Virus record (IMG/VR): IMGVR_UViG_3300020580_000001 | Coordinates: 1-64,000 of that record | Length of the DNA: 64,000 nucleotides | Strand: one strand, 5' to 3' | Source of the DNA: a virus | Shown here: piece by piece, positions 1-64,000 of the stretch | Numbering within the stretch: the first letter of the stretch is position 1 | How the letters are laid out: every line of letters begins with the position of its first letter | Notes under the pieces: model-generated | Database searches by the model: none | What the model was told of the DNA's origin: nothing | The model's input: the letters and a program-made list of their open reading frames with translations, nothing else | Translations under genes and position numbers: made by a program

Positions 1-338
1 ACCTTCCAATTGCCAAGATTAATTAACTCGACGGTTAGCCATCCTTCCCAGCCTGGATCAAGATGAGTGTTCATCGCAGATATACCGCACCGCGCAAGGC
101 TTGATTTATCAAGTACGGAACCACAGATATTTGCCGGTAAGCAAAATCTTTCGACAGTGCTGACTAGCTCAGATTTTCCTACATCTATGATGCAATGCTG
201 AGCAATTCTGCAATCATAAGTGCATGCAGAAAGACCATATGATCGTCCACTAGCAACACCGCGCTCGACAAATGGTGTAATTAAAGGCCGATTGCTTTGG
301 CATAATTGGCGAATGGATTGGGCGGAAAGAACGGTCAT
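1..338 (-). CDS. dcd: dCTP deaminase (3' end runs off the window)
   Basis: Hand translation from ATG at 338: MTVLSAQSIRQL...GLSACTYDCRI...GSVLDKSSLARCGI...HLDPGWEGWLTVELIN; matches the dCTP deaminase motifs KSSxAR and DPGxxGxLTxE; ATGA overlap with upstream ORF. Confidence 0.85.
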   Translation of the reverse strand, partial: MTVLSAQSIRQLCQSNRPLITPFVERGVASGRSYGLSACTYDCRIAQHCIIDVGKSELVSTVERFCLPANICGSVLDKSSLARCGISAMNTHLDPGWEGWLTVELINLGNWK

Positions 339-547
339 GATGCGCGCTTCGCTTCCATGCGCTTCATCGCTTCGCGCATCCATTTCAGCCTGCGATAGAC
401 ACGCTCGAAACTTTCCGCCTTGTGGCGCATTCCCAAATAGGAATTTCCATATTGAGCACGATACCATCCTGCAGCTTCGAAATAATCCTCTGGCTTTGGA
501 TTGTGAATTGGTTTAGAATGCTGTGGAAATCTCGCTTCAAAAAACAT
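335..547 (-). CDS. hypothetical protein
   Basis: ORF track; stop overlaps the dcd start (ATGA). Confidence 0.5.
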   Translation of the reverse strand: MFFEARFPQHSKPIHNPKPEDYFEAAGWYRAQYGNSYLGMRHKAESFERVYRRLKWMREAMKRMEAKRAS

Positions 548-731
548 TATCCCATCCTTGCAAATAATATTTTGTCGTTGCCAATTCCAGCCTGGAAATG
601 GCCCGCGTCAAGAACCACAAATTGCTTGCCAAGTTCATCATGTAGCATTCACAAGTTGGATCGCGCGCCCAAACTACGCGGCCATAAAAATCCATTTTGT
701 AATATCCAGATATATCAATGTAATTGCTCAT
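537..731 (-). CDS. hypothetical protein
   Basis: ATG at 731 overlaps the stop of the upstream ORF; operon packing. Confidence 0.45.
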   Translation of the reverse strand: MSNYIDISGYYKMDFYGRVVWARDPTCECYMMNLASNLWFLTRAISRLELATTKYYLQGWDNVF

Positions 732-985
732 TTCATCGGTTCCTGCGGCTCTCCATCTCCAGCCCATATCATAAGTACTGACCAGTAGCCATGATGTCCT
801 TCAAGCACGGCCGTGGATAACCAACCAATTGCTTCATACGAAGCTCGGCGGGAATGCGGAACATAGCGATAATATGTTACATCTTCGACAGGCGTAACAG
901 CAGCTTCAATTGCTGATGTTCTAGCTGGCTTGGCGGTCATTAGGCGGCCCCGTAAACTGCCGTACTGGCGATGAAGCATTTTCAC
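728..985 (-). CDS. hypothetical protein
   Basis: ORF track; coupled to the methyltransferase stop. Confidence 0.5.
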   Translation of the reverse strand: MKMLHRQYGSLRGRLMTAKPARTSAIEAAVTPVEDVTYYRYVPHSRRASYEAIGWLSTAVLEGHHGYWSVLMIWAGDGEPQEPMK

Positions 986-3114
986 ACTCCACCAAACAAA
1001 GGTAGAGAATTGACGGACTCAGCTTGACCTCTCTTTTTTATAGATTCCCGCCGTCTTTCGTCAGGTCCGCTCATAACTAAAGAAAGCCTTTTCTCAATAT
1101 CACTAACGTACTCTAATTCTTTTTCGATAAGTATGGAATTGAAGCCCTCACGAAATGCGGCTTCGCCAAGTGTTCCGGTGCCGGCAAACAAATCGAGGCA
1201 AGTTCCGTTTTTGGGAGTGATAAGGCGGACTAAATATTGTATAAGATCAAGTGGCTTTATTGTTGGATGGCGTGATCCGAGCCTATCATCCGCGCCAGCT
1301 TTCGACGTGTAAAATATGCGCTGCACATCTTCTTGCGGAAAGCTCGCAAAGAAGTGCGCGGCAGAGCCGGAGTCGCTAAATCCGCCAAGCTTATCTTCAT
1401 AATGTTCGTGTGCCGGTCTCCTCCATCCATCATTAACATTTCCTGACGTCATCCCTCGCGAATATGATGGAGGCTTTACACCAGCCGTCGGCCCGCTCTC
1501 CGGAAAGCACGCCAAGACTTCCTCGCTGCCATCGTGAAGAAGGTTGGCCGGCCAGCGGGCGTGCGGTCCTTGATTAAAATCAGTGGTTCCAGTAAATGAG
1601 CCTACTGTAGATCCAGATCCACGATGTAACCCGGCAGCCTGATGATCAATATTTACACCAACGCGGCACGCCCCTACATTTATCGCGCCAGTGCCCCACT
1701 TCAACACATTCTGCGCAATGCTTTTCTCGGATATTGGCTTACGAGCTAGACAAATCGGCTCATGTGCAGGCTTTAGAGCCGTGCCAAGACCCTCGGGAAT
1801 AATCGGTTTGCCACACCGGCCACAAATCGGCCAGCTTCCCCGCGCTTGTGATCCGAATTCGTCGGATAAAGAGTCAGATTGCTCGGATGGTTGTTCGCCG
1901 GATTGTGGTCCTCGTGGTTGACGACTTCCGTTCTCATAAGAAGGAATCCGCACATCTGAGCCATCACCAATCGATGCTCCATGATGTAGCGATCCTTCCG
2001 TGCCATTTCGAGCGCCCATGTCGGCGCCTTCACATAGCGGACTCCGTTGTAATTCCCGTGCGGCCTCTTGAGCGTCACGCCACCCTTCCACGCAGGATTC
2101 CGTTCCATCGCCATTCCCTTGCCGGGACGTTTCTTGCCCTTTCCATTCGCCGCGAACGGCACTAGTCGAGCAGCATGCGCCTTCGCTCGACATGACCGGC
2201 TGCAATAATTGTTCTTGACCTTCCTTATCCACGCCAGAGGAATTGTCTTCTCCGTTCCACAAACTGGGCAAGCAACCGTCTGTTTCTGGTTGCGTGGCGA
2301 TGGAATTCCAGTCTTGCGAATTGATATGAGTTTGTTCGCGCATGCCCTCGAACAAGTTTTCTCTCTCGCTCCATGTTTGTGCGTCTTCGGTTCCCACACT
2401 TTCCCGCAAACTGCGCAAGTTCGTATCTTTCGCTTCGCCATTCCGAAGCATGTCCGGCTGCAATATGGCCCGCGCAACGCCGGTGACCTGTAAGGAAGAG
2501 GCAAGCGGCAATGCGCACAAACACCTGTCGATGCAAGTATTGATGTTTTTACTTTTGGGGAATCCAACCCCAAACTGCCAAGAAAGTCGCCCCGTGCCGC
2601 GTTCTCGAAAAAGCTTTCCAAACTGTCTGCGTTGCTCATCACTTAAGCTTTCCTCGAAAACGCGATATTCAGTTTCCGAATCCTTATCTAATAAGATCTC
2701 ATCTCTGATCTCAAATCCAGCATCTTCTATCGCGCATACCATTCTATGCGCCGTGCGGGTACCCCCAAATATTATCGCATAACCGCCTGGCTTGAGCACG
2801 CGCAGCACTTCTGCCCATAGTTCCGGCTGGAATGCAATGTTACCACCATCCCATTGCTTGCCCATGAAACCAGCCGCAGCACGCTTATATGGACTCACAG
2901 TACCGCCACCACCTTTATTTGACGGCAATTGTAAATTGAATTCGTCTCGTTCCAAGTTGCTCTTACCAAAGCGCTTCACAATCGACGTCAGGTGATACGG
3001 CGGGTCTGTTACGACGCTATCAACGCTATTATCTGCAAGCCCTTTGAGCACATCCCGGCAATCGCCAGCATGCAGCGTCACGCGCCCATTGAGGAATGAT
3101 CGCGGCTCGCTCAT
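982..3114 (-). CDS. DNA N4-cytosine/N6-adenine methyltransferase (beta class) with ~250-aa insertion
   Basis: GDC, VTDPPY (motif IV), RVLKPGG, HPTIKP and LDLFAGTGT (motif I) in beta order; long low-complexity insertion between GFPKS and GTALKPAHEPI. Confidence 0.92.
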   Translation of the reverse strand: MSEPRSFLNGRVTLHAGDCRDVLKGLADNSVDSVVTDPPYHLTSIVKRFGKSNLERDEFNLQLPSNKGGGGTVSPYKRAAAGFMGKQWDGGNIAFQPELWAEVLRVLKPGGYAIIFGGTRTAHRMVCAIEDAGFEIRDEILLDKDSETEYRVFEESLSDEQRRQFGKLFRERGTGRLSWQFGVGFPKSKNINTCIDRCLCALPLASSLQVTGVARAILQPDMLRNGEAKDTNLRSLRESVGTEDAQTWSERENLFEGMREQTHINSQDWNSIATQPETDGCLPSLWNGEDNSSGVDKEGQEQLLQPVMSSEGACCSTSAVRGEWKGQETSRQGNGDGTESCVEGWRDAQEAARELQRSPLCEGADMGARNGTEGSLHHGASIGDGSDVRIPSYENGSRQPRGPQSGEQPSEQSDSLSDEFGSQARGSWPICGRCGKPIIPEGLGTALKPAHEPICLARKPISEKSIAQNVLKWGTGAINVGACRVGVNIDHQAAGLHRGSGSTVGSFTGTTDFNQGPHARWPANLLHDGSEEVLACFPESGPTAGVKPPSYSRGMTSGNVNDGWRRPAHEHYEDKLGGFSDSGSAAHFFASFPQEDVQRIFYTSKAGADDRLGSRHPTIKPLDLIQYLVRLITPKNGTCLDLFAGTGTLGEAAFREGFNSILIEKELEYVSDIEKRLSLVMSGPDERRRESIKKRGQAESVNSLPLFGGV
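1773..2642 (-). CDS. HNH homing endonuclease with Zn-finger repeats, nested in an alternate frame of the methyltransferase
   Basis: Three CxxC...CSxxC repeats, NPAWKGG, YIMEHRLVM...VVNHEDHNPANNHPSNL HNH motif; GAGGA lies 8 nt before the GTG at 2642. Confidence 0.85.
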   Translation of the reverse strand: MMSNADSLESFFENAARGDFLGSLGLDSPKVKTSILASTGVCAHCRLPLPYRSPALRGPYCSRTCFGMAKRKIRTCAVCGKVWEPKTHKHGAREKTCSRACANKLISIRKTGIPSPRNQKQTVACPVCGTEKTIPLAWIRKVKNNYCSRSCRAKAHAARLVPFAANGKGKKRPGKGMAMERNPAWKGGVTLKRPHGNYNGVRYVKAPTWALEMARKDRYIMEHRLVMAQMCGFLLMRTEVVNHEDHNPANNHPSNLTLYPTNSDHKRGEAGRFVAGVANRLFPRVLARL

Positions 3115-3305
3115 TCCAGCACAGCTTTCTTAATAATGTGGATTTCCGTCTTCATGTTTGCGAAATTGCGCGTGTCCACCTCGACGCCACAAATCCGCTT
3201 TCCAAGCGCTATTCCAAGCTGCTCATCTAAAGTCAATAATAGTAGCTGAATCTTATTTTCCACAACAGCAAGCAGAGCTTGTTCATGTGGTAGCAAATCG
3301 CTCAT
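3111..3305 (-). CDS. hypothetical protein
   Basis: ATGA-coupled on both sides. Confidence 0.55.
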   Translation of the reverse strand: MSDLLPHEQALLAVVENKIQLLLLTLDEQLGIALGKRICGVEVDTRNFANMKTEIHIIKKAVLE

Positions 3306-3508
3306 TTCAGCATCTCGTCGATCATTGATTGCCAAGAGCACAGCACTCCGCCACTGCTCGTTTTTATCCCGGCTAACAGAACATCTTCTGGCGGCTCGCG
3401 CGTGGCGGCAATCGCAGCACGGGCAATTTGTGCTAAATATGCATCCGGATTTGCGCCAGGCAAATTCCGATCAATCGCCTTCGCGACGCGATCTACCATT
3501 TCGCTCAT
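3302..3508 (-). CDS. small phage hypothetical protein (MSEMVDRVAKAI...)
   Basis: Typical small phage protein pattern (RVAKAI...ARAAIAA.REP); coupled stop. Confidence 0.6.
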   Translation of the reverse strand: MSEMVDRVAKAIDRNLPGANPDAYLAQIARAAIAATREPPEDVLLAGIKTSSGGVLCSWQSMIDEMLK

Positions 3509-3580
3509 GATTAAATCCAATGTGCTAGCGTCACGCCGATCAAGGCTCCTATGAGGCCTGCTAACCATCCTTGCCAATAA

Positions 3581-4264
3581 TCACTCATGATTCAGCATCC
3601 CGCGCAGGATTGCGATGTCATCGGCAAGCGTCTTGTCAGTTTCAATCAACTTAATTATTCTTTGTATTGAATGGAGGACCGTCGTATGATCGCGGTTAAA
3701 CCGACGACCTATTTCCGCCATTGTGTTATTCGTCAATTCTTTCGATAGAAAGATAGCTATGTGGCGCGGACGTGCCATACGAGCATAATGTCTAACACAA
3801 ACAATGTCGGCCACGCACAAATTGAAATATCTTGCTGTCACGGCTTGAATGCGTGCGATTGTAGGCTTATCGGATTGTACTTCCGGCTGATAATCAAAGG
3901 GCTGCGCCCGTGTTTGTTCGCTGAAATCGCCGAAATAGTCTGCGCTTTCACGAATACATTCTATAATGTACTTTGTGAGTAAAATTGGGAGGTTGAGATT
4001 ACGCGCTTCTTCCACGCGTTCTTCGACGGACTTGATATTTTGTTGTGGTAATGGCGGGAATGCAGGCGCATGTTTCGGCTCTAGTTCTAGTCCTGGCTGT
4101 GGCTGTGGCACTGGCCGAGTATTAAGTCGTTTCCATATTTGATCGCGCCTTGCTATTAATTCGTCTAAATATGCCGAGCCGGTATGATGTTTGGATCGTA
4201 CCGCGTTAAATGCACCCATATTGGCATGCCTAATTCTGACATAATCGATTGGAGAGTCGGTCAT
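3581..4264 (-). CDS. DnaA C-terminal-like HTH DNA-binding protein
   Basis: ARPRHIAIFLSKELT...IGRRFNRDHTTVLHS is the DnaA domain IV signature; AGGA before ATG 4264. Confidence 0.85.
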   Translation of the reverse strand: MTDSPIDYVRIRHANMGAFNAVRSKHHTGSAYLDELIARRDQIWKRLNTRPVPQPQPGLELEPKHAPAFPPLPQQNIKSVEERVEEARNLNLPILLTKYIIECIRESADYFGDFSEQTRAQPFDYQPEVQSDKPTIARIQAVTARYFNLCVADIVCVRHYARMARPRHIAIFLSKELTNNTMAEIGRRFNRDHTTVLHSIQRIIKLIETDKTLADDIAILRGMLNHE

Positions 4265-4268
4265 TGTC

Positions 4269-4688
4269 CTACGCCGATTTGCGACGCCCATTCCACCACG
4301 CCCGCAAAGCGCGCGCATGCTTACCCAGCGATTCCGAGGCGAGAAGAAATCGCTCTTCGTTGTAATCAACATCATCATCCGTCATGTTCTCTCGGAGAAC
4401 ATAAGAGCGCTCAACACCCTTCACTGGCCGGATTGGATATCTCCATTGCAGCTCAGTAAATAGCTCGAATTGAACATTATCGTCATCCGTAGCCTCGAAT
4501 TTCTTTCGAAGACGGCTCATGGCATATTGCTTCGCATGTTCCACACATCCAGCATAAACGCACGGAACAGAAAGCCTATCAGGATCGACAATTTTCATGG
4601 CTTCATTGGCAACCCATGGCGCATTGATATGCGTCTCATCACGCCTATTCTCAATTATATTGTCAATAATTGCATATAGCTCACTCAT
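4269..4688 (-). CDS. hypothetical protein
   Basis: ORF track; operon packing. Confidence 0.65.
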   Translation of the reverse strand: MSELYAIIDNIIENRRDETHINAPWVANEAMKIVDPDRLSVPCVYAGCVEHAKQYAMSRLRKKFEATDDDNVQFELFTELQWRYPIRPVKGVERSYVLRENMTDDDVDYNEERFLLASESLGKHARALRAWWNGRRKSA

Positions 4689-5259
4689 ATACAAGTTCCT
4701 TTATTGTAGAGAGCCAGCCAGCAGCGAGCGGCGCAATACGCATGACATCTTCAATCATTGTTTCGGTCATTGTAGACATGAAGAATTCAGGCGATTGCTT
4801 AAGCCAGCGACGCTCGAAATCGCGCATCATCCCGTAGAGCAACAGCGCATCGCCATCAACTGAAGACGGCTTGACAATTAGTTCGCTGACTGATTTAGTA
4901 GCTAGCGCTGTTTCGAATTGATCTTCTGGAACTTCTGAAAGCCTCTCCCATTCGGAAGCTTGCTGATGCTCTATCCCGGCATCTTCGAGTACTTTTGACT
5001 TCTGCGGACGATCCGCAGAAGTTCGGAGATCGTTTCTCTGTCCTTGCGCCTTCTCTATCTTTTTCGATAGAGCGCCAGCTTTGCGCGCCGCCCGCATTCG
5101 GATTTCATAGGCGCGCGTTTCCGCTTCGACGTTCTTGGCTACCCGCGCGGCCGCTTGCAGCATTTGCGCTTGATCATGAATGGCCTTCACTTCGTCGACC
5201 GCATAGGCGGCATCGATCGCACGGCACATAGCATCATAGCGGACGAGTTCAGCGGTCAT
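4681..5259 (-). CDS. hypothetical helical phage protein (possible HTH)
   Basis: 192-aa ORF with protein-like composition. Confidence 0.65.
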   Translation of the reverse strand: MTAELVRYDAMCRAIDAAYAVDEVKAIHDQAQMLQAAARVAKNVEAETRAYEIRMRAARKAGALSKKIEKAQGQRNDLRTSADRPQKSKVLEDAGIEHQQASEWERLSEVPEDQFETALATKSVSELIVKPSSVDGDALLLYGMMRDFERRWLKQSPEFFMSTMTETMIEDVMRIAPLAAGWLSTIKELVYE

Positions 5260-5462
5260 TATATTTTGTAGCTCCGCCGGTCAGTTGGTTGATCATTGTT
5301 AGAGGCTACGGCGGCAATGATCATGGGTAGTAATTTCCTTGCCATTGGCCACCCGTGATCATGCAGTTCAGAAAGAAACATTGTAAGATCAAAGTCTGGT
5401 AATGACTTGATCTGCACAATCTCACTTGGAGATATCTCTATGCTGGTTGGTTGATCGTCCAT
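5259..5462 (-). CDS. hypothetical protein
   Basis: ORF track; TAATG coupling to next gene. Confidence 0.5.
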   Translation of the reverse strand: MDDQPTSIEISPSEIVQIKSLPDFDLTMFLSELHDHGWPMARKLLPMIIAAVASNNDQPTDRRSYKI

Positions 5463-5513
5463 ATTTTAGCTTTCTTCCGCAGCGCCACACGAGCTTTCGC
5501 GTGCCTTGTGGCG

Positions 5514-5885
5514 TCATTGGATACCATCATCTAAAATGTTCGATATGAGGTGCGGATCCACGGCAATTTCGCGCATAAGAACGCACGCAAGAGCTTCGCG
5601 ACTGAGCCCTCGCTTATCCGCCGCCGCAACGAACCGGTCGCGTGCTTCCGGCGGAAAATCCAAATCCAATGATTTTTCTCTAGCCTCGAGAAACGAAAGC
5701 CCGAATCGGTTTGCCCGCGCATAGACATTGCGCACACTGCAGGCGAGAAACGGGTCTTCGGCGATCCGCTTGGCGCTCCAGCCGAGGCCGATCAGAAATC
5801 CAAAGCGGGCAACCTGCTTCACATTCCACTTGGTAGGCGGATCAAAAGCCGCCGTTTTGTAAATGCCCTTACTGGGGCTGGTCAT
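5514..5885 (-). CDS. putative DNA-binding protein
   Basis: HTH-like segment (GWSAKRIA...) and RHH-like C-terminus (AADKRGLSREAL). Confidence 0.55.
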   Translation of the reverse strand: MTSPSKGIYKTAAFDPPTKWNVKQVARFGFLIGLGWSAKRIAEDPFLACSVRNVYARANRFGLSFLEAREKSLDLDFPPEARDRFVAAADKRGLSREALACVLMREIAVDPHLISNILDDGIQ

Positions 5886-6067
5886 TCGGCTGCTCCCTTA
5901 TGCAGAAATTTTAGCTTGGGAAGCGTGATAGGAGCTGCTTTGGCACGAGCAGAATTTGCAGAAAGGAGAGCTTTCCTTTGCGCTCTTTTGCAGCGGTCAC
6001 GATAGAGATTAGGTTGTCCAGATGGGCTGGTCCGCATTCGAATGCTACAATGCCGGAAACTGTTCAT
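5882..6067 (-). CDS. hypothetical protein
   Basis: ATGA coupling with an RBS inside its 3' end. Confidence 0.5.
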   Translation of the reverse strand: MNSFRHCSIRMRTSPSGQPNLYRDRCKRAQRKALLSANSARAKAAPITLPKLKFLHKGAAE

Positions 6068-6094
6068 TCCGCCCTCGCGGATTCGTTGGTCATG

Positions 6095-6328
6095 CTATTC
6101 CGCAGCCTCGCTATTGCTATCTGACGGCGGAGGCCAAATGTCCGGGCGCAAGCTCCACAGGGGCACCATACCATTTGTGATCCGTGCGATTTTTTGCGCG
6201 GTCTTCGGAGCTGGAGCTATGCCATGCTCCCATTTGTACGCCGTGCCCCTCGTGCAGCCCAGCAAAGCGCCCATTTGGGTGAGCGTGAACCCTAGCTGTT
6301 TTCGGTAGGTCGCGAGAGGATGTTCCAT
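6095..6328 (-). CDS. cro: Cro-like XRE HTH regulator
   Basis: XRE HTH (LTQMGALLGCTRGTAYKWEHG) and LRPDIW tail; divergent from CI-like gene. Confidence 0.8.
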   Translation of the reverse strand: MEHPLATYRKQLGFTLTQMGALLGCTRGTAYKWEHGIAPAPKTAQKIARITNGMVPLWSLRPDIWPPPSDSNSEAAE

Positions 6329-6338
6329 GCTGACGATA

Positions 6339-6425
6339 GTTTCAAAATTAGAAACTTATGTCAAGTGAAAACTACCGTTCAGTGTTTCTAATTTGGGTGA
6401 TGACATTGGTATCCTTAATGGATAC
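6339..6425. promoter_or_regulatory. cro/cI control region with palindromic operators
   Basis: GTTTC-N7-GAAAC (6339-6355) and GTATC-N7-GATAC (6409-6425), half-site at 6384; TTGACA on minus strand at 6364-6359. Confidence 0.7.
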
Positions 6426-6433
6426 AATACAGC

Positions 6434-6784
6434 ATGAACGAAATCTCCCGCCCTCGACCTCCATGGGTCCAGCGCTGGTATTTGAGAGCATGGCGCGAGC
6501 ATCACGCCATGACGCAAGAGCAGCTTGCTGACATAATCGGCACAAGAAAATCAACCATAAGCAAGCTAGAGCGTTACCAGTTATATGGTCCAGGCCCAGG
6601 ACGCCAAAAAATCAATGACGACTGGCTCAATTATTATTGCCACGCCTTAGGCATGACCGCGCGACAACTTTCGGAACCGCCAGAAAGCCAGCGCTCGATC
6701 GATGAGATTCTGCGGAACTCTTCACCCACCGATCAAACCCGCTTTCGCGCTCTGGCCGAAGCCTTCGTGAAATCAGACAAATAA
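6434..6784 (+). CDS. CI-like XRE repressor (no S24 peptidase domain)
   Basis: YLRAWREHHAMTQEQLADIIGTRKSTISKLER XRE HTH; divergent from cro. Confidence 0.8.
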   Translation: MNEISRPRPPWVQRWYLRAWREHHAMTQEQLADIIGTRKSTISKLERYQLYGPGPGRQKINDDWLNYYCHALGMTARQLSEPPESQRSIDEILRNSSPTDQTRFRALAEAFVKSDK

Positions 6785-6790
6785 ATAAAA

Positions 6791-6843
6791 GTTTCTAAAT
6801 TTGCAACTTTCCGCTTGACTTGTGTGTTTCCGTATTAGATACT
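6791..6843 (+). promoter_or_regulatory. sigma70 promoter overlapped by two operators
   Basis: TTGACT(6815)-N17-GATACT(6838); operators GTTTC-N7-GCAAC (6791-6807) and GTTTC-N7-GATAC (6826-6842). Confidence 0.75.
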
Positions 6844-6989
6844 CTCTCCCATATTCGCGGCGAAAGGAAGCCCTTACAGGGGGATGGAGCCGACGTTTAT
6901 TCGCGGTCGAAGCGGGGAGGCCAAGAATGGCAGTAGCAGCCATAGCGGCCAAAGGCCCGTCGCGAAGAGGAGTGGAACTTGTTGTCGCT

Positions 6990-7595
6990 ATGACCACGAA
7001 CCGATCACCTACCGAAGACGAGTTGCATGATTCTATCCTGCACTCGCTCCGGTTCGTCCTTGGCGGCTTTGGTTCTAGGAATCAAATATACAACAGAGCG
7101 GTTGAGCCTGAACAAATTCATGGCTCGAGTCAGAAGAGGAAAGCTAAATATCGGTTCAATCGCGTATTGGCTGACTTGGAGAGACATGGCCTACTAGAAA
7201 ACTCCAACGGGTTCCTGATCGCCAAGGAAAAACTAGAGGCGGCGGCGGCTAACCGAATATCCAGGCCCGGTGCCGCGTACGCTCGCAGCCCGGCAATCCG
7301 CGCCGCCGTAATGAAACGAGCAAAAGGCAAATGTGAGTTTTGTGGCGAGCCGGGGTTCATGGGAATCGACGGTGCTCCTTATCTGGAATGCCACCACATA
7401 GTTGCTCTCGCTAACGACGGCGTGGACCGAATGATTAACGTCATTGCCATCTGCGCGAACCATCACCGCGAGGCTCACTTCGGGAAACAGCACGACGAGA
7501 TCGAAAAGCGAATGATCCGGATTGTAGAGAAGGCAGAACAATTTCGTTTGGGGCGCTGCGGTCCTCTCTCCGCTCACCCCATTTCTCCGGTATGA
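6990..7595 (+). CDS. HNH endonuclease
   Basis: CEFC...LECHHIVALANDGVD...NVIAICANHHREAH; start codon uncertain. Confidence 0.85.
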   Translation: MTTNRSPTEDELHDSILHSLRFVLGGFGSRNQIYNRAVEPEQIHGSSQKRKAKYRFNRVLADLERHGLLENSNGFLIAKEKLEAAAANRISRPGAAYARSPAIRAAVMKRAKGKCEFCGEPGFMGIDGAPYLECHHIVALANDGVDRMINVIAICANHHREAHFGKQHDEIEKRMIRIVEKAEQFRLGRCGPLSAHPISPV

Positions 7596-7821
7596 GCCAT
7601 GTGCCGTCAACGCTCGCGGCAAGGTTACGAACTAGGCTCATGAAGCCACGTAGCCATTCACAACTAGGCTCATGGCAACGCTTCGTTGGGCGCCGGGGGA
7701 TACGGAGCGCCGGGCGGTATAGGGTGAGAAGTAGCCGAGGGCGAGAAGCAACCCCGCAGGATAGCAGGCCCTGTTGGCGACATGACTATTCGCGTGCCCG
7801 GCGTTTCTATAGTGATGATGG

Positions 7822-8049
7822 ATGATGGAAGCTACAATGACGCGCCGCCCCTCAATCGATAGTCTCTGGTACGCGCCGGTCATGGATCCGACGTCGGCTG
7901 CATGCATCGCGCTTGAGCATCGCTCGGCCGAGCTGGAAGTCATCTGGCGCGCAAACATGGCGCGGCGTGACGCCGCTGCAATTAGGCACGGCGAGCCGCA
8001 GACCTCGCATGAGTTCTACCGTGGCACGCACATCAAGAGGACGGCATGA
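7822..8049 (+). CDS. hypothetical protein
   Basis: ATGA-coupled to next ORF. Confidence 0.5.
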   Translation: MMEATMTRRPSIDSLWYAPVMDPTSAACIALEHRSAELEVIWRANMARRDAAAIRHGEPQTSHEFYRGTHIKRTA

Positions 8050-8339
8050 ACATGCCAGAGCCCATTTGGGAAACCATATATGCGCACGACCGCCGCGCGC
8101 ATAGACATCGCTGTCGTTGCTGCAACAAAATCATCAACGCTGGCGAGCCGGTCATCATGGCGCGCGTGAAGCCACGGAGAACTTGGGCAATCCATAAAAG
8201 CTGCGGCGATCTTCAGCACAGTGTTAACGCGTACGGCCCCGTTCGGATGACATGGCGCGAAGTCATGTACGTTTGGGGTAGCCAATATCTCCGCAAATGT
8301 GGCTGGAAGATTTCCGAAGAAGCGTGGAGGGCAGCGTAA
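8046..8339 (+). CDS. small Cys/His-rich (Zn-binding?) protein
   Basis: CRCC...HKSC; GAGG RBS. Confidence 0.6.
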   Translation: MNMPEPIWETIYAHDRRAHRHRCRCCNKIINAGEPVIMARVKPRRTWAIHKSCGDLQHSVNAYGPVRMTWREVMYVWGSQYLRKCGWKISEEAWRAA

Positions 8340-9106
8340 TGCTCTATAACACGCTTGGTAAGCGCACAAATTACAAACCTAACATGCCATGGGGATTGGA
8401 TGAACTGACATCTAGCCGACAACTTGAACGCGGGACCGAGGGAGGTGTCTTATTCGCACGCAAGGGAGACGGAGACGAGAAGGCATCCGCACGTCAATTG
8501 GTGCTTAATATATTCCATCAGCGCATGAAGTCCCGACTTCAAATGCTAACAATGCCAGGCGTTAATTGGAAGTTTGAACGCAAGCTCTTTGGTATACGCG
8601 AGGGCGATTGGATGAACAAGCCAAATCCTCAACGCACATATTTTATCACCGCAGAAAATAATCGTGCTATTTTCTCTGCTTCGCTTCATAAAATTCCTGG
8701 AATGCATAGATCAATCATTAAGGAAACAAAACCTAAGCCATTCGCCGAAATAGGTTTTAAGTCATCTTTTGCATCACATTATTTCTGCAATGTCGATGAT
8801 CTTATGGCTTATGACAAATGGAGAGAAGGAAAGTTTACCGCCGCTTGGTTGGATTATACCGGCCCTCTTAACACCGAACGTCTGGACATAATCAAACGCT
8901 TTTATGATCGGCATTTGAGGCGTGGAATACTCATTGTAACCGCACTAAAGGCACGGTGGAATATGGCCACAGTCAACGCCATTGATAATGCTGGCGGTTA
9001 TTTTGAATGGCTACAGCAACACCTTGATGGCGACGTTCTGCACAATATTGAGTATATGGATACCTCTCCTATGGCACAGTTTGCCGTAGCCAGGAGAGCA
9101 GTATGA
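8339..9106 (+). CDS. hypothetical protein, possibly SAM-dependent methyltransferase-like
   Basis: 255-aa ORF with TAATG coupling; MLTMPG...ITAENN...AAWLDYTG pattern suggests a Rossmann-type fold. Confidence 0.6.
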   Translation: MLYNTLGKRTNYKPNMPWGLDELTSSRQLERGTEGGVLFARKGDGDEKASARQLVLNIFHQRMKSRLQMLTMPGVNWKFERKLFGIREGDWMNKPNPQRTYFITAENNRAIFSASLHKIPGMHRSIIKETKPKPFAEIGFKSSFASHYFCNVDDLMAYDKWREGKFTAAWLDYTGPLNTERLDIIKRFYDRHLRRGILIVTALKARWNMATVNAIDNAGGYFEWLQQHLDGDVLHNIEYMDTSPMAQFAVARRAV

Positions 9107-9228
9107 AGCTTGGCACTGCAATCACAATAACTGTGCCACTAGGAACGGCAATTGGCCTCATTGCGCTTGAATGGCCGGTTTGGATTGCTTGCCTTGTGGG
9201 GCTTTCAATTTTCGGGAGAGCAGCATGA
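9103..9228 (+). CDS. small membrane protein (41 aa, below ORF-track cutoff)
   Basis: MKLGTAITITVPLGTAIGLIALEWPVWIACLVGLSIFGRAA; AGGAG RBS, ATGA overlap on both sides. Confidence 0.6.
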   Translation: MKLGTAITITVPLGTAIGLIALEWPVWIACLVGLSIFGRAA

Positions 9229-9449
9229 GCATCGACATAAGTTACGGGAAAAATGATGCGGAATTCGCTGCCGACATAGCTTCGATTAGCGCCTCATTCG
9301 ATCGTCTTATCGCGGAGAATCGGCGCCTCCGCAAAGCGAATTCCGGGCTGCGCGTGGCCGCGGCGGTCGCACTTACTTTCATGAGTCCTACTGGACATGC
9401 TCAGGACATGCTTCGCGACGCGATTGCCAAAGCCGAGGAGGCGTCATGA
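9225..9449 (+). CDS. hypothetical protein
   Basis: GGAG RBS, ATGA coupling, ...RDAIAKAE tail common in phage early proteins. Confidence 0.6.
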   Translation: MSIDISYGKNDAEFAADIASISASFDRLIAENRRLRKANSGLRVAAAVALTFMSPTGHAQDMLRDAIAKAEEAS

Positions 9450-9851
9450 TTCCAATTTTCTTCTGCATGACAGTAGCATTCGCCTGCGTATTCTTCAGCT
9501 ATTTCGGAGGAAGGTTGCCATGAATTTTGATTTTTTTGAAGGATACATTTTAGGAAGCATATGCACCTCAATAATCTTTTATTGTTAACAAGTATGTTGG
9601 TGAGTAGCATGATCAATGGCGCTATCTTGATCATTTGTGGAATTATAATAGGGCTCGTGGCAGCACTGATACTAGGCGCCCTAGCCGAGCCTGATAATAT
9701 TGAGGAATGATTGTATGATGAGTCTGAATCCCGGCAATTAGGCCGGGCGCTGCCGGACATGCCAATCCCCGGTAGCAAAGGATGCGGGGGCCAATTCCTC
9801 CCTGGCTCCCGCATCCGAATACCGTCATGTCACGCTAATAGGAGAACTAGA

Positions 9852-10196
9852 ATGCTACAAAAGACAAATGCCAGGACCCTTCGCCTATTGGATTTTGCGG
9901 ACTTTTTAGAGAATCTTCCTGATGATAGGATTGACCTAACAAGTTGGTGCTGGCCGTTCCGCAAAGGCTGCAATACCGTGGGTTGCTATGCTGGTCACAC
10001 GATCTATAGGTATGGTACGAAGACTCAAATAGCGAATATGGAATGTAATATGCGATCGCCCAGCATGGAATCGCCCCGCATGGTCGCGGAGAAACTTCTT
10101 GATCTTCGTGATACTTACTCACCAAGATTATTTACAAATCTAAGCATAACAAAAACACAGGCGGTGCAGGCACTCCGCAAGTGGGCATTCGAATGA
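9852..10196 (+). CDS. hypothetical protein
   Basis: AGGAG RBS before ATG 9852. Confidence 0.65.
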   Translation: MLQKTNARTLRLLDFADFLENLPDDRIDLTSWCWPFRKGCNTVGCYAGHTIYRYGTKTQIANMECNMRSPSMESPRMVAEKLLDLRDTYSPRLFTNLSITKTQAVQALRKWAFE

Positions 10197-10233
10197 TTAA
10201 CGAACCGAATCAGGCAAAAAGGAGCATCATCAT

Positions 10234-10755
10234 ATGACTAAGTCTGACCGACACCGCGCATTCGAGGGCATTCCAGTCGTGGAAGCCAAGAAGGAATTGA
10301 GGGTTTTTATAAACTCAGACGATATCAAAACGGCGATTAGAAAAGATCCAGCGCATTGTGCATTTTCAAATGCATGTCGACGACTTTTTGGATCTCATTC
10401 CGTCGTATTCTTTCGCACTGTCGCCTATGTGGAATTGCCGGACGGGAAAGGCTCTACACGCATCGAAAGATTTGCACTGACAAAAGAAACGAAGCGCCTA
10501 ATTAAAAAATTTGATCGCACTGGAAAGGCTTCCATGGACGGATATGTACTTATCCCACCTTCAATCGGGTTTACTATGGATTACCGGCGAAAGATTGGTC
10601 AGGAATATTCCGCTTCCGGGAGACGCCGCGAAGTGATAGCACTTCGTACGCGTGTTAAAAAGAAAGAGGCAACTGACATTAGAAGCGGAAAGGGCATAGT
10701 ACAGTTTATTATGCGCGAGAAAAAATCACTTCGGATATTATTGGCTGCATCATGA
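10234..10755 (+). CDS. hypothetical protein
   Basis: AGGAG RBS; 173 aa. Confidence 0.7.
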   Translation: MTKSDRHRAFEGIPVVEAKKELRVFINSDDIKTAIRKDPAHCAFSNACRRLFGSHSVVFFRTVAYVELPDGKGSTRIERFALTKETKRLIKKFDRTGKASMDGYVLIPPSIGFTMDYRRKIGQEYSASGRRREVIALRTRVKKKEATDIRSGKGIVQFIMREKKSLRILLAAS

Positions 10756-10957
10756 TGGATGGAGCGATGATGTTTGTTTATTTCGCAATAACGGTCTCTA
10801 CAGTAGGGATAACGATTGCAATCTATTTTTTGGAGGCGAAGCTTAATCGAATAGAGGAGAAGATCGATAGAATCGACGCATGGCTTGCGGAGGCACACCA
10901 TGTTTGAGAATTTCATGCTTGTATGCGTAATCTATGTCCTCGCCTGGATTTTCCAAG

Positions 10958-11461
10958 ATGCCAAATAACATCCAAACATCCGTCCGGATTTATGAGGCGA
11001 TTAAGGAGCAACTTGCATTTGAGCATGATCTTTTGCCGGAGGACCAATGTCTTATCGACACGCTTGACGGGCTAACCGATTTAAATGAGCAAATCGCCGC
11101 GCTTGTTCGCGATGCGGTGCGCGCGAAAGCAATGGCTGATGCTCTCAAGATAATTATCGAGGACAATGCTTCGCGCAAACAACGATTTGAAGCCAAGGCA
11201 GAACGATTGAGGGCTTTGGCACTATGGGCATTGACCGAAGCAAATATTCAGCGCGTCGAGGCGCCCGATATGACCATCTCGCAAGTGCCTGGAAGGCCAT
11301 CTGTTGTCATTACCGACGAAGCGGCTATCCCGGATGAATTCTGTAAACTCATCCGCGTGCCAAAAAAGACTGAAATCGCGGAAGAACTGAAGAGCGGGCG
11401 CTTCGTGCCATATGCGGTCTGGTCAAATCCTGAGAAAGTTTTGAGAGTGCAAACAAAATGA
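10958..11461 (+). CDS. siphovirus Gp157-family (Gam-like) protein
   Basis: DTLDG...coiled coil...[14 protein letters not shown]...[13 protein letters not shown] pattern. Confidence 0.75.
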
Positions 11462-11934
11462 TGCCAAGAGTTCAAAAATCGCTAGCCGAACGTTTTTGGC
11501 CAAAAGTTATTATTGGCGGTAATAATGATTGTTGGCTTTGGGCGGGCGCCAAAGATAGTAATGGATATGGGCGCATACAAGCTATTAACGCACAAGGACA
11601 ATGGCGTGCACAGCTAGCAACACGGATATCTTATATGCTTGCTAACGGTGAACTAGATTCCTCGATCGGCGTTTGCCATCATTGTGACAATCCACAATGT
11701 GTAAATCCAAATCATCTTTTTATTGGATCTCAAGCCGCAAATATGGCTGATGCACAACGCAAGGGTAGGATACCAAACCGAACTACCGGACATTTCCAAG
11801 CTGTAAAAACTCATTGCCCAAGAGGGCACGAATATACCGAAGAAAACACCTACTGGCCACCAGGAAAAAATGAGCGATGGTGTAGAGAGTGTCAGCGCAT
11901 GCACAACCGTAATTTCAAAAGGAAATCATCATGA
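11458..11934 (+). CDS. HNH homing endonuclease
   Basis: [36 protein letters not shown]...CREC. Confidence 0.9.
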
Positions 11935-12341
11935 AAATAAGCTCGGCGTTCCCATCAGATTACTTAAGAGCTGCCGACCTTCAAGGACGTGCTGTAACTG
12001 TCACTATGGCACATGTCAATATGGAAAAAGTTGGCAATGACCAAAAGCCAATTCTATATTTTCAGGGGAAAGAACGCGGATTGGTACTAAATGTAACAAA
12101 CGCTAAAAAAATTGCTGAGATATATGGCGACGACACCGAAAATTGGACTGGCGCAAAAATCGTCCTCTACGAAGCAATGGTGGATTTTAAAGGCGACACT
12201 GTCGCGGCAATTAGAGTTCGTATTGCTCCCGCAAAAGCGAATGGACCAAGCCAAATTCAGGATTACGCAAATCCAAAGCCAAGGCCATCTCCGCCGCCAT
12301 CTGAAGACGACGTTATTTATGACGACCCGATTCCTTTTTAA
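11931..12341 (+). CDS. putative single-stranded DNA-binding protein
   Basis: Beta-rich core, Pro-rich linker and acidic DDPIPF tail like SSB; next to Gp157. Confidence 0.6.
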
Positions 12342-12355
12342 CTAAGGACAAGGCA

Positions 12356-12595
12356 ATGGGTCCGCTCGAAAAAGAAATTGCCGCGTACATAACAGCTACG
12401 CTCGCTCGCATTGCCGCGCCATGGACATCTGCAGCTGATTTGAAATCATGGTGGTTCAGCCAGCGCGAAAAGGACATGCGCGCATCGCTTGTGATCACCG
12501 GAACAACTCCGGAGCATAGACAGCTTTACAATGCTTTCATGGCACGCGGGAATGCGCTCGCGACGGCATCACATATTAGGGGTGGAGCTGAATGA
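12356..12595 (+). CDS. hypothetical protein
   Basis: AAGGA RBS. Confidence 0.55.
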   Translation: MGPLEKEIAAYITATLARIAAPWTSAADLKSWWFSQREKDMRASLVITGTTPEHRQLYNAFMARGNALATASHIRGGAE

Positions 12596-13062
12596 AAGTA
12601 ACCGCAGAGCCACCAATGGCGTTCAAAGCAACATTTGCCAAAATCAATCCGATCATGACTCGCGAGGTGGTTCAATTTATCTTTGAAGTGCCGACGGATG
12701 AAGCGGATGCCGCACTCAAGCTTCTTGGCGGGATGCCAAAATCGCGATCGGAGCGGTGGTGCGCTATTGCGAGGCTTGATTTAGAGCACGGTAACGGCGA
12801 GGAGAAGACAACACATAACCAACATGTGGTTGGTCGCCGTGCCTTCAGTAATCTTCCGTTCCCCCAACAAGCAGGCATCCTAAGCAAAGATGCTGCTTTT
12901 CAATATTGGATAAATGGCGGCTTTCTCTCGGAGCAGGATTGCGCGGCTGGAATCCGGAAACGTTGCGGAGTTGAGTCGCGTTCAGACCTTCAGGCCGGGA
13001 CGCCGGCCGGAGAAAAATGGCTTTCGTTATTACGGGAATTCGAGGGGAGAGAGATACGGTGA
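12592..13062 (+). CDS. hypothetical protein
   Basis: GGAG RBS, ATGA coupling; IRKRCGVESRSDL motif. Confidence 0.65.
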   Translation: MKVTAEPPMAFKATFAKINPIMTREVVQFIFEVPTDEADAALKLLGGMPKSRSERWCAIARLDLEHGNGEEKTTHNQHVVGRRAFSNLPFPQQAGILSKDAAFQYWINGGFLSEQDCAAGIRKRCGVESRSDLQAGTPAGEKWLSLLREFEGREIR

Positions 13063-13158
13063 GCATATTAGGCATTGGATTAACTGTCGCGACAAGCTTT
13101 CTAGCGGGCGTCGGTGTTGGATTCTATATGCTTATCATAGTGATTGGGAGATTGCTTG

Positions 13159-13548
13159 TTGACCCGCCATAATTTCACCAAGGCCACAATGGTCGCCAGT
13201 TTCCAACTCTGCGGGGGCCATTGCGAAGGCGTCCTAAAAACTGGAAAACGCTGCAATGCTGTTCTGGTGCCTGGACGCTGGCATTGTGATCATCATAATC
13301 CTGATGCTCTTGGCGGCCAGCCAACGTTAGAAAATGCAAGATGCCTATGCCTTGAATGCCATGCAGCAAAGACTGGAATCGATATGGCCTACATCGCGCA
13401 ATCCCACCAACGAGAGGCCAAGAATATAGGTGTACCATGGCCAAAGCCATCGATTAAATCACGGGGGTTTCCGAAGGCAGAAAAGCCCAAGCGCGAACAA
13501 CTTCCGCTGCCGCCGCGGAAAGTTGATGCTTATGGAGGGCGGCAATGA
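13159..13548 (+). CDS. HNH endonuclease
   Basis: CEG...C...HCDHHNPDALGGQPTLENARCLCLECHAAKT. Confidence 0.85.
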   Translation: MTRHNFTKATMVASFQLCGGHCEGVLKTGKRCNAVLVPGRWHCDHHNPDALGGQPTLENARCLCLECHAAKTGIDMAYIAQSHQREAKNIGVPWPKPSIKSRGFPKAEKPKREQLPLPPRKVDAYGGRQ

Positions 13549-13581
13549 GATTGCAGTTAACCAACTAAACGAGGATATCAA

Positions 13582-13977
13582 ATGAAAAAGCTTTCAGTTA
13601 TCGCCGTCGCGACTCTTCTAGCATCGCCATCTTATGCCTGGCATGCAATTACTATAACTAACACCACAGATCCAGTGACGGTTGTATCAGCAATATTCAC
13701 CGTCAAGGGCGTCAAGGCCCAGACATTTAATCTCGATCTTCCAGGTGGTCCTGGTTGGTTTCGGGTATTTGGTCCATTGCATGAAGACGGCGGCCCATGC
13801 CTTCGGCACCTTACTATCGTTGTCAGTAATCCATATTTCGGTGTTGCATCTCAAACAGCCGCGACAAAAATGAATGTATGTACTGAGACAGAAATTAATG
13901 TTAGCGGCGTATGGCCGGTAAGCGCATGGCCTTATGGCGGTGTTGGAACGGCACCACTAGTTATCACGCATAGGTAA
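13582..13977 (+). CDS. exported protein with Sec signal peptide
   Basis: MKKLSVIAVATLLASPSYA signal; GAGGA RBS. Confidence 0.75.
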   Translation: MKKLSVIAVATLLASPSYAWHAITITNTTDPVTVVSAIFTVKGVKAQTFNLDLPGGPGWFRVFGPLHEDGGPCLRHLTIVVSNPYFGVASQTAATKMNVCTETEINVSGVWPVSAWPYGGVGTAPLVITHR

Positions 13978-14010
13978 TCATAATGCGCGGTTCGATTAGG
14001 GCGGTTCAGT

Positions 14011-14361
14011 ATGACCCGTGACGAACACCGCGCGAAGTGCATCGAAGTAATGGCTCGAACATGGCTCAAACGACGTGGATACGATATCGACAGCGGCGAC
14101 AATCCATCTCTCGCATGGATTTTAAGACAGACAATTGACGAGCTTGTGGAGGTCTTCGATGCACTTCCTATGGCTGGCGCGCGCGTCGTGCCGGTCGAGG
14201 CGACGGAGGAGATGATCGATGCTGCCAGCAAGACCAAGCGCCCATGGGCTGACTGTTTCGAACTGATGGCTGCCGCTGGCGACCTCACCAATGATCCTGA
14301 TGCAGGATTACCAACCGCCGCCGATGTGCGAGGAATCCTAAAGCCAGATGGCAAGCCATGA
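14011..14361 (+). CDS. cassette ORF 1 (MTRDEHRAKCIE...DLTN...PDGKP)
   Basis: ORF track; carries both repeats. Confidence 0.75.
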   Translation: MTRDEHRAKCIEVMARTWLKRRGYDIDSGDNPSLAWILRQTIDELVEVFDALPMAGARVVPVEATEEMIDAASKTKRPWADCFELMAAAGDLTNDPDAGLPTAADVRGILKPDGKP

Positions 14362-14561
14362 TCCGCATGCCGCCAGTCATAATCGAAGCCCTGCCCCCTG
14401 AAATTTGCCAGCAATGCGGCAAACTGGACGAGCTGCGCCCATATGGAAAACGCCAAGACAACGGCGCCCGCCTATGGATCTGCTTCCGTTGCATGATGCT
14501 GGACGAGGAAGAGGGCAAGCGCGCATTTAATGAGCGGTTCGATGAGGAAGGTTCAGTATGA
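14358..14561 (+). CDS. cassette ORF 2, small CxxC...CxxC Zn-ribbon protein
   Basis: CQQC...ELRPYG...ICFRC; ATGA overlaps. Confidence 0.7.
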   Translation: MIRMPPVIIEALPPEICQQCGKLDELRPYGKRQDNGARLWICFRCMMLDEEEGKRAFNERFDEEGSV

Positions 14562-14665
14562 CCCGTGACGAACACCGCGCTGCTTTCTTCTGGTATTGGC
14601 TTGGCTTCATCATGGGGAGCTTCAGCGTCATGGGCTCACTTGCACTCACGGGACATCTGATATGA
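14558..14665 (+). CDS. cassette ORF 3, 35-aa membrane peptide
   Basis: Hand translation MTRDEHRAAFFWYWLGFIMGSFSVMGSLALTGHLI; ATGA overlap at both ends. Confidence 0.65.
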   Translation: MTRDEHRAAFFWYWLGFIMGSFSVMGSLALTGHLI

Positions 14666-14817
14666 CCCGCGACGAACACCGCGCGAAGTGCATCGAACGT
14701 GCCGCATTAGCTGTGATCAAAGCGACATGGCGAAATCTCGATACAAAGCCATGGCCGCAGAAATACGCAGCCCCATACGGGGCTCTCGTCAAACTACAGA
14801 AAGCGCTTGAACAATGA
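14662..14817 (+). CDS. cassette ORF 4 (51 aa)
   Basis: MTRDEHRAKCIERAAL...KALEQ; ATGA overlaps. Confidence 0.65.
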   Translation: MTRDEHRAKCIERAALAVIKATWRNLDTKPWPQKYAAPYGALVKLQKALEQ

Positions 14818-15077
14818 CCCGCGACGAACACCGCGCGAAGTGCATCGAGGCGATCGCCGACGAGCTTGAGCCGGATTGGCGAAGATTGCAGAAAATTGAT
14901 TGGGCTCATGGGATCGTTGTCCTCCGCAAAGCCGCCCGTATCTTCGACTCCCTTCATGACATCGCGCGCGTTGTGATAGTAGGCGCCGTAATGAGGGCTA
15001 CCATTAGGCAAGATGGTAACTTTGATGTTTGTACCAACGAGGTAGACCTCACCAACCCACCGGAGAGCAAGCCGTGA
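14814..15077 (+). CDS. cassette ORF 5 (paralog of ORF 1)
   Basis: MTRDEHRAKCIE...FDSL...ARVV...DLTNPPESKP. Confidence 0.7.
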   Translation: MTRDEHRAKCIEAIADELEPDWRRLQKIDWAHGIVVLRKAARIFDSLHDIARVVIVGAVMRATIRQDGNFDVCTNEVDLTNPPESKP

Positions 15078-15235
15078 TTCCTATTGCCCTTGCAATATAT
15101 GCCATAGCTATAGCGATAGATCGGTGCTGGAACACACACGACAATGGAGGGTCACCAACAGGAGCGATTTGTTTTTTTGGAATAGTGATCTTTGCCATCC
15201 GCGACCTCACCAACCCACCGGAGAAGAAGCCTTGA
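15074..15235 (+). CDS. cassette ORF 6, small 2-TM protein
   Basis: GTG start inside the repeat; IPIALAIYAIAIAID...AICFFGIVIFAIRDLTNPPEKKP. Confidence 0.65.
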   Translation: MIPIALAIYAIAIAIDRCWNTHDNGGSPTGAICFFGIVIFAIRDLTNPPEKKP

Positions 15236-15363
15236 CGCCGTTCTGGGATCAGCAATCTGGGGCAGCTGGAGGCCTTCTATACGCTCTCGTATGCGCCTCG
15301 CTAATTATGATAATTTTGAGATTGTGGCGCGACCTCACCAACCCGCCGGAGGGCAAGCCGTGA
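15232..15363 (+). CDS. cassette ORF 7, small TM protein
   Basis: TTG start inside the repeat; ...GLLYALVCASLIMIILRLWRDLTNPPEGKP. Confidence 0.65.
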   Translation: MTPFWDQQSGAAGGLLYALVCASLIMIILRLWRDLTNPPEGKP

Positions 15364-15557
15364 GCGAAGCGTACATTTTGATCATAATAGGGTCCGGTGG
15401 CTTACATGGACTTGGCTTCACTGCGACATTCCAAAATAAAGACGCATGTGAGCACGCCCGCGCTACGGCCATGGAAACTTTCACCGGAGAATGGAAATCC
15501 GTTGTGAAATCTATGTGCGTTCCGTACGCCACCAACCCACCGGAGGGCAAGCCGTGA
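15360..15557 (+). CDS. cassette ORF 8
   Basis: GTG start; SEAYILIIIG...FQNKDACEHA...MCVPYATNPPEGKP. Confidence 0.65.
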   Translation: MSEAYILIIIGSGGLHGLGFTATFQNKDACEHARATAMETFTGEWKSVVKSMCVPYATNPPEGKP

Positions 15558-15886
15558 CCAGCACATTAACCGCCGCCGGGATTGCCCTATGCACAACCTT
15601 GATAGGCAACCCAAATCCTAATTATGAAGAGTGCAGTACCGCGATTTCAAGATCGCAGCCGCCAATGGATCAATTTTACAAATCGCCATCTCTAAATGAG
15701 CACTGCCCAGACTCGATGAAGTGCGATCATGAGAAGTGGCCTGACTGCACCGCATGGTCCACCTATGATATTTTAGACGGCTCAAAAGGCACGTCCTATT
15801 TTTGCCGCCGCAACGCAAGGCTGATTTGGCTGCCCGATGGAAGATGGAGCTGGATCGTTGACAGCCCGCCGGAGGGCAAGCCGTGA
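15554..15886 (+). CDS. cassette ORF 9, Cys-rich protein
   Basis: GTG start; six Cys; ends DSPPEGKP. Confidence 0.65.
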   Translation: MTSTLTAAGIALCTTLIGNPNPNYEECSTAISRSQPPMDQFYKSPSLNEHCPDSMKCDHEKWPDCTAWSTYDILDGSKGTSYFCRRNARLIWLPDGRWSWIVDSPPEGKP

Positions 15887-16158
15887 CCCCGCTACGCCCG
15901 CGGGATATTGCCGCCCGGTGGCAGTGCAGCGAACGCCATATTCTTAATCTCATTCGCTGGCACGACTTGCCAGCCTTTCGAATTGGAGGCAAATTGCTTC
16001 GCGTTCCCCTAGACGCCGTTGAGGCATATGAGAGATGTCACCTAAATTCAGGCTCATCAAATACCGCGGATGGTTCTATGCCGCATGGCGGGAGGACGGA
16101 GTCTCGCGCCGCAAAGCGCTCCGTACCCGCGATCGTGAATCTGCCGAGCAAACGCTAA
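15883..16158 (+). CDS. xis: excisionase (HTH_17 type)
   Basis: LRPRDIAARWQCSERHILNLI...LPAFRIGGKLLRVPLDAVEAYE; overlaps int. Confidence 0.85.
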   Translation: MTPLRPRDIAARWQCSERHILNLIRWHDLPAFRIGGKLLRVPLDAVEAYERCHLNSGSSNTADGSMPHGGRTESRAAKRSVPAIVNLPSKR

Positions 16159-17066
16159 AGTCTTTCACCGCCGCATTCGAAATCGCCAATAGGCCAGAAA
16201 TTATCACTGTGGAGTATTGTTGGAATGGGTATCGCGAGACGCTTAAAGGAAGACCTGCATTTTCGACTATGGGCTTTGAAGCAAAGTCTGTTCTTCCTTT
16301 TTTTGGCTCTCTCGACGCCATATCAATTTCGGAAGACGACTGCAGGACTTACCTTGTCAAGCGCCAAGTGGCAGGCCGCGCATCTGGTACTGTATGGACC
16401 GAGCTTGGCCGACTCCGATCGGCACTGAAATGGGCAGAACGGAAAAACTTAATCGCGAAGGCCCCGGCAATCTACCGGCCGCCGATGCCGCCGCCGCGGG
16501 ACTTAAGGTTGACGCGCGAACAGGCAAAATCATTTTTGACGGCCGCCAAAATGCCCCACGTCCGCCTATTTACTTTACTAGCTATGACGACTGGCGCGCG
16601 TATGAGTGCATTGTTAGGGCTCACTTGGGATCGTGTGGACTTCACTGGACGCTTAATCGATTTAGCCGATCCGGGGCGCCCGAAGACTAAGAAAGGAAGG
16701 GCCGTGGTGCCGATCAACCGGACGCTAATGGCGGCCCTCCAGGAAGCCAGCGCTGGTGCTCTGACGCCCTATGTCATCGAATGGGCAGGGCACCCGGTCA
16801 AGGAGGTCAAACATGCCTTGGCGAGCGTTGGAAGGCGATGCGGCTTGCCCTGGGTGACGGCGCACGTGTTTCGTCACTCGGTTGCCTCGTGGCTCGCGGA
16901 AGATGGGGTGAGCATGGAGAAGATCGCCGAATTGCTTGGGCACGCAGACAGCCGCACGACCTACAAAACCTATGTGCGGTTCACGCCAGATTTCTTACGC
17001 GACGCGGCCGAGGCGCTGGAGATCGACGCGTTCAAACAAGATGTGCGCCGCAATGCTAATTCTTAA
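16035..17066 (+). CDS. int: tyrosine recombinase / phage integrase
   Basis: TTGARMS (R), KTKKG (K), HVFRH, LLGH, TYKTY (Y) catalytic set. Confidence 0.95.
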   Translation: MSPKFRLIKYRGWFYAAWREDGVSRRKALRTRDRESAEQTLKSFTAAFEIANRPEIITVEYCWNGYRETLKGRPAFSTMGFEAKSVLPFFGSLDAISISEDDCRTYLVKRQVAGRASGTVWTELGRLRSALKWAERKNLIAKAPAIYRPPMPPPRDLRLTREQAKSFLTAAKMPHVRLFTLLAMTTGARMSALLGLTWDRVDFTGRLIDLADPGRPKTKKGRAVVPINRTLMAALQEASAGALTPYVIEWAGHPVKEVKHALASVGRRCGLPWVTAHVFRHSVASWLAEDGVSMEKIAELLGHADSRTTYKTYVRFTPDFLRDAAEALEIDAFKQDVRRNANS

Positions 17067-17291
17067 GAGGCTGATAGCCGTATGTTTGGCGTCGATTCTG
17101 TTTGTCGCTTATTGGGCCGGATTTATCATCGCTGAGAATGACGCATATACTCATGGCCATAACGGCTTCGTGCATGATCCTACTGGAATACTCTTATATG
17201 TTGCAGCGGTACTCCTAAGCGTAATTTCGATACCGATTCTGGTCTGGCTTTGGGAGTAACTCTCGCGGCGCAGCCGAGGCGCTGGAGATCG
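16998..17291 (+). repeat. 28-bp direct repeat of the int 3' end
   Basis: CGCGACGCGGCCGAGGCGCTGGAGATCG (16998-17025) vs CGCGGCGCAGCCGAGGCGCTGGAGATCG (17264-17291), 2 mismatches. Confidence 0.9.
17053..17259 (+). CDS. small 2-TM membrane protein flanked by direct repeats
   Basis: MLILKRLIAVCLASILFVAYWAGFII...ILLYVAAVLLSVISIPILVWLWE. Confidence 0.65.
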   Translation: MLILKRLIAVCLASILFVAYWAGFIIAENDAYTHGHNGFVHDPTGILLYVAAVLLSVISIPILVWLWE

Positions 17292-17427
17292 GCATGGCTC
17301 ACTCAATGCGGAGTGGCCGGGAGGCAAAATGAACTCGATGAAAGAACGCACCGTGCCGGAAACGGCGTCAGATGCCGAACAAATTTCTGTAAACGAAGCC
17401 AAAAGCCCTTAGATTCCATTGGGGCCG

Positions 17428-17439
17428 CTCCCTTGGTAA
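17428..17439 (+). other. candidate attP core (tRNA-Thr GGT anticodon-arm sequence)
   Basis: CTCCCTTGGTAA downstream of int resembles the 5' anticodon stem plus loop of alphaproteobacterial tRNA-Thr(GGT) as I recall it. Confidence 0.5.
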
Positions 17440-17474
17440 AAGAGTGGCCGCCACAGCTAACTGCGGTTTTTGAC

Positions 17475-17549
17475 GCCGCCGTAGCTTAGGGGTAAAGCAT
17501 TGCTTTGGTAAAGCAAAGACCGGAAGTTCGAGTCTTCCCGGCGGCACCA
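17475..17549 (+). tRNA. tRNA-Thr(GGT)
   Basis: Full cloverleaf: GCCGCCG/CGGCGGC acceptor, GCTT/AAGC D-stem, TTGCT-TTGGTAA-AGCAA anticodon arm, GGAAG-TTCGAGT-CTTCC T-arm, ACCA end. Confidence 0.93.
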
Positions 17550-17628
17550 TTTCTCAAACGGTTGGGTGTTCATTTTGGGTGCTGTCCTAATTTGCCGCTG
17601 GGTGTCCGAATTTGAGAGAAGTGGTGTC

Positions 17629-17961
17629 CTAAGTTGATTTTTGCTTCTCTTCGGATTCCTTAATCATTTTCTTGAGTATCTCGGCAGTAGCTGGCGAGAC
17701 CTGTATTTCTACCCCAGAAATTTTTTCCACATGCTCAATAATAGACTTGAGACTAATGTAGAGTGTTTTCATGGCTGGGGGCGTCATGAAAACCGCTACC
17801 TGTTCTTGCATCCCCTTATTGTGGTCGGCCGCATCATGTGCTACCCCAAAACGCACACATAGATCTGCCCCACTAAACTGCATTGCAAATGCATTGCAAT
17901 ACACAAAGCGAAAATCTATTGCATGTGTATTTTGCGTGGTCGCTAGATATGGTTCAGACAT
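17629..17961 (-). CDS. DUF3467-like protein (third gene of TA module)
   Basis: VYCNAF...DLCVRFG...VAVFMTPPAMKTL...IEHVEK pattern resembles DUF3467. Confidence 0.6.
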   Translation of the reverse strand: MSEPYLATTQNTHAIDFRFVYCNAFAMQFSGADLCVRFGVAHDAADHNKGMQEQVAVFMTPPAMKTLYISLKSIIEHVEKISGVEIQVSPATAEILKKMIKESEEKQKST

Positions 17962-18479
17962 AAAGCACCTCTTTTCGAATCCATTCCAGGCGCAATAATT
18001 AATGACGCTCTAATATCTCCAACCTTTCCAGCGATACCAAACGTATCAGACGAAATTGAAACTGTATCTAAATTTGTTCTAAACGTTGCCGAAGCGAAGA
18101 TGGGCAATTTCTTCTCACACATGGGCAATGCATCACGATCGAAATTCATGACGCACAAATCAGACGTTTCGAGGTTACCAGCTTGAACGGCAATCTCGCT
18201 AAACGGAACGAAGCGAACTGAAAGTCCAACATCAAATGCCGAGGCCAGACGGCGCAAAGTTGCTATCTCAACATTTTCAAAGTCTGGATCCTCGATCGCC
18301 GAAATTCTGGATTGTTTCATGCCCGCTTTTTCAGCCAATATCGTTTGCGTCCATTCACGATCTTCGCGCATCATAAAAATTTGCGCAGCAATTGTGCTCG
18401 AGACGTGAGACGCCACAAAGGATTCACGATACTCTTTACTCTTCATCCTTTTCCATAGCGTCCGAACTGTCGAACTCAT
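17943..18479 (-). CDS. HigA-like XRE antitoxin with C-terminal extension
   Basis: MREDREWTQTILAEKAGMKQSRISAIE...TLRRLASAFDV; directly downstream of a RelE-like gene. Confidence 0.8.
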   Translation of the reverse strand: MSSTVRTLWKRMKSKEYRESFVASHVSSTIAAQIFMMREDREWTQTILAEKAGMKQSRISAIEDPDFENVEIATLRRLASAFDVGLSVRFVPFSEIAVQAGNLETSDLCVMNFDRDALPMCEKKLPIFASATFRTNLDTVSISSDTFGIAGKVGDIRASLIIAPGMDSKRGALCLNHI

Positions 18480-18843
18480 GCGGGACAGCATGGGAACTGT
18501 TCCTTTCTAAATTACGGAGACGTGCTAGTGCGACAGCTACGTCAGACTTGGGAATTTTGTCGTTTTTCTCAATCGCGCCGACCAAAATGATATACTGTTT
18601 TGTTCCATAGTACGTTCCAAGAGGGCGGTATTGAACGCCATTTCCCGTGATTCTGAACTCGTACAGGTCACCGGAGCAGCGATATTTTGACACCCATTTT
18701 TCAGACCAGCTTAGAAGAGCAGCCATCATCAAGAGTCTAGAATCGATACGCGCCCGGTCTCTGTCGGGGAGCGCATCTAGCCATTCGCGAATTTTGTTGC
18801 GCTTCGTCAATTCGGCATAATCGAAGAAGCGCCAGACAGCCAT
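18436..18843 (-). CDS. RelE/HigB (Gp49-like) toxin
   Basis: IREWLDAL...LYEFRITGNGVQYRPLG...IILVGAIEKNDKIP; toxin-first HigBA order. Confidence 0.75.
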   Translation of the reverse strand: MAVWRFFDYAELTKRNKIREWLDALPDRDRARIDSRLLMMAALLSWSEKWVSKYRCSGDLYEFRITGNGVQYRPLGTYYGTKQYIILVGAIEKNDKIPKSDVAVALARLRNLERNSSHAVPHEFDSSDAMEKDEE

Positions 18844-18868
18844 AAGCTATCACATAAAACGGATAAAA

Positions 18869-18910
18869 GTCAAGAATTTACTTGACGGGCGAATATCACT
18901 TATATATGAT
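18869..18910 (+). promoter_or_regulatory. sigma70 promoter and palindrome in divergent region
   Basis: TTGACG(18882)-N17-TATGAT(18905); GTCAAG-N6-CTTGAC inverted repeat giving back-to-back -35 boxes. Confidence 0.6.
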
Positions 18911-18983
18911 AATCGAACTTCCGGAATTGGTTCGACGTTTCAAGTAGTTAGCAAGAAACGTCGAACCGTCCGATTCGCATAAA

Positions 18984-19054
18984 TGGGGGATGGTCTAACG
19001 GTAGGACGGCCCGATTTACCCCGAGGCAATCCCGGTTCGAATCCGGGTCCCCCA
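18984..19054 (+). ncRNA. tRNA-Gln-like cloverleaf with aberrant anticodon arm
   Basis: TGGGGGA/TCCCCCA acceptor, GTCT-AACGGTA-GGAC D-arm, CCCGG-TTCGAAT-CCGGG T-arm; anticodon arm irregular, no CCA. Confidence 0.7.
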
Positions 19055-19217
19055 TCAACCCGAATGGCGGGGCCGAGGTGTTCCAGCACCCCGACCCCTG
19101 ATCAAAAACCCAGGGATTTGGCCCCCTGAGCATGACCGTCCGATGCATATAACACGAACGGCGCGGACTTTCCAGAGTCCAGCTCATCGCCAATCCCGCA
19201 ATCCATGGATTGGCCCC

Positions 19218-20096
19218 ATGAACATTCTTTCTCACGACCAACAGGTTAGCGTCATAGCCGCCCTCACCGAAGGCTGTAGCATTCGCTCCGTCGAGCGCTT
19301 GACCGGCATTCACCGCGATACGATCATGCGGCTAGGCGTCCGCGTCGGACGCGACTGCGCGGCCTTGCATGACCGCCTAATGCAAAACCTGCATGTCAAT
19401 CTACTTGAGTTTGACGAGGTATGGTCATTCATCGGCAAGAAGCAAAAGCGGCTTGCCCCAAGCGACCTTCGAGAAAAGGGCGACTGCTATATCTTCACGG
19501 CGTTGTCGGCTACGCACAAGGCGATCATTTCTTATCAAATCGGTAAGCGGAGCGGAGCGAATGCGAATACCTTCGCTATGGACGTTCGCCAACGGATTCT
19601 CGGGCGTCCGCAAATCAGTTCCGATGGCTTTAGTCCTTACGTTGATGCCATTGAACTGGCCTTCGGCTCGGACGTCGATTACGGGCAAATCGTGAAGGTA
19701 TATGCTGGCGAGCCTGGCCCTGATGCCGCGCGGCGCTATTCGCCGGGCGTCGTAGTAGATGTAAGGAAGGCGGTCATCGCCGGCGGCCCAGATCGGAAGA
19801 AGATCAGCACGTCTTTTGTCGAGCGATCGAACCTAACAATCCGGATGCAATGCCGCCGGCTTACGAGGCTTACAAATGCCTTCAGCAAGAAGCTTGAGAA
19901 CCATGCGGCGGCTGTGGCGCTGTTTGTGGCGCATTATAACTTTTGCCGTGTTCATGAGACTTTGCGCGTTACGCCAGCCATGGCGCTGGGCGTGACCGAT
20001 CACATTTGGACGATTGGTGAGTTAATTGACGCCGCCTCGGCAGGCCCCCAGCCCCGCATGCGTCCATTCACGGTGATCCATGGAGGGCGCGCCTAG
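19218..20096 (+). CDS. IS1-family DDE transposase
   Basis: N-terminal HTH (SIRSVERLTGIHRDTI), FDEVWSFIGKK, SDG, TSFVERSNLTIR, TPAMALG. Confidence 0.9.
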   Translation: MNILSHDQQVSVIAALTEGCSIRSVERLTGIHRDTIMRLGVRVGRDCAALHDRLMQNLHVNLLEFDEVWSFIGKKQKRLAPSDLREKGDCYIFTALSATHKAIISYQIGKRSGANANTFAMDVRQRILGRPQISSDGFSPYVDAIELAFGSDVDYGQIVKVYAGEPGPDAARRYSPGVVVDVRKAVIAGGPDRKKISTSFVERSNLTIRMQCRRLTRLTNAFSKKLENHAAAVALFVAHYNFCRVHETLRVTPAMALGVTDHIWTIGELIDAASAGPQPRMRPFTVIHGGRA

Positions 20097-20247
20097 CGCC
20101 TTTCTCGCGAGTGTCCTAATCTGAGAAATCGAGTGTCCGAATTAGGACAGCACCTCATTTTGCTTCGTTTTGCCTGCCAGCCGTGCTATAAAGGCGAACC
20201 CGCCAAGTGGCGTTCGGTCAAGTGACCGATAGGAGGAGTCACCCACT

Positions 20248-20403
20248 TTGAAAGGATTTATTTATTCGTCATTAGGTTTCGATACAGCATTATTGATAAT
20301 TCATATGTGGGGTTTTCCTCCAGCCCCATGGAATGTGATTATTTTCCAAATATGTTTTCTCCCTATTGTAGCTATTATTGACAACTATCTACCTCGGAGA
20401 TAG
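20248..20403 (+). CDS. small hydrophobic protein (51 aa, below cutoff)
   Basis: AGGAGG then TTG: MKGFIYSSLGFDTALLIIHMWGFPPAPWNVIIFQICFLPIVAIIDNYLPRR. Confidence 0.5.
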   Translation: MKGFIYSSLGFDTALLIIHMWGFPPAPWNVIIFQICFLPIVAIIDNYLPRR

Positions 20404-20577
20404 CAGCGCGCGCTTCACGATCGTCTTTGCGATTTCCTTGATATCATCATGGCGAATTGTGCTCTTCCATGTAATTTCATCAGCGCCAATACCATAAAGT
20501 TCATCGCGAATAATATCGCGGAGATCGCGGGCGCTGATCATGACGTGTGGAGAAGGTTTTCCACTAGATTTTGACAT
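20389..20577 (-). CDS. hypothetical protein
   Basis: Last ORF of the late operon. Confidence 0.45.
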   Translation of the reverse strand: MSKSSGKPSPHVMISARDLRDIIRDELYGIGADEITWKSTIRHDDIKEIAKTIVKRALLSPR

Positions 20578-21388
20578 ATGTAAATCTGTGCGTTCCGGAG
20601 CCATCATTATAGTGTTGCCGCTGTGGCGTATGTATGGAAGACCCGTCATAAATAACTTGTGGCGGTGATGTTCTCATGATAGAATACAATGAGATCATAA
20701 TACTCACAAAGACACCGACAGCCATAGCAATACCGATAAGATTTTGATTGCCGCCATGTTGAGCTGCGGCCCCCTGTAGTCGCAATGTTTCAGCAACGAT
20801 TTGAGATGCCGTTGTTCCGCTTGCTCCGCCGCGCTCACCAGCCTCTCTAGTCACGGAGAGCTTAAGAGCCGCCAAATCTGAGGCGATCTGAGACATTGCC
20901 GGATCTGACACCGATGTTCTGCCCCCTGTCTCATAACGAAATTGCTCAACACCAGCGAGGCGCTTGTCCATCGTTGCCAGCGTTGCAGCAATGTTGTCGG
21001 CTGTTTTGTTGATCGTATCAGAGAGGGAGGTGGTAACTTTATCGAGCTGCGTCGAGACTAAGTCCGAGGTCGTTTTCATTTGACCTGTCTGGGTCTCAGA
21101 AATTTGCTTGTCATAATCCTTTTTGAGATCAGCGAGATTATCGACTCGTCGCCTTTCGGCCTCAATAACCATACTGAAATATTCAGAAACATGTTTTACT
21201 TCTGCGGCATTAAATTTAGCAGTCAAGGTGTCGAATTTTTCCTGGAATTGCTGATTAGCATCGACAAGCGCAAGGACATTTTCGGAAGGATCAATTGCGC
21301 CAGCGCCATATCTATCGACGCTAAGGCCAGCACCGGGCGATATTATGCCGTTTGATTTCGGAGAACGCCTTATCTGCCGTGCCGCCAT
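20564..21388 (-). CDS. coiled-coil protein with C-terminal TM helix
   Basis: 274 aa; GIAMAVGVFVSIMISLYSIM; lysis-region context. Confidence 0.7.
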   Translation of the reverse strand: MAARQIRRSPKSNGIISPGAGLSVDRYGAGAIDPSENVLALVDANQQFQEKFDTLTAKFNAAEVKHVSEYFSMVIEAERRRVDNLADLKKDYDKQISETQTGQMKTTSDLVSTQLDKVTTSLSDTINKTADNIAATLATMDKRLAGVEQFRYETGGRTSVSDPAMSQIASDLAALKLSVTREAGERGGASGTTASQIVAETLRLQGAAAQHGGNQNLIGIAMAVGVFVSIMISLYSIMRTSPPQVIYDGSSIHTPQRQHYNDGSGTHRFTYVKI

Positions 21389-21393
21389 TGAGC

Positions 21394-21594
21394 TTATGAT
21401 CTCCTTGACAACTTAGCCGCCGCGCGCATGATAACCTCTGGCTTGCGCTGAATTAAACTCCGCGTCGTATAACGGATTATGTATCGATATACGATCCAGC
21501 GAAACCATGGTTCACGCCACATGCTGGCGCCATAGGCACAGCGCCACACAAATCTTGCGCCGATGTCACGGGAGTGAGGAAGCTTGTCTTTCAT
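21394..21594 (-). CDS. hypothetical protein
   Basis: ORF track. Confidence 0.45.
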   Translation of the reverse strand: MKDKLPHSRDIGARFVWRCAYGASMWREPWFRWIVYRYIIRYTTRSLIQRKPEVIMRAAAKLSRRS

Positions 21595-21612
21595 TGTCAG
21601 TCATGTTTCCTC

Positions 21613-21852
21613 TTAATGTAATGACAGATGCATCCCGCCAGCGCCTAATAGGCACTTGAGAAGATCGAAGATGATCTTGATTGCTATAATCGCCACGATG
21701 ACCCACAGAACGATCCTAATTATAGCGGTAACGATCGCGGGCAAGAACTGTGTTAGATATGGCAACAAGAGTTGAATCAGTGACCATATACCGATTATGA
21801 CCACTATCATAATACAAACTTGCTCCCAGAATCCTAAATCAAAACAGCCCAT
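21613..21852 (-). CDS. 2-TM membrane protein (holin-like)
   Basis: Two hydrophobic helices; AGGAG RBS. Confidence 0.65.
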   Translation of the reverse strand: MGCFDLGFWEQVCIMIVVIIGIWSLIQLLLPYLTQFLPAIVTAIIRIVLWVIVAIIAIKIIFDLLKCLLGAGGMHLSLH

Positions 21853-21913
21853 GCTGATCTCCTATGTGAATTTTCTGTTGCGCAGACGCGCTGGATATGG
21901 TAGGTTTTGCAGG

Positions 21914-22030
21914 TGAGCGGCGGCGTGGAAATGCAGACACGCGGGTCGGCGGTTAAAAGAGTCCTTGATCTGCCTATGGGTCAAGGCCGCTAGGTCAAAT
22001 AGGCAGCCGGGATTGCGTCCGGCCCGCTCA
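21914..22030 (+). ncRNA. tRNA-shaped structured RNA with expanded central domain
   Basis: TGAGCGG/CCGCTCA closing stem, GCGTG/CACGC arm, GCCGG/CCGGC arm, CCTTGATC/GGTCAAGG hairpin; upstream TTGCGC-N17-TAGGTT (21878-21906). Confidence 0.6.
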
Positions 22031-22035
22031 TGCCT

Positions 22036-22209
22036 TCATATGGGTTGCTTATGATGCTGATCATTGGCTGGCGGCGGTGCCGGCGCGATTTCTTCGATTG
22101 TAGAGCTGATAACATCAGAGTTAGGACCGCGCGAAGCAAAGAAACTCATAACTGTCATCACAATCCCGACTATGATGAGAACAATACCTATTGCGTCAAT
22201 GAGTTTCAT
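22036..22209 (-). CDS. small membrane protein (57 aa, below cutoff)
   Basis: MKLIDAIGIVLIIVGIVMTVMSFFASRG...; ATGA coupling. Confidence 0.55.
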   Translation of the reverse strand: MKLIDAIGIVLIIVGIVMTVMSFFASRGPNSDVISSTIEEIAPAPPPANDQHHKQPI

Positions 22210-22388
22210 GCAAATGACCGCTCAAGTAATACTAGCATTCCGGCAACACCAAGCGGGAGAGGGGTTAAGAATTCATCCATAATCCCGTGCTTGCCATTGA
22301 TTGTTTCCAACCAGCGCCCGAGGACCATCAAACCAGATACGAATGCAAAGCCAATTACAAGCTGAACGCTAATCCCAAGCTCACACAT
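22206..22388 (-). CDS. small 2-TM protein
   Basis: MCELGISVQLVIGFAFVSGLMVLG... Confidence 0.5.
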   Translation of the reverse strand: MCELGISVQLVIGFAFVSGLMVLGRWLETINGKHGIMDEFLTPLPLGVAGMLVLLERSFA

Positions 22389-22392
22389 GTGC

Positions 22393-22608
22393 TTACCCCT
22401 TTGCGATTTTGTGCATAACAATCGCCTGCCCGACTGTCCATCCGATAAGGTGCCATGCCCAATCTTGATCCGATGCCCAATCGGTTGATGTCGGTGGCTT
22501 GTCCGACTCGACGTCGGCAAGTTCATGTTCAAGCATAGACATGGAAAATGCTGGGGGTTGACCATCATGACCAAGCCGGTATCCGGCAACGAAGGCTTCA
22601 ACGTTCAT
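22393..22608 (-). CDS. hypothetical protein
   Basis: ATGA coupling. Confidence 0.5.
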   Translation of the reverse strand: MNVEAFVAGYRLGHDGQPPAFSMSMLEHELADVESDKPPTSTDWASDQDWAWHLIGWTVGQAIVMHKIAKG

Positions 22609-22916
22609 AGGAATTTGCCTGTTTTTGGATCATACCGGCTATTTGAATCCGGCACCCATGATATACCGTCACCGGCGAGCACAAGTGGCGCGCGTGGCGC
22701 GGTCATTTTGTTTAGCAACAAGAAGATTTCAAGGGCCTTCTCGGCCATAGCGGCGGGCGGAAAAATAAGTCCGGTTTCCGACAGCATATGTTCCGTGAAG
22801 GCCACTTGGCTATCGTACTTGCCTTTAGCTAGTCCTGTTAAAAGAGCCGCCGCCATTGCCGACAGCATCCTTGCATGCGATTGGATCTCGCCAACAGTAA
22901 TTGGACGATCTGGCAT
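22605..22916 (-). CDS. hypothetical protein
   Basis: Coupled ORF. Confidence 0.55.
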   Translation of the reverse strand: MPDRPITVGEIQSHARMLSAMAAALLTGLAKGKYDSQVAFTEHMLSETGLIFPPAAMAEKALEIFLLLNKMTAPRAPLVLAGDGISWVPDSNSRYDPKTGKFL

Positions 22917-23242
22917 TATTGCGGACCTGGCGTAGCCCCTGGAACCGGAACCGCCGCAATGGCCGATTTGATTTCGCCATTTGTGTCCTTCATAGTTGCA
23001 AGCATACTGGCTTGATCAGCAACGATCACGTCCAAAACTGCCGCATGACCGGCGGCGCCGGTTGCAGTTAAGTCAGCGAGAGCTTTGTGGACATCTGTTT
23101 TTAGAGATTCCAATTCAGTTTTCATTGCTGCATGATTTGCTTGTACGTCTGCCAAAGTCGCCATGATTCTTTCATTCCTTTGTGTTGCGATCTCGAAATA
23201 ATCGTAGACCGTGGTTGCGAAATCGTCATCGAGGCGCCTCAC
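22916..23242 (-). CDS. coiled-coil hypothetical protein
   Basis: Coupled ORF. Confidence 0.55.
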   Translation of the reverse strand: MRRLDDDFATTVYDYFEIATQRNERIMATLADVQANHAAMKTELESLKTDVHKALADLTATGAAGHAAVLDVIVADQASMLATMKDTNGEIKSAIAAVPVPGATPGPQ

Positions 23243-23730
23243 ATTATCCTCGCATATTGCCCAAATAATTTATTGGCTGCCTCTATATAAGCCGAATGCG
23301 CCTCTTCAGCTGTAGAAAAATAACCAAGATTATAAAGCTTTCTCTTGCACCTTATAGCCGCCGTCCATTTTCTCTGATGCTTATGCCAAAATGCCCCTTT
23401 CAGACCAGATGTATTAGAGCACATAATAGCAATATTTGCGTGGTTCTGAGAATTTGTAGCCTCACGAAGATTGCACCAGCGATTATTCGACGGATCTAGA
23501 TCGCGATGATCGATCTGGTTACATGGCCATTCACCAGTCATATAAAGCCACGCAAGGCGATGCGATAAATAACGGCGCCTATCAATTACTATTCCGCGAT
23601 ATCCAGCTGCGTCTATTGTCGTTCCAGCCGGCTTGTCTTTGGGAGCGCCAAGGCGTTTGCCAAGCCATGTAAATACGCCAGTTTCTTGATCGTAATGCAA
23701 AATTTCGCGAAGGCGTTCAGACGTTAGCAT
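23239..23730 (-). CDS. HNH-AP2 homing endonuclease
   Basis: HRLAWLYMTG, IDHRDLDPSNNRWCNLREAT, NTSGLKG, LGYFSTAEEAHSAY. Confidence 0.92.
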   Translation of the reverse strand: MLTSERLREILHYDQETGVFTWLGKRLGAPKDKPAGTTIDAAGYRGIVIDRRRYLSHRLAWLYMTGEWPCNQIDHRDLDPSNNRWCNLREATNSQNHANIAIMCSNTSGLKGAFWHKHQRKWTAAIRCKRKLYNLGYFSTAEEAHSAYIEAANKLFGQYARIM

Positions 23731-24824
23731 TACGCGCCGACACGTCTTTTAGCTTCCGGCGTTGCCGGAACCGTACCGCCGGTTACGTCACCATCCTTAG
23801 CGGCCATCAAGCCAACGCCGGCGGAGATGCCCATAATAGTGGTGAGAATGTCAGCATACGGCTGCAATGACGGGATGACCTTAGCCGCCCCCGTTAACGC
23901 GGCGATGATACCAGGGATCGTGGTTTTCCAGTTTATCATTCCAAGAACTTTGTTCATTGGTTGAGTTCCTTGTGTGGTCGGTGCCGTCGGTTCGGCGGCC
24001 TTAATTTGCAAAACTGGAGGAGGCGGAGGAGGAGGGGTGAATATCTCCTCAAGTTTTGCAAAATCTGTTGCTTGCGCTTCGATCTTCGCAATTCGGATAT
24101 TGATTGCGTCGCGTTGTGCAACAAGCGCATCGCGAATCGCGCCGAAATGATCGAGAATCGCCGCATCTAGCCCAGCAATCGTTGCCGATATCGTGGGAGG
24201 CCCAGCGGGCGGCGCTGGCTGGGAAGGACTTGGAGCTGGCGTTGGTGGGGGCGAGGCTGGCTGGGGCGCGGGAGGGGCTTTAAGCAGCCTTGCTTTTGCA
24301 ACAACCGCCTCAGCATGGGCAATGCGATTGTCGAGGTTTGCGGTCGGCCCTAGCTTTGGCCGCTCATAGACCATCATAAAATTAGCGGTGAGATTTGCGA
24401 TTGATCTTGACCCGCCCGTCAATTGCTTGTATAGTGTTTCATACTCAGGAGTGGTTTGCAATTCATAAACAACGAAATCGCACTGTGTGCCCAAGTCGTT
24501 CAGTAATGCCCCCTTGGGTAATCCGAGACGTGTTTCAGCGCGGCCGGAAAAGGCGATATATGCAGTTTTTCGGTCGCCAAGCCATTCGGCAATTCCGCCG
24601 GATTTTAGCGCGTCTGGAACGCCGCCAGAGGCGTCTGGATGCGCACGAAACATCGTGGCAATTAGAAATTCTCCTGACTCCTGGCAAAAGTTCCCAACCG
24701 CCGCCCCCGCTCCATTCTCAATGAATCCAACAGACATAAAATGATTGAACGCCGCGATCATTGGTGCTGTAACATGAACTGTCATGATGTTGTCTAAGTC
24801 CCTGGGATGTAGAACAACATCCAT
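23730..24824 (-). CDS. endolysin (tail-lysozyme-like) with Pro-rich linker and C-terminal holin-like TM segment
   Basis: AAVGNFCQES...GGIAEW...R...QCDFVVYEL...YERP...R lysozyme-like motifs; NWKTT...AAKD TM tail. Confidence 0.75.
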   Translation of the reverse strand: MDVVLHPRDLDNIMTVHVTAPMIAAFNHFMSVGFIENGAGAAVGNFCQESGEFLIATMFRAHPDASGGVPDALKSGGIAEWLGDRKTAYIAFSGRAETRLGLPKGALLNDLGTQCDFVVYELQTTPEYETLYKQLTGGSRSIANLTANFMMVYERPKLGPTANLDNRIAHAEAVVAKARLLKAPPAPQPASPPPTPAPSPSQPAPPAGPPTISATIAGLDAAILDHFGAIRDALVAQRDAINIRIAKIEAQATDFAKLEEIFTPPPPPPPVLQIKAAEPTAPTTQGTQPMNKVLGMINWKTTIPGIIAALTGAAKVIPSLQPYADILTTIMGISAGVGLMAAKDGDVTGGTVPATPEAKRRVGA

Positions 24825-25138
24825 CTCAACTCATTATGCGCGACGGCGATAGTTGCTAACCAGTTCGCATCTAGTCCCCAGAAAAGTCCCAATAAAATGC
24901 CGGCAGGACTCCACCAGTTAATCTTTAGCCAAGCCAAAAAGGGCGCATATTTTACCTTGCCTTTTGGATAAATTTTGGATAGGATTTTTTGGTGAGCGGG
25001 GCGCTAGCCTGGATTTTTCGATGTTTGACTTTCTAATTTTCCGCGTGTACCCAGTGATAATTGCGCTAATGATATTAATTTTTGTATTTGGGGTATTGAC
25101 TGGGCGATTTCATTAAATTTATGCGCCTAAGTTTGCTA

Positions 25139-28100
25139 TCAAGGATTATTGCTGAACATCGTACCGTCGACTAGATTTATATTGTTCGAAAAAGTCGATG
25201 AACCGCCGCCGCTGCACGTAAGGCACGAACTGCCGGGAAGTGCGAATCTAGGGGAGCCAAAAGCCCCCGCACGGATATCAGCGTAATTATTGCTCACTTG
25301 TACCGCGCCTGTCGTCTGCGTCGGGTCAACTGCATAATGATAGGAAATATTAGCTCCGGTCTGCCCGATCGTTGTATTAAAGCGCGCCTCGCTCGTTCCA
25401 ATATTTCCGTTAATATTAGTTCCGAATGTTACACCCTGGCTTCCGGTCCCTGATGTCTGATTGACCGTATTGAAGTCCCAGGTAATATGGCTAACGGCTC
25501 CAGGACCTCCGCCGGTCTGGAACCAATCCGAATGAGTGCCGCCACCTGGGCCTGTGAATAAATTATACTTAACTACCGCAGTTAGCGATCCTATATCAAT
25601 AAAATCAAGGCTGGCATTAAGAAAATAGTTATACGTAAATGTACAGGAGTCTCCGGTAACGTTCTCATTACAAAAGACATTCCCATCTGAGCCGCCGGTT
25701 ATGCTATGTGCATCGAACTTGTTATATGACGCCGTCAGGCTGGTGCAAGATGACGTTCCGACAAGCATATCTTGCGCATTTGTTCCTCTCCCGAAATTGG
25801 AATTAGTAACGATAAGTGTGCCGCCGGTACAAATAAGCTGCCAGCCGCCATTGGGAGAAAAATCTATACTATCGACTGTCGCATTTGTGCATGTCCACTG
25901 AAAAGTCCCAGCATTACGAGAGCACCCGGCCGGCACTGTAGCCGTAGCCGCGCTAACCGGCGTAATATTGCTTGGGATACCGACCGCATAATCGACACCC
26001 GCCACGTCCCAAGGTGGCCGAACCGAGTAGCCGGCGGCGCTTAGCAAGGTGGGGAATTGAATCGCCGCATTCGGGGCCGCGCCGCATCCGTCCGAATATC
26101 CGGCGCCGGCAAACGGACATGCTCCACTGCTACCGACGACGGCGCTTGTCGGCACACTATTCGCGGGCGAACTCGTCCCGGCTGAATTCGAGGCCACCAC
26201 GGAAACCGTCAATGTATTGCCGATATCTGCTGAAACCGGAGCATACGTGTTAGATGGGCCGTAAGTGCCGGTCGGCCCAACGAATGTAACGGCGTTACTG
26301 ACATGGTTCCGAATGTTCGGCTTGCCTACCGCATAAACTACCGCAGTATAACTCACTCCTGGTGTAAATCCATGTGGCGCAAGATTAAATGTATGCGTGC
26401 CAGAAGCCACATTGCCAATAAAGGCGGAGTTGGCTCCATCAGGCGAGGCATATATTTCATAATGATCTACTGTCGTTTCACTCGCCGTTCCGGTCAACAA
26501 GTTTGGCGTCCAATTCAATGTAGTCCCTGCCGCTGATGCGGTCACGGAGATATCATTCTCATAGGCAGGCTCCGATCCGGTTCCCTCCGGATAATCGTTC
26601 CATGTAGCCCAGTGCATGATATGAATATTAGACGGAATATTCGTATTGATATAAGCGGCACGCTGAACAATCGTCTTTCCGCTGTCTTGCTGAAGATAAG
26701 CGCCGTTTGGCCTGGCAAGTGTTTCGTTATATCCGCCGGCCATGGCCCCAATACCAGCTTTGGCTGGATGCGCGCCAACACAGCTAAGGAAAGTTCCTAT
26801 AGCGCCCAAGTTATATGGATCACCCCCATTAACACCGCCAAACCATGCATCATGCCAATCATAAGGAGCGTCCTCCCATGCTTCATTTATATAGGTGCAG
26901 TTCGTATCGACATCAGACCAGAACATATTCCCGCCCTGATTCGCTTTGACGGTATTCATCGCGGCTTGCCCACCGCCTGCGACGGAATTCATGGAGTTTC
27001 TAACCCCATACATGAGCACTGCTGGGTTCCCATTCACATGCAGCCATGCCGGATCGGAAAAATAAGTTGATTTGAGATGAGCAATCGCCGCTTCCAAGGT
27101 TGCGACCTTGTCGGGGGCGTTTGTAATAGTTCCTTCATCAATATTTACTACATAATGGAATGTCCCGGCTGGCAATGTATCAACATAGGTTTTTATTTTC
27201 TGAAGTATGCTTTCCGCATTAGGATCGGAAAAATTCCAACTGAGTTCGATACCATTGAACCCTCTTGAGATAAGATCAGTAACCCATGCCTGGACATAGG
27301 CCGTGGTATTCATGTTGATCCCCATATGAATCGGCTCGTTCGATGTCCCCCACCATGTCATCGAGTGCATGAGCCAAATATCTGTTGCGTGCGTTGGCGA
27401 TGGAATTAGGGAGTGCACATTTACATGAGATACATGACCAGGCGTGACCGGATTCAGTGATCTATCCTGCTTGGTTGGATCGGTTGCCATGGTGGTTGGG
27501 CCGGGTCCGATATTGGTCGTCGCAGGCGTAAAATTAGCGACATTCAATCCGGCTGGATTAGGCGTATTGAAATTCGTCTGATTATAGGCTGGATTTGCCG
27601 ACGTATTATGTGCAGACAATGATGCGGTAGTCAAGCTTACCGCGGGACTACTATTCCACTGATAAGCAAGATTTGTCGGATTATTCGTCCAATCCGAAAG
27701 AAGGCTATGGGCAGTAAGTGTGCTATTCACTTGCGGTGGTGATAAGCCGGAGATGGTCGGTGGATTTATGTTTACGGGTGGGTTGCCGCTTGGGCCTATT
27801 ACTGTAGCTGACTGACCGCTTGTCGAGGGGGCGCTCGTGCCTCCCGAGTTAGTAGCCGTTACCGTGATCGTTAGCTTATTACCAATGTCGGCAGTGACTG
27901 GAGTATATGTTAGAGTTGTGGCGCCTGGACCGGTCGCGTTTATCCCCCCAGGATTCTTCCATTGATAGGCCGTGCTCGTGACGGTATTGTTCCAGGTCGC
28001 ATCAACCGCCGTTATCGGCACCCCCACTTGCGGAGTGCCAGGGATCGAGGCCACTGTGTTGATCGTTGGCGGGAGGTCGATTATGGCGACCGTGGAGGCG

Positions 28101-28984
28101 CTGGTTGCCGGGGCACTCGCGCCAGCAATATTGGAGGCCGTAACAGAGACGGTAATAAACTCCCCAACATCCTCGGCAATAGGCACATATGTCGAAGCCG
28201 TCCCGTTGACAGTGATCGCAGCCGGAGCAAAGTCTATCGAGGCAACAAAATGATCTGTATTTGTCTGCTGCGACCATGATCCTGGATAGGTAGGCGGCAT
28301 GGTTACGCTAGCATCCAAATCCGTGCAACTGGTCCATGTACTATTATTTGTGCTCGACCTATCCACATTTGAATTAATCTGCGTTCCGCCCCATACGGCG
28401 GACACAACCAGAGATTTTGTCGGATCGAGAGCAAAATTAACCCGGTCTGACACAAAGATACTAGGTCCATTCAAACCTGTAACCGTATTGGCTCCGCTAA
28501 ATGTGAGCCTAACCTGATTGCTGTCAAAGCTAACCCCGTCTCCAGGTCCAAGTTCCCCAACATAGGCACCTGTCAAGGAGCCGGCAGAAGTTCCGGTTCC
28601 GACGCTAAATGCAACCTTGATCGTTCCATTGATCATGCCTGGATTGGTTAAATTAGCAGGAGGAATAATGACCCGGACCTGACATCCATTAAACGTTCCT
28701 CCTACTAATGGAAGGGAGGAGTTGAAAACGTTTGCTGGCTCGCCCCACTGATAGGCGAGACTTGTCGGGTTATTTGCCCAATCCGTGAGAAGACTATGAG
28801 CTGTGAGAGTTTGACCTACCTGCGCGGTTCCCGTAATGGTCGGAAGGATAATATTTGTCGGCGTCATAGTGACTGACACCGGCTGTCTCGTAATAATTAG
28901 AACATTAGCCGATGCCGATATACCTATTAGGAGGGTTAGAGCAACACAGAAACGTTTAAACCAGATCAAAGCGTATAACCCCAT
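25139..28984 (-). CDS. large Ig-like-repeat adhesin/depolymerase with GH71/GH99-like domain and C-terminal beta-helix
   Basis: Signal-like N-terminus; repeats PTI.G..QVG..LTA...W.N.PTS.AYQW; WATWNDYPEGT motif; Asn/Gly/Thr-rich C-terminus. Confidence 0.7.
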   Translation of the reverse strand: MGLYALIWFKRFCVALTLLIGISASANVLIITRQPVSVTMTPTNIILPTITGTAQVGQTLTAHSLLTDWANNPTSLAYQWGEPANVFNSSLPLVGGTFNGCQVRVIIPPANLTNPGMINGTIKVAFSVGTGTSAGSLTGAYVGELGPGDGVSFDSNQVRLTFSGANTVTGLNGPSIFVSDRVNFALDPTKSLVVSAVWGGTQINSNVDRSSTNNSTWTSCTDLDASVTMPPTYPGSWSQQTNTDHFVASIDFAPAAITVNGTASTYVPIAEDVGEFITVSVTASNIAGASAPATSASTVAIIDLPPTINTVASIPGTPQVGVPITAVDATWNNTVTSTAYQWKNPGGINATGPGATTLTYTPVTADIGNKLTITVTATNSGGTSAPSTSGQSATVIGPSGNPPVNINPPTISGLSPPQVNSTLTAHSLLSDWTNNPTNLAYQWNSSPAVSLTTASLSAHNTSANPAYNQTNFNTPNPAGLNVANFTPATTNIGPGPTTMATDPTKQDRSLNPVTPGHVSHVNVHSLIPSPTHATDIWLMHSMTWWGTSNEPIHMGINMNTTAYVQAWVTDLISRGFNGIELSWNFSDPNAESILQKIKTYVDTLPAGTFHYVVNIDEGTITNAPDKVATLEAAIAHLKSTYFSDPAWLHVNGNPAVLMYGVRNSMNSVAGGGQAAMNTVKANQGGNMFWSDVDTNCTYINEAWEDAPYDWHDAWFGGVNGGDPYNLGAIGTFLSCVGAHPAKAGIGAMAGGYNETLARPNGAYLQQDSGKTIVQRAAYINTNIPSNIHIMHWATWNDYPEGTGSEPAYENDISVTASAAGTTLNWTPNLLTGTASETTVDHYEIYASPDGANSAFIGNVASGTHTFNLAPHGFTPGVSYTAVVYAVGKPNIRNHVSNAVTFVGPTGTYGPSNTYAPVSADIGNTLTVSVVASNSAGTSSPANSVPTSAVVGSSGACPFAGAGYSDGCGAAPNAAIQFPTLLSAAGYSVRPPWDVAGVDYAVGIPSNITPVSAATATVPAGCSRNAGTFQWTCTNATVDSIDFSPNGGWQLICTGGTLIVTNSNFGRGTNAQDMLVGTSSCTSLTASYNKFDAHSITGGSDGNVFCNENVTGDSCTFTYNYFLNASLDFIDIGSLTAVVKYNLFTGPGGGTHSDWFQTGGGPGAVSHITWDFNTVNQTSGTGSQGVTFGTNINGNIGTSEARFNTTIGQTGANISYHYAVDPTQTTGAVQVSNNYADIRAGAFGSPRFALPGSSCLTCSGGGSSTFSNNINLVDGTMFSNNP

Positions 28985-29529
28985 GCTTGGATATTTTGCA
29001 CGGTATTACCGGCTCCAAATGCACCGAGAGTAAGCTGAATATTAACGTTCGTGGCGTTTGCTTGTAATGGGGGATTGAACGTAAGCAATAGTGGGGCTAT
29101 TGGAGTTGTAACCCCAGCCGGAACTGTGATGTAATATGTAAAAGTACCTCCAGCAAGGCCGCCAATAGTGAATGTTACAGTTGACGCCCCCGTCGCTCCC
29201 AGTCCAGTAATTTGCACTCCGCATAGAAATGATGTCCTTCCCACAACACCGGTTATGCTGGTGGTGGTAATTGCATTCGCCTGAGTTCCCACCGGAGCAT
29301 TAACAATCGCGCCAACTGGATATGGTATCGATGCCGATGAAACCGGATTTCCGGCAACAACACCCTGCACCGTGACAACATTAGATCCGGCTGGAGGAAC
29401 CCCCGGTGTCCCGCCCTGAATTCCATTATTAAACGATGCCCCGCCACCTTGGCCTATGGCTTGAGCATGCGCGCCTATCACTCCAAAAAATAAGAGCGAA
29501 ACCGCACACCAAACTCCGGTAAATCGCAT
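28966..29529 (-). CDS. exported beta-rich protein
   Basis: GAGGAGG RBS; MRFTGVWCAVSLLFFGVIGAHA signal. Confidence 0.7.
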   Translation of the reverse strand: MRFTGVWCAVSLLFFGVIGAHAQAIGQGGGASFNNGIQGGTPGVPPAGSNVVTVQGVVAGNPVSSASIPYPVGAIVNAPVGTQANAITTTSITGVVGRTSFLCGVQITGLGATGASTVTFTIGGLAGGTFTYYITVPAGVTTPIAPLLLTFNPPLQANATNVNIQLTLGAFGAGNTVQNIQAWGYTL

Positions 29530-29554
29530 AGGCTGGCCTCCTCGAAACTTTCGT

Positions 29555-30235
29555 TCAATCGACGAGGCCATGATAAGCAACAACGGCCGCTGGTGCTGTA
29601 TATGTAAATGGTGTCGCCGCAACTGTTTCGGCACAAGTGATACCAGTAGAATACGCGGCCGGAGGACCGGGGCTATAGCTAATACCAACTGTGGTCGGCC
29701 CCGCGCCCATGGCAACAAAATCAACAGGAGTAATCGCCCCCGCCGTGATCGTAGTTGCATTCACGCAAACAAGGAACCCAGCCACACCACTCGCGGTCGA
29801 TGTCGCATAGACGGAATAGAGATTTCCGGCTCCTGCTTTAAGAGTATGACTAGCTTCTAGCGCAGCGCTGAACACAGGGGTGAGATTGCCGCCCTGAGCA
29901 TTAGTGAGAGGAACAAGGGCGACGGCGTTTGTGACGCCTTGGGTGGTTTGGTCGATGCCAAACTTCCCGACTATATTTGATCCCGCATTCAGCCCAACTG
30001 TGCCAAGGCTCGCAACTCCCGTCGTCAGCTGTACGAACATAGGGTTTCCAATGGCATTTGCCGCACCTCCTATCGTCGGCACAGTCGGCCACGCATTTGC
30101 AGATGATGCCTGCGTGCCCTGATTAACCGTTCCGCCACCGGCACCACCCGTGCCGATGCCGCCGATTTCTTGCGCGAATACGCCCAAAGGAAAAACGGCA
30201 AATAGGAAGATTGCAAGAAGTCTATTGAGTATCAT
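29555..30235 (-). CDS. exported beta-rich protein (paralog of 30232-30873)
   Basis: MILNRLLAIFLFAVFPLGVFA signal; ALEASHTLKAGAGNL domain. Confidence 0.7.
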   Translation of the reverse strand: MILNRLLAIFLFAVFPLGVFAQEIGGIGTGGAGGGTVNQGTQASSANAWPTVPTIGGAANAIGNPMFVQLTTGVASLGTVGLNAGSNIVGKFGIDQTTQGVTNAVALVPLTNAQGGNLTPVFSAALEASHTLKAGAGNLYSVYATSTASGVAGFLVCVNATTITAGAITPVDFVAMGAGPTTVGISYSPGPPAAYSTGITCAETVAATPFTYTAPAAVVAYHGLVD

Positions 30236-30873
30236 TGTATCCTCGCTGAAAGGAATGCAGTTGCAGAAGCAGTCTTTGTGAATGGGCCGGTTGAGGAAAA
30301 CACACCGACCAAACCGGAAGCAAAAGAAAGCGGAAAATATGTAGGATAAGCAATAGAACCAGACGCGCCGGCTCCGACATTGACAACAATAAGAGGCGTT
30401 ACCGCCCCATCGGCCGGAACCGTAGTTTGGTCAAAAAGCATATAAAAGCCGCCAACGCTCGTTGTAAGGCAGTAGGCATCTAAAAGACTTCCGGCGCTAG
30501 TCTTGAATATATGACTTGATTCCAGTGCTCCCGATCTAATGGCCGCGACCGGAGTGGTGCCGGTAGCAGCGCCGGATGGAAGCGGCAACGAGACTGCGGA
30601 AATCGGCTGTGTCGCCTGGAAGAATGTTCCGGTAACGGCTATCGATGCATTGAGCTTGGACCAAATACTAGAAAGCCAGCCTCTAATTCCAATAGCCCCG
30701 GCTGGGGGCGTGACTCCAGTTGCATCGACACCGTCCTGGGCCGGAATAATAAATGTTCCGCCAGCCGGCTCCGTAAGCGCAATTTTCTGAACTTTATTTG
30801 TAGTCGCCGAGTCCTGCCCCATATCGAGAGTGAATGAAGAGCCGGATGCTGTCGGGCTGTTAGTTATAGTCAT
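30232..30873 (-). CDS. virion-associated beta-rich protein
   Basis: ALESSHIFKTSAGSL domain shared with downstream gene. Confidence 0.7.
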   Translation of the reverse strand: MTITNSPTASGSSFTLDMGQDSATTNKVQKIALTEPAGGTFIIPAQDGVDATGVTPPAGAIGIRGWLSSIWSKLNASIAVTGTFFQATQPISAVSLPLPSGAATGTTPVAAIRSGALESSHIFKTSAGSLLDAYCLTTSVGGFYMLFDQTTVPADGAVTPLIVVNVGAGASGSIAYPTYFPLSFASGLVGVFSSTGPFTKTASATAFLSARIQ

Positions 30874-30885
30874 TAATGGTAACCT

Positions 30886-31572
30886 TTAGGCGGCAATCGG
30901 CAGCGAATTAGCAGTAATTTGAAGCGCAATTTTTAGCACATCACTACTAGCCGCAATAACTGGAGATGATGGAGCGCTAATTGACGGTTGGCTTTGCCCA
31001 GCACTATTTGCTGCCGTCACTGTGATCGTAAGAGTTAAACCAAGATCGCCACTCCCCGGCCTATAAGTCAGGCTTGTAGCGCCGAGTCCAGTTGCATTGA
31101 TACCACCGGCCTGCCATTGATAAGTTAGACTTGTAACAGTATTAATCCATGTTGCATCAATTGCCGTAATAGGACTTCCAACCACCGGTATGGTTGGAAT
31201 CGATGGAGGCGTATTGATATGGGGGAGAGCCTGAACTTCGTTGATTTTAAGGTGCGTAGTATGAGGCGAATTTGGCGATCCGCTTAACATTTCCATAAGT
31301 TCAATATCAAATACGCCTTGGCCTGCGGGTGGCGCCGGACCAACTTGGATTACGCCATCAGCAAGTTGCACAGCGCCGAAATTAGAATCCGTCAATAGCA
31401 ATGTAGAGCCGCTTGAGATCCCCTGAATGATTCCGATTACTGTTCCCTGAGGATCTCCGGTCATAAATTGATTTGCGCTAAGAGTTAGTGGAGAAAGTGG
31501 CATGAAAATTGGTGTGTGAACGGCTACCTTATTTCCGAATGACAGTCCCCTAACTGGCGGAGGAGCAATCAT
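30886..31572 (-). CDS. Ig-like/cadherin-like domain protein
   Basis: Shares LTLSAN...PQG.VIG...PNSP domain and the YQW repeat with 38165-40831. Confidence 0.7.
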   Translation of the reverse strand: MIAPPPVRGLSFGNKVAVHTPIFMPLSPLTLSANQFMTGDPQGTVIGIIQGISSGSTLLLTDSNFGAVQLADGVIQVGPAPPAGQGVFDIELMEMLSGSPNSPHTTHLKINEVQALPHINTPPSIPTIPVVGSPITAIDATWINTVTSLTYQWQAGGINATGLGATSLTYRPGSGDLGLTLTITVTAANSAGQSQPSISAPSSPVIAASSDVLKIALQITANSLPIAA

Positions 31573-31602
31573 TTTTTCCTCGACCAGCTTAAAAATGGCG
31601 CA

Positions 31603-31851
31603 TTATTTTGGCTCCGGAGGGATTGTCTCAGGTGGTGCCTGCATTGGCTTAACGTCAGGTGGGCAAGTGACCGGCGGCGGCTGATGTTGCACTTCGTTTT
31701 GAAGCATCCCCACTACTCCGGTAACCGATAGCCTCTGAAACAGCTCCTCGACTAGCGGAGCACTCAGAACGATGGTCTTTTGCGGCAGCACCGTCTGGGC
31801 CATGGCCACAGTCGGGATGAAGAGTAGGAACGCGATCAATAGATGCTTCAT
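31603..31851 (-). CDS. small exported protein
   Basis: MKHLLIAFLLFIPTVAMA signal; GGAGG RBS. Confidence 0.65.
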   Translation of the reverse strand: MKHLLIAFLLFIPTVAMAQTVLPQKTIVLSAPLVEELFQRLSVTGVVGMLQNEVQHQPPPVTCPPDVKPMQAPPETIPPEPK

Positions 31852-32108
31852 TGGCTTTTCCTCCACCATGCCTTGACGTGACCACCCCTGATGTTGTTGC
31901 CCTCGTCTTCCGCTGCCTTCCGATGCGCGTACGCCGTTTCGTCAAGCGCGCAATGCTCAAACCCAGCATCCCAGGTTACGCCAATACGCGGGTTCGATAT
32001 GTGTCGGTACGGCCGGCAAGCCGCGTAGGCGGCGTCGAGGTCATCGGCTCGAGCCGCTAGAATCATCACTGTCCACACTAGTAGCAAGATCGTCGCAAAA
32101 AGTTTCAT
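31848..32108 (-). CDS. small exported protein
   Basis: MKLFATILLLVWTVMILAARA signal. Confidence 0.65.
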   Translation of the reverse strand: MKLFATILLLVWTVMILAARADDLDAAYAACRPYRHISNPRIGVTWDAGFEHCALDETAYAHRKAAEDEGNNIRGGHVKAWWRKSQ

Positions 32109-32117
32109 CGGTATCCC

Positions 32118-33359
32118 TCAGCTCGTCTGAATCCAGTTAGGTCCGGCGATGCACTCGAACGAATGGCCTAAGTAAGGAGCGACAAGGTACGGCCCAGCAT
32201 AAAGAACTCCTCCCGCCGTCGCGGTTACCGTCAACGTGGTGATTTGCTGATTGCTAACAAATCCGGCCCGCTTCCCAAAAACTGCCGACGCGCATGTCGG
32301 AAGCTGCAAAGTCAAAGTGGCGATTGTCCCGGCAGGGGACAATATCTGAAAGTCCTTATTGTCTGCCAGGATCACCGTCTGTCCGGTAGTTGGTGCGGTG
32401 TTCGTATAGCTTTGGTCTACGATCGCCGCGTTGATTAAGAGAATGCCGCCGCTGGAATATGTCCCGGTAAGCGAGAGACCCCACGGGGACGTGCTGGCAT
32501 CTTGCATCCCAGACGACGACTTTGTGCCGCTGGAGAAAAACCCTATTGGAGTCGTCGCGGCATCCCAAAATCCGGCAGACCCATGTGACCCGCTATCGTA
32601 ATAACTATAGGATGAAGAGCTTGCATCATGAATAACATAATCTTTAATCGTCCAGGCATTAGGAGGAATATAAATCAAATCATGGGCTGCATATGTCGAG
32701 GTATTGATGGTGCCTACATTTATCATTGCAGCAATAGGTTGCAAAGATGCGGCAAGAATGCTAAGTCCAACTCCGACAGCGCCGGATACCCCCGCCTCAG
32801 GATAAGGAATATTATTATTATTTAGGTCTATTTCCGGCCCCGACATCGAAAAGTTTCCGACGCCGGAATCCATAATTGTCACAAAATTTGCAACATAGGT
32901 GTTTGTCGTGCCCACATGGCCTATTGACTGAACCGCCAGAGGCATCTTAAATGCCGCCGTATTCGGAGCATTCCCGGACGCCGCTCCGGTACTGGACTGC
33001 ATTTGAATAAATGTTGTAAGTTCTGGGGTAGCCGCCGAAGCGGCTGTGACATTGAAATACGCAGCAGCATTCTCGGAAAGTCCGGAGAATGCAACCGTCT
33101 GAGCCGGTGCCCCGGACATGATCATATTGGCGAGAGTGGAAAGACCGGTAAGTGTAGGAGCCGCACTAAATACGACATTGCCGCTGCCCGTCGTCCCTAT
33201 TGAGGCAAAATCCGAGGTGCATAATAGACGGCCCTTAAAAAATCCAGTTGCTCCACATGGTGACGCCATAAATGTTCCAGCCGGCTGTGCCGCTTTTTGT
33301 GCTAGCGCGATTGACGGCATTAGAAATACAAGGATTACTGCAATAAAATATTTCATCAC
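32118..33359 (-). CDS. exported tail-fibre/spike-like protein
   Basis: MKYFIAVILVFLMPSIALA signal; TTGSGNVVFSAAPTL fibre-like motif; C-terminal PAGTIATLTLQLP domain. Confidence 0.65.
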   Translation of the reverse strand: MMKYFIAVILVFLMPSIALAQKAAQPAGTFMASPCGATGFFKGRLLCTSDFASIGTTGSGNVVFSAAPTLTGLSTLANMIMSGAPAQTVAFSGLSENAAAYFNVTAASAATPELTTFIQMQSSTGAASGNAPNTAAFKMPLAVQSIGHVGTTNTYVANFVTIMDSGVGNFSMSGPEIDLNNNNIPYPEAGVSGAVGVGLSILAASLQPIAAMINVGTINTSTYAAHDLIYIPPNAWTIKDYVIHDASSSSYSYYDSGSHGSAGFWDAATTPIGFFSSGTKSSSGMQDASTSPWGLSLTGTYSSGGILLINAAIVDQSYTNTAPTTGQTVILADNKDFQILSPAGTIATLTLQLPTCASAVFGKRAGFVSNQQITTLTVTATAGGVLYAGPYLVAPYLGHSFECIAGPNWIQTS

Positions 33360-33760
33360 GATCCCACCGGCGCATCTGTTGATACAACTCTCCAGGATCC
33401 TGCCGAATAATAAACCGGAACACCGGTTCCTGATCCGGTAGTCTCGCCGATCTTCAATCCGTTTGTTGCAAATGCTCGTAGTCCCTCACTGCCAGCCGGA
33501 AGCCCTGCCACGGAGGTAATTATTCCAGTCCCTCCGGCAGATGCCGCAGCGGCAGAAGCCGAGGCCTGCGCCGAGGCCGCCGCTGCCAACGCCACCGCTT
33601 CAGCGCTATTGCAAATAGCCGCCGCGGCAATGGCAGCATCATTAGCCGTTTTGGTCTGACTGCCATATAATTGCGCAGCCGCAATTGCATCGCTCAATGT
33701 GGGCTGAAGAACCGCAAGCGCCGAGTCCGGAGCGGTGACGACAACTGTGTCGGCACACAT
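33356..33760 (-). CDS. fibre-like protein (Ala-rich stalk)
   Basis: Ala-rich helix plus GTGVPVYYSAGSWR tip motif. Confidence 0.6.
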   Translation of the reverse strand: MCADTVVVTAPDSALAVLQPTLSDAIAAAQLYGSQTKTANDAAIAAAAICNSAEAVALAAAASAQASASAAAASAGGTGIITSVAGLPAGSEGLRAFATNGLKIGETTGSGTGVPVYYSAGSWRVVSTDAPVGS

Positions 33761-33772
33761 TATGGGACAGGC

Positions 33773-34129
33773 CTATTCATAAGTAACCCCACCGGTAATC
33801 ACAAATGCACCGCCGGTCAGAATTTTAACAAATCCGGAAAATATCAATGCCAAGTCCCACTCATAATTTCCTGGCACAAGAAGAATCATGTCGGAATACG
33901 GCGCCGAAAGATAAAGTAATCCGGTTGCATCGGTGTATGTAATTGTACCATTGCCCCAATTATCTACCGGATTGGATGACCATGCATAAATAATAGGAGG
34001 AACTTTTACGGGCATCGATCTAATCTGCATATGAAATACACAAGCAGTCAGTGGGTAGATCGGCTTCCATTGCGCGATATTGAGCGATAGTGCAAAAGAT
34101 TGGTTATTCTCAAATGATAGATCCATCAC
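33773..34129 (-). CDS. baseplate/fibre adaptor-like protein
   Basis: MQIR...GNYEWDL...LTGGAFVITGGVT BppU-like pattern. Confidence 0.55.
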   Translation of the reverse strand: MMDLSFENNQSFALSLNIAQWKPIYPLTACVFHMQIRSMPVKVPPIIYAWSSNPVDNWGNGTITYTDATGLLYLSAPYSDMILLVPGNYEWDLALIFSGFVKILTGGAFVITGGVTYE

Positions 34130-34311
34130 AGTCCATATGTCGCTAACATAGCCAGCATCTCGGCTTCTGTCGCAATGAAGCTAGGTACTCCGAATGTTGC
34201 TTTCCATGTCACATAAGTAGCGTCACTAATAGCGAAATAAGCATGGCGCTTGCTTGAATATACATGTGAGACATCGCCGGCGACGATCCAATACCAATCA
34301 AATGGGAACAT
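34126..34311 (-). CDS. small tail-fibre-associated protein
   Basis: DWYWIVAGD...VYSS; follows tail fibre. Confidence 0.55.
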   Translation of the reverse strand: MFPFDWYWIVAGDVSHVYSSKRHAYFAISDATYVTWKATFGVPSFIATEAEMLAMLATYGL

Positions 34312-35999
34312 TAGATATATTGCCCTCCGGTTGCCGTCGCCCCTGCAATGCTCCCAGGATAATAATTCACCCCTGATCCATTAGTGTTGATCGTTCCGTT
34401 AAGGCTCGCCGAAAATCGCTGTCCAGTTGCCGGGCCGGTAATCGAAGAAAATGGAATTTGGATCGACGCAACTTGTTGTACAACCGCAAATGCTGCGGAA
34501 AAATTAGGAGTTCCGACGAGCGTCAATGCAGTTTGGCCGGTCGATATTATTCCGCCGACCGCCGCAAACATGAATGCCGGCGCCGAACCTACAATATTTA
34601 TGAAAGCTGATGGATTCCCGGTGGCTGTCCCGAGAAAATTAGTGGTTGCCCCAAATTCGCTCTGTACGTGAGAATAAAAACACGCACCAAAAGACATGTT
34701 ATATAATGTAACAGGAACGCTTTGTGTTCTAACTCCACATCCTAAATGGGGCGCGGTGCCATTCGCAGCACTAGATACTGTCATCCCGGATATTGTATAA
34801 CCCGCCCCAGTAACATAAATTGCTTCTCCGGTTGTCGCGCTAACAATCACATTGGCCGGAGTAGTGTTATTCCCAACTATAAGAACCGTTCCCGAGCCGT
34901 TCAATACCGGACATGTAAATGGTGCATATGTACCATTAGCGACATTAACCGTAACAGTAAAATTGTTCATATTCAATGACAGGATGGTATTAATAGATTT
35001 TTGGATAGTAGCAAAAGCATGTCCGGACCCAGCCGCCAGACCATTGTTAGAATCGTTTCCGGCAGACGCATCGACATAATAAGTTCTAGGCGCCAACAAC
35101 GGAGCCGGCGTACCTGGAACAATAAACGATGCCGGACTTACGACACTTAGTAGTCTGTAATTTCCATCATAGACAACTTCACCGTCAGCACCTGCCGGCC
35201 ATTCCGGCCCAAGACCAGATAATGGCGTTCCATCGCCCCATGTTAGCGCCGCGTTAGTACCGACAAGATTTAAGGTTACAGCACCTGTATTCGCCGCCGC
35301 TCCTTTCTTGATAACAAATTGCATGCCGGTAGTAACGGCCGCGATTCCAGGTGACACAGTAGAAACCAGCATGGCATTAGCGGTGCCGACATCAGCGCCA
35401 TAATGATCCAATGCCGCCTGGGGGACTGCCGATGCGCTAATAATTCTCCACTTCGAAGCTGTTGCATCATATTCAAAAACAATCGCGGTATTTATGGAAA
35501 TATCGCCAGGGTTAAGCGCTGTCCCATCCGAATGAACAATAACTGTCGCCGCCAACCCGTTGGCACTGAGAGTCGGATTTGTGGTGGTATTGCTAAATTG
35601 CGGGAATGTTGATAAAGTCATCCCGTCGGCATATGCCGTGATGATTGGCGATGCCGCCACCTGCATCACATTTACCGGCCCAGCATCATGGCCAAAATGC
35701 CATAGAGATGCCTGCGCAGGAGATCCAACAGAGAGCTGAATTGCACTAATAAATTGGGCTTCGAGAGTTGCTATGTTGCCATTATCGGCAACGCTTTGTG
35801 CAAGTGTGTCAGAAATAAACTGAGCAATTGCCGAGGTAATCTCACTGACTTGTCTGATCGCGGTATTCGTCTGGGCCGACGATGCTGTTCCGCTCTGGAA
35901 CCCGGTAAATCGCGATGTCGTTGTTGCCCACGTTGCGGGAGCAATTACATTCGCGCCTGACCCAGTAGCGAAAGGCTGGAAATCATTTGTAACAGGCAT
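34311..35999 (-). CDS. tail fibre protein
   Basis: N-terminal TNDFQPFATGSGANV...GFQSGTASSAQTN.AIRQ anchor; TYYVDASAGNDSNNGL. Confidence 0.85.
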   Translation of the reverse strand: MPVTNDFQPFATGSGANVIAPATWATTTSRFTGFQSGTASSAQTNTAIRQVSEITSAIAQFISDTLAQSVADNGNIATLEAQFISAIQLSVGSPAQASLWHFGHDAGPVNVMQVAASPIITAYADGMTLSTFPQFSNTTTNPTLSANGLAATVIVHSDGTALNPGDISINTAIVFEYDATASKWRIISASAVPQAALDHYGADVGTANAMLVSTVSPGIAAVTTGMQFVIKKGAAANTGAVTLNLVGTNAALTWGDGTPLSGLGPEWPAGADGEVVYDGNYRLLSVVSPASFIVPGTPAPLLAPRTYYVDASAGNDSNNGLAAGSGHAFATIQKSINTILSLNMNNFTVTVNVANGTYAPFTCPVLNGSGTVLIVGNNTTPANVIVSATTGEAIYVTGAGYTISGMTVSSAANGTAPHLGCGVRTQSVPVTLYNMSFGACFYSHVQSEFGATTNFLGTATGNPSAFINIVGSAPAFMFAAVGGIISTGQTALTLVGTPNFSAAFAVVQQVASIQIPFSSITGPATGQRFSASLNGTINTNGSGVNYYPGSIAGATATGGQYI

Positions 36000-36014
36000 T
36001 GATTATTCCCGAAT

Positions 36015-36812
36015 TCATGCAGCAAGCTGTTCCGGAGTGACGCCCCATGCGCCATTATCCCAGCCAGAAATATACTGGTTTTCCACATCCCATCCAAAGA
36101 TTGGAGTACCGTCGACGGATGTTACTTTTACATCCGATCGCACGCCCTCTGGCTTGATCTCTATGAGACCTTGTTCAAGTATAGAGAGTAGTACAATCGA
36201 CGGGATCTTACCGGAAACTGCAATCGTCATAGATGGATCGTTAGCCGGCTGATTTTGAATCGCTAGCGATGGTTCGAACCATACACCAGCATCCCATCCA
36301 TTTAGCGGACCGGCATCCCAAATGAAAAAATTTGATGGCTGAGAAAATGTTGTATGATCGTCTATAAATACGAATGTCGATGGATAAGAGGCAAAGAAAT
36401 TATTCAAAATCGCCTGGGCAGATGAAATGCTTCCGTCCCACGCATTTGCCAACACGATTGTTTTTAGCAGTAGTCTATATGTGTCATCATCGAGAGCGCT
36501 AAGGCCATTAACTGTTGCATAAGGCCCCTGCCAAACTCCACGATCCCAACCTTTTGCTAGATTGGCGCTGTCCCAGCTAAAGAATATATTCGGCAACTGG
36601 ACGGAGATATTTCTCGATTGCCCAACCCAAAGGCCGACTATATCGAGTTGCGCACCGATCGCTTGATCGATGTCAAATTGTTGCGGGAGCCCATTAAGAA
36701 ACGCTTGCAAGTCGGAAAACGGTTGTAAAACCGCCGAGAGCATGCTATTGTATTTAGGCTGGCTTGCATGAAGGCGAGTGACTTTGGCTAGATAATCACT
36801 TACGAGGCGCAC
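36015..36812 (-). CDS. DUF2612 baseplate wedge protein
   Basis: FDIDQAIGAQLDIVGLWVG, LDDDTYRLLLK...NAWDGS, KPEGV. Confidence 0.85.
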   Translation of the reverse strand: MRLVSDYLAKVTRLHASQPKYNSMLSAVLQPFSDLQAFLNGLPQQFDIDQAIGAQLDIVGLWVGQSRNISVQLPNIFFSWDSANLAKGWDRGVWQGPYATVNGLSALDDDTYRLLLKTIVLANAWDGSISSAQAILNNFFASYPSTFVFIDDHTTFSQPSNFFIWDAGPLNGWDAGVWFEPSLAIQNQPANDPSMTIAVSGKIPSIVLLSILEQGLIEIKPEGVRSDVKVTSVDGTPIFGWDVENQYISGWDNGAWGVTPEQLAA

Positions 36813-36998
36813 ATGATCACCACAAAGCTAACCGCAGAAATCACAATAACCGGCGATGATGACTATGCATCCGACCAATTGGAAACGATCGAAGATGATA
36901 TCGAAAGCGGTCTACTTGATAGTTGCGGGTTCCCAGATGGCTTGCAAATTAAAGTCAAAATTTTGGATAGAATAGTCATATCACAATTATATTTATAA
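36813..36998 (+). CDS. small acidic protein, antisense insertion
   Basis: GAGG RBS; fills the gap between two baseplate genes. Confidence 0.45.
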   Translation: MITTKLTAEITITGDDDYASDQLETIEDDIESGLLDSCGFPDGLQIKVKILDRIVISQLYL

Positions 36999-38151
36999 AT
37001 GACACTTGGGTAAAAGGTGCCTCATCGAAGGCTAAAATGATATCGTTTGGCACCGGCATTAAGCCATCTCTTGCTATAGTGATCGAGACAAGCTCGAAAG
37101 TTCCGCTACCGAAACCACCGCTGAGCTGAGCCGGCATGTAGATGCGCGGAAGAAGTATCGCCGCTCCGATCGGAAGCGCATTGATCCACGCAATTAGAGA
37201 AGCTTGGATATTTGATTGAACGACAAACGTAAATCCGACGAGTGCCCTAACGATCACATTGATTGAGATATTGATAATTTCAGGCGGGAAATATGCAATG
37301 TTATGAACGATCCCATAAGCATCTATAATCGGCGTGATTATCGATCCATATGTGGAACATGCACCTGGAGGTTTTTTAAGAGCGATCGTAGTCGCTATTG
37401 CAGTTGTATCCCCGCCATCGACTATAAACGCCACACTATGTCCGGGTAGGCCGTTCACATCCGGAAATGCCGTGTCGTTTTCATAGGCGACAATTCGATT
37501 GACATTTGGGAGTGCGGCGAGCGCGCTAATCGTTCCCTCAAGCGAGGTCTTGGAGGGAATAGCGGTCGAGATAGCCTGCCGCTGCCGCAAGGCCGCGTCG
37601 CTCTCCACAGGGGCTCCAGGAGTGGCCGCAGCGAAGAAAACAGCGCTCTGCCAGCCAAAAGATGGATTGCCTATTGTAGCGGGCCCCGCAGTCGTCGTAA
37701 TGGCCCCAAGAACCGCGCATGTTGCGGTGACCGTGATTTGACCCAATGATGGAATCGTGACCAAGGTAGGGAGATTCCACCGAACTCCGTTAATGTCCGT
37801 AACAAATCCATTGTTTATCACAGTTCCGGCTTGGCCCCCGATTATAACCGGAACTGTGCTAAAGGACGGCACTTTACGAGCTATGCCGTTTATTTTGACA
37901 TTAGAGGCAAGCCCAGTCCCTTGCGCGGTAGCGGGCGAGAAAGAATTATAGACCTCGATTGCTTGATTGTTGACGTCGTCTAGAGTGAGCGCTAAGAGAC
38001 CGACGAATTGACCGTCCTGAGAGTCGTTGCCAAGATATATATCGGCGCCGAAAATTGATTGGAACTGTGAGGTAAAATACGCTAACTCTGTCGGAAAGTC
38101 CGGTTTGTGAATTCCAAATGAATCAATAAAAGCTATCGGAGTAGCGCCCAT
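36976..38151 (-). CDS. baseplate J/gp47 protein
   Basis: DSQDGQ, SPATAQG, ESDAALRQR, YENDT...PGHS...VDGG, KKPPG. Confidence 0.9.
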   Translation of the reverse strand: MGATPIAFIDSFGIHKPDFPTELAYFTSQFQSIFGADIYLGNDSQDGQFVGLLALTLDDVNNQAIEVYNSFSPATAQGTGLASNVKINGIARKVPSFSTVPVIIGGQAGTVINNGFVTDINGVRWNLPTLVTIPSLGQITVTATCAVLGAITTTAGPATIGNPSFGWQSAVFFAAATPGAPVESDAALRQRQAISTAIPSKTSLEGTISALAALPNVNRIVAYENDTAFPDVNGLPGHSVAFIVDGGDTTAIATTIALKKPPGACSTYGSIITPIIDAYGIVHNIAYFPPEIINISINVIVRALVGFTFVVQSNIQASLIAWINALPIGAAILLPRIYMPAQLSGGFGSGTFELVSITIARDGLMPVPNDIILAFDEAPFTQVSFINIIVI

Positions 38152-38164
38152 GATAAATGCCGTC

Positions 38165-40831
38165 TTATGCTAGCGTAGCAGCAAATATTGTCACGTTTTG
38201 TCCGATTGATGTATTGTTCAACCACTGAATTGTTAGAGTCTGCGCTGCAGACGCGGCCTTATAGACGATTGTATATGTCGCCAGTCCGTTATTAACACCG
38301 CCTGAAACGCTCGTATCAGTATAAGGAATAGCAGCCCCATCGCTTAGAGATGCTGTCAATTTTCCATTTGAAAATGCCGCACTACCGCCAACGCTAGTTC
38401 CAACATATATTTTGAGAGTTCTTGTTGTGGTATCAGCCGGCACAGTAAACGACATTCCCGGTCCTGAAGTTGATGATTGGCTATAGACCAAATACCCCTC
38501 GCCGGTAACTGAGGCATCCGGACTTCCGTCTGTCCAGGTTGAAGCAAAACCACCACTTGCCGCGTTATAATTCAACAAAGCAACCGCACCAACTTGGCTA
38601 AGCGCACTTATCTGTGAGCCTCCAGTGCTTTTGCGCTCGATCGAAGCAGCGTTGACATTATAGCCAAAAGCCGCCCAGTCACTCGTGCCAAGCGTCGTAA
38701 GATTAATAGCTTGTCCAGTCGTAAACAAGACAACCGACCCAGACAGTGTCCCGCCACCTGCCAGCTCGTTTATCGAAAGCGTCGTCACATTCGGGGAATT
38801 TGGAGCCGCTGCAAGAGTTTCAGTGAGCGATATATTAAATGTGCCCGCCGTTGCTGGAGGCGTAGGGCCGACCTGAATAACTCCAGACACGAGCTGTACC
38901 GCACCGGAGTGTGAATCAGTCAGCGCCAGCGATGAAGATGGAGTCAGCCCCTGCACCGTTCCAATCACGGAACCTTGCGGATTGTTGCCATGCGCGAATA
39001 CATTAGCACTTAATGTGAGAACGCTTAGCGTGTAGTTGGCATAATACCTAACATAATCAATCCACATATCGTAATAGCCAGCCGGTGGCGCATTATCAGG
39101 CCAGCCACTGCCCATGGCCAAATTGAGCATAAGGAATACATTAATCTGCAAGCCGCCTGGCAAGGCGCTTTTTGCTACGGTTCCCTTTAGTACGTCATCG
39201 AAATATGCCGAGACCGTAGTATTCGTGACTTGCAATCCATAACGGTGGAAATCCCACGAAAGATCAGCGCCGCCCGGTGCCGGGGCACCTGAAAATATAG
39301 CTGTATTTGGCCCCGTCGCAGGTGAGTAGCTGTGCACGTTGGCGTGCCATATAGTACCATCCACTCCATACCATTCACCAATATCCCACTCGACGTTGCC
39401 AATCGAGGTATTGGTGACGGCATCCTTATCAAGAGTCCAGAACGCCGGCCATGTCCCGCCACTCGCTGGAATGTTAAAACTCGTATCAGCAGTTGGTATC
39501 ATGATACGGGATTCATAATATCCATTGCTCAGCAACGGAAGATTAGATGTTCCATCAGGAAAAGCAGTTGCAAGAAGTCCGGAGCGCCAGTGCCGGCCAA
39601 AGCCATATGGATCAACATAATTTGGATCATAGGTTGAGCGGATGCGAAGGAAACTATTTATGATTGTATAAGGATTGTAGACGGAATCGGTGTGCTCGAA
39701 AGCCGCGTCACCGAAATCGCCACCACCTGGCTTATTTTCATACCAAGTGAATCCATCGGATGCCGTAGGGGCCAAACCGGTAGGCCATACCCCAGTGCCC
39801 GGCTTAACTGGCGTTGCACTGAGTGATGTAAATTCATCACTCCAAGTAAGAGGCATCCCACTTGCACCAACCGGAAGCGACCCGATACCAGCCGGCGTGC
39901 CCTGGACTTGCAGTATCATCCGCGCAGAAAGATGAACTGTATAGGTATTATCACCAGGCGGCTTGTTCCAAGTAAAAACAGCCATCAATAATGGCCCTAC
40001 AGCCTCAGCCGTAAGGTCAAGATTTCCGGTGAAATTTCCAGCCACGTCACCAGTAAGTCGGACCGCAAATGCGCCATGGGTCCAAACCTCTACATTGACT
40101 TGCCCAGGCGCTAATACGTGAACAGCTAATGGCGCTCTAGGCACCCCAGCATTTGCATCGGATATTGCAATATATTGCAATGCCGGCGCCGTGACTTGGT
40201 TAGCATTGACAACCGTTGGTGAGAACGGTGTCATAATTATCATCGTGTTGATTGCATTAATAACCACTGCAGATGCGGCGCTTGTCGATGGCGCGCTAGC
40301 CCCACCTGTATTTGTTGCCGTCACGGTAAGTGTTAAAGTTAACCCAATATCGGCGGTGATGGGAGTATAAGTTAACGTTGCCGATCCGGGGCCCATCGCA
40401 TTGACGCCGCCCGCTTTCCATTGATACGCGCTACTTGTGACGGTATGATTCCATACCGCATCTGTTGCGGTAATTGGAGCGCCTACCTGCGGAGTGCCGG
40501 AAATTATTGCTGGGGTAGCAATTGTCGGACTGACATCAATTACAGGAACGGTAGCTTCACTAGTCGCAGCAGAGCTTGAACCAATAGAATTAATTGCAAT
40601 AACGGAAACCGTCAAGGTCTTACCAACGTCGGCAGCTACAGGCGTATAGGTCGAATTCGTAGCTCCCCTAATCGGAGCCCCAGAACGGTTCCATTGATAT
40701 GTGAAACTCATCGTATATCCGACCACGTTGCGGCTAGTATTTGACCATCCTGCGCAATTACAGAAAGTTGCAACAATTGAAGTTCCTACCTTCGGAGTGC
40801 CAGAAATTATTATTAAAGTAACTGTATTCAT
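38165..40831 (-). CDS. Ig-like-repeat protein with GH16 glycoside hydrolase domain
   Basis: WSDEF, GYYESRI, TWPAFW, EWDIGE (ExDxxE), FHRYG, IDYVRYY; YQW repeats. Confidence 0.85.
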   Translation of the reverse strand: MNTVTLIIISGTPKVGTSIVATFCNCAGWSNTSRNVVGYTMSFTYQWNRSGAPIRGATNSTYTPVAADVGKTLTVSVIAINSIGSSSAATSEATVPVIDVSPTIATPAIISGTPQVGAPITATDAVWNHTVTSSAYQWKAGGVNAMGPGSATLTYTPITADIGLTLTLTVTATNTGGASAPSTSAASAVVINAINTMIIMTPFSPTVVNANQVTAPALQYIAISDANAGVPRAPLAVHVLAPGQVNVEVWTHGAFAVRLTGDVAGNFTGNLDLTAEAVGPLLMAVFTWNKPPGDNTYTVHLSARMILQVQGTPAGIGSLPVGASGMPLTWSDEFTSLSATPVKPGTGVWPTGLAPTASDGFTWYENKPGGGDFGDAAFEHTDSVYNPYTIINSFLRIRSTYDPNYVDPYGFGRHWRSGLLATAFPDGTSNLPLLSNGYYESRIMIPTADTSFNIPASGGTWPAFWTLDKDAVTNTSIGNVEWDIGEWYGVDGTIWHANVHSYSPATGPNTAIFSGAPAPGGADLSWDFHRYGLQVTNTTVSAYFDDVLKGTVAKSALPGGLQINVFLMLNLAMGSGWPDNAPPAGYYDMWIDYVRYYANYTLSVLTLSANVFAHGNNPQGSVIGTVQGLTPSSSLALTDSHSGAVQLVSGVIQVGPTPPATAGTFNISLTETLAAAPNSPNVTTLSINELAGGGTLSGSVVLFTTGQAINLTTLGTSDWAAFGYNVNAASIERKSTGGSQISALSQVGAVALLNYNAASGGFASTWTDGSPDASVTGEGYLVYSQSSTSGPGMSFTVPADTTTRTLKIYVGTSVGGSAAFSNGKLTASLSDGAAIPYTDTSVSGGVNNGLATYTIVYKAASAAQTLTIQWLNNTSIGQNVTIFAATLA

Positions 40832-41322
40832 CTTATATTCGTCCACATTCCATCTGTTGCAACAAGCGTCTGGCCTACTTGCACAATTCCAGAAATAGTG
40901 GGGATCATCACATTCACTGGGATTAGAGAAGATATATTTGCCGGAGATGTCGGAATAGATATTGCTCCATAAATTGTGTCAATCTCGGCGTTGACCGTGA
41001 AAGCCCGTGTATCGCGCGCCACATTTGACGAATAGACGAGAATCGCCTTAACACCTTGCGTCCCGAGAATGCGCGATTGAATTGCTGGATCACGAGTGTT
41101 CCTGGTGTAATGACCTAGAACCTGAGTATTCCATGGAGTACCGTCAGAGGTATCAAGGAACCAATCACCGAGAAAAAGATACATGCGGGTTAGAGCGGCT
41201 TGCGCCGGCGCATCCGGGACATTAATCCAGAAATCTGACGATCCATGACCCATTACATAATCACCGCCTTGATAGTTAAATACATTTATATTAGGCGGTT
41301 GCGCAAGTTTTCGATATCTCAT
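40828..41322 (-). CDS. baseplate wedge (gp25/gp46-like) protein with partial Ig repeat tail
   Basis: MRYRKL...GDWFLDTSDGTPW...RILGTQGV...IDTIYG. Confidence 0.8.
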   Translation of the reverse strand: MRYRKLAQPPNINVFNYQGGDYVMGHGSSDFWINVPDAPAQAALTRMYLFLGDWFLDTSDGTPWNTQVLGHYTRNTRDPAIQSRILGTQGVKAILVYSSNVARDTRAFTVNAEIDTIYGAISIPTSPANISSLIPVNVMIPTISGIVQVGQTLVATDGMWTNIR

Positions 41323-41325
41323 CGG

Positions 41326-42537
41326 TTAACCCGCCACCCAAGCCACACCGTTGCAAAAAGCCGGGCATACAACTGAACCGCCGCCGGTTAGTGTGCTCAA
41401 AAAAGCGGGCGCAGGAACCGAATCTGTCACGTAGGCCCGCATGCCTACATTGCTAGCCGGTGGAAACGCGGCATTGAGTGATGCTACCGTAAACCCCGTC
41501 GTTTGAATCGTGGCCCCTGCAACCGCCCCGGTTACCGCAACACTCGATCCAGTAACCGCCCCGCCGCCCGAAATCCCGCCACCTCCGCCACCCGATATAC
41601 CGCCAAGCGCGCTAAGAATTCCACTGATGTTCGTGTTGCCGGCAATGTTCGTATTGCCGTTGATGTTGTTTTGCGGCGCCGTGATATTTGTATTGTTACT
41701 GCCAGTCAAACTAACACTAGGCGCGCTATGCGATATTTCGGCATTCGACGTGCTGTCTATTCCGCCGCTTCCAAGCTTGATTTTATGCTGGCCGTTGAAA
41801 AGGCTATGAACGATCGTATTTGCGACACTATCCAGCGTTATAGAATGCTGGCCATTTTTCAACGAATGAGTGATTTGATTATGATCAACCGTTGATTGAT
41901 GCGTTGTGTTTCCATCAACCGCCTGATGGTAAACTCCGGTTTGCCCAAGGACGAAAGATTGGAAATATTTTTTGGCGTCTTTCCAGGGATTATCGGCTTT
42001 ATCGTCCTTGTCGACGGATTTTGTCGTGATCCCGTTGACCGGATGCACATCATGAGTATGCTTGCCATCCTCACTGCGATTTTGCGCCGATACATTGGAT
42101 ACATTTTTGATCTTGCGCGGATCGCTGCGATATCCGCGGATCGTGAACCCATCGCTCATATGATGAGTGCGCGAATCAATTGGATTATTTTCCGTGCCGC
42201 CGTTTTGATGCCACGTATCATGCGGGCGCGAGGAAAACACAACAAGTGTTTCGTCGCCCTTCACAACCGGCATTGTGTGGACATTCTTTCCGCCGCCATG
42301 ATGATGAATTGGGACGTCATCTATAAGCGGATAGGCGGGATTAGTCTTCTTTCCATCTCCATCAATGACCGTACCGTTAACCGCAATTTGCAATTGCGCA
42401 ATATGCCCGTCCGTGGTATCCTTTGCCACGATTGCAGGCATTGCTGACCATATTTGAGTCAAATGCGAGCGGATTGCATTTGCAATCACCTCGTCATCGG
42501 TAGTGCCTGGAATTTCGGCAAAGAATGGGCTAGTCAT
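41326..42537 (-). CDS. baseplate spike (Gp138/gpV-like)
   Basis: DVPI...PVVKGDE.LVVFS.R...W...R.HHMSDG; beta-helix-like repeats. Confidence 0.85.
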   Translation of the reverse strand: MTSPFFAEIPGTTDDEVIANAIRSHLTQIWSAMPAIVAKDTTDGHIAQLQIAVNGTVIDGDGKKTNPAYPLIDDVPIHHHGGGKNVHTMPVVKGDETLVVFSSRPHDTWHQNGGTENNPIDSRTHHMSDGFTIRGYRSDPRKIKNVSNVSAQNRSEDGKHTHDVHPVNGITTKSVDKDDKADNPWKDAKKYFQSFVLGQTGVYHQAVDGNTTHQSTVDHNQITHSLKNGQHSITLDSVANTIVHSLFNGQHKIKLGSGGIDSTSNAEISHSAPSVSLTGSNNTNITAPQNNINGNTNIAGNTNISGILSALGGISGGGGGGISGGGAVTGSSVAVTGAVAGATIQTTGFTVASLNAAFPPASNVGMRAYVTDSVPAPAFLSTLTGGGSVVCPAFCNGVAWVAG

Positions 42538-42854
42538 AGCGTCTCAAAATATAAATGTGACGTCGTCCCTAGATTGGCAAACGTCGGCACGGCATCCCTA
42601 TTTCCATCCGTAAAGCAATACAAAATAAATCCGAAATTAAGATATTTATATTGTCCAATCATATCGGCACCTGGAACAAGCGGGATGCCGCAAACCATGG
42701 GAATATTGTTCGCGTCGTTTATATCCAAAAGCCAACATGCGCTTGAATCGAGAGTTTGATTATAAATCAATCTCAAATTATAAGTTACGCCGGCAATTGC
42801 TATATTCAATAGCGTATTTGCACTTGTCAGCGGAATCTCGAATTTCTGTGACAT
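42534..42854 (-). CDS. baseplate plug-like protein
   Basis: EIPL...WLLDI...GIPLVPGAD...QY.YL. Confidence 0.75.
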   Translation of the reverse strand: MSQKFEIPLTSANTLLNIAIAGVTYNLRLIYNQTLDSSACWLLDINDANNIPMVCGIPLVPGADMIGQYKYLNFGFILYCFTDGNRDAVPTFANLGTTSHLYFETL

Positions 42855-43433
42855 TCATTGAAAAACCGGAGTTGACGGAGATAGACCACCGGCAGCAAAT
42901 GCATTCACCTGCGCGAAATTATTACCGGCTCCTTGACTTATAGGCTGCTCCGGTCCAAAATTTTGCGGTGCCGATGTCTGATCAGGCAATGCCTGATTTG
43001 CTGTCGTTGCACCACCACCGGATGTATTGGTAATGATGACCATCTTCAGGCCGACAACGACATTGAGAGCATATTCGCTTTCCTGATCGGTTGTGACCAG
43101 GAGTGACGAAACCATCATATTGCTATATTGTCGCTTCCCGGTCGTAACGTTGAACGGCTGTAGGCCGTCCTGCAAGTCGAGAAGCAATCCATAAACTTGC
43201 TGAACATATCCTTCGGATTGCACCGTACTGTTCGAAAACCCACAGCGCATAATGATTTCAGGAGGGCGCTTGTAAGCGTGATCAGAAATCGGGGCACCCG
43301 ATTCAACCGGAAATTCCGTTATTTGAAGTTGATCGTGCCCGATTTCTTCGACCACAATATCAGGAATAATAGTTCCTATAATGCGCGGATTTGGATGAGT
43401 TATTAAAGCGAAATTGGTATCAAGAATAGCCAT
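42855..43433 (-). CDS. Dit-like baseplate/tube initiator
   Basis: ITEFPVESGAPISDHAYKRP, VTTGKRQYSNM. Confidence 0.85.
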   Translation of the reverse strand: MAILDTNFALITHPNPRIIGTIIPDIVVEEIGHDQLQITEFPVESGAPISDHAYKRPPEIIMRCGFSNSTVQSEGYVQQVYGLLLDLQDGLQPFNVTTGKRQYSNMMVSSLLVTTDQESEYALNVVVGLKMVIITNTSGGGATTANQALPDQTSAPQNFGPEQPISQGAGNNFAQVNAFAAGGLSPSTPVFQ

Positions 43434-43436
43434 CTG

Positions 43437-44366
43437 TTAGCCATTCCCGGACCGCAATTGGCTCAATGTCCCAGATCCGCTTTGCGCAACACATGATAGC
43501 TCCATGAACCAAGGATCACCTCTAGAGTCGCCAACATGCTCTATAAATGTAACACGATATATCCCAGCCGGATCAAAGCCGCCCTGAAACAAGCTATTGT
43601 CTATCTTGATCTGTCCCTCGCGGGTTAGTTCTGGCGTAAATCCCTGAATTGATTTCGAGTCGAGATGGATGAGCGAATTCAGCTTGATTTGCGGATTTAT
43701 CAATATCCGCACATTTATTCCGCGCGGTGTCTGCGTCGGCAGCCCAATCATTCCAGTCGCCCGATTGACAATAACCGGAGATCCGGTTCCTTTATCATCC
43801 GGTTTTGTTATATGAAGCTTAGAGTCGGTATGATCATAATGCGCGACGCCTCCAACGCTATTTGCCAGGATATGCATGTAATGCTTTGCCATCCCAAACA
43901 TTGACACAGCACGCGGATATTTGAGACTCATCAAATCGTCTGTCGGTATATTCCCGGCGTTCATGCCATTCATGGTCGACAACAGATATTTATAATGATC
44001 TAGTCCGGTACTGCCTGCCTTAAAGCTCTTATTGGCGACAGCCGTATTATGTGGTTCATCCATAGCAGCGGCAAAAACTGTCGTTGTCGTATCGGTTGCG
44101 TTATCCTTTCCGAGGTTCACCCACTTTATGTCACCGGAAAATATTTTCCCCATATTATCTCGATAGCCGGCCGAAAAGTCAGCCTTCTTGCCCATGGCAG
44201 CAAGGATCGCCTTTGCAGTGCTTGGCGCAAGATTGTAAACACATATAGATGCGGCGATAGGCTGAAATTCCGTCATCCCCTTAATGTCGAAGACGACTCT
44301 CAGATCACCGCCACAGCTTACGCCGCCGGCCGAGAGATTCCAGGCACGCAGCCATTGCCGGCCCAT
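43437..44366 (-). CDS. baseplate hub protein
   Basis: VYNLAP, TGMIGLPTQT, GIYRV...H.GDSRG..W. Confidence 0.8.
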   Translation of the reverse strand: MGRQWLRAWNLSAGGVSCGGDLRVVFDIKGMTEFQPIAASICVYNLAPSTAKAILAAMGKKADFSAGYRDNMGKIFSGDIKWVNLGKDNATDTTTTVFAAAMDEPHNTAVANKSFKAGSTGLDHYKYLLSTMNGMNAGNIPTDDLMSLKYPRAVSMFGMAKHYMHILANSVGGVAHYDHTDSKLHITKPDDKGTGSPVIVNRATGMIGLPTQTPRGINVRILINPQIKLNSLIHLDSKSIQGFTPELTREGQIKIDNSLFQGGFDPAGIYRVTFIEHVGDSRGDPWFMELSCVAQSGSGTLSQLRSGNG

Positions 44367-44419
44367 TTATTATCCGATTGTGCTTGACAAACTGCAAAAA
44401 GGGGTGCTGAATAGAACCC

Positions 44420-44554
44420 GTGAGACAGAAGCGATCGATTGCACTGACTGCCCAGCAACTTGATTTCCTTGAAAAGGAAGCTGCGCGGCTTGGAATAACG
44501 GTCTCGGACCTCATTCGGAGAATTATCGATCAATATCGGGAGGAAAAGAAATGA
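44420..44554 (+). CDS. CopG/RHH-family regulator (44 aa, below cutoff)
   Basis: GTG: MRQKRSIALTAQQLDFLEKEAARLGITVSDLIRRIIDQYREEKK; TTGACA at 44384; ATGA coupling. Confidence 0.75.
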   Translation: MRQKRSIALTAQQLDFLEKEAARLGITVSDLIRRIIDQYREEKK

Positions 44555-44787
44555 AAAACTTACTTATTGCTGTCGCAATCTCGGCGGCGCTAATTTCTGG
44601 CACAACAGCAAAAGAAACCTGGAATGTTATAGGCGATTCTCAGTGCTGGTTTCCAAAGACCTCTAATTATGACGACGGTGAAGTCACCGTCCAATCAGGA
44701 CATGGCTTGACATTGATATGCAAAATCAAACGGCCATTCTGTCTTCCGCCGGAATGCACCACATACGGTCATTCAGACCTGGAGTAA
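44551..44787 (+). CDS. exported moron protein
   Basis: GGGAGG RBS; MKNLLIAVAISAALISGTTA signal; 4 Cys. Confidence 0.65.
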   Translation: MKNLLIAVAISAALISGTTAKETWNVIGDSQCWFPKTSNYDDGEVTVQSGHGLTLICKIKRPFCLPPECTTYGHSDLE

Positions 44788-44792
44788 GAACA

Positions 44793-45176
44793 ATGATTAT
44801 AGCCATGCTTGCCTTAATCCTCTTCGCAATCCTGTTTCCGAAGGCGCTGCGATTTCTATTTGCGCTGTTGTTCATTGGTGCTATTGTGATATCGGCGCAC
44901 GCCGAAACAAATGTTTCGTGCAACCCAGACAGCATGGTCGCTAATGGATATTTTACGCACGGGTCAATGGTATGCAATGACAACTGGCTTGACCGCCCGG
45001 CAGGCATTGCAATGGAGACACTTGCTAGACGGTGCGGCCATTTGTCAGAAGATACCCTGTTTTATCTCGCAATGAGTGGCGGAAAAGCCTTTGATAATTA
45101 TGTCGCCAAAGTAGGCAAAAAAATAGCGTGCAAGGCCTTAGATAAAGAAATGTCAATCATCGACAACGCCAACTAA
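44793..45176 (+). CDS. membrane-anchored/exported moron protein
   Basis: GGAG RBS; hydrophobic N-terminus ending SAHA; 4 Cys. Confidence 0.65.
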   Translation: MIIAMLALILFAILFPKALRFLFALLFIGAIVISAHAETNVSCNPDSMVANGYFTHGSMVCNDNWLDRPAGIAMETLARRCGHLSEDTLFYLAMSGGKAFDNYVAKVGKKIACKALDKEMSIIDNAN

Positions 45177-47119
45177 GCCGCATAGCTCGTCGTGTTCCTG
45201 ATCGAATCCGCATTGCGCGGACGACTTAATGGACGCTCTGTCTTTTCAACTGGGAAGTCGCCAGCAATGTGAATATTCACATCATTAGTTACGGCGCGGT
45301 GATCATGAATTTCATTCATTGACTGCTGCCATGGCGTTGATGGCTTGGCCCGAATTGTTTCAAGCGCCTTATGAAAATCTGATGCTGGTGGAATATGCGC
45401 AAGAGGGTTTGTAATTGGATGATGTCCGAAAGCAGCCCTCACATGCGGAATTCGCTGTCCGCTATTATCAACCAATGGCCCTTCAAAATTAGGTGTTATC
45501 ACATGTGTAGCTGATGCTAGACCAGATTCGCTTGCTCTCATAAGCTGATTGCGCGTCCTCACAAATCGTGGGTCCGTCATGGCCGCATGAATCATTTGAC
45601 GCGACTGCCCCTCCAAAGAATTCTTTGCGTAGCCATGTGCAGCTAGCCATTCCAACATTCTGGTCTTTCTGCGAAAATCGGGATTGCGTTCATTTCGAGG
45701 ATCACGCGCACCATAGATGCCAAAGCCAGTACCTTGATCGTGCACGGCATTGGGATCTAATGAAGACTCAGACATGGCTTGCCCAACCATGAGGGCCGCC
45801 GCCGCATGAATACTAGCTTCCGGTACTCCTTCCTTGCGTAGCTGATCTTTCATCGCGGCCATTGCTGTAGCAATCCTTTCTCGCGATGTTCCGCCTGTAT
45901 TTACGCCGCCAGCGTCTGCGCCGCCACCCCCTCCTCGAGCGCCGCCATGCCCAAACCTGCCGCGGCGCTGAGCGCCATGGCCGCCAGATTCCGTGCCTTC
46001 CCCTGGCCCAAAGCCGCCGCCAGCACCCCCAGCACCAGCGCCGCCGCCCAACCAACCCCGGACAGCCTCGCCGGCCGCATAGGCACCAACCCCAATGATC
46101 CCGAGCGCCGCTAGCCCCGCCAGCAACGCCGTCAGTGGCGCAAACGCGGCAATGAAGCCAGCTACCATGCTGGCCACGAACCGAACCATCACGATGCCAC
46201 TAATAAGTTCTAGGAGATGCCTTACACCGGCAAGACCGGTTCCGTCCGGCTGCCCGATGATTTTTTGTAGCCAGCCGCCGACCTCTTTTAGTGCATCCCA
46301 TAGGAACACAAAAACCGGGCCAAGTTTGGAAAGATCCGTAAAAACATGGCCGATCTGCGTAACAAGCTCTGTGAAAAACTTGACGATACGGTCGGAATCA
46401 TCATTAAGCCAGCTTGTAATCCGATCAAGAATGGCCATGAACTTGTCGAATAGCGCAGCATCGGCTTTCCGCGCGACTGTTTGAATCGCATCCGACAATG
46501 CATTATATGCGCGGGTAAGCGCTGCAGCCTTCTCGGCCTCTATGCCTAAATTGCTAGCTAATTGCTTTTCGAAATATGGACCAAAAATATCTTGCCGATG
46601 TTTTATTAAGGCATCTTCTTCAATGCTAAGCGCACTAGCCCTTGCGATCGCACGCCCCTTGCCTTCCTTGTCCGTTGCCTCATTATATTCTTTTGCGGCC
46701 TTCTCTCGTGCCTTCAGGAAGGCGCCGAAGCTATCCTTGGGATCATATTTGATGCCATATAAATTTTGTAGTTGTCTTGCGGCCGCGTCGCCAAATTTAC
46801 GAAATGTCTCGGACCAGCCCTCCCACGAGCGCTGGGCATTATCCGCCCCCTCACCGCTCTGTACTGCCGCCTTGCGCAATGCATCTATTTGTTCCGCCGA
46901 TGCGCCGGTCTTCTGCGATGCATACCATAATTCGCTAAGCGAGAATGAAATTCGCTTTGTTGCATCACTAACAATTGTCGGCAGCTCACCAATCTTTGCG
47001 CCGAATTCCTCGGCACGAGTTTGGACCCGCTTTAAGCCCTCATCAAAATCTTTGCGGCTTTTTTGATCCTGGTCGTACGCTATCTTGACCAAAAAACTTG
47101 AAAGGATATCGTCGGCCAT
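45173..47119 (-). CDS. tape-measure-like protein B with tail-lysozyme domain
   Basis: ILSSFLVKI N-terminus, helical body, TM segment, GQAMSESSLDPNAVHDQGTGFGIYG. Confidence 0.75.
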   Translation of the reverse strand: MADDILSSFLVKIAYDQDQKSRKDFDEGLKRVQTRAEEFGAKIGELPTIVSDATKRISFSLSELWYASQKTGASAEQIDALRKAAVQSGEGADNAQRSWEGWSETFRKFGDAAARQLQNLYGIKYDPKDSFGAFLKAREKAAKEYNEATDKEGKGRAIARASALSIEEDALIKHRQDIFGPYFEKQLASNLGIEAEKAAALTRAYNALSDAIQTVARKADAALFDKFMAILDRITSWLNDDSDRIVKFFTELVTQIGHVFTDLSKLGPVFVFLWDALKEVGGWLQKIIGQPDGTGLAGVRHLLELISGIVMVRFVASMVAGFIAAFAPLTALLAGLAALGIIGVGAYAAGEAVRGWLGGGAGAGGAGGGFGPGEGTESGGHGAQRRGRFGHGGARGGGGGADAGGVNTGGTSRERIATAMAAMKDQLRKEGVPEASIHAAAALMVGQAMSESSLDPNAVHDQGTGFGIYGARDPRNERNPDFRRKTRMLEWLAAHGYAKNSLEGQSRQMIHAAMTDPRFVRTRNQLMRASESGLASATHVITPNFEGPLVDNSGQRIPHVRAAFGHHPITNPLAHIPPASDFHKALETIRAKPSTPWQQSMNEIHDHRAVTNDVNIHIAGDFPVEKTERPLSRPRNADSIRNTTSYAA

Positions 47120-49053
47120 CAGGCTAGCCTATCTAACGAACGCAATGTGCCGGCATGTATGGATTTCATATGCCTTGCTATCTCGGATGCCGCGGTATGC
47201 GGATCGGTCGACGCTAGTTGTATATTTGTGACCTGCTTCCTAGATCCGATATTATTCACCCACTGCTTGCGAACTTGATGCGGATGCCCGAACGAATGCC
47301 GCAAAGGGGCTCCGTGTCTAACAAATATATCCAAGAAATCATTTAGAGTCCGCCCTTGAAGGTGGCCCTCCTTCCGCGTAATCCCATAAGCAACTTTTGC
47401 TGCAACTTCTGGATTATTTAAATCCAACTTAGCGTGCCGTGGAAGCCCCGTCCATTGCTCAACCTGACGCGCATATTCAGCCGGGTCATTGCGGTCCGCG
47501 CGTGGGGCATATTTCTTAAGCTCGCCGGCTAATGTATCAACACCCTTCATATTTGCAAACATTGTTTTGTATCGAGATAATTGTTCAATTATTGCATGCG
47601 CAGCATCCGCCGGTGTCTCAAATTTCTTAAATCCTCCTTCCTTGGCTCTAATATTGCCTAGATTAAATCCTCGAATATCACTAGCTGCACCAGCGATTGG
47701 ATGGAATGCGCCTTGTGCACCAGGAATGTTAAAATCCTGCCCTGCCCCCACGTTCTGATCGTGAGAAAATGGACCATAACCGCCTTTCTTGATGTAATCT
47801 TGCGTTCCAGGCTCTGGCATGGCAAGTAGTGGTGTGGTTGGAGCTTTCTGAGCGTGCGTTTCCTCCTTCGGCATTCCCGGATGCCAGCCGGGATGATCGA
47901 GGCCATAAGGATCGTCTCCCTCGGCCTTCCCAATGCCAGGAGTTCTATTCCAAAGCCGTTCCGCAGCAGCAGCTCCAGAGCCGCCAAGCGCATGCCCAGG
48001 ATCTCCGGCAAATGCTTCGGCGCCTTCATATGCCGCCAGAAAGGCCACGCCACCAGGCAAGAGCCGGATCAATGCGCGGATTCCAAGAAGTCCAGCAAGC
48101 TTCAGCGCCCACTTACCGGCGATGTAAACCGCCAGCGCGTCCAGCACATAGCGAACCGCATGCAAGCCACCATGCTGGCCGTCCGGCGAGCCCAGAAGTC
48201 GGTCGAGCGCCGCCGTTGTCCTATCTAGCCCGGCAGCGATTAGATGCACCGCAGGAACCGCTACAGGCTCGATGTCCCTCCAGGCAAGCACAAGCTGGTC
48301 GACAACCGTTGTTAGATCGGCAACGATCTCCTCGGAATGCTCATTGACCCACTTCGTCATGTCGTCGAGGACGATGCCATATTTGTCAAATAGCGCCGCG
48401 GCCATTTTGCGGCCAAGAGTCTCAAGCGAATCGCCAAGCGCGTCCAATGACCGGATTAGAGCAACCGCCTTCTCGGCCGCCTCCGGAAGATATTCATTGC
48501 TCTCCATCTGTTTTTGAAAATACGGATCGTAGACGGCACGGCCGCGGGCGAGAATAACATCCTCGTCCGTCTTCATCAGCTCGAGCATGCCGACCTGCAT
48601 GTCGCCATGTTTGCGGCGCTCGGCCATCGCTTTCAAATATGCTTGATGGGCGGTTGCCGCATCTTTAAAATCTTCGTCTCTCAGTCCTAATTGCCTTTTT
48701 AACACATCCTTGTATTGAGGGTATAATCTAAGCTTTTCTGAGAATTTATCAAAATCAGCGTGAAATTTCTCTAAGGTCGTGCCGGACTGCACCATCGCCT
48801 TGCCGGCGGCATCAAGAGTCCTAATCGAGACATTTGCTTTTTGGGCTTCATAATATAGCTTGCTTAATCCGGCCGCGATCTTATCCGTCGCATATACAAT
48901 TGCTGTAGCCGCCGCGGTAATTGTCGGCACAACAATGGCAACCGCCTCGGCGAGCGCATCAAATGCCTTCTCCGCCTCGCGCACTTCCGTCGAGGTCGGC
49001 CCCTTCATCGAGAGGCTGACCAAGTAATGTTCTAGTATATTAGGGGCGGCCAT
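47119..49053 (-). CDS. tape-measure-like protein A with lysozyme-like domain
   Basis: ILEHYLVSL N-terminus, paralogous body, NLGNIR...F.TP...KYAPRADRNDPAEY...KEG. Confidence 0.75.
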   Translation of the reverse strand: MAAPNILEHYLVSLSMKGPTSTEVREAEKAFDALAEAVAIVVPTITAAATAIVYATDKIAAGLSKLYYEAQKANVSIRTLDAAGKAMVQSGTTLEKFHADFDKFSEKLRLYPQYKDVLKRQLGLRDEDFKDAATAHQAYLKAMAERRKHGDMQVGMLELMKTDEDVILARGRAVYDPYFQKQMESNEYLPEAAEKAVALIRSLDALGDSLETLGRKMAAALFDKYGIVLDDMTKWVNEHSEEIVADLTTVVDQLVLAWRDIEPVAVPAVHLIAAGLDRTTAALDRLLGSPDGQHGGLHAVRYVLDALAVYIAGKWALKLAGLLGIRALIRLLPGGVAFLAAYEGAEAFAGDPGHALGGSGAAAAERLWNRTPGIGKAEGDDPYGLDHPGWHPGMPKEETHAQKAPTTPLLAMPEPGTQDYIKKGGYGPFSHDQNVGAGQDFNIPGAQGAFHPIAGAASDIRGFNLGNIRAKEGGFKKFETPADAAHAIIEQLSRYKTMFANMKGVDTLAGELKKYAPRADRNDPAEYARQVEQWTGLPRHAKLDLNNPEVAAKVAYGITRKEGHLQGRTLNDFLDIFVRHGAPLRHSFGHPHQVRKQWVNNIGSRKQVTNIQLASTDPHTAASEIARHMKSIHAGTLRSLDRLA

Positions 49054-49252
49054 CGCGCTTGTTCATCGCCTCGTGCGCCCTGAATTGATTCTCGGCGTCC
49101 GCTTCGATCGCCTCGTTCAATTCGGCAATTTTGCAAAGATCATATGTTCCATCAAACAATTCACTGAACTTAATATGCCGGCTTATAACTGGCCGCATGA
49201 TCCAATCTCGCCCATTCGGCAAAGATACAACATCATAATCTAGGTGCGGCAC
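49040..49252 (-). CDS. tail assembly chaperone, frameshift extension (GT-like)
   Basis: DWIMRPV...LFDGTYDL..IAELNEA; in -1 frame of upstream chaperone. Confidence 0.75.
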   Translation of the reverse strand: MPHLDYDVVSLPNGRDWIMRPVISRHIKFSELFDGTYDLCKIAELNEAIEADAENQFRAHEAMNKRDGRP

Positions 49253-49266
49253 ATGACTAGTAAATT

Positions 49267-49689
49267 CTAGCCTGTGCCTGGTAAAAAATTTTGGAAATTA
49301 TCCTGTAGCACAGCAATGACAATACCGCCTATTTCCATCAGGCCGATATCGTCAAACATTGGCTGGTGCGCCGCTTCATTCCATACCTTTGCCCAGCCTT
49401 TGCCTGCAACCATTTTGCGTTCGCACGAACCCATGCATACGGCAATGAGAGCATGTGTCTTCTCCCGCGGCATATCTGCTATTGAGGTTGCGATTTGCGA
49501 AACCACCTTTATTTGCAAAGTCCGTTTTGCTTCGCCAGAATCAACATCAGAGGAGGAATCTTTATCTAAGCCGATAAGATCCTTAACGCTGACCAAAAGC
49601 GGCGATAGATCGAGCATTAAATCCAATTGATCCATTGCGGACAATTTTTTATTTTTGTAAGTTATTCCATTAATCTCGAATTCAGCCAT
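49267..49689 (-). CDS. tail assembly chaperone (G-like)
   Basis: Between tube and tape measure; T TTT TTA slippery site near its end. Confidence 0.8.
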   Translation of the reverse strand: MAEFEINGITYKNKKLSAMDQLDLMLDLSPLLVSVKDLIGLDKDSSSDVDSGEAKRTLQIKVVSQIATSIADMPREKTHALIAVCMGSCERKMVAGKGWAKVWNEAAHQPMFDDIGLMEIGGIVIAVLQDNFQNFLPGTG

Positions 49690-49690
49690 A

Positions 49691-50161
49691 TCACCCCGCT
49701 AGAATTGTCGTACTACCGGGACTGCCATCTCCGAGAGTTTCGTCAATAACCCCGGCATTAAATACCCAATCAAGCATCCCTCCTTCCCTGGCATTGACAT
49801 TGTCAGGAATCTTTTTGATCGAGCACAAAAGACAAACGATCGTATCGCCACGGGTCGGATTGCGGACGGTAATCGTGCTGTTTCCGCAATTCGCGGAACT
49901 GTTCGTGGTTTGCTTATAAAGCGACGACATCAAAGAATTTGTGGGACTTGTTTTTTGTAGACGTATGGACACTGTACCTCCCTGTGCCGCATGAAGCGAG
50001 GTCATTGGTGTACCATCACAGCCCCATACGATTGTTGTCTTATCGCCTTCGAGCGCAATCGTAACTCCCTCTTCGGCAATGCCTCCTCCGGGAGATATAG
50101 AGAATGATCCGGCCGGATCGGTAATCGCGACATTGACATCTGAAAAAGAATAAGTTGCCAT
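49691..50161 (-). CDS. tail tube protein (DUF3277)
   Basis: MATYSF.DV, AEEG, G.DG..M.SLHA, LQKTSPTN. Confidence 0.85.
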   Translation of the reverse strand: MATYSFSDVNVAITDPAGSFSISPGGGIAEEGVTIALEGDKTTIVWGCDGTPMTSLHAAQGGTVSIRLQKTSPTNSLMSSLYKQTTNSSANCGNSTITVRNPTRGDTIVCLLCSIKKIPDNVNAREGGMLDWVFNAGVIDETLGDGSPGSTTILAG

Positions 50162-50165
50162 TTGA

Positions 50166-51986
50166 TTACCTATTCACGGTGATGATGACATTTACATAAT
50201 GTACGGCCCCAGCGAGCTTAATCGCGCATTGGATCGGCACCGACTTACGAGCTTCTCGATCTGCCTGTGCCTGCGTTGCTACTGGCGGCGCAAAGACGTA
50301 ATAACCAAGGGTTAACGTATCCCCGGTATTTAACTGACCGAACGGAGGTCCGGTCCATCTTCCAGGTGCCACAAGACCATTATTGACGGCTCCCTGCAAA
50401 GTATCATTGATCTCATTGACGATCTGATGCATACCTGGATCAGTTTGGGGAATTTTGGTTGGAGACTGATAAAGGAGATTATAAACATTGGTCTGCACTG
50501 CATTCGCAAGCCAATCTGTTCCGTGGACCTCGTCAAAGAAAAATCCGTTAGCCATCACGCCTTGCTGAATAATTGCAGTAGCGTTTTGGAAGTTCACGAA
50601 GACATTACAATTTTTATTGGTTAATGTCTGGGCCTGCGATTCCGTTATGAATTCTGCAACAATCCCTGGCTCTTGCTTGAATTTAAGAGTTATAACAGAA
50701 TTATTAGCACTGAAATTGACAGTGAATGCACGACCGAATACTGAAGCCGCAGAATATGGGCTGGAAGACGAATATTGCTCAAACGTACGTTTGTATCCCA
50801 ACACCTTTATGGAGCTGGCGATATCAGAGTTGTTTGTTGGATCGAGGACTCCCGGCGCCTGCGTCGAGACGCCAAATATGTGCGCCCTATTAGCGCCCTC
50901 GATATATCCAGCGACAGCAATATAGTCTGAATCGGCCGGCGGAGTTGCAGTGGCGAATGTTGCTCCGTACCACACACCGGAAAGATTATCTAGCACTCCG
51001 ATGCATGCGAGAGCCGTCTCGGGATTTACGCCGATCACCGGAGCAGAAGCAGTACTCAATGTCGTATTAGTCAACACCGAAAGGTCTGTACCGCTTCCCC
51101 CGGTCAGCGTAGCGCCTGATACCGTAGCGGCTGATGCAGCCAATGTATAGGCATTTCCAGCCGTACCAGCCAAATCCGAAACGACATAAACCTTTGTTCC
51201 GACCACATTCGGTATTGAAAGCGTCACTTTAGAAATATTAACATCTAATGACGGATTAGCAAACGCTACTAAATTAGCCATTGTTGCGGCTGTCGTGCCA
51301 CCAATCAGCACCTGATTGCCAGTCGGCCCAGAAGAAACAAATGTTACAACTGTGCCATTGATGGTAACCGAGGCACCAGCTAGTGGATTCACCGGGAAAC
51401 TAATCCATCCACTTGCGGTTGGCGCACGTGCTGCGCTTACGGAGCTTGTAACTCCGGTCGTTCCAGAAGTAATATCAAATCTTTGAATGTTGCTATTCCA
51501 AACAAATGTTGCCCCTGCCGCCAAAGTTTGCAATTCTGTTTGAATAGCCGATGCCACACCGTTGAGATTAAGCGCGCCAGTAAGTCCTATACCAGTCAAT
51601 GAGCATGGCACGCCATCAACATAAACCAAAAAACCGCCATTAGATATTGATGTGAAATTGGAGAGAAGTTGCATAGTAGGCGACATCACACCACTATGAA
51701 GAATGCCGCTTGTGGCGAATTGTGCCCAGCGGCCGATATAACAAAACGCCGGCTGTGGACTTTGTGAAAAGAAGAGATCCGCCGCTAGCCACTCTGGAGA
51801 GGTTGTGCCAAAATCGCTTGTCACACCCGCAAGCGTCGTGTAGAGACGAATACGCTCGGTCGTATCGATTACCGGCGACGAGCCAATAATCACAAGACTG
51901 CCAAAATTAGAAAACGTCGCGGCGAGTGGCGCAATATTAACTTGAACATTGACGACGTCGGAGACGTTGAGGCCCGTGGGCGCCAT
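50166..51986 (-). CDS. tail sheath protein (DUF3383)
   Basis: VVNVQV, ERIRLY, FSQSPQP...IGRW, TLKFKQEPG, KIPQTD.G, LAGAVH. Confidence 0.9.
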   Translation of the reverse strand: MAPTGLNVSDVVNVQVNIAPLAATFSNFGSLVIIGSSPVIDTTERIRLYTTLAGVTSDFGTTSPEWLAADLFFSQSPQPAFCYIGRWAQFATSGILHSGVMSPTMQLLSNFTSISNGGFLVYVDGVPCSLTGIGLTGALNLNGVASAIQTELQTLAAGATFVWNSNIQRFDITSGTTGVTSSVSAARAPTASGWISFPVNPLAGASVTINGTVVTFVSSGPTGNQVLIGGTTAATMANLVAFANPSLDVNISKVTLSIPNVVGTKVYVVSDLAGTAGNAYTLAASAATVSGATLTGGSGTDLSVLTNTTLSTASAPVIGVNPETALACIGVLDNLSGVWYGATFATATPPADSDYIAVAGYIEGANRAHIFGVSTQAPGVLDPTNNSDIASSIKVLGYKRTFEQYSSSSPYSAASVFGRAFTVNFSANNSVITLKFKQEPGIVAEFITESQAQTLTNKNCNVFVNFQNATAIIQQGVMANGFFFDEVHGTDWLANAVQTNVYNLLYQSPTKIPQTDPGMHQIVNEINDTLQGAVNNGLVAPGRWTGPPFGQLNTGDTLTLGYYVFAPPVATQAQADREARKSVPIQCAIKLAGAVHYVNVIITVNR

Positions 51987-51999
51987 GATATTTCCTTAT

Positions 52000-52033
52000 A
52001 AAAAAAGCCCCGCTTGCTTTCGCAATGGGGCTT
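52000..52033 (-). terminator. intrinsic terminator-like hairpin before sheath gene
   Basis: Minus strand AAGCCCC...GGGGCTT followed by a T-run. Confidence 0.6.
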
Positions 52034-52061
52034 AGAATTATCGATGATTGAATTTTAGCTG

Positions 52062-52691
52062 TTAAACCTGCGGGGGATTAGGCCCGGCACTGAATGCATT
52101 CGTATTGCCGGTATCGCCCTCAATCGTAATTGGAGCTGATAGAATATTGAGAACTGGATATGTGCGATCGATCTCGCGCCGGACACAAAATGTCAGATCG
52201 ACACGGCGAAACCAAACCTCATTGATCAATTCCGATGTGTTGATTATTTTGCAATCCGAAGCGACGATATTCATGTTTTGTAAAAAGAACGATTCCCGAT
52301 TTTGATCGACCGCAAGCCCGGCTCGGAACATGTTTGCATTGCCCCGTGAGTTCGGGCCATAGAAGCTCGCCATGACCTCCAGCACTTCATGACGGCGCTG
52401 CTCGTCATAGCCTTGCCCGGCCGGATCATTGGGATTGGATGGCTCGCCACGCCAATGCCGTGTATATGCGCTATATTCCGGCGTTTCGGAAAGGATGCCT
52501 ACCCCACACCAATCAACCGTTGCCTCCGGCTGCTTGGGCGACGGTGTTTGCCAGCGCGGCCGAACCATAGGCCCAGGCAGGCCTGTCATGCCAACCACGG
52601 CGCCTTGCAAAAACGCATCGAGCGCGATATCTTCGATAGGTGGCGCACTTGACGGAACAAGATAGCCGCCGGTTGAGGAATCGTTTGACAA
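52062..52691 (-). CDS. neck/tail terminator protein
   Basis: SSTGGYL, VRPRWQ...P, ASFYGP; upstream of sheath. Confidence 0.75.
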   Translation of the reverse strand: MSNDSSTGGYLVPSSAPPIEDIALDAFLQGAVVGMTGLPGPMVRPRWQTPSPKQPEATVDWCGVGILSETPEYSAYTRHWRGEPSNPNDPAGQGYDEQRRHEVLEVMASFYGPNSRGNANMFRAGLAVDQNRESFFLQNMNIVASDCKIINTSELINEVWFRRVDLTFCVRREIDRTYPVLNILSAPITIEGDTGNTNAFSAGPNPPQV

Positions 52692-52735
52692 GGCATGTCC
52701 TAAATTGATAAGGAGTGATTACAAGGATACAAAAA

Positions 52736-53026
52736 ATGAGCAAAACATCAAAAATGATCCCGATCCCCAAAGGCGCAATATTTACTATCACTACTGGAGA
52801 ATATAGTGACTATTCCGTGCATGGCGTTTTCCGAGCTAAGGAAGATATCGATGTAGAGACATTGCGTGATTTATGGATCGTGGCCCACCCAGATCAGCAA
52901 GAAGATTACCATTTTGACGAGATTAAATTCCTAGCCTCGCTTAGCGGTATCTTGGAGCCAATTGATGCATTCGAATGGCATCTGTCCAATTATTCATGTG
53001 TAAAAGAAATGAATGTATATAGATGA
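52736..53026 (+). CDS. antisense moron, hypothetical
   Basis: AAGGA RBS; TTGEYSDY motif. Confidence 0.6.
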   Translation: MSKTSKMIPIPKGAIFTITTGEYSDYSVHGVFRAKEDIDVETLRDLWIVAHPDQQEDYHFDEIKFLASLSGILEPIDAFEWHLSNYSCVKEMNVYR

Positions 53027-53037
53027 GTCGTTACTCA

Positions 53038-53253
53038 TCAGCGCTGTTGACCATGAAGACAGACTTCGTCATATAGCGCCTTATGAAGCGCCTCGCTGAG
53101 TTCCTTAGCGGTAGCCATCCATGTTGCAGATATATCTGCCTCGACATAGGCGAGCATGGCTTCGTGAACCATGCGCTGCTTCGCTTCCAATGTGGCAATT
53201 CGCTGTTCGTAATGATGAAAATCAACGAACTTGGACTGATCATGATCGATCAT
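53038..53253 (-). CDS. hypothetical protein
   Basis: ATGA coupling. Confidence 0.45.
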   Translation of the reverse strand: MIDHDQSKFVDFHHYEQRIATLEAKQRMVHEAMLAYVEADISATWMATAKELSEALHKALYDEVCLHGQQR

Positions 53254-53621
53254 GGGCTTACCACCTTCAGCACACAGAGAGCCTCAATGAACCCAGCGCC
53301 CCATCCACTCCAGTCGCCAGTTGTCTTGACTTGATATTGACGACCATGCCATGTCACAACATCTGCATCCGTGGTGCCGGCGCCGTTGGTCAATCTAAAT
53401 TTGGTAATGATGGTTATCGATCCGGAAAGCAATTCACCATCCGGCATCTTTATCAAATCAATATCGTCATTGGCGGTGACGACGCCGGATATATTATTAT
53501 AGATAACTGACGAATCGCTTGCTATCCCACCAAGCGTAATAGTCTGAGTAAATCTAGCAACCGAAAATCTGTCGGCAAAATCAGGATCTGTTAGAATATC
53601 CGTAACGTCAAGGGATGGCAT
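53250..53621 (-). CDS. head-closure/head-tail joining protein
   Basis: LDVTDILTDPDF, ADVVTWHGRQYQV, WGAGF. Confidence 0.75.
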   Translation of the reverse strand: MPSLDVTDILTDPDFADRFSVARFTQTITLGGIASDSSVIYNNISGVVTANDDIDLIKMPDGELLSGSITIITKFRLTNGAGTTDADVVTWHGRQYQVKTTGDWSGWGAGFIEALCVLKVVSP

Positions 53622-54103
53622 TATCGCACGATATAGGTAATGGCCCGCCTGAGCTGGCCAGTGTCAAGTAAGGGAGCAGTTCCGGTTCGTCCGCGAGCGC
53701 GCCGTGCCGCCAGCGTAGCTGGCTTCAATGGCTCAAACGGTCCATCTGTTATCTTCTTCTGAACCGATACTTGCGCAATAAGCCCGACCTTTTCTAGTTC
53801 CTGGTCGATTTGATCTTGCTTGCCGTGAAGCGCTAGTTGACCGGCTTTTTTCATATGAATTTCGATGTCGGCTCGCGCATTGGCAATGCCCGGATGTAAA
53901 AATGGGCGAGCAGGAATATTTTTAGCGGGAGACCCATACTCATGAACATAGCCAAGGAGTGCATTTGTCGCCACCGTTGTCTCCCCCGGTTCCGGATCGC
54001 GCGCCGCGTTGGCCGCCGGAATGCCGACAAGGACCTCGCGTTTTAAAAGTCCTTCAAGAGCTTTTCGGAATTGCGCGGTATGGCTTTTCTGTTCAATGTT
54101 CAT
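53621..54103 (-). CDS. neck/tail-completion protein
   Basis: VLVGIP, HEYGSP..NIPARPFL, PLLDTGQLRRAI. Confidence 0.8.
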   Translation of the reverse strand: MNIEQKSHTAQFRKALEGLLKREVLVGIPAANAARDPEPGETTVATNALLGYVHEYGSPAKNIPARPFLHPGIANARADIEIHMKKAGQLALHGKQDQIDQELEKVGLIAQVSVQKKITDGPFEPLKPATLAARRARGRTGTAPLLDTGQLRRAITYIVR

Positions 54104-54543
54104 GGAACAAATTGCCAGTTAGGCGTTGGCCATCTATTCAGCGCCGCTGTTTGTCTGCCAGGAAAATAGACAAACCCACCATTCGATATCATCATCCTAT
54201 AAAGGCGCTGGCCATAAGAAGTCGCATTCCACATGCCGGCCCCCGGACTCTGATTGGCCGTAGTATCATAGCCAGCATGAACTTTATCAACGCCTTTTGA
54301 ATTAAGCGGCCCTGACGACTGGCCAGGAATGCCACCATTAGCCGTAATAGCCGCATCCCGCGCGGACAATACAAGATTATGAGCAACAAAAAGCATTGCG
54401 GCTAAATCAAGTGTTACTCCGAAGCGGCATGCATTGAGTTGATTATATGCTTGTGGAATCCAGAAATTGATTTGCGCAATTGGATAAGAGGGCGTATTAA
54501 ATTCCGGGAACGCTGCGATAAAATCGGTTGCCAATATCGTCAT
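54100..54543 (-). CDS. head-tail adaptor (DUF4054)
   Basis: FIAAFPEF, LFVAHNL, WNATSYGQ. Confidence 0.85.
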   Translation of the reverse strand: MTILATDFIAAFPEFNTPSYPIAQINFWIPQAYNQLNACRFGVTLDLAAMLFVAHNLVLSARDAAITANGGIPGQSSGPLNSKGVDKVHAGYDTTANQSPGAGMWNATSYGQRLYRMMISNGGFVYFPGRQTAALNRWPTPNWQFVP

Positions 54544-55040
54544 GCAATCAATGGCCCATCATTTGGATCGATAACATGTGGAATACGTGGATCTGCGGGG
54601 ACGCGCTGACCATTCCTGATGATCTTTTCAGGATTCAGCGGCTCTAGCCCACTACGCGCGGACTTGGCATTATTTTTCGCTCTATCTTCCACATCGGCCG
54701 GTTTTTCATTAGCAAACACTAACCTATTTACAATGAAATCAGACTTCTTGTTATCTTCTAACCATGCCTTCCATATATCGATAGGCACATTATGAGTTAT
54801 CGCATATCCTCCGATAATCTGCGCTTGATCCTCGCGCCGTGTTTTTGGAGGAGTACCGAGACCATTTATCGTGACCGTCTCCGGACGTTGCTGTGCAACT
54901 TTGATTAGGCGCTTGCCGCCATCATCGTATTTCTCAACCATATCAAAAGTGCGAAGTATCAATGGAAAAGGAAGTCGCGACGCCACACTGACAGTTTGAT
55001 TTGATGAGGAAGCGATCGGAGGATTAATGCCTTGCGCCAT
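54540..55040 (-). CDS. capsid-associated hypothetical protein
   Basis: GGYAIT.NVP...W..W...SGLEPL; follows capsid gene. Confidence 0.65.
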   Translation of the reverse strand: MAQGINPPIASSSNQTVSVASRLPFPLILRTFDMVEKYDDGGKRLIKVAQQRPETVTINGLGTPPKTRREDQAQIIGGYAITHNVPIDIWKAWLEDNKKSDFIVNRLVFANEKPADVEDRAKNNAKSARSGLEPLNPEKIIRNGQRVPADPRIPHVIDPNDGPLIA

Positions 55041-55042
55041 TA

Positions 55043-56134
55043 TTAGACCCCAACCATTTGGGCAATCGCAATCGGCATCTTGATCACGGCCCCCCAGGTT
55101 CCGGCAACAAGCTTTTGCTTGAAGCTGGAAGTCGCCCGAATCATCGGAGAAGCGCGCATTTTATCGGAGAATGCACAAAACCCAGTATCTTGCCCATCAA
55201 CCGAGTCTGCAATCAACTGTACAAGATTGCCGGCAAGGTTCCCTTGTGGATTCAATGTGGACTGTGCGCCGTATTGAACTGCGTCCTCGATTCTGATGTT
55301 CGGGAAATTATCCGCCATCAATTGCTTGGTAGTTACACCAAAGGAGTTCTCGGCGTTCATCGCCATTTTAGATACCGGCGACATTGCAAGAACCATCTTA
55401 GATTCTGCATTCACCAACCCGGCTGTTTGCGAGACGAGTTGCGTAATGAGAGTTAGAATATCGTTATAAACCTCATTCGGCGAAGCATTAGGCGCATTTG
55501 TCGTGGTCATCCATGCCGTGCCGCCATTTTGTTTTGCCGCCGGAGTCAATGCCGCCGACAGGCTTGGGTCATTCAACAGACCATAATTTCGCAAACCACT
55601 AATCCCGAAGAAATATGAGAAATTCAGAAACTTGTCGAGATTGTAGGCCGCCGCGCCATTGACCTCGGACACATAGTTTAACCGAGCGAGGCCGGCAACT
55701 TCAAGCTCGCGATCGCCGACTTCCATCATCGTTTGATAGATATAATTCTGGCGATATTCCCATTGCGTGTTAATACCAGCACGGCCATTTTCATTATAAT
55801 CGCCGTAGGTCGAAACCTCGCCCGTGACTTCCAGCATTTGGATTTGCCAAGTGCTATCGATCCACGTCCCACGCTTGGTTTCACCAAAAATCTGCGCCGC
55901 CTTATTGAGCGCGAATTTCACCCGGACGATCTCCGGATCGAAATACGTAGTCAAATAGGCCGGAACGGATGAGTTAGGCGTTGTGAATAATGCGGGCTGC
56001 GCATCCATCGCCATTTGGAAGTTATGTCGATATTCATCCGGCAAATAGGCTTTGACATCCGGCAGCACAATACCGCGCGCTTCATGCATCGCCGCATGAG
56101 AGCGCCATGCCTGCATTGATTCCTGAACGTTCAT
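55043..56134 (-). CDS. major capsid protein (DUF2184)
   Basis: AMDAQP, E.TG....YGDY, GLLNDPSL, QK...GTWGAVI.MP.AIA. Confidence 0.9.
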   Translation of the reverse strand: MNVQESMQAWRSHAAMHEARGIVLPDVKAYLPDEYRHNFQMAMDAQPALFTTPNSSVPAYLTTYFDPEIVRVKFALNKAAQIFGETKRGTWIDSTWQIQMLEVTGEVSTYGDYNENGRAGINTQWEYRQNYIYQTMMEVGDRELEVAGLARLNYVSEVNGAAAYNLDKFLNFSYFFGISGLRNYGLLNDPSLSAALTPAAKQNGGTAWMTTTNAPNASPNEVYNDILTLITQLVSQTAGLVNAESKMVLAMSPVSKMAMNAENSFGVTTKQLMADNFPNIRIEDAVQYGAQSTLNPQGNLAGNLVQLIADSVDGQDTGFCAFSDKMRASPMIRATSSFKQKLVAGTWGAVIKMPIAIAQMVGV

Positions 56135-56152
56135 TTAAAAGGACTCCTTAAC

Positions 56153-56177
56153 AATAAAAAACCCCGCTATTGCGGGG
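56153..56177 (-). terminator. intrinsic terminator-like hairpin before capsid gene
   Basis: Minus strand CCCCGC-AATA-GCGGGG followed by TTTTTT. Confidence 0.6.
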
Positions 56178-56204
56178 CCGCTTCCACGTTGCTTATATAA
56201 TTAT

Positions 56205-57143
56205 TTATCCGAGTGTGTGAGTTGACATTTTAATCAACCCGCCCGCTGGGCCTTGTGAGCGCGCACGCCATTTCGTCTGATATGACAGCGCAGCCGTAAT
56301 AGTTGTCGAGGAGACAACAGTGTTATTGCTGACGATATATGTCCCGAGACCGCCGGTACCAGTGCCTAGCGCGGAGATATAAGTGCCGGCAACAACACTT
56401 GCGCCTGAAAGCACGTCGCCGGCGCCGAACAGCCCGACAAGTGCGGAAGCCGCCGTGAATGTGCCATAGGTTTCGGAAATCGTCGTTGACGCCACGACCT
56501 GGTCGGGGATCGATACCGAATATGTACCGATGCCGCCTGCCGTTCCGGTGAGCTGCGCAACGACCATCGTGCCGGTGGCAACTGCCGTTCCAGAGAGCGT
56601 ACCGCCCGGAACAACTACGCCGGAACCTACTGCCGTAATCGTCATCACATTGCCGGCAATAGAGCCAGTAAATGATCCGGTCGACGCCGCTATCGAGCCG
56701 GTAGCACTTGCCGTTGCGCCGGCCGCGGCCGCCGCAAATGATATTCTGCCATCGGCATAATTCGCATAGGCGAACTGATCATAAAGAGCTTCGGTCGTCC
56801 CATCGTTTTTGACCCAAACATCACCGCCGCTTATTAAGGTGACGCCAAACCCAGGGGGGATCAAGAAACTAGTTTCTGCGAGATAAATCGTGAGAAGGCC
56901 TTGCTGTTCACGATGGACGAACCCTGCTGGCTGACCATTGCCAAAGTTATTGACAATCATCGGAGTTTCGTTTGGATCTAGTGGCGATGGCTGAAGCCAG
57001 GCAAACCTGCCAATGGTAAGGCCGGCCGCCCCGGTTACGAGTCCACCTGGACCAGCCGGAACAAACATCCGAACATTAGAGCTTGCCCAATCACCCGGGA
57101 CAGCCGGTGCCGGAACAGTTGCAACAGAAGTTTGGAAAGGCAT
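56205..57143 (-). CDS. head decoration/cement protein with insertion
   Basis: FQTSV...PAPAVPGDWAS, GRFAW, GFVHREQQG; duplicated GTGG.GTY.VS units. Confidence 0.75.
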   Translation of the reverse strand: MPFQTSVATVPAPAVPGDWASSNVRMFVPAGPGGLVTGAAGLTIGRFAWLQPSPLDPNETPMIVNNFGNGQPAGFVHREQQGLLTIYLAETSFLIPPGFGVTLISGGDVWVKNDGTTEALYDQFAYANYADGRISFAAAAAGATASATGSIAASTGSFTGSIAGNVMTITAVGSGVVVPGGTLSGTAVATGTMVVAQLTGTAGGIGTYSVSIPDQVVASTTISETYGTFTAASALVGLFGAGDVLSGASVVAGTYISALGTGTGGLGTYIVSNNTVVSSTTITAALSYQTKWRARSQGPAGGLIKMSTHTLG

Positions 57144-57210
57144 AATACTTGATCTCCTTTAGCAATTATGCTAGTGTTTTTAGAGAGATTGATACAGATG
57201 GGAAACGCGA

Positions 57211-57483
57211 ATGAACCGGGCTGATCATAAACATATCGCAGATATGCTGAAGCATATCTTAGACAAGAAATTGAAGAATCTTACTGTCTCAGATAAGAAA
57301 TGGCTTGATGCTGCATCGAACGCCATGGTTGCACTTATGAATGAAGATGCCGAATCGGCAATTACCATTCTCAGTTCAATTGGAGAACATGAGGCTGCCG
57401 ATTTTATTAGAATGAATGGATGTAACATCGCAAAGTTCATGGCTAATAGCCGTTCATTTCGCAATGTAACATCAAGCCATTGA
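57211..57483 (+). CDS. antisense moron, hypothetical
   Basis: AT-rich 90-aa ORF between head genes. Confidence 0.5.
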   Translation: MNRADHKHIADMLKHILDKKLKNLTVSDKKWLDAASNAMVALMNEDAESAITILSSIGEHEAADFIRMNGCNIAKFMANSRSFRNVTSSH

Positions 57484-58995
57484 TTACATTATTCGAATGC
57501 GAGCTGCATCTGGGAACATTTCGGAAAAGCTCTTTACCCCTGCAGCATCCATAGCAACCCTCGGCTTTGACTTAGGATCGGATGCTTTCGGCTGCATTTC
57601 CAAGATAGTTTTGAGCGCGATAAGCTCATTGATGCCTTCGGTTTTGATCCCCATGGCGTCAAGAGCGGTGCGGTAAACTTCATCCGCGCTATCATGCGCC
57701 ATCGCGAGGTCGCCAACATAGGGGCGAACCGCGCGCTCGGCATCGCGAATATCTTTCTGTGTTTTGATTGCTGACGCCGTTGCTGCTCTCACAGCCGATG
57801 CAATTGCCGCATCCATTGCCGGCTTTGTCACAAGATCGTCAGGCTCGCCATCCTTGGCGCCTTTCTTTTTGTCCTTGGCCTTACCCTTTGGTTCTTGCTC
57901 TTCCTCGTCCTTATCGTCTCCCTTGTCATCATCAAGATCAGCATCTTTTGCGGACTTCTTTTTGTCCTTAGCCTTTTTCTTGTCGTCCTCGTCCTCGTCG
58001 TCCCACTCGTCCTCGCCCTTGGCCTTATCTTTGTCCTTATCTGGCCATTCGTCCTCGGCAATGCTAAGCGCATCGATCGAATCGAGAAGTGAGCCGGCGT
58101 CATCTAGGGACGCATCCTGAGCGAGCTTTCCTTTAGTCCGCTCTGTCAGCGCCGTAATGATGCTCGGCTTGCTGTCCTTGAAATTGTCTTTAGTGATCTT
58201 TGCAAGAATTGGCGTAAGATCAATCTTTGCATCCTGTGCCAGCTTTGGCCGCAGATAAACAAGCAACGCGCCTTGGGCCACTGCGGCCTTGCGGCTCAAT
58301 ACGGTCTTTGACATGATTATTTCTCCATTGGAATCGCCGACAACGACATCGGGACCGGCGCGCCCCTCAGCAACCAACGCAACATGGTTGGCTTGAATTT
58401 CTCGCATAACGCCATCATAAGCCTGCCCTTGATAAACACCGGGCGTCATATCGGCTTTATAGCGATAGCCACATGACAGCTCTTGCTTCGAGCCATCTTC
58501 GATTGCATCAATGGCCTTGCCGGGCCACACAACCAGCTCGGCTTTTAAAAATGGCGCATCGAATACCGGATTATAAACGGCACCGACAACCGTATTATAA
58601 GCATGATCTTCGGCATCTACCGGGCGATGCTGGAATAACAGCGGCTTGCCATCGAATGTGTCGACAGCCTTTTTTAATTCCTCCGGATCGCGGAGCAGAT
58701 GATAGATTCGATCGCCATCGAGACCGAGCTCTTTCCAGTCCGGGATTTCACGGCCGAGGTATGGATTAACCGTGGCTTTAGAGATATTGCTTTCGGCAAT
58801 GTGGAGATGGCCATCCTGGTCGACGGTGCGAACGGATGCCTTGTCTAGCGCTAGAGCGTCATCTCCCGTGTATCCATTAGCATGCGCTGCCGCGGCCTGC
58901 TTCTCAGCATCCGCGCGATCAGCATAGCATTTGCCGGAATCGCCCCATTGCCAACCATCACTACCACTCGGGAGTTTGCATTGTTTGATGGGCAT
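57484..58995 (-). CDS. DUF2213 prohead protease/scaffold
   Basis: DGHLH...ISKA.V.PY.G.EIP, ELSCGY, NHVALV.EGRAG.DV; D/K-rich scaffold region. Confidence 0.9.
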   Translation of the reverse strand: MPIKQCKLPSGSDGWQWGDSGKCYADRADAEKQAAAAHANGYTGDDALALDKASVRTVDQDGHLHIAESNISKATVNPYLGREIPDWKELGLDGDRIYHLLRDPEELKKAVDTFDGKPLLFQHRPVDAEDHAYNTVVGAVYNPVFDAPFLKAELVVWPGKAIDAIEDGSKQELSCGYRYKADMTPGVYQGQAYDGVMREIQANHVALVAEGRAGPDVVVGDSNGEIIMSKTVLSRKAAVAQGALLVYLRPKLAQDAKIDLTPILAKITKDNFKDSKPSIITALTERTKGKLAQDASLDDAGSLLDSIDALSIAEDEWPDKDKDKAKGEDEWDDEDEDDKKKAKDKKKSAKDADLDDDKGDDKDEEEQEPKGKAKDKKKGAKDGEPDDLVTKPAMDAAIASAVRAATASAIKTQKDIRDAERAVRPYVGDLAMAHDSADEVYRTALDAMGIKTEGINELIALKTILEMQPKASDPKSKPRVAMDAAGVKSFSEMFPDAARIRIM

Positions 58996-59001
58996 AATTG
59001 C

Positions 59002-59769
59002 TTAATCCGACCCAATAACAACCAATGGAACGCATCGGCAATTCGGCAGCGCCCCCGCGTGCCCTGTCATATTATCCAGCGTAGGCGGATTATCCCATCG
59101 CACGAATTTGCCTTCCATTTTCTTGTGAGAAGGCCGTACATCGCTATCCCGCACGGTCGCCCAGGTATACCCCTCGGAGCCAACAAACTGCGCCCTTGCC
59201 TGCGTGAGCGCGGTTGCGGTACGGCCTACCTCAGTCCTCGCGATCAGCGTTGCCCGACTTTTGCTAACTTCGCCAGTTCGCATGATCTCGGCGGCGATGT
59301 CCTTTGCTCGCGTGCCTTGCTGGATGCCCTCTATAGTGAGCTCATGCACCCGCTGCGCGGCATCCAATGGCAGGCTTTTGATTAAATGAACCTGCTCTTG
59401 AAGAAGCTGCTGCATTGTGGCACCGATAGGAGCATATTCGATTTCCTGATGCAGCGCGCGGCCCATCTGAGCCGATACCTCACGCCACGTTTGCTTATCG
59501 CGAGCCGCGACTTCCGTGATCATCCGATTCGCAACCGCGCGCGCCCAAGGCTCGATTAGCTGCGCATAGCGATCAAGCGCCGCATGCATTTGAATCCATC
59601 CGTCACTTGTCGATGGATCAAAGCCGCGAACAATGTCTCCGATATGCGAGGCTATTTTGCGAAGCCGGATTGCAAATTGTGTTTCCGCTTTCCGCGCCCG
59701 CATAAACGCGGCCTTTAATGGCGGGATATCACGGCGACGTTTATTGAACCCAGTATTGTGAACGTTCAT
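59002..59769 (-). CDS. head morphogenesis protein (SPP1 gp7/Mu F)
   Basis: RATLIARTE, Y.W....D..VRPSH, NCRC. Confidence 0.9.
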   Translation of the reverse strand: MNVHNTGFNKRRRDIPPLKAAFMRARKAETQFAIRLRKIASHIGDIVRGFDPSTSDGWIQMHAALDRYAQLIEPWARAVANRMITEVAARDKQTWREVSAQMGRALHQEIEYAPIGATMQQLLQEQVHLIKSLPLDAAQRVHELTIEGIQQGTRAKDIAAEIMRTGEVSKSRATLIARTEVGRTATALTQARAQFVGSEGYTWATVRDSDVRPSHKKMEGKFVRWDNPPTLDNMTGHAGALPNCRCVPLVVIGSD

Positions 59770-60239
59770 TAAGCCTGCGTATAATTAATAACAAGCATTC
59801 CGGCACCAACTGCGGTTGGTGTGGTACTTTGCGCAATCCTGATAAATACATTAGGTGTTCCGACCGGCATGGCAAGCAGTGCAGCAGCCGCAGCATTTAC
59901 CAATGTCAATTGAACAATTCCAATTGAGGCTATAGAAGTAGCAGCCACATATTGCGCACCACCTTGCGCGCTGCCAATAGAGATGTTAGCGGTTGTTCCG
60001 GTATATGCCGTAGTCGTATAAACGGCGATCGACTCAATCGTAGCGCCGGCCGGAACCGACATAGTAAAATCCGTATTGGTCACGGCCGTAACCGGCAGAC
60101 TCAATCTCTGGATAAAATCAGTCTTCCCGGCAATGCCGCTAGCCGAATCTATTAGACCGCCACCATCAACGCCAATACTAGCAAATACCGGATTTGTCAC
60201 ATTGCCGAGGTTCGGATCCCATATCGTATTCATAATCAT
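59769..60239 (-). CDS. virion beta-sandwich protein
   Basis: VPAGATI...ISIG...GGAQYV; inside the head operon. Confidence 0.6.
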   Translation of the reverse strand: MIMNTIWDPNLGNVTNPVFASIGVDGGGLIDSASGIAGKTDFIQRLSLPVTAVTNTDFTMSVPAGATIESIAVYTTTAYTGTTANISIGSAQGGAQYVAATSIASIGIVQLTLVNAAAAALLAMPVGTPNVFIRIAQSTTPTAVGAGMLVINYTQA

Positions 60240-60252
60240 TATATTTTATTCC

Positions 60253-60492
60253 TTATTTAGAAACCACGACTTCGCCGGTTCCGATTACCCAAAGATGACT
60301 TACAGTGGCAGTTGAATATGGGCCAAAATCAGGATTGATGCGAAATCCGAATGTTGGCGACAAGCCAGGCTTAACATCGGCAATCGCGAATAGGTTGTTA
60401 GCCTCGCCTGATTCAACCGCAAGAAATGGCCCAGCCCCCAAATCAGTCCAATCGGTTATCGCTGCCTGAACGAGCGTTGTCGCAACAGCCAT
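60253..60492 (-). CDS. hypothetical protein
   Basis: GAGGA RBS. Confidence 0.55.
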   Translation of the reverse strand: MAVATTLVQAAITDWTDLGAGPFLAVESGEANNLFAIADVKPGLSPTFGFRINPDFGPYSTATVSHLWVIGTGEVVVSK

Positions 60493-60494
60493 GT

Positions 60495-62255
60495 TTAATC
60501 CTCACCACCATTGCCGGCTGATTTATTTACATTAGCTTCAAGATTGCCGCTTCCACTACCTGGTGGCTTCATCTTGAGTTCCGCCTCTGCTTGCATCATA
60601 TCCATTTCGCTTGGCGGCGGAGGTTCTGCCTCGGCCTCCTCGATATCCTCGGGCGTGATAGTCGTAAAAATACCAGACTCCTTCGAGGATTCAAGAAGCT
60701 CCTTCAAGCCCTGAGCATGACTGATCAAACCGGCCGTAAACGCCTCGACTACCGCCGTAGTCGCCTTAGCCCCATATTCAACCTTCTTATCCGGAGCGCC
60801 CGGCTCATCACTCAAGTTCAGCCCGGCATAAGGCGTGTCTGGATCGCCCGCAACCCGCTGGCGTGCCTCCGATGGCGCTATAACCCCAGTAGCAATATGA
60901 ACCTGATCTGTCTCCGCCTCAATCTTTTGCTTCTCGGCAAGAGCCTTCTCGTCGAGTGACCAAAGCGGCTCATATTCAAAGGTGATATCTGGATCTACCG
61001 AGCCGAATTCATTGAGTTGTATAAACCCTAGAACTGTTGTTATTTTCGATGAGAATAGCAATTCCTGATAGGAATGAATCCAGTCATAGAACGATCTGAT
61101 TTCGTCTTCCGATGACGCATTAAGCCCGGATGGCGTGATGCCTGTATATTTAATTAATGGAAGTCCACTAGTACTGCATATATGCTCTTGTGACTGGGCC
61201 TGCAAATGATCAAGCGTACCTAACGGCGTCGAGACGTTAAAGAACTCTTCACCGTCTACGCCGGCCTGATTGTTTAGAACCATCAAGCCTTTGTTATCAC
61301 GCAAATTGTTAAATAGTTGGACTCGCCTATGTAGGCTAGTTGCAGAGTCCGGATTGGCATTCAATTGATCCGTAAGATTGGTTGTTATACCACTCACAGA
61401 AAACGAATGAATAAGATCCTCTACGCTTCGTTTGGTTCTAAGCCAACTCTCGACTGTCGGCATTACCATTTGCGATAGAGAGAGACCGCCAAATGAATAA
61501 GCTGGCTTGAGAAGATCAGGAACCTCGCGGCCAATAAATGTTAATAACCTAGATTTGTGAATTTCCTTCCCCATAACGAACCATGAGGCGGGATTATACC
61601 AATCGTCGCTTAGCGGGTCCTGGGCATTGTAATTCATCGGATAGCACCAGACCGCCTCGACAGCCTTAAACCCTTTCAGCCCTCCTTTGCCTACTTTCGC
61701 CGCGCTAACCTTATCGTGCCCATCTCCGATCGGTGTCTTAAGCTCATCAGGATCATCGGTTGTCCCAAGATCGATATATATATGCCCGCGGCCAAATTCA
61801 CCATCCGCCTGGGCCGCCTCACGAAAGATATCCCGAATGCGAAATTTCTTGAATGCTGCTTCTATCTTTGATATTTTATCGGTTTTGTCCGCATCTCCGA
61901 CGGCTTGAAAGCGAATCCACTTCCGCGTCATCTCCGTTGCGATGGTTTCGGAAATACGGCGATATTCAGGACGCTGGGCAAGCAGCGCTAGTTCCGGATA
62001 TCCGATAAAATGATCGGCACCTCCGGCATACATCGATGTCGTTAAAGCCGATCCAGCCCACGACATGGAGCCAGACAAGGCATCGTCCATCGCCATGCCG
62101 CGACCAGATGGCGCTACACCAGGAGGATGCTCCGGCACAGTAAATGGTTGAATTGATCTTCGTTGCGGCCCAGACGAAAATGCAAGAACTGAATCACTAA
62201 TAACAGCGGTTTGTACCGGTAGACTTTTGCGCCGGCTAGTTACAGCTCCTTTCAT
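60495..62255 (-). CDS. portal protein (DUF1073)
   Basis: FIGYPEL..LAQ.PEYR, EMTRKW, IHKSRL, LKPAYSFGG.S, GITPSGLNAS; position after terminase. Confidence 0.9.
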   Translation of the reverse strand: MKGAVTSRRKSLPVQTAVISDSVLAFSSGPQRRSIQPFTVPEHPPGVAPSGRGMAMDDALSGSMSWAGSALTTSMYAGGADHFIGYPELALLAQRPEYRRISETIATEMTRKWIRFQAVGDADKTDKISKIEAAFKKFRIRDIFREAAQADGEFGRGHIYIDLGTTDDPDELKTPIGDGHDKVSAAKVGKGGLKGFKAVEAVWCYPMNYNAQDPLSDDWYNPASWFVMGKEIHKSRLLTFIGREVPDLLKPAYSFGGLSLSQMVMPTVESWLRTKRSVEDLIHSFSVSGITTNLTDQLNANPDSATSLHRRVQLFNNLRDNKGLMVLNNQAGVDGEEFFNVSTPLGTLDHLQAQSQEHICSTSGLPLIKYTGITPSGLNASSEDEIRSFYDWIHSYQELLFSSKITTVLGFIQLNEFGSVDPDITFEYEPLWSLDEKALAEKQKIEAETDQVHIATGVIAPSEARQRVAGDPDTPYAGLNLSDEPGAPDKKVEYGAKATTAVVEAFTAGLISHAQGLKELLESSKESGIFTTITPEDIEEAEAEPPPPSEMDMMQAEAELKMKPPGSGSGNLEANVNKSAGNGGED

Positions 62256-62264
62256 TACCCCGGC

Positions 62265-62480
62265 CTATCTTTTGAGCTTTTTCCACACAATAAAAAAGCA
62301 TACCGAAAAGGTAGCGACGGCGACAGCGATAAGCCAAGGAAACAGTCTTTCCTCGTTGCCTGGGAAAAAGAATATGACGACTAATCCCGCAATCCAGAAA
62401 GCCAAGCCAAGAACGAAGGGCCAGGCGCGCAGAGGCAAGCCAAAAATTCTTACCACCTTCGGCCACTCATAGCCGACCAC
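62265..62480 (-). CDS. small 2-TM protein
   Basis: Two hydrophobic segments between terminase and portal. Confidence 0.5.
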   Translation of the reverse strand: MVGYEWPKVVRIFGLPLRAWPFVLGLAFWIAGLVVIFFFPGNEERLFPWLIAVAVATFSVCFFIVWKKLKR

Positions 62481-63712
62481 CGTAGCACATCATCACTAAT
62501 CACGATCGGACGCGATGCATGTGCTTTATGCTGCACGGCAAGCGCCAATGCACACACACAGTCGTCGTGGAATCCCTCAGGAGCCGTATAGCGACAACCT
62601 GTCCGAGTATATTCATACTCGAAATTTTCCAATTCCATCCGAATCGGGCCGTCCGGAAATGTTACTTCCCGTTTTTGAATTGCAACAGCAAGGCCTTCCA
62701 TTAGCTTTTGCTTGGAGGCGGAATTAAAGTTATACCCTTCAAATCTTGTGCCTGGGCGTTTTTGCAGCATCTCAACAATTGGGTCGCCGACTCCGGTCGA
62801 ATCAACAAGTGCTGGCGTTGATCCGGTTGCGGCGATGATTTGCTCCATAGTGTTGTCCCATGGTCCTTGAAATCTATGGAAACGACACACACGCCCATAT
62901 TCATCAAGAGCAATCCCCACGGTCCAATCGATATGCTTCGCAAGATCCCAGCCCCAAACTACCGGATTCGTCAGTGCCAATGGTTCGAGACATCTCGCTA
63001 TCGCCGCAAGCCCGAATGGGTTGCCGCCGTCGTCCGAAGGTTCGGCAAGATATAGTTCACGAAATACCGCATCCGGGAGAATGCGGCGCGCGTCCTCGAC
63101 CTCTTCATCGGCGAGCACACCCGCATCAACCGCATCAGCCGCGATCAGCTTATGATAACTCAGCCCCGCCTCACCAGCCTCGGCACGTCGACAAAGCGCA
63201 TAAAACCAGTTCTTGCGGCCCTTGACATTGCCTATAATGCGAGCCGGACCTCGCGTCGCGGTAAGCGTCGAGCGCAGCGCATGCCAGGCCTCCTCGCGCA
63301 TACGAGAGGCTTCATCAATGACAGCCGCAAAAACGTCCTCGCCATAAAGCCCGTCTGGTTTTTCGCCAGACTTGAAAGTGATAATAGCCCCATTCATCAA
63401 TACTATAGATGGAGGGACTTCAACACTTGTATAAAGATCTCTTGGGATTGCCAATTTCATACGCCGAAAGGCAATTTGTGCCTGCCCGAACACGGGCGCA
63501 ATCCACCAATAGTTCTGACCAGATTTCCCCTTCAATGCCTGCTCGAACAGCCATGCTATACAGCCGACGGTTTTGCCTGTCTTGGTCGACGCCTCCGTTA
63601 ATGAATAACGGGCCGGGCTCCCAAGCGCGTCCACCGGCTGAAATATAGCAGCAAATTGTTTTCCATAAAGCGGCGGCCGCTCATAATGCCACGAATCACC
63701 CTTGCTCTGCAT
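62450..63712 (-). CDS. terL: terminase large subunit
   Basis: ASTKTGKT Walker A, VIDEA Walker B, FRELYLAE, GWDLAK..DWT, HDDCV.ALALA. Confidence 0.93.
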   Translation of the reverse strand: MQSKGDSWHYERPPLYGKQFAAIFQPVDALGSPARYSLTEASTKTGKTVGCIAWLFEQALKGKSGQNYWWIAPVFGQAQIAFRRMKLAIPRDLYTSVEVPPSIVLMNGAIITFKSGEKPDGLYGEDVFAAVIDEASRMREEAWHALRSTLTATRGPARIIGNVKGRKNWFYALCRRAEAGEAGLSYHKLIAADAVDAGVLADEEVEDARRILPDAVFRELYLAEPSDDGGNPFGLAAIARCLEPLALTNPVVWGWDLAKHIDWTVGIALDEYGRVCRFHRFQGPWDNTMEQIIAATGSTPALVDSTGVGDPIVEMLQKRPGTRFEGYNFNSASKQKLMEGLAVAIQKREVTFPDGPIRMELENFEYEYTRTGCRYTAPEGFHDDCVCALALAVQHKAHASRPIVISDDVLRWSAMSGRRW

Positions 63713-64000
63713 GCTCTATTAGTCTCGTCTCCTGACCGTTGAGCTTAGCATTCCCAATGGTAATTGTAAAGGTCCGATTATCCTGAATATTGTTCGTCGG
63801 AGATTGGTCACGCCATATTTCCGGGCGCCTATTCTTCAGCCAGAAAAAGCAAGACACAGGATCCGGAGGAACATGCTCGCGATATGGAACGGTAACCGTT
63901 CCCTTTGGGCCATTGAATATCTTAACCGCATCAAATGTATAGCCACAGGCTCTTTGATATAAACTGCGCTGCACACGACCGTCGGCAAATTCTTTCTCAA
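63696..64000 (-). CDS. terS: terminase small subunit (5' end outside window)
   Basis: SLYQRACGY...HVPPD....FWLKNRRP..WRD. Confidence 0.85.
   Translation of the reverse strand, partial: EKEFADGRVQRSLYQRACGYTFDAVKIFNGPKGTVTVPYREHVPPDPVSCFFWLKNRRPEIWRDQSPTNNIQDNRTFTITIGNAKLNGQETRLIEHAEQG

Follow-up and report, generated by a model that had tools for sequence, protein, structure and literature searches.

A hidden HNH homing-type gene in the linker of a phage DNA methyltransferase: probable dual coding without splicing

The textbook vehicles of homing endonucleases are introns and inteins. Free-standing homing genes that split their target also occur, such as mobE, which interrupts the conserved nrdA gene of Aeromonas phage Aeh1 without intron or intein; that host gene is left as two open reading frames (ORFs) whose products reassemble. 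The locus studied here differs in that the host ORF stays whole, and it raises the question of how an HNH gene can reside within a DNA methyltransferase gene that shows neither intron nor intein. In the window, i.e., the whole stretch of 64,000 nucleotides that was analyzed, a methyltransferase ORF on the minus strand (982..3114) encloses a maximal HNH-frame ORF of 289 codons (1773..2642) on the same strand, offset by 472 nt and thus in the +1 frame. This arrangement had been noticed in a sequence-only reading and is confirmed by the coordinates, by the frame analysis and by profile searches, in which the inner ORF matched thirteen HNH PHROGs (best 2.7e-12); its match to HNH_3 is weak (19.5 bits, below the Pfam cut-off of 24.8). 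We consider it likely that a selfish HNH homing gene is dual-coded in the linker of the methylase, which would be translated through it, with the HNH protein made separately.

The methyltransferase and its insert

The ORF at 982..3114 (710 aa) matches PF01555 (N6_N4_Mtase; 6.7e-25, 88.8 bits against a cut-off of 26.7) as well as phrog_67, and contains the conserved motifs DPPY (motif IV, residues 37-40) and FAGTGT (motif I, near residues 643-648) in this order. Judged by profile and motifs, its product is a beta-class N6/N4 DNA methyltransferase. Alignments with homologues delimit an N-terminal half (residues 1-188, 2551..3114) that ends with GFPKS (residues 184-188) and, together with the profile match, a C-terminal half (residues 441-710, 985..1794) that carries GTALKP (residues 444-449) and motif I. 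Between the two halves lies a stretch (1795..2550), a whole number of codons in length, that reads in the methylase frame as a stop-free loop of ~252 aa (residues 189-440) and is absent from the aligned insert-free homologues, which identifies it as an insertion. The linker between GFPKS and GTALKP measures 306 aa in the window and 21-154 aa in insert-free homologues, and the earlier placement of the insert in a variable region of the enzyme is thereby borne out. AF2 assigned pLDDT values of 84-98 to the core of the N-terminal half and of 86-93 to parts of the C-terminal core, as opposed to 31-38 for the loop. The description of this region as a low-complexity loop of ~250 aa needs amending: a loop it is, but not simply one of low complexity, since it is what a conserved HNH gene yields when read out of frame; it is predicted to be disordered and bears conserved cysteines at both ends.

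A 35-aa segment preceding GFPKS was considered as a target duplication and rejected because it is native to the subfamily and also occurs in insert-free homologues (P0039, P0078, P0080, P0058 and P0083); a degenerate GSGFPKS-like stretch in relative L008 was likewise dismissed as native or element sequence. Near-identity DNA searches of phage and E. coli collections with the 2.1-kb gene yielded no match. Among sequencing runs, this DNA was traced to two soil DNA runs, one of them probably its source, and to no RNA run.

The HNH gene and the open methylase frame

The inner ORF is real, but its product is probably shorter than the 289 codons first proposed. The first ~67 codons lie over native methylase sequence that includes GFPKS and were modeled with pLDDT values of 42-56, and values above 90 are reached only from residue ~70. 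The start of the real HNH protein is probably ATG 2441 (1773..2441, 222 aa); the N-terminus obtained from this codon, MAKRKIRTCAVCG, agrees with the starts of the relatives L006 and L027, and the protein comprises two CxxC...CSRxC zinc ribbons and the HNH core. This ATG has only a weak Shine-Dalgarno sequence. GTG 2642, with an SD-like GAGGA upstream at 2651-2655, is possibly used as a start, with less likelihood than ATG 2441. In many relatives a stop codon in the HNH frame directly precedes the ATG (TAG-ATG or TAA-ATG), which fits separate initiation. A promoter and terminator scan of positions 900-3400 gave sites no more numerous than in shuffled sequences and none near the HNH start. At the other end, the HNH gene stops at a TAA (1773..1775) that lies across the Leu and Lys codons (cTA Aag) of GTALKP, an invariant motif of the methylase.

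The nuclease core (ORF residues ~197-270, 1833..2054) was predicted with pLDDT values of 92-96. H223, N251 and N182-G188 are invariant in 45 HNH sequences, and H243, H246, N255 and H265 are each conserved in at least 90% of them. When the model was compared with known structures by VIA-align, the best match was I-HmuI with a modest Z of 4.8 (66 residues aligned at rmsd 3.9), and other HNH enzymes came next at Z 2.8-2.9; with Foldseek, no PDB entry was matched at E<=0.001 and zinc fingers predominated, and a profile search of solved structures gave weak zinc-finger matches only. Differences between related HNH genes fall mainly on codon position 3 (e.g., 0.03, 0.02 and 0.21 at positions 1, 2 and 3 for L055/L059); by this pattern, the HNH gene is under purifying selection.

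The methylase frame, as noted earlier, contains no stop between GFPKS and GTALKP. The naive chance of about 1e-5 originally attached to this observation was right in pointing away from coincidence, but the figure itself is superseded by a control in which synonymous codons of the HNH ORF were shuffled 20,000 times: the shuffles contained a mean of 13.3 methylase-frame stops and none of them was open (0/20,000). The third sense frame of the insert has 10 stops against 8.8 expected. Codon choice in the HNH gene of the window is consistent with this picture, as none of the 72 at-risk codons ends in T, compared with 58 of the 216 other codons, and no HNH codon ending in T stands before a codon starting with AA, AG or GA. 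Judged by the shuffle control, the host frame is thus kept open by selection and not by chance.

The same holds beyond the window. A survey by HNH similarity, which does not depend on gene calling, retrieved ~100 loci, ~95 of 96 HNH loci being tied to the methylase family of the window; their sources are soils, waters, prophages and metagenome-assembled genomes (MAGs), and the relatives come from many phyla. Both methylase halves flank the HNH gene in 53 non-duplicate loci (the window included), and in all of these (53/53) it is in the +1 frame, with 0 host-frame stops across the set where 454 were expected; in a further 21 loci with one flank the host frame is also open across the HNH gene. 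The proposal of dual coding, with the host frame running stop-free through the invader, hence holds at the level of sequence for the window and 52 relatives. Frequent methylase-frame stops in homologous inserts, which had been named as an observation that would speak against it, were not found: such stops occur only in a broken copy (L098) and in the free-standing copy L088, which served as a negative control and shows no stop avoidance, its two other sense frames containing 5 and 13 stops.

Mobility and a putative cysteine clasp

On a methylase tree (FastTree, 100 cores of a gene known to recombine internally) the insert is patchy: its distribution takes a minimum of 11-20 gains or losses to explain, and it is missing from most methylases in the family. 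In pairs of relatives, similarity is much higher in the HNH gene than in the methylase sequence around it (95% versus 53% and 87% versus 64% identity), and blocks of 85-100% nucleotide identity span the insert together with ~200 nt on its 5' side and ~90 nt on its 3' side, beyond which identity falls to 35-50%. Taken together, the patchy tree and the sharing of the insert with short flanks point to a mobile homing element, its mobility being seen for the family rather than for the copy in the window.

The loop carries cysteines in the methylase frame at both ends, namely C194, C198 and C200 (2515..2535), the last two forming a CxC just after GFPKS, and C431-x-x-C434 in WPICGRCGKP (1813..1824), 13 residues before GTALKP. 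Such pairs are present in all ~54-60 long-linker homologues and in no insert-free homologue, and a mini form exists (P0043) in which the HNH gene is deleted and the cysteine pairs are kept. When the HNH protein was held fixed and its gene recoded synonymously, the CxC survived in ~8% and the CxxC in ~12% of the recodings, so the HNH protein alone does not account for the pairs. At the cysteine sites, moreover, the HNH-frame residues vary (F/I/D and G/F/Y) while the host-frame cysteine is constant. By these comparisons the cysteines are selected in the methylase frame. They probably bind zinc and so pin the loop ends together; in the AF2 model, pLDDT rises locally to 64 at C431-x-x-C434. The clasp is not obligatory, because the CxC was found in 30 of the 38 plain-carrier relatives and eight plain carriers are without it. 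It occurs in none of the 15 relatives in which the HNH gene is carried by an intein, from which we derive the idea of mutually exclusive carriers: the +1 HNH cassette would travel either in an intein, which removes the loop, or with an element-borne, host-frame zinc staple that replaces splicing by keeping the methylase halves joined as the nuclease-coding loop bulges from them. We put this forward tentatively, at somewhat less than even confidence; if true, the staple would be a distinct mechanism, beside introns and inteins, for keeping a homing gene inside a coding gene.

The mechanism that we favor can be outlined as follows. A selfish HNH homing-endonuclease gene would have settled in the dispensable GFPKS-GTALKP linker as a whole number of codons, on the same strand and in the +1 frame, its synonymous sites being chosen such that the methylase frame meets no stop. 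The methylase would be translated through as a single 710-aa protein, presumably still active, which extrudes the insert as a disordered loop of ~250 aa, so that neither RNA nor protein splicing would be needed; the CxC and CxxC pairs would bind zinc and pin the loop ends. The HNH protein would be made from a start codon of its own within the gene, ATG 2441 being the likeliest and GTG 2642, preceded by the GAGGA, a possible one. Presumably, it cleaves methylase alleles that lack the insert in co-infecting phages, and their repair would copy the element in.

Three other explanations deserve attention. The insert might be excised after all, as an unrecognized self-splicing RNA or by an unconventional protein-level route, with the frame open only for translation before excision. 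Phage group I introns are indeed often missed by models, and in fifteen relatives a related HNH gene, again in +1, lies within genuine inteins (CLSxDTE... to ...TGN, followed by SGFPKS) of the same methylase family, where the open frame serves protein splicing. Hint splicing blocks are present in L024, L039, L049 and others, but not in the window. Here, a search of positions 1-5000 against Rfam, whose models divergent introns can escape, returned no intron family at E<=1; the profile search of the methylase ORF returned no intein family, and the loop, which begins with KNIN... and ends with ...KPIIP before EGLG, has no Cys or Ser as its first residue and no terminal HN or N followed by Ser, Thr or Cys. 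These results agree with the initial statement that neither intron nor intein is involved. In addition, the insert is taken up entirely by the HNH ORF, with no space left over for a ribozyme core, and selection for an open host frame would not arise from an intron. We therefore regard excision as very unlikely.

Slightly less improbable, yet still a long shot, is that the HNH protein has been domesticated as a partner of the methylase in a compact restriction-modification-like or addiction pair, the nuclease being held in check by the carrier's methylation. The near-exclusive link of the HNH loci to this methylase family and the strong purifying selection on the HNH gene would suit such a pair; the patchy occurrence of the insert, its absence from most methylases of the family, the mosaic high-identity blocks, which resemble co-conversion tracts, and the existence of the mini form without HNH do not, and neither does the free-standing copy L088, which adjoins an insert-free methylase, a position typical of homing genes. 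The least probable of the three, to which we give hardly any credence, is that the methylase is dead and its frame open for some other reason, or that a +1 ribosomal frameshift fuses the HNH protein to the N-terminal half of the methylase. The invariable +1 frame and the frameshifts near GFPKS in a few relatives (L042 and L052-L054) could be cited in its favor, but common descent explains the constant frame, the catalytic DPPY and motif I are intact, change in the flanking methylase sequence is also biased to position 3, as under purifying selection, and the stop directly before the ATG in many relatives fits an HNH protein initiated on its own.

Relation to known hidden nuclease genes

Dual coding by a tolerated insert, the explanation we prefer, has a precedent in the ShiLan domain, a hidden out-of-frame HNH in DNA methylases of mycobacteriophages (Gosselin et al. 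2023, PMC9957025; Arsenault, Gosselin and Gogarten 2025, PMC11855218). It was not until 2025 that a route without splicing, based on dual coding and a tolerated loop, was put forward, for ~ten mycobacteriophage genes and without statistics (PMC11855218). The window resembles these cases in having a same-strand, other-frame HNH gene in an insertion of a PF01555 phage methylase with a stop-free host frame, in its patchy distribution and in that both cases are computational. With its insertion, open host frame, same-strand HNH gene and no detectable intron or intein, the window belongs, as far as sequence analysis can tell, to the hidden out-of-frame HNH kind (PMC11855218). It is nevertheless not a member of the ShiLan sequence family, given its other site and frame: the insert lies in the GFPKS-GTALKP linker, not after GTALKPxxEPxxxARKP, and the HNH gene is in +1, not in the 'third frame' (+2). 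Further differences concern the nuclease, which resembles HNH_3 and is only 24.5% identical to the Mantra HNH region, the host-frame CxC...CxxC clasp, of which the ShiLan paper PMC11855218 makes no mention, and the source, a soil phage of ~50% GC with relatives in many phyla as opposed to mycobacteriophages.

The idea of dual coding is accordingly not new (PMC11855218); what is new is a large family with a distinct site, frame and HNH type. With ~100 loci it is much larger, older and more widespread than the mycobacteriophage set of 2025, gives the idea quantitative support and connects the loop-type insert with versions of the same nuclease that are carried by inteins. The cysteine clasp is a concrete candidate adaptation that is open to mutation, permissive clasped loop sites could serve protein engineering, and many long 'DNA methylase' annotations conceal an uncalled nuclease gene. 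A hidden HNH of a different family is carried by Escherichia phage BUCT618. A related situation has been described for inteins with the homing endonuclease in another reading frame (bioRxiv 10.1101/2025.01.02.630785). There, too, the host frame continues through a selfish insert and the nuclease is encoded in a second frame, but the insert of the window is devoid of intein splicing blocks, and the out-of-frame gene of the preprint is endonuclease VII-like and sits in different host proteins, as opposed to an HNH gene in a methylase.

A close parallel is gp70 of mycobacteriophage SG4 ('methyltransferase', NC_023699), whose name does not appear in the text of the ShiLan papers PMC9957025 and PMC11855218. 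It shares with the window the GFPKS...GTALKP site, the +1 frame and the host-frame CxC...CxxC, and its nuclease has the same CxxC...YCSRxC zinc ribbon; it differs in its classical HNH core, that of the window being HNH_3-like, and in its origin from a GC-rich actinophage.

An HNH gene nested in a methylase gene

The methylase ORF (window 982..3114, minus strand, 710 aa) belongs to the N6/N4 DNA methyltransferases (PF01555, 88.8 bits; phrog_67, 1e-52), with motif IV (DPPY) towards the N-terminal end and motif I (FAGTGT) towards the C-terminal end, the order of the beta class. An inner ORF of 289 codons (1773..2642, minus strand) starts 472 nt downstream of the methylase ORF start and is therefore read in the +1 frame, confirming the sequence-only reading that an HNH ORF is nested in the methylase gene on the same strand in another frame while the methylase (host) frame stays open. 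In profile comparisons, the inner ORF matches 13 HNH PHROG families (best 2.7e-12), and its HNH_3 match lies slightly under the Pfam cut-off. The window belongs to a virus record of 82.8 kb in IMG/VR that has direct terminal repeats, and thus to a complete uncultivated phage; soil metagenomes were the only DNA datasets containing its sequence. The methylase is flanked by a dCTP-deaminase-like ORF (PF22769, 3-467, minus strand) and a protein with a DnaA C-terminal HTH domain (PF08299, 3581-4378, minus strand), neighbours that suggest a phage replication or nucleotide-metabolism module. A second variable methylase region (1309-1659, residues 485-603, pLDDT <50) differs widely in length across homologues.

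Alignment with insert-free homologues, including that of Caulobacter phage DMCA and numerous 390-500-aa proteins from metagenomes, showed that the linker between the methylase motifs GFPKS and GTALKP comprises 21-154 aa in these proteins as opposed to 306 aa in the window. A 35-aa stretch N-terminal of GFPKS also occurs in five insert-free methylases (P0039, P0078, P0080, P0058 and P0083) and, judged from these alignments, is native to one methylase subfamily, so that the ~67 codons at the start of the 289-codon ORF overlap native methylase sequence. These codons are modelled with pLDDT 42-56, compared with 90-97 for residues 70-165, which contain two CxxC...CSRxC zinc ribbons, and for the HNH core at 200-270. 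As the sequence following M68 (MAKRKIRTCAVCG) moreover agrees with the N-termini of relatives, the real HNH gene is likely 2441..1773 (222 aa); a GTG at 2642, preceded by GAGGA at 8-nt spacing, is a possible alternative start. The 289-codon zinc-finger HNH ORF originally described thus retains its zinc ribbons and HNH core and probably loses its first ~67 codons. Its TAA stop codon is made up of bases from the codons for Leu and Lys in GTALKP, an invariant motif.

Constraint on both reading frames

Relatives were searched with an HNH alignment and matches were confirmed by tblastn, making the search independent of a gene caller seeing either ORF. The recovered loci are 6 viral and 80 metagenomic ones and 16 from genomes or MAGs, the last including Cupriavidus, Polaromonas and Solirubrobacterales. 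Both methylase halves are present in 52 non-duplicate loci; in all of these the HNH is found between them and on their strand, always in the +1 frame, with a host frame open from half to half. The host frame is likewise open across the HNH in 21 further loci with a single flank. The few exceptions are frameshifts outside the insert (L042, L052-L054), a stop in the N-terminal methylase half (L057) and a broken copy (L098). L052, L053 and L054, contigs of one study, have a common frameshift exactly at GSG|FPKS (near L052:1900) that puts the N-terminal half out of frame with the loop and the C-terminal half and may reflect a real split, a programmed shift or decay.

When the window HNH gene was subjected to 20,000 synonymous-codon shuffles with the protein and codon usage held constant, the methylase frame acquired a mean of 13.3 stops and was never open, while the third sense frame contains 10 stops versus 8.8 expected and therefore serves as a normal control. 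A host-frame stop arises when an HNH codon ending in T precedes one starting with AA, AG or GA; at such at-risk junctions in the window T-ending codons are absent (0 of 72), compared with 58 of 216 among the remaining codons. Tested across homologous inserts, stop depletion was complete: 0 host-frame stops versus 454 expected from synonymous shuffles over 53 loci, window included, the highest per-locus chance of an open host frame being 0.02. A natural control for open-frame selection is provided by L088, a locus where a free-standing HNH copy of 154 aa (L088:2492-2956) lies immediately upstream of a methylase that has a short linker and no insert (L088:2956-3597); the other two sense frames of this copy contain 5 and 13 stops.

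Differences between related loci fall mostly at HNH codon position 3; between the relatives L055 and L059 (95% amino-acid identity) they amount to 0.03, 0.02 and 0.21 at positions 1, 2 and 3. HNH position 3 coincides with host position 1, and the least variation is seen at host position 3, which is HNH position 2; the HNH protein is therefore the product that purifying selection maintains across most of the insert. In 45 sequences, no variation occurs at the zinc-ribbon cysteines, NPAWKGG, H223 or N251, and H243, H246, N255 and H265 show conservation of 90% or more. In structural comparison, the HNH core best matches the homing endonuclease I-HmuI (Z 4.8, rmsd 3.9, 66 residues), with other HNH enzymes ranking next, which lends supportive but modest backing to the HNH assignment from the model.

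A putative cysteine clasp and two alternative carriers

Read in the methylase frame, the loop has CxC at its start (C198 and C200 of the window protein, C194 lying close by) and CxxC at its end (C431 and C434 in WPICGRCGKP, 13 residues ahead of GTALKP). Both pairs are in position in 30 of 38 carrier loci without an intein and, among the best 120 homologues, in all long-linker methylases and in none of the insert-free ones. P0043, a methylase of 485 aa, has lost the HNH-coding middle and retains CxC and CxxC in a 97-aa linker; it resembles a ‘mini’ element, analogous to a mini-intein. Synonymous recoding of the HNH gene preserves CxxC in only ~12% and CxC in ~8% of cases, and the HNH protein by itself therefore does not account for the cysteine pairs. 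While HNH-frame residues vary (F/I/D, G/F/Y), the wobble T creating the host cysteine stays. In the HNH frame, the clasp codons are read as a GRFVxGVANR tail, which has low pLDDT in the window model; the free-standing L088 protein stops directly after the HK..E motif without this tail. An AF2 model of the 710-aa protein (core pLDDT 84-98, loop 31-38) contains slight confidence bumps at residues 196-202 and 431-440. We infer that the putative clasp could bind zinc and close the loop.

Fifteen relatives (L024, L039, L041, L046, L049, L050, L070, L071, L075, L077, L081, L083, L097, L104 and L105) have the same +1 HNH within a canonical intein that interrupts the methylase at G|SGFPKS, with the blocks CLSxDTE..., TDQIVSRNHR and ...GAFVARRNGKxFxTGN|S and an intein frame open across the HNH. 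The clasp is present in none of the 15, and the HNH cassette thus rides in two alternative carriers, plain loops, most of them clasped, and claspless inteins. In L070, where the methylase halves are 1924 nt apart, a second long open insertion, in addition to the intein-borne HNH, follows GTALKPSHEPVIWASKRL, the site of the ShiLan domain, a published out-of-frame HNH insertion in mycobacteriophage methylases. Intein blocks were looked for in the window loop and not found, and an Rfam search of window 1-5000 gave no intron match at E<=1, in agreement with the initial assignment as neither intron nor intein. The accompanying proposal of dual coding, with the insert tolerated as a loop, is likewise supported at the sequence level by a host frame kept open by selection.

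Mobility and relation to published insertions

Between loci, the insert is often much more alike than the methylase surrounding it, with amino-acid identities of 95% versus 53%, 87% versus 64% and 80% versus 58% in locus pairs. Sliding windows revealed blocks of 85-100% nucleotide identity over the insert, ~200 nt upstream and ~90 nt downstream, dropping to 35-50% beyond. Homing with co-conversion, or recombination within the gene, leaves this pattern. On a FastTree phylogeny of 100 methylase cores with the linker taken out, insert presence requires 20 changes, of which well-supported branches impose at least 11; with the labels shuffled on this tree the mean was 33 changes, and none of 500 shuffles reached a number as low as the observed one. 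The window clusters with the insert carriers P0002, P0003 and P0005, its next neighbour, P0105, being insert-free.

Published in 2023 under the name ‘ShiLan domain’ (PMC9957025), the layout was recognised as a hidden out-of-frame HNH in 2025 (PMC11855218); inteins with out-of-frame endonucleases were described in a 2025 preprint (bioRxiv 10.1101/2025.01.02.630785). We confirmed the ShiLan arrangement in Mycobacterium phage Mantra gp64 (L001:1500-3824), with a +2 HNH and a duplicated EPxVVARKP on either side; gp64 also has an in-frame LAGLIDADG insertion following DPPY. The window family differs from ShiLan in insertion site, frame and HNH type and by the clasp, which is unmentioned in PMC11855218. 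Mycobacterium phage SG4 gp70 (L002:1477-3255) shares site, +1 frame and CxC...CxxC with the window but has a classical HNH core, only the zinc ribbon being common to both nucleases (E 4e-5). The layout as a kind has been known since 2025, from sequence analysis, and on the same type of evidence the window element is a well-supported new variant belonging to a large family. Escherichia phage BUCT618 carries a 201-aa HNH ORF (1923..2528, +2) in an annotated 620-aa methyltransferase (L004:1510-3372) with an open host frame; this element, flanked by SKQID / SKAID repeats and without a cysteine clasp, belongs to a family different from that of the window, and its host is tractable.

Follow-up and report, generated by a model that had tools for sequence, protein, structure and literature searches.

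A translationally chained array of short genes ahead of xis in a soil phage, probably a recombination-prone mosaic of shared gene ends

The idea of modular exchange that stands behind the boundary, or linker, sequences of lambdoid phages is said to go back to Susskind and Botstein. In these phages short conserved sequences are found at gene boundaries (summarised in PMC3029335), and a published precedent for single events of the kind described below is offered by mycobacteriophage Island3, where at gp67/gp68 the last 18 residues (~50 bp) of an orphan gene repeat those with which the upstream gene ends, and where the authors proposed that recombination between the two ~50-bp sequences led to gene insertion or deletion (PMC3029335). 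T4-type phages possess promoter-early stem-loop (PeSL) modules, which are intergenic promoter-plus-terminator units lying between non-essential ORFans, at which homologous exchange shuffles, deletes and inserts genes, and for which mini-circles have been shown (PMC2839356, PMC4122927). Finally, the start-associated sequences (SAS) of cluster K mycobacteriophages are 13-bp elements, present at ~10-20 per genome and mostly intergenic, in which an SD core is combined with conserved positions outside the pairing with rRNA (PMC3203893). These four are the closest analogues of the locus reported here, which is a clear and unusually dense case of known phage accessory-gene shuffling and not a new class of genetic device.

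The window, by which we mean the whole 64,000-nt stretch analysed, belongs to the 82,780-bp genome of a temperate soil phage and contains, within the early operon, a hyperplastic, xis-proximal stretch of accessory genes. Here nine short ORFs (o1 to o9, starting at 14011, 14358, 14558, 14662, 14814, 15074, 15232, 15360 and 15554) and xis (start 15883) together span 14011-16158, and adjacent frames are joined by 4-nt NTGA start/stop overlaps (ATGA, GTGA or TTGA). All coordinates of this chain, as laid out in the original prediction, were confirmed, and the accompanying observation that start-to-start distances are all 2 mod 3 is true as an arithmetic consequence of the 4-nt overlaps, not as an independent line of evidence. 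With nine junctions the chain is the longest of the genome (the runner-up has five), and mononucleotide shuffles of the genome yielded longest NTGA chains of 2-3. A blastn search of GenBank phages with 13900-16100 returned no match. Like PeSLs, the array presents small conserved modules between the accessory genes of a hyperplastic region; unlike them, its module is a coding stop/SD/start junction with neither promoter nor hairpin. The early promoter plus stem-loop terminator of a PeSL was not found, there being no + strand terminator inside the array, no junction hairpin, and a single promoter-like site, which is weak.

The 5' repeat ATGACCCGYGACGAACACCGCGC (the head) occurs in four copies, at 14011-14045 (start of o1), 14558-14580, 14662-14696 and 14814-14848, and the 3' repeat CCNCCGGAGNNNAAGCCNTGA (the tail) in five, at 15042-15077 (end of o5), 15200-15235, 15328-15363, 15528-15557 and 15863-15886, all on the + strand, all within the array and none elsewhere in the genome, the chance expectation for the tail being 0.05 matches. 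These are the four heads and five tails that had been predicted, but their lengths are not fixed (heads share 23-35 nt and tails 21-36 nt, at spacings of 104 to 547 nt), and a further 30 nt of repeat lies upstream of o1. This last segment (13981-14010, +) is a relic derived from the end of an o2-like gene: it is homologous to the final 10 codons of o2 (14528-14557), bears an in-frame TAG, and forms together with the o1 head a 53-nt repeat (D3, 92%). An additional, split tail copy is present in o1 (14281-14292 plus 14344-14361, +). The repeats are GC-rich (0.60-0.75), and the bodies between them (0.44-0.58) are AT-richer, as had been stated, in relation to the repeats but not to the genome mean of 0.50. 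Neither inverted repeats nor attC-like symmetry were found at the junctions, and the folding energies of 12 junctions were no different from those of shuffles (z -1.4 to +2.0).

Reading the junctions also bore out the expectation that the tail provides GGAG and the next start. The last seven tail codons (CCN CCG GAG NNN AAG CCR TGA) hold the SD sequence GGAG, a 7-nt spacer and the following R/TTG start, and in each of the five tails GGAG stands 7 nt ahead of the overlapping start, the five genes that follow, xis among them, being unrelated. Because its last codons carry SD, spacer and overlapping start, the tail would constitute a ready-made translational-coupling junction. For xis itself (15883-16158, +; HTH_17 excisionase-type, PF12728, E = 4.8e-8) the GTG start lies within the GTGA of o9, and the last tail supplies GGAGGG 7 nt ahead of it.

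Our data show that the two 'repeats' are not dedicated sites but encode the conserved termini, N and C, of a single phage protein family. The family consensus reads MTRDEHRAKCIEAM ... FDSLHGIARVxPxEATEEM ... AMSAAGDLTNPPExKP-stop. A profile of o1, o5 and relatives matched 170 proteins among 5.8e9, and the family profile matched 340 cluster representatives among 1.84e9 (195 at E <= 1e-10), making this a sizeable family for which the helical model is confident and has no known fold match. Almost all matches start with MTRDEHRAKCIE and stop immediately after PPExKP, the profile end being the protein end. The family is present in hundreds of phages, mostly in one or two copies; it had no match in Pfam, in PHROG or among PDB sequences, its model had none by Foldseek against PDB and BFVD at E <= 0.001, and its protein atlas matches were to unnamed viral clusters only. 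In the copies for which DNA is available, a minority on which our DNA-level statements rest (most members are represented here by protein only), an NTGA overlap follows PPExKP in every case except L148 and L042 1758-2042. In related soil phages with DNA the family genes adjoin xis, with further copies elsewhere in L142. The four array heads are near-identical as DNA (35/36 nt), compared with an overall identity between o1 and o5 of ~31%, and the heads of L142 differ at synonymous sites; the near-identity of the array heads would fit recent exchange or gene conversion in the present phage.

Within the array the family comprises o1, o5 and a truncated o4, the remaining frames (o2, o3 and o6-o9) having no match to the profile. 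The first of these, o1 (14011-14361, +; 116 aa), is a full-length member (HMM E = 1.7e-27) whose tail is split by a 16-codon insertion into DLTN / DPDAGLPTAADVRGILK / PDGKP-stop, and its AF2 model is all-helical (pLDDT 88) with a tail predicted to be unstructured (pLDDT 59-68). In o5 (14814-15077, +; 87 aa; E = 6.9e-23) a canonical N-half and a canonical tail (DLTNPPESKP-stop) enclose a C-half that is diverged after ARVV, and protein P0015 has an N-half as in o5 and a canonical C-half. Both o1 and o5 had been proposed to be of the 'ancestral' gene type, and their membership of a large family agrees with this. The companion claim, that everything outside o1 and o5 is unrelated, holds for the bodies, in which similarity to one another is confined to heads and tails, but not for o4 (14662-14817, +; 51 aa; E = 2.5e-6, A4 HMM), which consists of the head plus ~30 residues of helix 1 and lacks a tail.

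The other frames carry one family end or neither. Neither is present on o2 (14358-14561, +; 67 aa), a zinc-ribbon-like CxxC...CxxC protein (phrog_18256, E = 1.2e-6) that starts within the AAGCCATGA of o1 and has its stop in the ATGA of the o3 head. The 35-aa o3 (14558-14665, +) has 8 head codons (MTRDEHRA) on a hydrophobic body (AFFWYWLGFIMG...), and its 21 nt for AFFWYWL recur as an identical copy inside a family gene of the relative L142. Family tails are found on a hydrophobic body in o6 (15074-15235, +; 53 aa; RDLTNPPEKKP-stop; GTG start within the GTGA of o5), on a transmembrane-like body in o7 (15232-15363, +; 43 aa; RDLTNPPEGKP-stop; TTG start within the TTGA of o6), and in o8 (15360-15557, +; 65 aa; ATNPPEGKP-stop), for whose body there is one close homologue, P0126 (83%), that retains a tail-like end, ATSPLEGKP. 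Lastly, o9 (15554-15886, +; 110 aa) has a hydrophobic N-terminus, is Cys-rich and ends in SPPEGKP; its homologues P0122 (73%) and P0123 (64%) retain the cysteines and share the body up to ...GRWSW, then have different ends without tail, so that SPPEGKP is an add-on in the present phage. For o3, o4, o6 and o7 (35-53 aa) no homologues were found beyond the shared head or tail, the large protein collection having been searched with o8 and o9 only. Judged by these alignments, o3 is a head-only chimera and o6-o9 are tail-only chimeras with unrelated bodies. The membrane-type character of several cargo peptides hints at roles in host interaction or exclusion, although this is a guess.

For comparison we assembled ~6 related loci with DNA, mostly metagenome fragments, that were found via Int (64-76% identity) or the tail pattern; the four sequencing runs examined were all in the form of contigs, in which rare deletion variants are invisible. 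In IMG/VR the exact 3' pattern gave 92 single matches, a chance-level number of which two (L042 and L060) are real relatives, the back-translated tail gave one match, and the 5' pattern gave none, either exact or back-translated. The same ends with different bodies were found in the soil phages L142, L060, L042, L104 and L103/L129 and on a contig of run X3. L142 contains three genes of the family, ORFs with the head alone and one ORF with the tail alone; its family genes and chimeras flank ATPase/SSB genes and also lie 2-3 kb from xis/int, beyond the replication genes, and at 3655-3993 an o3-like start is fused in frame to a family gene. In L060, membrane peptides accompany a CxxC body that closes with GDLTNPPEQKP, and L042 is similarly arranged; in both, as in the array, tiny membrane peptides ending in PP(E/K)xKP stand ahead of xis. 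An identical 33-nt tail is attached to a family gene in L142 and to a non-family body in L060. In L104 the tail of a single family gene runs into xis, which itself starts with a head remnant, VNRDERD.

Breakpoints between these relatives fall in shared short sequence, as at lambdoid boundaries. A 269-nt membrane-gene cassette, bounded on both sides by AAGAAGCC(A/G)T, distinguishes L103 and L129 from each other. The soil contig of run X3 lacks o2-o4, an o1-type end being followed immediately by an o5-type head, and its o5 N-half passes into an o1 C-half at the shared ARVV codons, P0015 being that hybrid. The prediction that relatives would carry different inserts between the same ends, with indels breaking at those ends, is borne out in L142, L060, L042, X3 and L103/L129, and the alignments suggest that exchange, gain and loss of genes among related phages have taken place at shared ends. 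In common with lambdoid boundary sequences, the junction sequences of the array lie near xis/int, are common to unrelated genes and mark exchange points; they differ in being the coding termini of a multi-copy family, in standing at both ends of a unit and up to five in a row, and in coming from uncultured soil phages of another host range and group. Likewise, Island3 gp67/68 is a single event, whereas the array iterates the sharing of 3' ends five times, adds the sharing of 5' ends, and recurs in relatives.

Taken together, the comparison points to an array that is probably a recombination-prone mosaic with reusable junction modules, derived from the termini of paralogs and without a recombinase device of its own. 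The variable repeat boundaries and the stop-bearing relic at 13981-14010 both count in favour of such a mosaic. Paralogs lying side by side, and the same ends in co-infecting related phages, would provide the substrate; the 20-50 nt common to these ends could support homologous recombination, with illegitimate or microhomology-mediated events elsewhere. Repeated unequal exchanges, deletions, in-frame fusions and replacements of gene bodies would then have left o3 with the family head alone, o6-o9 with the tail alone, and o4 and o5 with half a family gene each. We propose that selection keeps the junction sequences because the chain down to xis then stays translated without gaps. With conserved family ends doubling as putative homology handles and ready-made translation junctions, new bodies are predicted to be expressed once joined, and the array offers a legible picture of phages inventing and trading tiny accessory genes.

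One feature that ordinary explanations do not fully cover is the conservation of the tail as nucleotide sequence. Across 15 tail copies (not independent of one another) taken from 6 phages, the codons GAC CTC ACC AAC hardly vary, and GAC CTC ACC AAC CCR CCG GAG is nearly invariant across 6 phages. CTC (15%) and ACC (22%) are minor codons in the present phage, and codon identity at identical residues of int in the same phages is only 0.5-0.6. The two tail copies away from ORF ends (L148 and L042 1758-2042) are those with synonymous changes. Because shared ancestry and RBS selection do not obviously account for conservation so far upstream of the start, the tail may have an extra function at the nucleotide or peptide level.

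A function at the peptide level would make heads and tails portable tags, the tail serving, for example, in recognition, degradation or partner binding at the C-terminus and the head as an N-terminal targeting signal, whereby diverse cargo would be given a shared fate; the internal proteins of T4 carry a common capsid-targeting sequence. Such tags would be in keeping with N- and C-terminal motifs that are extremely conserved over hundreds of members, with the lack of structure predicted for the tail, as for a linear motif, and with DLTN, which lies too far upstream for an RBS yet is retained on the unrelated o6, o7, L060 12627-12824 and L142 6700-6849. We nevertheless consider this explanation unlikely, since the variable 'x' and the exact stop after KP better match an RBS spacer, the tails of chimeras shrink to PPEGKP or PEKKP (o9, L103), which is the RBS part alone, and head remnants are down to 4-8 residues; it also has no known partner or protease and leaves the strong synonymous-site conservation unexplained.

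At the nucleotide level, the ~33-nt tail (GAC CTC ACC AAC CCR CCG GAG NNN AAG CCR TGA) could be selected as a portable expression module, in which a phage or host factor, or ribosome pausing on Pro-Pro-Glu three codons before the stop, hands ribosomes to the next gene, a proposal that we rate as distinctly unlikely. Were it true, any body recombined before or behind a tail would join a stoichiometrically coupled chain ending in xis, and accessory-gene content would be tied to excision control. It is improbable, in our judgement, that the tail is instead an SAS-like translation-control element by which a factor co-regulates the following genes including xis, recombination being a by-product. 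SAS also hold AGGAG, 3-7 bp before the starts of unrelated genes, along with conserved non-SD positions (PMC3203893); the tail resembles them as an asymmetric repeat with an SD core shortly before such starts, located in the non-structural half of the genome, and both the near-invariance of its codons against the int background and the synonymous changes in copies away from ORF ends would suit control of this type. On the other hand, neither a candidate factor nor RNA structure was found, the copies amount to only ~15 and are not independent, and the motif is limited to one operon (five copies, all in the array) and not spread across the early genes. Unlike SAS, moreover, the tail measures 21-36 nt, encodes the C-terminus of the preceding protein, is confined to one chain and is unrelated in sequence.

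The original prediction had gone further in describing the array as a CRISPR- or integron-like plug-in device, and this description does not hold. Its additional suggestions, that any frame-compatible insert would be expressed at once and that array content may affect excision, are conjectures. CRISPR arrays have near-identical, non-coding repeats of fixed length, unique spacers of similar length and cas genes nearby, whereas here the repeats are coding, of two kinds, 21-53 nt long and 104 to 547 nt apart, and an Rfam scan of 13000-17700 gave a tRNA as its sole match and none of CRISPR type. In integrons IntI is divergently transcribed, attI and a Pc promoter are present, and an attC hairpin marks each cassette boundary. 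The array does resemble integron cassettes in its promoterless single-gene units, all in one orientation and adjoining a tyrosine recombinase gene, and in its variable content, with relatives showing indels at the repeats; these likenesses would suit dedicated cassette capture, with the repeats as fixed-structure sites for Int or another site-specific enzyme. We regard this as very improbable, because the repeats lie within genes as the coding termini of a family that is mostly single-gene in other phages, the shared lengths run from 21 to 53 nt with differing breakpoints, the junctions possess neither inverted repeat nor stable fold (z around 0), nor attC-like palindrome or hairpin, a decayed relic persists at 13981-14010, and L142 has members and chimeras 2-3 kb away from xis/int as well, past the replication genes. 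Int, furthermore, is co-directional with the array and downstream of it, an ordinary phage integrase paired with the HTH_17 excisionase and adjoining a tRNA gene, and nothing found ties the rearrangements to it.

It is also highly unlikely that the chimeric ORFs are non-functional leftovers of tandem duplicates and insertions, their frames open only because the events are recent, for although the relic is clear, o3, o4, o6 and o7 are only 35-53 aa with homologues limited to head or tail, and the C-half of o5 looks degenerate against P0015, nine consecutive intact NTGA junctions with no broken frame would not be expected, the homologues of o8 and o9 are conserved at 64-83% with the o9 cysteines retained, and in L060 and L042, too, tiny membrane peptides with PP(E/K)xKP ends precede xis.

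As regards the surroundings of this probable mosaic, the tyrosine integrase gene (int, 16035-17066, +), which served as the anchor for finding relatives, is overlapped by the 3' end of xis over 124 nt and followed by a tRNA-Thr gene, and the relatives of Int are integrases of phage contigs. The repeats were also considered as Int/Xis arm sites and rejected, none being found near the tRNA/att side of int or elsewhere in the genome. No recombinase behind the rearrangements was identified among the genes scanned; the phage encodes a Mu Gam-like gene and several HNH endonucleases. Scans of GTDB genomes with the Int profile and the head pattern returned nothing and so identified no host. By eye, o8 had seemed homologous to L103 1879-2064, but blastp at E <= 1 gave no support for this. 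Among the family members and homologues, P0039, P0015 and P0126 are found together on one 1875-nt contig, and P0029, P0038, P0072 and P0123 are on NCBI contigs.

Both repeats of the array are the conserved termini of a single uncharacterised family of small phage proteins. Among the nine chained short ORFs (o1 to o9, 14011-15886, + strand) that lead into xis, o1, o5 and part of o4 align with one another and with a gene of a related IMG/VR phage, L104, where it immediately precedes xis. The family profile (A4) retrieved 170 proteins out of 5.8 billion and 340 cluster representatives out of 1.84 billion (195 at E <= 1e-10); members are mostly metagenomic, their sole name in any source is 'hypothetical protein', and no Pfam family covers any of those retrieved. 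With few exceptions they begin with MTRDEHRAKCIEAM, and their last residues before the stop are AMSAAGDLTNPPExKP, which is what identifies the 5' repeat (the head, an MTRDEHRA start) and the 3' repeat (the tail, a DLTNPPEGKP-like end) of the original prediction as the family's own ends. Within the last family codons, CCN CCG GAG NNN AAG CCR TGA, a GGAG is followed after a 7-nt spacer by the next gene's start codon, which overlaps the stop. For o1, an AlphaFold model generated from the family alignment is all-helical with a floppy tail (pLDDT 88); it had no significant match among PDB or BFVD structures, nor did the family profile match any PDB sequence.

Every coordinate originally proposed was confirmed by sequence reading and ORF listing. 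The nine ORFs measure 116, 67, 35, 51, 87, 53, 43, 65 and 110 aa, and all joints from o1 to xis are ATGA, GTGA or TTGA overlaps; according to a junction-linking script this nine-junction chain is the longest in the genome, the runner-up having 5 and shuffled sequence 2-3. The start-to-start distances are all 2 mod 3 as had been pointed out, but this regularity is an automatic outcome of the 4-nt overlaps. Four heads and five tails (chance expectation for the latter, 0.05 matches) are present in the array and none elsewhere in the whole genome, and their extents are uneven, with 21-36 nt common to the tails and 23-35 nt to the heads. The four heads in the window are 35/36 nt identical, yet the o1 and o5 proteins are only ~31% identical, and in the relative L142 the heads differ at synonymous sites; this pattern fits exchange or conversion having occurred recently in this phage. 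The last codons of o2 recur in decayed form, with an in-frame TAG, in the 30 nt upstream of o1 (family D3). Directly upstream of the array lies a 131-aa ORF (13582-13977), which has no PHROG match and whose N-terminus clearly resembles a signal peptide (MKKLSVIAVATLLASPSYAW); this ORF seems to have taken the place of most of an o2-like gene. Within o1 there is also a perfect 14-nt inverted repeat (14034-14047 and 14154-14167), the KCIE head codons being the reverse complement of FDAL-motif codons 106 nt downstream; o5 lacks this repeat, which may be due to chance or may form a local mRNA hairpin.

The family termini also occur on other bodies. In o3 a hydrophobic body follows eight head codons; RDLTNPPExKP closes the membrane-type peptides o6 and o7, and o8 and o9 end in ATNPPEGKP and SPPEGKP, respectively. 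When the cassettes of six phages were compared all against all by blastp, the chimeric bodies showed no mutual similarity beyond heads and tails, in agreement with the earlier view that the sequences between repeats are unrelated. The single close homologue of o8 retains a tail-like end. For o9 three homologues exist elsewhere, two of which keep the body through GRWSW, after which they finish with SLDNESDN or KFDDKP, and the o9 tail was therefore added in this lineage.

Array content had been expected to differ among relatives, and it does so, with breakpoints at the shared ends. We compared ~25 loci from IMG/VR and JGI metagenomes, anchored on Int, and the family HMM, run on every locus retrieved, found members in L042, L060, L104/L131, L142 and L148. 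In L142, whose Int is 75% identical to that of the window, the stretch before xis contains three family genes, three ORFs with new bodies and only a head, and one with only a tail; some of these are located beyond an ATPase and an SSB gene. A family gene of L142 reads MTHDEHRK-AFFWYWL-RAKCIE, an o3-like start fused in frame to a family gene, in which the 21 nt coding for AFFWYWL are identical to those of the window. Before xis, L060 carries one family gene along with a CxxC body whose end is GDLTNPPEQKP and a pair of membrane peptides. The 33-nt tail of this CxxC body is identical to the one borne by a complete L142 family gene. L042 resembles L060. L104 has one family gene only, and its xis starts with a head remnant, VNRDERD. 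The otherwise nearly identical L103 and L129 are distinguished by a membrane-gene cassette of 269 nt that has AAGAAGCC(A/G)T, the tail core, on its flanks.

Contigs of four soil sequencing runs were compared over 12500-17500. In one contig of run X3 the end of an o1-type gene directly meets an o5-type head, so that o2-o4 are absent there, and the same contig joins the o5 N-half to the o1 C-half at shared ARVV codons; protein P0015 is exactly this hybrid. In the probable source run, X1, the o1-o2 unitig (14004-14579) has a k-mer depth of 28.2 versus 36-37 in the flanking unitigs. This dip weakly hints at a subpopulation that lost o1-o2 by deletion between 53-nt repeats at 13981 and 14528, a joint that a k=31 graph cannot show.

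The most economical account of these sequences would be recombination among paralog termini, both inside one genome and between relatives that infect the same cell, with illegitimate joins in addition. Selection would keep the stop/SD/start junctions intact, so that the chain, we propose, stays translated through to xis. The integron- or CRISPR-like device originally envisaged does not stand, since the shared sequences are gene parts, their boundaries are variable and decayed relics are present; the analysis found no inverted repeats or stable folds at the junctions, no Rfam match, no promoter/terminator module within the array, and no link between the array and Int, which looks like an ordinary phage integrase. 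The behaviour of the array matches lambdoid boundary sequences and the two mosaicism models summarised in PMC3029335. It also matches the end-sharing of Island3 gp67/gp68, where an orphan gene has its last 18 residues in common with the upstream gene (PMC3029335), and PeSL-mediated shuffling in T4-type phages (PMC2839356, PMC4122927), and it is like the cluster K start-associated sequences in position and SD content (PMC3203893). The array is a dense, well-documented variant of published gene-shuffling behaviour, its particular features being the use of both ends of one family as handles, five tails in a row, and recurrence across a soil-phage clade.

Across 15 copies from six phages, the tail codons GAC CTC ACC AAC hardly vary, and this genome uses them as minor codons; the synonymous changes fall in the two copies without a gene-end position. 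Where residues are identical between these phages, the codons agree at a rate of only 0.5-0.6 in int and 0.6-0.7 in xis. Frequent exchange may account for the invariance, or the tail may have an additional function at the nucleotide or peptide level. More distant Int relatives (L105, 5652-5852; L107, 5547-5849; L134, L136-L138, L145 and L146) have another small conserved gene in the position just before xis, ending in LPDLTEPQE-stop with an ATGA overlap and showing ordinary synonymous variation (GAT/GAC CTT ACG); the A4 profile did not detect it, and it could be distantly related to the family.

The phage record is 82,780 bp long, has direct terminal repeats and is rated complete, the window being its first 64 kb; scans of GTDB genomes gave no host match. 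The array ends a long + strand early operon that also contains three HNH endonuclease genes (6822-7592, 11458-11931 and 13144-13548, +), one of them lying ~450 nt before the array, as well as a Mu Gam-like end-protection gene (10934-11458, +). Double-strand breaks from HNH-type enzymes of the operon could stimulate local recombination. Downstream follow xis (HTH_17), a tyrosine integrase gene and a tRNA-Thr gene. The xis ORF (15883-16158) extends 124 nt into the int ORF (16035-17066) in a different frame, and in L103, L104, L142 and L060 xis likewise ends (...LPSKR-stop) well inside int; both frames therefore stay open across relatives, and the overlap may be genuine dual coding. Multi-copy families of mini-genes are in general common in this phage clade, and small proteins starting M(T/S)(Q/K/E)F(H/R)(E/D)GQ(E/D)VEV are present in several copies in relatives (L104, 2484-2855 and 3732-3977; L142, 1063-1398 and 1592-1855). 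Many early genes of this phage and its relatives have MT- starts straight out of an NTGA overlap; in the whole genome ATGACCC occurs 13 times on the + strand versus 3 on the - strand, and [AG]TGACC 53 versus 33 times.
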